DNA of 12,191 nucleotides from Myxococcota bacterium (GTDB lineage: Bacteria > Myxococcota > JACRCW01): contig JBFMGU010000306.1 in the NCBI GenBank assembly GCA_040752415.1, positions 1 to 12,191 of the forward strand. Reading direction: 5' to 3'. The first letter of the stretch is position 1, and the number at the start of each line of letters is the position of its first letter. The notes below the pieces were generated by a model that saw only the letters and a list, made by a program, of their open reading frames with translations, was not told the DNA's origin and did no database searches. Below are positions 1 through 12,191 of the stretch, piece by piece. A program made the translations under genes and the position numbers.

Positions 1-102
1 GTCCGCCTCCTCCGCGCTGCAACCCCGCCCCCGAGCACGCGGGCGCATTCCATGACGACAGGGGCGGCGGGACCGGTTCCCGCCCCCCTCCAGGGCCCCG
101 AG

Positions 103-2898
103 ATGCTGCGCAACTTCTTCTTCGCGTTGATCGTCGTGTGCGCGTCCCACGACGTGGTCCTGGCGGAGGAGCCCGCGACCACCGGCACGCTGCGCGGCAC
201 CGTGGTGTCCACCCAGGGCGGCAAGCCCGTGGCGGGTGCCTGGGTGGTGGTGCAGGGCTCGGAGGCCAACGCGCAAACCGACGAGAACGGGCGCTTCGAG
301 CTCGCGCTCGCTCCCGGTCGTCACACCCTCAGCATCCTGCACATGGACTTTGGAACGCAGGACGTGGAGACGGTGGAGATCGTCGTCGGGGAGGTGGCGG
401 AGATGCGCGTGGAGCTCACGCCGGCTGCGCCGCAGCAGGACACGCTCACCACCGAGGCGGAAGCCTTTGCCGTGGAGGCCGCGCCGCCCCCGCCTTTTGC
501 CGAGAAGAAGCCCATGGGTGAGACGGTGACCGAGACCATCTCCGCCGCGGAGGTCTCTCGCGCGGGAGATTCCGACGCCGCCAGCGCGCTCCGACGCGTC
601 ACCGGTCTGACGCTGGTAGGCGGGCGCTACATCTACGTGCGCGGCCTGGGTGAGCGTTACTCCAGCACGCTGCTCAACGGTGCCACGCTGCCCAGCCCGG
701 AGCCGGAGCGTCGCGTGGTGCCGCTGGACCTCATTCCCTCCGCCGTCATCGAGGAGATGGTGATCCACAAGACCTACTCCCCGGAGCTTCCCGCGGAGTT
801 CGGCGGCGGCACCATTGCGCTGCGCACACGGGGCATCCCCGAGGAGTTCACCCTCAAGCTCAACGCCACCTCGGGCTATCGCGCGGGCACCACCTTCGAG
901 CGTGGGCTCACCTACCACGGCGGCCGCCTGGACGTGCTGGGCGTGGACGACGGCACGCGCGCGCTTCCCACCGACGTCGACCGCGCCTCCAGCAGCCAGC
1001 CCCTGCTCGAGCGCGACCAGTTCTCCACGCGCGGCTACACCGCCGGTGAGCTCGAGGTGTTTGGTGAGCGCATGCCCAACATCTGGAACACCGAACGTGC
1101 CGTGACGCCTCCCAACCTGGGTGTCTCCGGCGTGCTGGGCGACCAGTTGTGCCTGGGCCCGGTGGTGTTGGGTTTCCTCGCCGCGACGTCGTTTGACCAC
1201 GAGTGGGCCACGGTGAAGCGCAAACGGAAATACCTGGTGCTGGGCCAGAACGAGCAGCTCGAGGTGGCGCACGACTACGACTTCGAGACCAACGAGCACA
1301 ACATCGGGCTGGGCGGCGTGGCCACGGTGGGCGCCAGCATCCTGGATCACCACCTCATCACCTTCACCACGCTGCTCAACCGCGCCACCACCGACGAGGC
1401 GCGCGTCTACCAGGGCCTCAACCGCGACGTGGGCACGGACATCCGCGTCACCCGGCTGGCCTGGGTGGAACGCCAGCTCATGGCACAGCAGCTCACCGGC
1501 ACCCACGTCTTCCCCGTGCTCTGGGACGCGCGGCTGGACTGGCGTTACACCTACGCGCAGGCCACACGGAAGGAGCCGGACCGTCGTGAGGTCCGCTACG
1601 ACCACGAGCCCGGCACCAGCCGCTGGCTGCTCTCCGACCGCCCCGAGGGCAACCAGCGCCTCTACAGCGACCTGCTCGAGCACAACCACGACACCGGCCT
1701 GGACGCGCAGCTCCCCATCCCGCTCTTCGACGGGTACCGCCTGACGGTGCGCTCCGGCGCCATGATCAACTGGCGCACGCGACAGGTGGACACGCGGCGC
1801 TTCAAGTACCAGCACAAGGGCGCGCGCAGCGGCAACTCCGACGTCATCAGCCGTCCCCCCGAGGAGATCTTCACCAGCGAGAACATCGGCGGGGACGGTT
1901 TCCAGCTCGAGGAGGTGACGCGCCAGACCGACAACTACAACGCCACGCAGGTGCTGGTGGCCAGCTACCTGGGCCTGGACTTCCCGCTCTCGCGCGCGTG
2001 GCGCGTCAGCACCGGGTTGCGCGCGGAGTATGCGCTGCAGAAGGTCCGCACCTATGAGCTGTTCAATCCCGACGGAAAACCGGTGGAGTCCCGGCTGGAA
2101 GGCGTGGACTTCCTGCCCGCCACCACCGTCACCTGGCAGCTGCTGGACAACATGATGGTCCAGGGCGCGGCGGGCATCAGTGTCTCCCGCCCGGATTTCC
2201 GCGAGCTTTCCCCGGCCACCTACAACGACGTCACCGGCGGTCGACAGGTCTTCGGCAACCCCGACCTCGAGCGCGCGCTGATTGGCAGCGGGGACCTGCG
2301 CTGGGAGTGGCACCCGGCGCACGCCATGGTGGCGCTCTCGCTCTTCTACAAACACTTCCACAAGCCCATTGAGCAGGTGGTGAAGCCGGGCGCGCAGCAG
2401 TCCATCAGCTACGCCAACGCCAAGAGCGCCGACAACGTGGGTCTCGAGGCGGAATTCAAGCTGCGCTACGGCATCATCCACGAGAGCCTGGACCCGCTGT
2501 ACTTCGCGGTGAACGGCGCGGTGATCCACTCGCAGGTGGAGCTGGACGGCAACAGCGGCATCCAGACGTCACGACGTCGCGCGCTGCAGGGACAGAGCCC
2601 GTACGTCTTCAACGCGCAGCTCGGCTATGACGACCCGCGCACCAGCACCAACGTGGCGTTCGTCTACAACGTGCAGGGTCCGCGCATCGTGGAAGCCGGA
2701 GCGCTGGGCATTCCCGACGTGTACGAGCAGCCGGTGCACCAGGTTGACGTCGTGGCGAGCAAGAAGCTGCCCATGGGGCTGGTGCTCAGTCTCAAGGCGC
2801 AGAACCTGGTGGACCAACCCGTGACGTTCACGCAGGGCGGGCAGGTGGTGGAGAGCTTCCGCCGTGGTCGCGCTGTGGTGGTGGGCGTGGGGATGTGA
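103..2898 (+). CDS. TonB-dependent outer-membrane receptor/transporter with N-terminal carboxypeptidase-regulatory-like (SusC-type) extension, 931 aa
   Basis: ORF 52..2898. ATG at 103 gives a signal peptide (MLRNFFFALIVVCASHDVVLA|EE), so it is preferred to 52. N-terminal domain GTLRGTVV..G.PVAGAWV....A.TDENGRFEL.L.PGRHTL; plug motifs DAASALRRVTG and YVRGLGERYSSTLLNG..LPSPEPERRVVPLDLIPS..IE; beta-barrel motifs SRPDFRELSP, GNPDL, LFYKHF..PIE, LQGQSPY..N and LSLKAQNLVD. Directly upstream of tonB-exbB-exbD. Confidence 0.93.
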   Translation: MLRNFFFALIVVCASHDVVLAEEPATTGTLRGTVVSTQGGKPVAGAWVVVQGSEANAQTDENGRFELALAPGRHTLSILHMDFGTQDVETVEIVVGEVAEMRVELTPAAPQQDTLTTEAEAFAVEAAPPPPFAEKKPMGETVTETISAAEVSRAGDSDAASALRRVTGLTLVGGRYIYVRGLGERYSSTLLNGATLPSPEPERRVVPLDLIPSAVIEEMVIHKTYSPELPAEFGGGTIALRTRGIPEEFTLKLNATSGYRAGTTFERGLTYHGGRLDVLGVDDGTRALPTDVDRASSSQPLLERDQFSTRGYTAGELEVFGERMPNIWNTERAVTPPNLGVSGVLGDQLCLGPVVLGFLAATSFDHEWATVKRKRKYLVLGQNEQLEVAHDYDFETNEHNIGLGGVATVGASILDHHLITFTTLLNRATTDEARVYQGLNRDVGTDIRVTRLAWVERQLMAQQLTGTHVFPVLWDARLDWRYTYAQATRKEPDRREVRYDHEPGTSRWLLSDRPEGNQRLYSDLLEHNHDTGLDAQLPIPLFDGYRLTVRSGAMINWRTRQVDTRRFKYQHKGARSGNSDVISRPPEEIFTSENIGGDGFQLEEVTRQTDNYNATQVLVASYLGLDFPLSRAWRVSTGLRAEYALQKVRTYELFNPDGKPVESRLEGVDFLPATTVTWQLLDNMMVQGAAGISVSRPDFRELSPATYNDVTGGRQVFGNPDLERALIGSGDLRWEWHPAHAMVALSLFYKHFHKPIEQVVKPGAQQSISYANAKSADNVGLEAEFKLRYGIIHESLDPLYFAVNGAVIHSQVELDGNSGIQTSRRRALQGQSPYVFNAQLGYDDPRTSTNVAFVYNVQGPRIVEAGALGIPDVYEQPVHQVDVVASKKLPMGLVLSLKAQNLVDQPVTFTQGGQVVESFRRGRAVVVGVGM

Positions 2899-2907
2899 GG
2901 AGGCGAG

Positions 2908-3780
2908 ATGTTCCGCGCATTCGCACCTGAAACACCGTGGTACCGCAGCCCCGCCGACAAGGCGCGCGCGCTGCTGGCCCACCTGGAGCCCGGCGAGCAC
3001 GGACCGCTGCCGCCCGGCATGTTCGGCGGATTCCATCGTCGTGCTTCGCGCGTGTGGAAGTCGCGCTCGCTGCTCGTGACGGGCTCGGTGCTCTGTCACG
3101 GCGGACTGGCGCTGAGCTTCCTCACCAACCACCCCCCGCCCGAGCCGCCGCCGCCTCCGTCGGTGCCGGTGCTGCTCTACCAGGCGCCGCCGCCGCCACC
3201 TCCGCCGCCACCGCCACCCGCCGCCACCGTCAGCAAGCCGCGCGTGAAACCCATCCGCACGCCCTCCGTGCGCCCCGAGCTCACCGTGCCCAAGAAGGAG
3301 CCGGAGAAGCCCGCGGAGCCCGCGCCCGAACCGGAGCCCGAGGCCGCGGAGCCCGAGCCCGCGGGAGAGCCCGGTGGCGTCGTGGGCGGTGTGGCGGGTG
3401 GCGTCGTCGGTGGCGTGGTGGGGGGACAGCTGGGCGGGCAGTTGCCGCCCAAGAAGGAACCACCGCCCAAACCCGCGCCGGTGGCGGCGAAGGCGGTGCG
3501 TCGCAGCGGAGAGGTGCGCCAGGCGCGACTGCTGCACCGCGTGGAGCCGGTCTATCCCCAGCAGGCCCGCACGGCGCGCACGGAGGGACGTGTGGTCCTG
3601 ATGTTGATCGTCGACGCGTCGGGGCGCGTGACCGATGCGCGCGTGCTCTCGGGTCCCACGTTGCTGGCCCAGGCGGCCAAGCAGGCAGTGCTGCAGTGGC
3701 GCTTTGATCCGGGCCGCAATGGCGACGGAAACGCAGTGATTTCCCAGATTCTCCAACCCATTGATTTCAGGTTGCGCTGA
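2908..3780 (+). CDS. tonB: Energy transducer TonB family protein
   Basis: RBS GGAGG at 2899-2903. Single TM with S-x3-H (SVLCH), Pro-rich linker (PPPPPP, PEPEPE), GGVVGGVAGGVVGGVVGG repeat, and C-terminal TonB domain (PVYPQQARTARTEGRVVL...VDASGRV...AV.QWRFDP...IDFRL). Confidence 0.92.
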   Translation: MFRAFAPETPWYRSPADKARALLAHLEPGEHGPLPPGMFGGFHRRASRVWKSRSLLVTGSVLCHGGLALSFLTNHPPPEPPPPPSVPVLLYQAPPPPPPPPPPPAATVSKPRVKPIRTPSVRPELTVPKKEPEKPAEPAPEPEPEAAEPEPAGEPGGVVGGVAGGVVGGVVGGQLGGQLPPKKEPPPKPAPVAAKAVRRSGEVRQARLLHRVEPVYPQQARTARTEGRVVLMLIVDASGRVTDARVLSGPTLLAQAAKQAVLQWRFDPGRNGDGNAVISQILQPIDFRLR

Positions 3781-3792
3781 GAGGAGAGGAAC

Positions 3793-4515
3793 ATGACTTT
3801 CGAGTGGACGGAAATCTGGGCCCACATGGGCCTGGTGGCGCGCGCGGTGCTCTTCACGCTGGTGTTCATGAGCATCTGGAGCGCGGTGATCGTCGTGGAG
3901 CGGATGTGGCGGCTGCGCAGCGTGGCGCGCACCAGCACCGAGTTCAGCCTCAAGGCGCAGCAGTGGCTGCGGGAGCGCCGGTTTCCGCAGCTGCTGCAGG
4001 CGGAGCAGGAGTACGCGCGCAGTCCGCTGTTCACCGTCGTGGGCGGGGCGGTGCGGGAGTACCTGGAAGGCCTGGAGGCGCAGGCGGTGGGCGACTCCTA
4101 CGACGTCATTGAAGCCGCGCAGCGCTCCGTGGAGCGGAACATCGAGCTGGAGGTCAACCGGCTGCGCAAGGGGCTGGGCGGACTGGCGTCCATCAGCTCG
4201 TCGGCGCCGTTCGTGGGTCTGTTCGGCACCACCTTTGGCATCATCAACAGCTTCCGCGCCATCGGTGTGAGCGGTCAGGGCGACCTTGCCACCGTGGCCC
4301 CAGGCATCGCGGAGGCGCTCATCACCACGGCGGTGGGCATCTTCGTGGCGCTGCCCGCGGTGTGGTTCTTCAACTACCTGATGGGCCGTGTCGACGGGCT
4401 GGGCGCGGACCTGCGCCACGCCGGCAGCGAGGTGGTGGACTTCCTCATCAAGGACATCGGCCGCCACCAGCGTCGTCCGTTCTCCACCGCGCAAGCCGAG
4501 CGGGCGGCGGCATGA
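3793..4515 (+). CDS. exbB: MotA/TolQ/ExbB proton channel family protein
   Basis: RBS GAGGAGAGG upstream. Three TM segments with signature motifs LASISSSAPFVGLFGTTFGII..F and VAPGIAEALITTAVGIFVALPAV..FN. Confidence 0.93.
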   Translation: MTFEWTEIWAHMGLVARAVLFTLVFMSIWSAVIVVERMWRLRSVARTSTEFSLKAQQWLRERRFPQLLQAEQEYARSPLFTVVGGAVREYLEGLEAQAVGDSYDVIEAAQRSVERNIELEVNRLRKGLGGLASISSSAPFVGLFGTTFGIINSFRAIGVSGQGDLATVAPGIAEALITTAVGIFVALPAVWFFNYLMGRVDGLGADLRHAGSEVVDFLIKDIGRHQRRPFSTAQAERAAA

Positions 4516-4934
4516 GCCACGGTCCCTCCCTCGGCGGCGGGCTCAAGGCGGAGCTCAATGTCACCCCGCTCGTCGACGTGGTGCTGGTGCTGCTCATCAT
4601 CTTCATGGTGGTGACGCCCATGATGCACAAGGGTCCCGCCGTGGAGCTGCCGCGCGCGGGCACCTCCGAGAAGTCGCAGCCCGGTGGTGGCGCGCCCATG
4701 GTGCTGTCGGTGACGCGCGAGCAAAGGCTCTTCCTCGGTGACGACGAGGTGGACCTCCCGCAGCTCACCGCGCGCATCCGGGCGCACCTGGGTGCCAATC
4801 CCAACGCGGAGGTGGTGGTGCAGGGAGACCGTCGACTGAGGTTCAAGCACGTGCAGCAGGTGTTGGACGCGTGCAGCGCGGCGGGCGCGCGCCGCCTGGC
4901 AGTGGCGACGCAGGAAGCGAAGAAGGGGTCGTGA
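4512..4934 (+). CDS. exbD: Biopolymer transporter ExbD/TolR family protein (copy 1), 140 aa
   Basis: ATG at 4512 overlaps the exbB stop (ATGA), so it is preferred to the track start at 4362. Signature AELNVTPLVDVVLVLLIIFMVVTP with the essential Asp; periplasmic domain VVVQGDRRL.F..V.QVLD....AG. Confidence 0.92.
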   Translation: MSHGPSLGGGLKAELNVTPLVDVVLVLLIIFMVVTPMMHKGPAVELPRAGTSEKSQPGGGAPMVLSVTREQRLFLGDDEVDLPQLTARIRAHLGANPNAEVVVQGDRRLRFKHVQQVLDACSAAGARRLAVATQEAKKGS

Positions 4935-5032
4935 GATGCAGGTGCCTTCCGGTCGTTCCGTGCAGGCGGAGCTCAATGTCACGCCAATGATCGACGTGGT
5001 GCTGGTGCTGCTCATCATCTTCATGGTGGTGA
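4546..5032 (+). repeat. Direct repeat between the two exbD TM-coding segments (4546-4614 vs 4964-5032)
   Basis: By hand, 64/69 nt are identical, including a perfect 42-nt block (4573-4614 = 4991-5032) and a perfect 19-nt block (4546-4564 = 4964-4982). Confidence 0.8.
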
Positions 5033-5364
5033 GCCCCAAGCGCGACCAGCAGGTGCCGGTGGTGGTTCCGCAGGAAGCCCCCGCCGACGAGCCCGCGCCT
5101 CCCTCCACCACGCCGCCGTTGGTGGTGGCGGTGGCGGAGGATGGTGCGCTTTCCGTCAATGGGACCGCGTTGACGTCGGTGGACGGATTGCCGGCCGCGC
5201 TGGAGAAGGAGGTGGGCACGCGCGCGGAGAAGGTGGTGTTCCTGGGCGCGCACCCGGAGGCGCCGTTCGAGCGCGTCGTCGACGTGATGGACGTGGCACG
5301 CAAGGCCGGCGCGAAACACGTGGGCCTCATCAAGGAGCTGCCCAAGCCCGCCGGCGGGACGTGA
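4936..5364 (+). CDS. exbD: Biopolymer transporter ExbD/TolR family protein (copy 2)
   Basis: Starts 1 nt after the exbD1 stop. Signature AELNVTPMIDVVLVLLIIFMVVSP; C-terminal VFLGAHPEAPFERVVDVMDVARKAGAKHVGL. Confidence 0.92.
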   Translation: MQVPSGRSVQAELNVTPMIDVVLVLLIIFMVVSPKRDQQVPVVVPQEAPADEPAPPSTTPPLVVAVAEDGALSVNGTALTSVDGLPAALEKEVGTRAEKVVFLGAHPEAPFERVVDVMDVARKAGAKHVGLIKELPKPAGGT

Positions 5365-5368
5365 GCGC

Positions 5369-6688
5369 TTAGTTCGGATTCGTCAGGCCCAGCTTGTCCA
5401 GGATGAACCCGTCGGGCATCTCCTGCGGGACCAGAACCAGCCGCTCCACGCCCAGCGTGCGCATCAGGAACTCGACGAGCACCGGGCCGCCGGTGGCCTT
5501 GGGGCCATACGCGTTCCACGCCTCGGTGTTGTTGCGGAGCGCGTCAAACGTCGTTCGGTCCGCGAACATGGCCTGCATCGCCATCGCGTCGGCCAGCGTG
5601 ACGGAGCCGGTGATGATGCCGTAGTTGTCATCCACCTGGCGCTCGCGCTTCAGCTGCTCCATCAGGCCCAGGTACGTTGCGCGGTCGACCCAGTTTCCCC
5701 CGGGATTCAGCTTCCCCTGCCGCAGCAGGAGCGACGACCCGTCTTCCCCCAGCGCGATGATGGCGCGCTCCACGCGCTGGGCCTGGATGTCGTTCTGCAA
5801 CGTCGTCACGAAAGCGGCGGAGGTGTCGTTGGGACTCGCGGCGTCGGGGGGAGTGGCGTCTACGAACGCGGTGGCGAGCGCATCGAGGAACGAGTCTCGT
5901 GCCGAGTCGTAGGTCGCGTGGACGAAGGCCGACGTGTCGTTCTTCTTGGCGAAGTGGTCCGCAGCGGCCTGGCGATAACCGAGCTCCCAGCTCCGCGGCA
6001 GCACGTCGGTGCCACCCAGCGGCCAATAGGAAATCTGGAAGCTGCTGGACCCGGCATCCATGGCAATCATGCCCGGACGACCGCGCGTGGCGGCCCAGTA
6101 CCCGTAGCGTCCCTCGAGACCGCCCGGGATGACGGACGCCTCCACGCCCGTGGCGCCGCGCAATGTCGCCAGGATGTCGTTGGCATTGGGTGCACGCCGT
6201 CCCCACGACGTGGCCACGCCGCCAACCACCTCACCACCGTCTGCCGCGCACTGGTCCACCAGGATTCTGGTGAACTCCACGAGCTCGTCGACGGCGGTTT
6301 CCGGCACCGGCGGATAGGCCGGCGGATTGCTGCCAGAGATGGGGTTGCGCACGTGGTCGCCGAGGTTGAGCTGCACCTTGCAGAAGCGTTCTCCCCTCAA
6401 GCTGAGCCGGTCCCCAGGCACAATGGAATCCACCACGAGCTTGAGGTTGCTGCTGCCGATGTCGATGGCGCAGTGATGCTGGCGCCCGGATTGGGGCGTG
6501 ACGCTCGTCGTGAGCGGGATGTCGCAGTTGATGGATTTGGAGGTGGTGTTGGAGCCGGCGCCGGGGCCGCCGCCCTGGTTGGACGTGCTGCTGCCGCTGT
6601 CGCCACGGAGCGGGACGCACCCGGTGAACGCAAGGGCCATCAGCGCGCCAGCAGTGACACGCTTCCCGGACAGAGAAGAGGGCTTCAT
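5369..6688 (-). CDS. Predicted lipoprotein with a divergent Ppx/GppA (ASKHA, actin-like) phosphatase fold and no HD domain, 439 aa
   Basis: ATG at 6688 has an RBS (AAGGTG) and gives a type II signal peptide MKPSSLSGKRVTAGALMALAFTG|C followed by a Ser/Gly linker. ASKHA motifs appear in order: AIDIGSSNLKLVV, VATSWGRRAPNA, VIPGGLEGRYGY (catalytic Glu position), MDAGSSSFQIS, and C-terminal GGPVLVEFLMRTLGVERLVLVPQEMPDG. Confidence 0.78.
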   Translation of the reverse strand: MKPSSLSGKRVTAGALMALAFTGCVPLRGDSGSSTSNQGGGPGAGSNTTSKSINCDIPLTTSVTPQSGRQHHCAIDIGSSNLKLVVDSIVPGDRLSLRGERFCKVQLNLGDHVRNPISGSNPPAYPPVPETAVDELVEFTRILVDQCAADGGEVVGGVATSWGRRAPNANDILATLRGATGVEASVIPGGLEGRYGYWAATRGRPGMIAMDAGSSSFQISYWPLGGTDVLPRSWELGYRQAAADHFAKKNDTSAFVHATYDSARDSFLDALATAFVDATPPDAASPNDTSAAFVTTLQNDIQAQRVERAIIALGEDGSSLLLRQGKLNPGGNWVDRATYLGLMEQLKRERQVDDNYGIITGSVTLADAMAMQAMFADRTTFDALRNNTEAWNAYGPKATGGPVLVEFLMRTLGVERLVLVPQEMPDGFILDKLGLTNPN

Positions 6689-6955
6689 GTTCACCTTCGT
6701 GTTGGGAGGCTGATGGCGTCCGGCGGCGACGTCGGGAGAAGCATTGCCTCCCGCCCGCCATGAGGGAGCGACCTCAGCGCAGGGGTGGTGGTCGGTGATA
6801 GCGTCGCTGCCGTTCACGCACCGTCGGCGCCACGCATTGTTCACACGAGCTCATCCGGAATCCACGTCACAACGGCGACCGTGAAGCGCGGAACGAGGTC
6901 GCTTCCTTCAGCACATTGGAGGCTGCGCCAGGAAGAGATTGCCCGTTGCTTCGCC

Positions 6956-7186
6956 AACGTCGTGAGCGGACCACACCCTGGAGTGCGGCGGCCTGTCGCC
7001 GCCCTGGCCAGCGCCGAGTGGGTCCTCCGCGGCCGACAGCGGAACCCTGGCGGTCCCCGCGACGGAAAACCGACGACGACTGGGTCTCCCTCGGGCGGTG
7101 GACCATGAACCGGCGTGCAACCGCGCGGCGCTGGCCAGGGCGGCGAGGGCCCGCCGCACTCCAGGGTGTGGTCCGCTCACGACGTT
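6956..7186. repeat. Long inverted repeat (61-bp arms, 109-bp spacer); REP-doublet/REPIN-like or MITE-like element
   Basis: 6956-7016 and the reverse complement of 7126-7186 are identical at 58/61 positions. Each arm contains GGAGT followed by the hairpin GCGGCGG-N4-TCGCCGC (6985-7002), and all 3 mismatches lie in the 4-nt loop. Weaker complementarity extends to about 6941/7202. Confidence 0.85.
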
Positions 7187-7224
7187 CCCGAACCCAATGG
7201 GCCCTTTGTTCGCTGACCACCCGC

Positions 7225-8838
7225 TTACCGACGCTGCCGCGCACGCCCCCGCGCCGGCTCATCCACCACCGCGCGGAAACGCAGCTTGTGCCGGAACACC
7301 TTCTCGAACAGCTCGGCCTTCTCGCTGGCGGCCCAGACCTCCATGTCGGGCGCCGCGCTGGCGGTGATACTGACCACCACTTCGTCGTCGGTGATGGACA
7401 CCTTGAGCTGGTTCACCAGGTGGTGATGGCTGCGGTCCAGGGCCGCCGACACGCGCAGCAACGCCGCCAGCGTGCGCACGCGCTTGCGGTCATTGCGCGC
7501 CAACACCGCCCACTCCGGGTGATGCGACCCCGGTCGACCCTTGCGGTGGTAGCGCGTGATCGCCGCCAGGCGCAGGCGTCCCGCGTCGGAGAAACCGGGC
7601 AGCTCGCTGTTGGCAATCAGGTACGCGCCGTGGAGGTGGTGCCGGTCATAGGAGACAAAGTGGCCGAGGTCGTGCAGCAGCGCGGCCACCTCCAGCTCGC
7701 AGCGTGCGTCGTCGCCCAGCTCATGCAGCGCGCGGGTCCCCTCGAAGAGGCTGCACGCCAGCGCGGCCACCTGGGACGCGTGCGGCTCGTCTACCTGGTA
7801 GCGCCGCGCCAGCGCCAACGCGCCCTCCACGCGCACGCGCTCCGGCTCGGTGGGGAACGGCAGCGCCATGCCCAGGCTCTCCACCGCCTCCATCAGGAGC
7901 CCCTCCTTGAGCCCGCGCCCGGTCACCTCCACCGTCTTCGCCCCGACGGTGCGCGCCACTTCCAGCAACGCCAGGCCCCCGCCCACGATGATGTCCGCCC
8001 GACGAGGATCCAGGTGCGGCAAGGCGCGACGCTTGACCATGGGCAGCTTCGCCATGCGCTCCACCACCTCCTCCATCTCGTCGAGGTCGATGGCCGGCGG
8101 GCCCTTGCCGCCGCTGGCCACCTGCCAGAGCGCCTGGATGGTGCCCGCGGTCCCCAGCACGCGCGCCTTGGAGCCCGCGCTGAAGGTGAGCACGCTGCGC
8201 GCCGTGGCCCGGGCATGCGCGCGCAACAGCTCCATCTCCGTGGCGGTGGGCGGGTCGGTGCGCAGGAACATCTCGGAGAGGCGCACCGCGCCCAGCTTGA
8301 GGCTGGCCACGTCGGTGATGACGCCGTCGGTGGCGCGCGCAACCTCCACGCTGCCCCCGCCCACGTCCAGCACCACGATGTCCCCCGCGGCATCCGGCAG
8401 GCCCGCCAGCACGCCGCGCGCAATCAGCCGCGCCTCCTCGCGCCCGGTGAGGATCTGCAGGTCCACGCCGGTGAGCTCCCGGATGCGCTGGATGAACAAC
8501 CCCGCGTCCTCCGCCTCCCGCAGCGCGCACGTTCCCCGTGCATGGAGCCGCTGCACGCCCCGCGCGCGCGCCACCGCGGTGAGTCTTCGCATGGCCTGCG
8601 CGGCGCGCTCGGCCGCCAGCGCGTTGAGCTGCCCGGTCTGGAAGACGGCCTCGCCCAGGCGCACCGGCTCGCGCTCCTCCGCCAGCACGCGCGGCGGCAG
8701 GCCGGGCACGTATTCCGCCACCACCAGGCGGACGCTGTTGGATCCCAGGTCAATGACGCCAACAGTGGGGCCACCGCCGGGTTGCGTGGCGCGCTCGGTG
8801 GGAAAGCTGGGGGCGAGGCTGAGGGTGGGTCGGGACAT
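7225..8838 (-). CDS. ppx: Exopolyphosphatase / guanosine pentaphosphate phosphohydrolase (Ppx/GppA) with C-terminal HD domain, 537 aa
   Basis: RBS AGGAG before ATG 8838. Motifs VIDLGSNSVRLVV, GTCALREA, ILTGREEARLI, LDVGGGSVE, GTAGT, RRADIIVGG and GLKEGLL; HD domain HASQVA, AALLHDLG...HHLHGAYLI...LPGF, RYHRK, LLR...ALDRSH. Confidence 0.93.
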   Translation of the reverse strand: MSRPTLSLAPSFPTERATQPGGGPTVGVIDLGSNSVRLVVAEYVPGLPPRVLAEEREPVRLGEAVFQTGQLNALAAERAAQAMRRLTAVARARGVQRLHARGTCALREAEDAGLFIQRIRELTGVDLQILTGREEARLIARGVLAGLPDAAGDIVVLDVGGGSVEVARATDGVITDVASLKLGAVRLSEMFLRTDPPTATEMELLRAHARATARSVLTFSAGSKARVLGTAGTIQALWQVASGGKGPPAIDLDEMEEVVERMAKLPMVKRRALPHLDPRRADIIVGGGLALLEVARTVGAKTVEVTGRGLKEGLLMEAVESLGMALPFPTEPERVRVEGALALARRYQVDEPHASQVAALACSLFEGTRALHELGDDARCELEVAALLHDLGHFVSYDRHHLHGAYLIANSELPGFSDAGRLRLAAITRYHRKGRPGSHHPEWAVLARNDRKRVRTLAALLRVSAALDRSHHHLVNQLKVSITDDEVVVSITASAAPDMEVWAASEKAELFEKVFRHKLRFRAVVDEPARGRARQRR

Positions 8839-9014
8839 GGGCGGCTCCTGGCACCGTGCGGCGCTTGTCCACGCGGGGGCGCGCAGCATGTGCGTGGTTG
8901 GAGCAACGGGTCAGCGCCCAGGCGCATGCCCGCGCCCACGCATCCCTCGCTCCGTGCGGACGGAAGAACGGTGGGTGGCGCGGGTGAACCCCGGCGGGGA
9001 AGGACGTGGAACGG

Positions 9015-9761
9015 TCAGAGCGCGGCGTGCTCGACGTTCTCGTCGGGAGCGTGCGCGGGCCAGGTGCCCGTCACCAGGTAGCTCTTCAGCGGCTCAAAGC
9101 TCCTGCGGTGATGCACCGTGGGTCCGTGCGCGCGCAGCGCCGCCAGGTGCTCGGCGGTGGCGTAGCCCTTGTGGCGCGCGAAGCCGTAGGCGGGCAGCTC
9201 CACGTCGAGCGTGCGCAGCATCTCGTCGCGGTGCTCCTTGGCCAGGATGCTGGCCGCGGCCACCGCCGCGCAGGTGGCATCTCCGTCGACGAGCGGGCGC
9301 TGCAGACCGCGCCAGTTGGGGATGCACTCCCGCCCATCCACCACCACCAGGCAGCTCTGCCCTCCCGCCATGGCCACCGCCGCGGTCACCGCGCGATGCA
9401 TGGCCAGCAGCGAGGCGGGCAGGATCCCCAGCGTGTCAATCTCCTCGACGCTGCAGGCGGCCACCGCGTGCCCCAGCGCCGCCGCGCGGATGGGCGCCAG
9501 CAGCTCGGCGCGTTGCTCGTGCGTGAGGATCTTGCTGTCGGCCACCTTGGGAAAACGCTGGCCCACGGAGACCACCACCGCGCCGGCCACCACCGGCCCC
9601 GCCAAGGGACCGCGCCCCACCTCGTCGACGCCGCACAGCAGCTCCAGCTCGGCGGAGCGCGCCCAACGGATGCCCGGGTCGGAGCGGGTGACGGTCAACA
9701 CGCCGCCCAGCGTCAGCTGCTTGGGACGCGCGCGGGCCTTCGCCTTCCGCACCTTGCTCAT
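9015..9761 (-). CDS. rnhB: Ribonuclease HII, 248 aa
   Basis: Motifs GVDEVGRGPLAGPVVAGAV, DSK, EIDTLGI..A...AM.RA, VVDG, GDATC..VAAASILAK..RD, YGFARHKGYAT..H and HHRRSF. ATG at 9761 overlaps the upstream stop (ATGA, 9758-9761); the track's longer N-terminus overlaps the upstream gene out of frame. Confidence 0.95.
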   Translation of the reverse strand: MSKVRKAKARARPKQLTLGGVLTVTRSDPGIRWARSAELELLCGVDEVGRGPLAGPVVAGAVVVSVGQRFPKVADSKILTHEQRAELLAPIRAAALGHAVAACSVEEIDTLGILPASLLAMHRAVTAAVAMAGGQSCLVVVDGRECIPNWRGLQRPLVDGDATCAAVAAASILAKEHRDEMLRTLDVELPAYGFARHKGYATAEHLAALRAHGPTVHHRRSFEPLKSYLVTGTWPAHAPDENVEHAAL

Positions 9762-11992
9762 AGCTGGATGCTCGGGTCCGCCCCTTCCGCCAGCGTGGGC
9801 TTGGGACAGAAGTGCACCACCTGGCAGATGGAGCCCAGGAACTGGATCATCTTGGCCAGCAGCGGGTGCTTCACGTCGGGGATGGTGGCAAACCAGCTGT
9901 CCATCACCGCCGGCGTGGGCTGCTTGCGGCCAAACGTCTCGATGATGGTCATCTTCACGCTGAGGTACGCCAGGTCCTGGTCCTGCGGCGACATGGTGGC
10001 GAACGGCGTGGGCTTTCCCGCCGCGTCGATGGCGGCCAGGTCCCCGGTGTCGGTGAAGGTCACCGAGGCGTAGCGACGGTCGCTCAGCGCGGTGAGGTAC
10101 TGGCTGGTGCGCGGCTGCAAGAGCGTCCCCACCTGCTCCATGGGGAGATGGAAGAGGTCCAGCGCGGCCTTCATCATCTGCACCACCGCGTCCGCGCCGC
10201 CGCCCGGCGGGCCCGCGAAGCCCGGCGGGAAGCCAAAGCCACCCGGCATGCCCGGCGCGGGGAAGCCTCCGGTGGGCGGTCCGCCCGAGCCCACGGCCCA
10301 CCGCGGCTCGCCGTGCCCGTCGGGGTCCACCATGGCGTACGGCGCCTCGTCGTCGTCCCCGTGGTAACCGCTCAGCCGTCCGCCGCCCACCCCGCCGCCG
10401 CTGGTCACCGGGCCGCCGTAGCCGCGGTCGTAGCCCAGCGTGCCACCGGCCCCGCCCGCCTCCCCGCCCAGCTCCGCCTCCAACTGCTTCTCCTCCTCGA
10501 GGAGGTCGCGCTCGTTGCCGCTGAAGCCCATGGACTGCAGCTTGGCCTCCAGGTCCGCCTGCCGCGACATCAGCGCCGCGAACTCCTCCGGCTTGGCCCC
10601 CGGCCCGATGGCCGCCTGCGCCGCCTCCAGCTCCCGCTGCTTCTCCTCCAGGATGCGGCGCTTCTCGTCGCGCTGCAGCACCTGGTCGCGGAAGGCGTCC
10701 AGCTCCTTGGCGTCCTTGATGTCGAACTCCGCCAGGATGCGACGCGTGTTGCTGGTGTCCAGGTCAAACCGGCGCTGCGCCTTCTCCTTCTTCTCCGCCG
10801 CGCCCTTGGCGTTGCCCTGCAGGTCGGAGCGCTCCTCGAGGAGGTTGATGTACTGCAGCAGCGAGTAGGCCACCGCGCCCAGCCCCACGAGGTGCAGGAA
10901 CGCGAAGTAGCGCCAGCCCGGTCCCGAGGCCATGGCGCCGCCCACCGCCACCAGCAGCGCCACCACCGTCCCGCCCAGGCCGCCCAGGAACACCTTGTCC
11001 TTGTAGACCGGGGGGATCTCCAGGTTGTGCGCGCGGGTCAGCGCGTTGCGAGCCTCCTCGTCCGCCTTCTTGAAGTCGTCGTGGAGGGCGTGGAGCTGCT
11101 TCTCGTAGAGGTCCAGCTGGCGCAGCACGTCGGGGGGCAGCTTCTCCAGGTGCTCGAAGACCCGCAGCGCCTCGGCGGCCTCCGCCACCGCGGTCTCCAC
11201 GCCCTTCAGCGGGCGCAGCGCCTCCTCCAGCTCAAAGCGACGACGCTGCACGCCGTCCAGCTCGAACTCCAGCTCCTGCTGCACCTTGAGGTTCTTCAGC
11301 GCGCCCTTCACCGCCGCCAGGCGCTGCTGCTTCTCGGCGGTGCTCAGGTGCGCGAAGTTGAGCTTGCCCGGCTGCGGCGGCTGCGGCGCGCCCGGCATCC
11401 CCGGCATCCCCGGCGCCATGCCCGGCATCATCCCCGGCATCATGGTCATCATGCCGGTCATCCCGGGCACCATGCCCGGCACCATCCCCGGCATCATGGT
11501 CATCATGCCGGTCATCCCGGGCACCATGCCCATGGGCGCGGCGCGACGGGACGGAAGCTCCGCGGCGGGCGAGGCGAAGATCTTCACGAACGCGTCGGTG
11601 GGCGGGAGACCCAGCTGCGTCTTGAGGAGCTGCGCCACCTCCTGCGGGTTGGAGCTCACCAGGTCAAAGGCGTTGCTGCCGTCGGGGCGCGCGCGGTGCA
11701 GGGCGTAGGCGCCGCTCTTGAGGTCGTGGATGAGGCGGTAGGTGGCGCCGTCGCGGCCCTTGATGGTGGCGCCCACGCGGGAGGCCGGCGCGGCGGGGTC
11801 CACCACGCGCTCCGCGTAGGAGCGGGCCGGGTCAAAGGTCAGCAGGCCGCGGACGGCGTCGGCCAGGATGGCCAGGCGCGCGCCGCTGGGATCCTTGGCG
11901 TCCAGCAGGGCGTTGTTGCCGGCGCCCAGGCCAATCCGTCGCTGCTCGGGGAACTGCTTGATCCCCTGAACCACCAATTCGACCACTTGCAT
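9758..11992 (-). CDS. SMC/Rad50/YhaN-like coiled-coil protein with central TM hairpin and degenerate split ABC-ATPase head, 744 aa
   Basis: The N-terminus MQVVELVVQGIKQF...I.L..G.N.L matches the first strands of Rad50/SbcC-type heads. Two coiled coils flank two hydrophobic helices (VFLGGLGGTVVALLVAVGGAMA; YFAFLHLVGLGAVAYSLLQYI). The C-terminus YLTALSDRRY...MSPQDQDLAYLSVK...PAVMDSWF...QVVHF aligns with the YhaN-type C-terminal head (LS.G..DQ.YLA.R...P.ILDDPF...Q.I.FT). Confidence 0.7.
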   Translation of the reverse strand: MQVVELVVQGIKQFPEQRRIGLGAGNNALLDAKDPSGARLAILADAVRGLLTFDPARSYAERVVDPAAPASRVGATIKGRDGATYRLIHDLKSGAYALHRARPDGSNAFDLVSSNPQEVAQLLKTQLGLPPTDAFVKIFASPAAELPSRRAAPMGMVPGMTGMMTMMPGMVPGMVPGMTGMMTMMPGMMPGMAPGMPGMPGAPQPPQPGKLNFAHLSTAEKQQRLAAVKGALKNLKVQQELEFELDGVQRRRFELEEALRPLKGVETAVAEAAEALRVFEHLEKLPPDVLRQLDLYEKQLHALHDDFKKADEEARNALTRAHNLEIPPVYKDKVFLGGLGGTVVALLVAVGGAMASGPGWRYFAFLHLVGLGAVAYSLLQYINLLEERSDLQGNAKGAAEKKEKAQRRFDLDTSNTRRILAEFDIKDAKELDAFRDQVLQRDEKRRILEEKQRELEAAQAAIGPGAKPEEFAALMSRQADLEAKLQSMGFSGNERDLLEEEKQLEAELGGEAGGAGGTLGYDRGYGGPVTSGGGVGGGRLSGYHGDDDEAPYAMVDPDGHGEPRWAVGSGGPPTGGFPAPGMPGGFGFPPGFAGPPGGGADAVVQMMKAALDLFHLPMEQVGTLLQPRTSQYLTALSDRRYASVTFTDTGDLAAIDAAGKPTPFATMSPQDQDLAYLSVKMTIIETFGRKQPTPAVMDSWFATIPDVKHPLLAKMIQFLGSICQVVHFCPKPTLAEGADPSIQL
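11416..11531. repeat. 54-bp in-frame tandem duplication (about 2.15 copies) encoding a Met/Gly/Pro-rich repeat
   Basis: 11416-11469 and 11470-11523 are identical at 53/54 positions, with a partial third copy to 11531. Encodes GMVPGMTGMMTMMPGM(V/M)P twice and is followed by PGM repeats. Confidence 0.9.
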
Positions 11993-12029
11993 GGGCCGGA
12001 CCCCGAAGCACGCAGAAACGTCGCGGCTC

Positions 12030-12059
12030 ACCGTAGGGTTGGCCCGCGAGCGGGGTCAA
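12030..12059 (-). promoter_or_regulatory. Candidate sigma70-type promoter for the SMC-like gene/rnhB unit
   Basis: The minus strand reads TTGACC (12059-12054), an 18-nt spacer, then TACGGT (12035-12030), about 40 nt upstream of ATG 11992 within the intergenic gap. Confidence 0.4.
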
Positions 12060-12074
12060 GGCGGGCTGTGTCGC

Positions 12075-12191
12075 CTATTTCCCGCCGTGACCTCCCTTTT
12101 TCTGCACCGGCTTCTGCTGCGGCTTGGTGTTCTGCGCGGGCTTGTTGGGCTGGGCAGGCTGGGGCGAGGGCTGGGCCCGGGCGGGGCTGCT
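12075..12191 (-). CDS. 3' end of an upstream gene (partial; Pro/Gln/Lys-rich tail), product unknown
   Basis: Open minus-strand frame from the window edge: SSPARAQPSPQPAQPNKPAQNTKPQQKPVQKKGGHGGK*, stop TAG at 12077-12075, mostly G/C-ending codons. Confidence 0.55.
   Translation of the reverse strand, partial: SSPARAQPSPQPAQPNKPAQNTKPQQKPVQKKGGHGGK

Follow-up and report, generated by a model that had tools for sequence, protein, structure and literature searches.

In the pairs ElpS-CC0171, Fjoh_0545/Fjoh_0546 (PUSIV), and BT4055/BT4056, the gene for a TonB-dependent transporter (TBDT) adjoins that for a lipoprotein (the lid) of about 450 amino acids with a pectin-lyase-type fold. In Caulobacter, ElpS is induced by phosphate (Pi) starvation and adjoins the TBDT CC0171 (PMC2996285). 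In Flavobacterium, the phoBR cluster includes Fjoh_0545 and Fjoh_0546, a lipoprotein of pectin-lyase fold, both induced by Pi starvation; the Pfam make-up of Fjoh_0545 is PF07715, PF13715, and PF14905 (PMC8115612, Table 1). Conservation of the BT4055/4056 pair spans 621 genera (bioRxiv 10.1101/2023.03.17.533168).

The PUS clusters of Flavobacterium (PusCD) bring together a TBDT, a lipoprotein of the cell surface, and a phosphohydrolase of the envelope; these clusters are co-expressed and encode phosphomono- and diesterases (PMC8115612). The locus analyzed here, on a 12,191-nt stretch of Myxococcota DNA (the window), combines the same kinds of parts, but its hydrolase is of the Ppx type, is encoded convergently, and is no conserved neighbor of the transporter. 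The Myxococcus xanthus cluster MXAN_0272-0276 holds the same set of transport genes as the window (a TBDT, two ExbD, ExbB, and TonB) in a different order (PMC6434023); in the window, the Ton genes follow the TBDT gene.

Gene content and upstream extension of the window

The window contains the following features.

1-26, no strand: sequence shared with the end of C8, another contig of this assembly (exact 26-nt suffix/prefix match)
103-2898, + strand: TBDT with an N-terminal CarboxypepD_reg domain (alternative start at 52; Pfam PF13620, PF07715, PF00593, and PF14905)
2908-3780, + strand: TonB (TonB_C, 62.3 bits)
3793-4515, + strand: ExbB (MotA_ExbB, 107.4 bits)
4512-4934, + strand: ExbD, copy 1 (ExbD, 91.3 bits; its start overlaps the exbB stop)
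4936-5364, + strand: ExbD, copy 2 (ExbD, 82.6 bits)
5369-6688, - strand: exported Ppx-fold lipoprotein of 439 aa (lipobox LAFTGC; PF02541; converges with exbD)
6950-7192, no strand: palindromic multicopy repeat (MITE/REP-like) between ppx and the Ppx-fold lipoprotein gene
7225-8838, - strand: cytoplasmic long-form Ppx/GppA with domain III and HD (alternative start at 8889)

The TBDT scored 54 bits for CarboxypepD_reg, 35.3 for Plug, 70.7 for TonB_dep_Rec_b-barrel, and 53.5 for OMP_b-brl_3. The family model TIGR01782 (TonB-Xanth-Caul) reached 188.8 bits, under its cut-off of 310, and the sequence had no match among PDB chains at an E value of 1e-3. A preliminary description of this DNA had given the TBDT its own tonB-exbB-exbD-exbD module, which our analysis bears out: all of the genes are present in one tightly packed operon (intergenic spacing of -4 to 13 nt), and the TonB_C, MotA_ExbB, and ExbD domains of the energizer all exceed their cut-offs. 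It had also let the TBDT end 4 bp from a lipoprotein with a Ppx/GppA fold. The distance (4 nt, 5365 to 5368, between convergent stop codons) and the fold are real, but the neighboring gene is the second exbD, not the TBDT gene. As its caveat said, the two halves are convergent and do not form one operon. Scans for sigma-70 promoters and intrinsic terminators between 5200 and 7400 found none.

The 26-mer at the start of the window occurs only at C8:35391-35416 and C231:1-26 in the whole genome. This unique overlap means that the locus extends beyond the window: genes for a PhoB-like response regulator and a beta-helix lipoprotein immediately precede the TBDT gene. At the other end, past position 12191, the last 31 or 22 nt of the contig were found on no other contig. 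The joined gene order is PhoB-like response regulator, beta-helix lipoprotein, TBDT, TonB, ExbB, ExbD, ExbD; the lipoprotein gene, at the end of C8, lies about 130 nt upstream of the TBDT gene and is itself preceded by the regulator gene at a distance of 129 nt.

The upstream lipoprotein belongs to PF28492 (Beta_helix_4). Its predicted model (pLDDT of 88.4) gave weak Foldseek matches (E values of 2e-3 and up), and all those listed except 9j4l and 9j4i (inulin fructotransferases) are structures that we take to be right-handed beta-helix folds. Given the contig join, the Pfam match, and the model, the TBDT gene adjoins a lipoprotein gene of predicted pectin-lyase-type beta-helix fold. Compared by fold and arrangement, this pair resembles ElpS-CC0171, Fjoh_0545/0546, and BT4055/BT4056, and the TBDT matches PF07715, PF13715, and PF14905, the set of Fjoh_0545. 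A PhoB-type regulator adjacent to the pair is a further likeness to F. johnsoniae. Unlike the described pairs, the Myxococcota pair brings its own TonB-ExbB-ExbD genes.

Distribution and partners of the TBDT

An orthologue of the TBDT was present as a single copy in 123 of 301 sampled Myxococcota genomes; in one complete 9.0-Mb genome, it lies at 0.36 Mb. Of 20 loci, 17 have Ton genes beside the orthologue and 13 have the beta-helix lipoprotein there, as do all three further genomes inspected for it (G402, G404, and G405). The Ppx-fold lipoprotein was found at none of the 20 loci, and nearly all TBDT-bearing genomes have the TBDT without it. The ElpS/BT4056-type pair is now extended to Myxococcota, where it comes with a dedicated Ton system and recurrent phosphate-gene neighbors (see below). 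The phylum also offers genetically tractable relatives in which to search for the cargo, such as the MXAN_0272 cluster of M. xanthus.

Phosphate genes and regulatory sites near the TBDT

Of 36 other genomes, 4 carry phoU/phoR/phoB, ppk-ppx, ppx, or PhoX no more than 10 kb away from the TBDT, where 0.55 to 0.63 would be expected (P of ~2e-3 to 4e-3, with marker families picked after the first matches had been seen and some of the genomes being kin). In G081, the TBDT has phoU (192.9 bits; cut-off, 130), accompanied by a phoR-like and a phoB-like gene, at a distance of 2 kb. In G283, His_Phos_1, ppk1, and ppx follow directly downstream, and phoU lies 9.3 kb upstream. A ppx gene is found at 5 kb in G026 and PhoX at 3.1 kb in G057; in G405, PhoX lies 12.7 kb from the beta-helix lipoprotein. 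Weaker neighbors (PAP2, Metallophos, and purple-acid-phosphatase-like genes) occur at three more loci. In the other 32 genomes, the surroundings of the TBDT lack any such marker; these include all 10 of family f11, in which ppk lies 280 to 440 kb away.

The response regulator next to the lid gene had PhoB as its best model. Its score of 233.0 bits ties with that of the phoU-adjacent regulator (233.7), with the other eight regulators at 206.6 or less; both counted against the phosphate link, we note that 233 bits is under the PhoB cut-off of 296.2 and that the sites described next are inverted repeats, whereas the classical Pho box consists of direct repeats. The pattern TGTCAY-N5-TGACAY occurs twice in the 129-nt gap before the beta-helix lipoprotein gene and four times in 477 kb overall, compared to 0.3 in shuffles; one of the two other copies lies upstream of phoB in G081. 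With one mismatch allowed, the pattern is noise across loci (18 matches versus 9.7 in shuffles). We dropped the match at locus L137, one of the four, as a regulatory site because it falls inside a GT87 coding sequence, probably by chance. The window itself has no Pho-like site with up to one mismatch, so there is none before the Ppx-fold lipoprotein gene. A literature search on a Myxococcus Pho regulon with TonB gave nothing relevant among the matches listed.

By sequence and by analogy, the TBDT module appears tied to phosphate supply. The phosphorus link of the earlier interpretation is supported for this module (through the adjacent PhoB-like regulator, the four genomes, and the likeness to Pi-starvation pairs), but a conserved three-part system is not, given how rarely this TBDT accompanies the Ppx-fold lipoprotein elsewhere.

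We give about an even chance to the reading that most of a phosphate-linked unit for outer-membrane uptake lies in the window, next to an unrelated, thematically similar gene. Such a unit would act in the manner of ElpS/CC0171, Fjoh_0545/0546, and BT4055/4056. The beta-helix lid would capture or process a phosphorus-bearing substrate at the cell surface, and the TBDT, driven by its own Ton complex, would then move it into the periplasm; we infer that expression would rise under phosphate shortage. The convergent Ppx-fold lipoprotein gene would stand alone and be no conserved part of the unit.

The strongest competitor, which we rate as rather unlikely, is that the TBDT-lid-Ton unit imports a glycan, a peptide, or another non-phosphorus cargo and that the Ppx-fold lipoprotein and ppx are merely adjacent. 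The cargo could be a glycan because, in G405, an alpha-L-fucosidase gene comes next to the pair on its downstream side and because the fold of the lid is one of glycan enzymes (pectate-lyase- or polygalacturonase-like, as predicted by the model). The many genomes without a phosphate marker fit this view, as do the unrelated genes that surround the Ppx-fold lipoprotein elsewhere. In addition, deletion of the M. xanthus TBDT MXAN_0272, probably the orthologue, caused neither a developmental nor a PopC-secretion phenotype (PMC6434023). A non-phosphorus cargo fits poorly with the surplus of pho, ppk, ppx, and phoX genes near the TBDT and with the PhoB-like regulator in the window's own genome. The Pi-starvation induction of the same kind of pair in Caulobacter and Flavobacterium (PMC2996285, PMC8115612) also argues against it.

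Fold, motifs, and export of the Ppx-fold lipoprotein

Sequence models barely recognize the lipoprotein: PF02541 (Ppx-GppA) just cleared its cut-off of 27 bits (28.4, within residues 155 to 222 only), and TIGR03706 scored 37.2 bits, far under its cut-off of 307. A profile of the lipoprotein family nevertheless found 1t6d among PDB sequences (E value of 6.6e-14), and the AF2 model (pLDDT of 83.8) matched the same entry in Foldseek (E value of 6.6e-17). VIA-align superposed the model on the Aquifex Ppx/GppA with a Z score of 25.7 and an rmsd of 3.1 A (291 of 303 residues aligned). At the level of the predicted structure, this confirms a real two-domain Ppx/GppA (ASKHA) fold.

The DxG[SG]xS motif is kept in all 21 near relatives. 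G78, S79, R164, E192, D211, G213, and S216 are invariant among the 21 members and the window's own Ppx, and D76 is nearly so. As in the short-form Ppx/GppA of Aquifex aeolicus (PDB 1T6C/1T6D; PF02541), the two-domain ASKHA core carries the phosphate-binding loops DxGS and DxGxxS and the catalytic Glu (E192). Unlike that enzyme, with which it shares 15 to 18% identity, the lipoprotein has helical insertions and a Gly/Ser-rich tether on which it would be exported, and its Pfam and NCBIfam scores are at or below cut-offs. It also differs in four Cys that are nearly invariant in the family and absent from the cytoplasmic Ppx, and in the second acidic residue of the phosphate-2 motif (GGGSxE), which is Gln (Q218) in 20 of 21 members and Glu in the window's cytoplasmic Ppx.

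A lipobox-like motif was found in 16 of 21 relatives, and the +2 residue of the window's protein is Val; Lys at +2 marks inner-membrane lipoproteins in M. xanthus (PMC3222651). By these signals the lipoprotein is exported, with the outer membrane as its probable destination. As to activity and substrate, we infer that it most likely splits the phosphoanhydride bonds of polyphosphate or of nucleoside polyphosphates in the extracytoplasmic space. The best reading is that of a rare, exported Myxococcota hydrolase of such bonds, encoded by a gene that stands alone. Among the 12 matches listed of 14 in our literature search, none concerned an exported or periplasmic exopolyphosphatase lipoprotein.

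Ppx/GppA enzymes are regarded as cytoplasmic. An exported, disulfide-bearing branch with intact catalytic residues would widen the sites of bacterial phosphoanhydride hydrolysis, a picture that also takes in a sister branch without catalytic residues, and it would be a candidate route to the use of environmental polyphosphate.

NTPDases also carry Gln at the phosphate-2 motif position, and a PDB entry of Legionella NTPDase1 Q193E implies that Gln there was deemed worth mutating. Like the GDA1/CD39 NTPDases (Legionella Lp1NTPDase and rat NTPDase1/2), the lipoprotein would be an extracytoplasmic ASKHA phosphohydrolase with conserved Cys and likely disulfides, and NTPDases were the second-best structural class (Z scores of 18 to 19.8). 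That it is an NTPDase-like ecto-nucleotidase, with ATP/ADP or other nucleotides outside the cell as its substrate in place of polyphosphate and with no dependence on the TBDT, is nevertheless very improbable: most Ppx/GppA structures scored clearly higher (Z scores of 21.2 to 25.7 in 19 of 21 entries, with two Deinococcus radiodurans entries at 19.1 to 19.3, inside the NTPDase range), sequence profiles yielded only Ppx/GppA, and Pfam gave no GDA1_CD39 (PF01150) match at E values up to 0.01.

Association between the TBDT and the Ppx-fold lipoprotein

The preliminary description had joined the parts into one "polyphosphate utilization locus," in which the TBDT would import polyphosphate or nucleoside polyphosphates, the lipoprotein would hydrolyze them in the envelope, and handling of the internal pool would fall to the cytoplasmic Ppx. 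The three parts do lie within 9 kb with convergent ends all but touching, the TBDT family is phosphate-linked (with ppk-ppx or ppx beside it in G283 and G026), and the lipoprotein is exported with its catalytic residues kept. In G402, moreover, one of three lipoprotein paralogues is found 9.5 kb from the single TBDT orthologue.

Against this integrated locus, this TBDT lies within 10 kb of the lipoprotein gene at only 1 of 22 other loci (~7% by chance), and exbB, exbD, ppx, ppk, phoU, and phoX were found near none of the 22. The lipoprotein profile detected the family in 1 of 401 sampled genomes of the phylum (within one order, 11 of 89 had it), a spread far from that of the TBDT; among the sequences searched, the family is confined to Myxococcota. 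G401 and G403 have the lipoprotein and no TBDT orthologue at an E value of 1e-20. The genes are convergent, a repeat element splits ppx from the lipoprotein gene, and the TBDT is already paired with its own conserved lipoprotein. Finally, our literature search found no papers on polyphosphate uptake via a TBDT. We consider the integrated locus improbable.

In the neighborhood comparison proposed earlier, the TBDT subfamily shows phosphate neighbors in a minority of genomes, the lipoprotein homologues show this TBDT once and none of the phosphate or Ton genes named above, and a conserved PUL-like unit of transporter plus hydrolase does not emerge. Because the TBDT unit and the lipoprotein are no conserved team, a dedicated polyphosphate-feeding system is only a possibility. 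Its boldest form is that Myxococcota hold an uncharacterized family of extracytoplasmic exopolyphosphatases, one member of which, together with a PhoB-controlled ElpS-type TBDT unit, here harvests polyphosphate or nucleoside polyphosphates, for instance from lysed prey. This we hold to be improbable; if true, it would be the first bacterial polyphosphate utilization locus.

A TBDT gene 1.3 kb from the closest lipoprotein homologue (L011) was left uncounted, as it is of another type and fused to TonB_C. It was also rejected as an orthologue: the window TBDT gives no tblastn match there, and G401 has no orthologue at the threshold above.

The cytoplasmic ppx gene and the repeat element

The cytoplasmic Ppx, which would be a housekeeping gene product, scored 191.5 bits for PF02541, 105 for PF21447, and 31.6 for HD; TIGR03706 gave 241.8 bits, below the cut-off of 307. 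The lipoprotein had been described as directly downstream of a full cytoplasmic ppx. The gene with its domain III and HD regions is indeed present, but a gap of 536 nt, which holds the repeat, intervenes. Rfam at gathering thresholds gave no match in the window, the repeat included. The repeat is inverted, with 83-nt arms that are 86% complementary, has 96 matches in the genome (both strands counted), and folds as RNA with a z-score of -12.6.

Gene content of the window

The locus most likely combines an ElpS-type TBDT unit linked to phosphate with a stand-alone exported phosphoanhydride hydrolase of an uncharacterised family, and its cytoplasmic ppx is most likely a housekeeping neighbour. 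The preliminary description had tentatively joined the TBDT, the exported Ppx-fold lipoprotein, and the cytoplasmic Ppx into one polyphosphate utilisation locus; as a conserved entity, this three-part system was unsupported. The partnership between the lipoprotein and the TBDT unit is not conserved.

The window is the whole of contig C231 (12,191 bp; GC content of 67-74%) in an assembly of 11.0 Mb (520 contigs; 96.8% complete). Gene calls and domain matches bore out the adjacency claimed for the TBDT/Ton genes, the lipoprotein gene, and ppx. Five closely packed genes occupy the plus strand (TBDT, tonB, exbB, exbD, exbD), and the minus strand is transcribed in the order 757-aa protein, rnhB, ppx, a 536-nt gap, and lipoprotein gene.

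103-2898 (+), TBDT with CarboxypepD_reg, Plug, TonB_dep_Rec_b-barrel, and OMP_b-brl_3 domains
2908-3780 (+), tonB
3793-4515 (+), exbB
4512-4934 (+), first exbD
4936-5364 (+), second exbD
6688-5369 (-), Ppx-fold lipoprotein gene
6950-7192, palindromic repeat element (83-nt arms, 86% complementary, 77-nt centre)
8838-7225 (-), cytoplasmic long-form Ppx/GppA with domain III and HD
ending at 9015 (-), rnhB (NF000595, 211.8 bits, above the cut-off)
12031-9758 (-), 757-aa protein with no Pfam or NCBIfam match

The top NCBIfam model for the TBDT was TIGR01782 (TonB-Xanth-Caul; 188.8 bits, below the cut-off). The stop codons of the second exbD and the lipoprotein gene are 4 nt apart. The 757-aa ORF at 9758-12031 (-) contains PGM/MPGM repeat runs and long charged, coiled-coil-like stretches, and its stop codon and the likely rnhB start are about 3 nt apart.

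The lipoprotein gene had been placed directly downstream of ppx. It does lie downstream on the same strand, but the gap means that it does not follow directly. The palindromic element within this gap had 96 matches in the same genome (70-95% identity, both strands counted) and is thus multi-copy; it belongs to no Rfam family and looks like a MITE/REP-like family. Because this element separates the two genes, their co-transcription is doubtful.

Fold, distribution, and export of the Ppx lipoprotein

The Ppx-fold assignment of the lipoprotein was right. Its AF2 model (pLDDT 83.8) consists of a two-domain Ppx/GppA core with insertions, behind a disordered tether formed by the N-terminal 50 residues. 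The VIA comparison gave a Z score of 25.7 to the Aquifex Ppx/GppA. Of the 21 Ppx/GppA entries, 19 scored 21.2-25.7 and two, from Deinococcus radiodurans, 19.1-19.3, versus at most 19.8 for NTPDases. Near relatives (21 compared) retain the DxGS loop, R164, the catalytic Glu (E192), and the DxG[SG]xS loop, all of which align with the window's own Ppx. The exported protein is probably active as a phosphoanhydride hydrolase. Gln (Q218) replaces a Glu of Ppx in 20 of 21 members, and four nearly invariant Cys residues are missing from the cytoplasmic Ppx. A lipobox-like motif was present in 16 of 21 members (crude pattern), and the N terminus of the mature protein (residues 25-439), CVPLRGD, does not have the +2 Lys that typifies Myxococcus xanthus inner-membrane lipoproteins (PMC3222651).

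The family is rare. A word-indexed search returned 6 clusters among 5.8 billion, the query itself counted. A profile search run exhaustively over 50%-identity representatives yielded 42 at an E value of 1e-30 or better and 130 at 1e-10 or better, the weaker part of the latter being ordinary Ppx aligned over the N-terminal half only. Among 401 sampled genomes of the phylum, only the source genome carried the lipoprotein; in the order of genome G402, it occurred in 11 of 89 genomes, which have as many as five paralogues each (22 places in total). A distant sister branch (P0033-P0101; 19 representatives) has lost DxGS and DxGxxS, keeps the phosphate-2 motif in none of the 19, and carries, behind the lipobox, an additional N-terminal module rich in Cys (about 10); its members are probably non-catalytic lipoproteins. 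Full-text literature searches retrieved neither a paper describing an exported Ppx-type lipoprotein nor one reporting TBDT-mediated uptake of polyphosphate.

Elsewhere in the source genome, contig C1 encodes a short, 391-aa Ppx-like protein (L003:1306-2481, +; PF02541, 89 bits) with GGGSFQ instead of GGGSxE and no evident signal peptide when read from the called start.

Genomic context of lipoprotein homologues

All 22 other genomic places of the lipoprotein family were examined (5 first found plus 17 further). A TBDT orthologue lay within 10 kb at one of them (G402), 9.5 kb away with unrelated genes between; the chance of at least one such co-location in 22 places is about 7%. exbB, exbD, ppx, ppk, phoU, and phoX were found at 0 of 22, so the gene-neighbourhood check spoke against a conserved partnership. 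For 14 of the 17 further loci, 72 neighbouring genes were scanned with Pfam, separately from those of the first five, and revealed no phosphate theme, and five short metagenome contigs with the family added nothing. At L162, one TonB_C-domain ORF lies 2.3 kb from the lipoprotein gene.

Genome G401, which carries the closest homologue (61% identity), and G403, which also has the family, contained no TBDT orthologue at 1e-20. The TBDT adjoining the closest homologue (L011:12497-15244) has an N-terminal TonB_C fused to CarboxypepD_reg, Plug, and barrel domains and is of a different type from that in the window; an Orn/DAP/Arg decarboxylase gene precedes it.

At one other locus (L154, genome G486), rnhB lies 5.6 kb from the lipoprotein gene, compared to 2.3 kb in the window. 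This recurrence hints that, historically, the lipoprotein goes with rnhB rather than with the TBDT part of the locus. Peptidase_M50 genes adjoin lipoprotein paralogues at two loci (L154:8309-9079 and L161:8632-9393).

Conservation of the TBDT unit and its upstream region

One TBDT orthologue per genome was detected in 123 of 301 sampled Myxococcota genomes (E value of 1e-30 or better; the source genome and the unpublished G195 included). In 20 orthologous loci taken for comparison, TonB, ExbB, or ExbD genes adjoined the TBDT at 17 and a beta-helix lipoprotein was present at 13, with the Ppx-fold lipoprotein at none. The closest orthologues belong to a larger Ton cluster (lipoprotein, DUF3450, large ExbB, ExbB, ExbD, TonB, TPR protein, TBDT), a Ttp-like arrangement upstream of the TBDT (L121-L126 and L139) with a 460-510-aa ExbB-like protein in L121, L122, and L139. 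The source genome instead has the simple TonB-ExbB-ExbD-ExbD set downstream (2908-5364), and more distant orthologues, including those of f11, the largest family sampled (probably Myxococcaceae), show the order TonB, ExbB, ExbD, ExbD, TBDT, lipoprotein. This one TBDT family has thus recruited different energisers.

The sole beta-helix lipoprotein gene of the source genome lies at the extreme end of contig C8. The last 26 nt of C8 are identical to the first 26 nt of the window, and this 26-mer occurs at those two sites only in the genome. The joined order is OmpR/PhoB-family regulator, 129-nt gap, beta-helix lipoprotein, about 130 nt, TBDT, TonB, ExbB, ExbD, ExbD.

C8:32985-35359 (L152:17486-19860), PhoB-like response regulator and beta-helix lipoprotein, directly upstream of the TBDT after the join; the regulator occupies C8:33189-33860
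L152:18417-18433 and 18460-18476 (C8), two TGTCAY-N5-TGACAY inverted repeats in the 129-nt gap

The lipoprotein has 445 aa and the lipobox LGAC; a GC-rich hairpin lies 3' of its stop codon. The regulator's top NCBIfam model was PhoB (232-233 bits, below the cut-off of 296.2), level in the genome-wide ranking with a regulator 5.7 kb from phoU (233.7 bits); the eight other response regulators listed scored at most 206.6 bits, under both. The paired repeats (43 nt apart) lie where AT content is higher and are candidate binding sites of this regulator. As inverted repeats, they do not qualify as a classical Pho box. Across 477 kb of fetched loci, the pattern occurred 4 times versus 0.3 in shuffles. 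Of the two copies outside the gap, one is a direct repeat that precedes phoB in G081 by about 190 nt, and the other falls within a GT87 coding sequence and is probably due to chance.

Phosphate genes near the TBDT

Phosphate genes lay near the TBDT in several genomes: in G081, phoU (above the cut-off) 2 kb away, together with phoR-like and phoB-like genes; His_Phos_1, ppk1, and ppx directly downstream, with phoU 9.3 kb upstream, in G283; ppx at 5 kb in G026; and the genome's sole full-length PhoX at 3.1 kb in G057. When PhoU, PP_kinase, Ppx-GppA, and PhoX were located genome-wide, a marker lay within 10 kb of the TBDT in 4 of 36 genomes versus about 0.55-0.63 expected (binomial P of about 2-4e-3, with marker families picked after the first matches were seen and two genome pairs sharing a genus). 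No marker lay within 10 kb in the other 32, among them all ten f11 genomes (ppk is 280-440 kb distant there). Weaker neighbours included PAP2, Metallophos, a purple-acid-phosphatase-like protein, and a protein with only a PhoB-like C-terminal domain. In G405, PhoX lies 12.7 kb from the lipoprotein. The unit as a whole is conserved, and its recurrent neighbours suggest a link to phosphate. The idea of a transporter for phosphorus acquisition thereby gained independent support, from these genes and the PhoB-like regulator; the results point to no particular cargo.

Probable kinship of the TBDT-lid module

The beta-helix partner (lid) falls into PF28492 (Beta_helix_4), with at least 7480 relatives at an E value of 1e-10 or better. 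Its model (pLDDT 88.4) gave weak structural matches (E values from 2e-3), nearly all to what we take to be right-handed beta-helix folds (tailspikes, PL6 lyases, polygalacturonases).

The TBDT-lid module is probably of a known kind, a membership based on fold class, gene pairing, and TBDT architecture. In a Caulobacter study, the lipoprotein ElpS (CC0170) is phosphate-starvation induced, secreted, and raises extracellular phosphatase activity, and elpS adjoins the TBDT gene CC0171 (PMC2996285). A Flavobacterium johnsoniae study describes the TBDT Fjoh_0545 and the pectin-lyase-fold lipoprotein Fjoh_0546, both strongly Pi-induced, beside phoB and phoR; such clusters are termed phosphate utilisation systems there, and the window TBDT shares the three Pfam families of Fjoh_0545 (PMC8115612). 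A preprint unites BT4056, Fjoh_0546, and ElpS in one family of TBDT "lids," adjacent to their own TBDT in 621 genera (10.1101/2023.03.17.533168). The TBDT of the M. xanthus MXAN_0272-0276 cluster, which probably has the lid lipoprotein gene downstream, is probably an orthologue of the window TBDT. Its deletion caused no developmental or PopC phenotype (PMC6434023), and a predation study names two TBDT genes, this one included, that did not share the induction of the iron-uptake genes during predation (PMC10196010).
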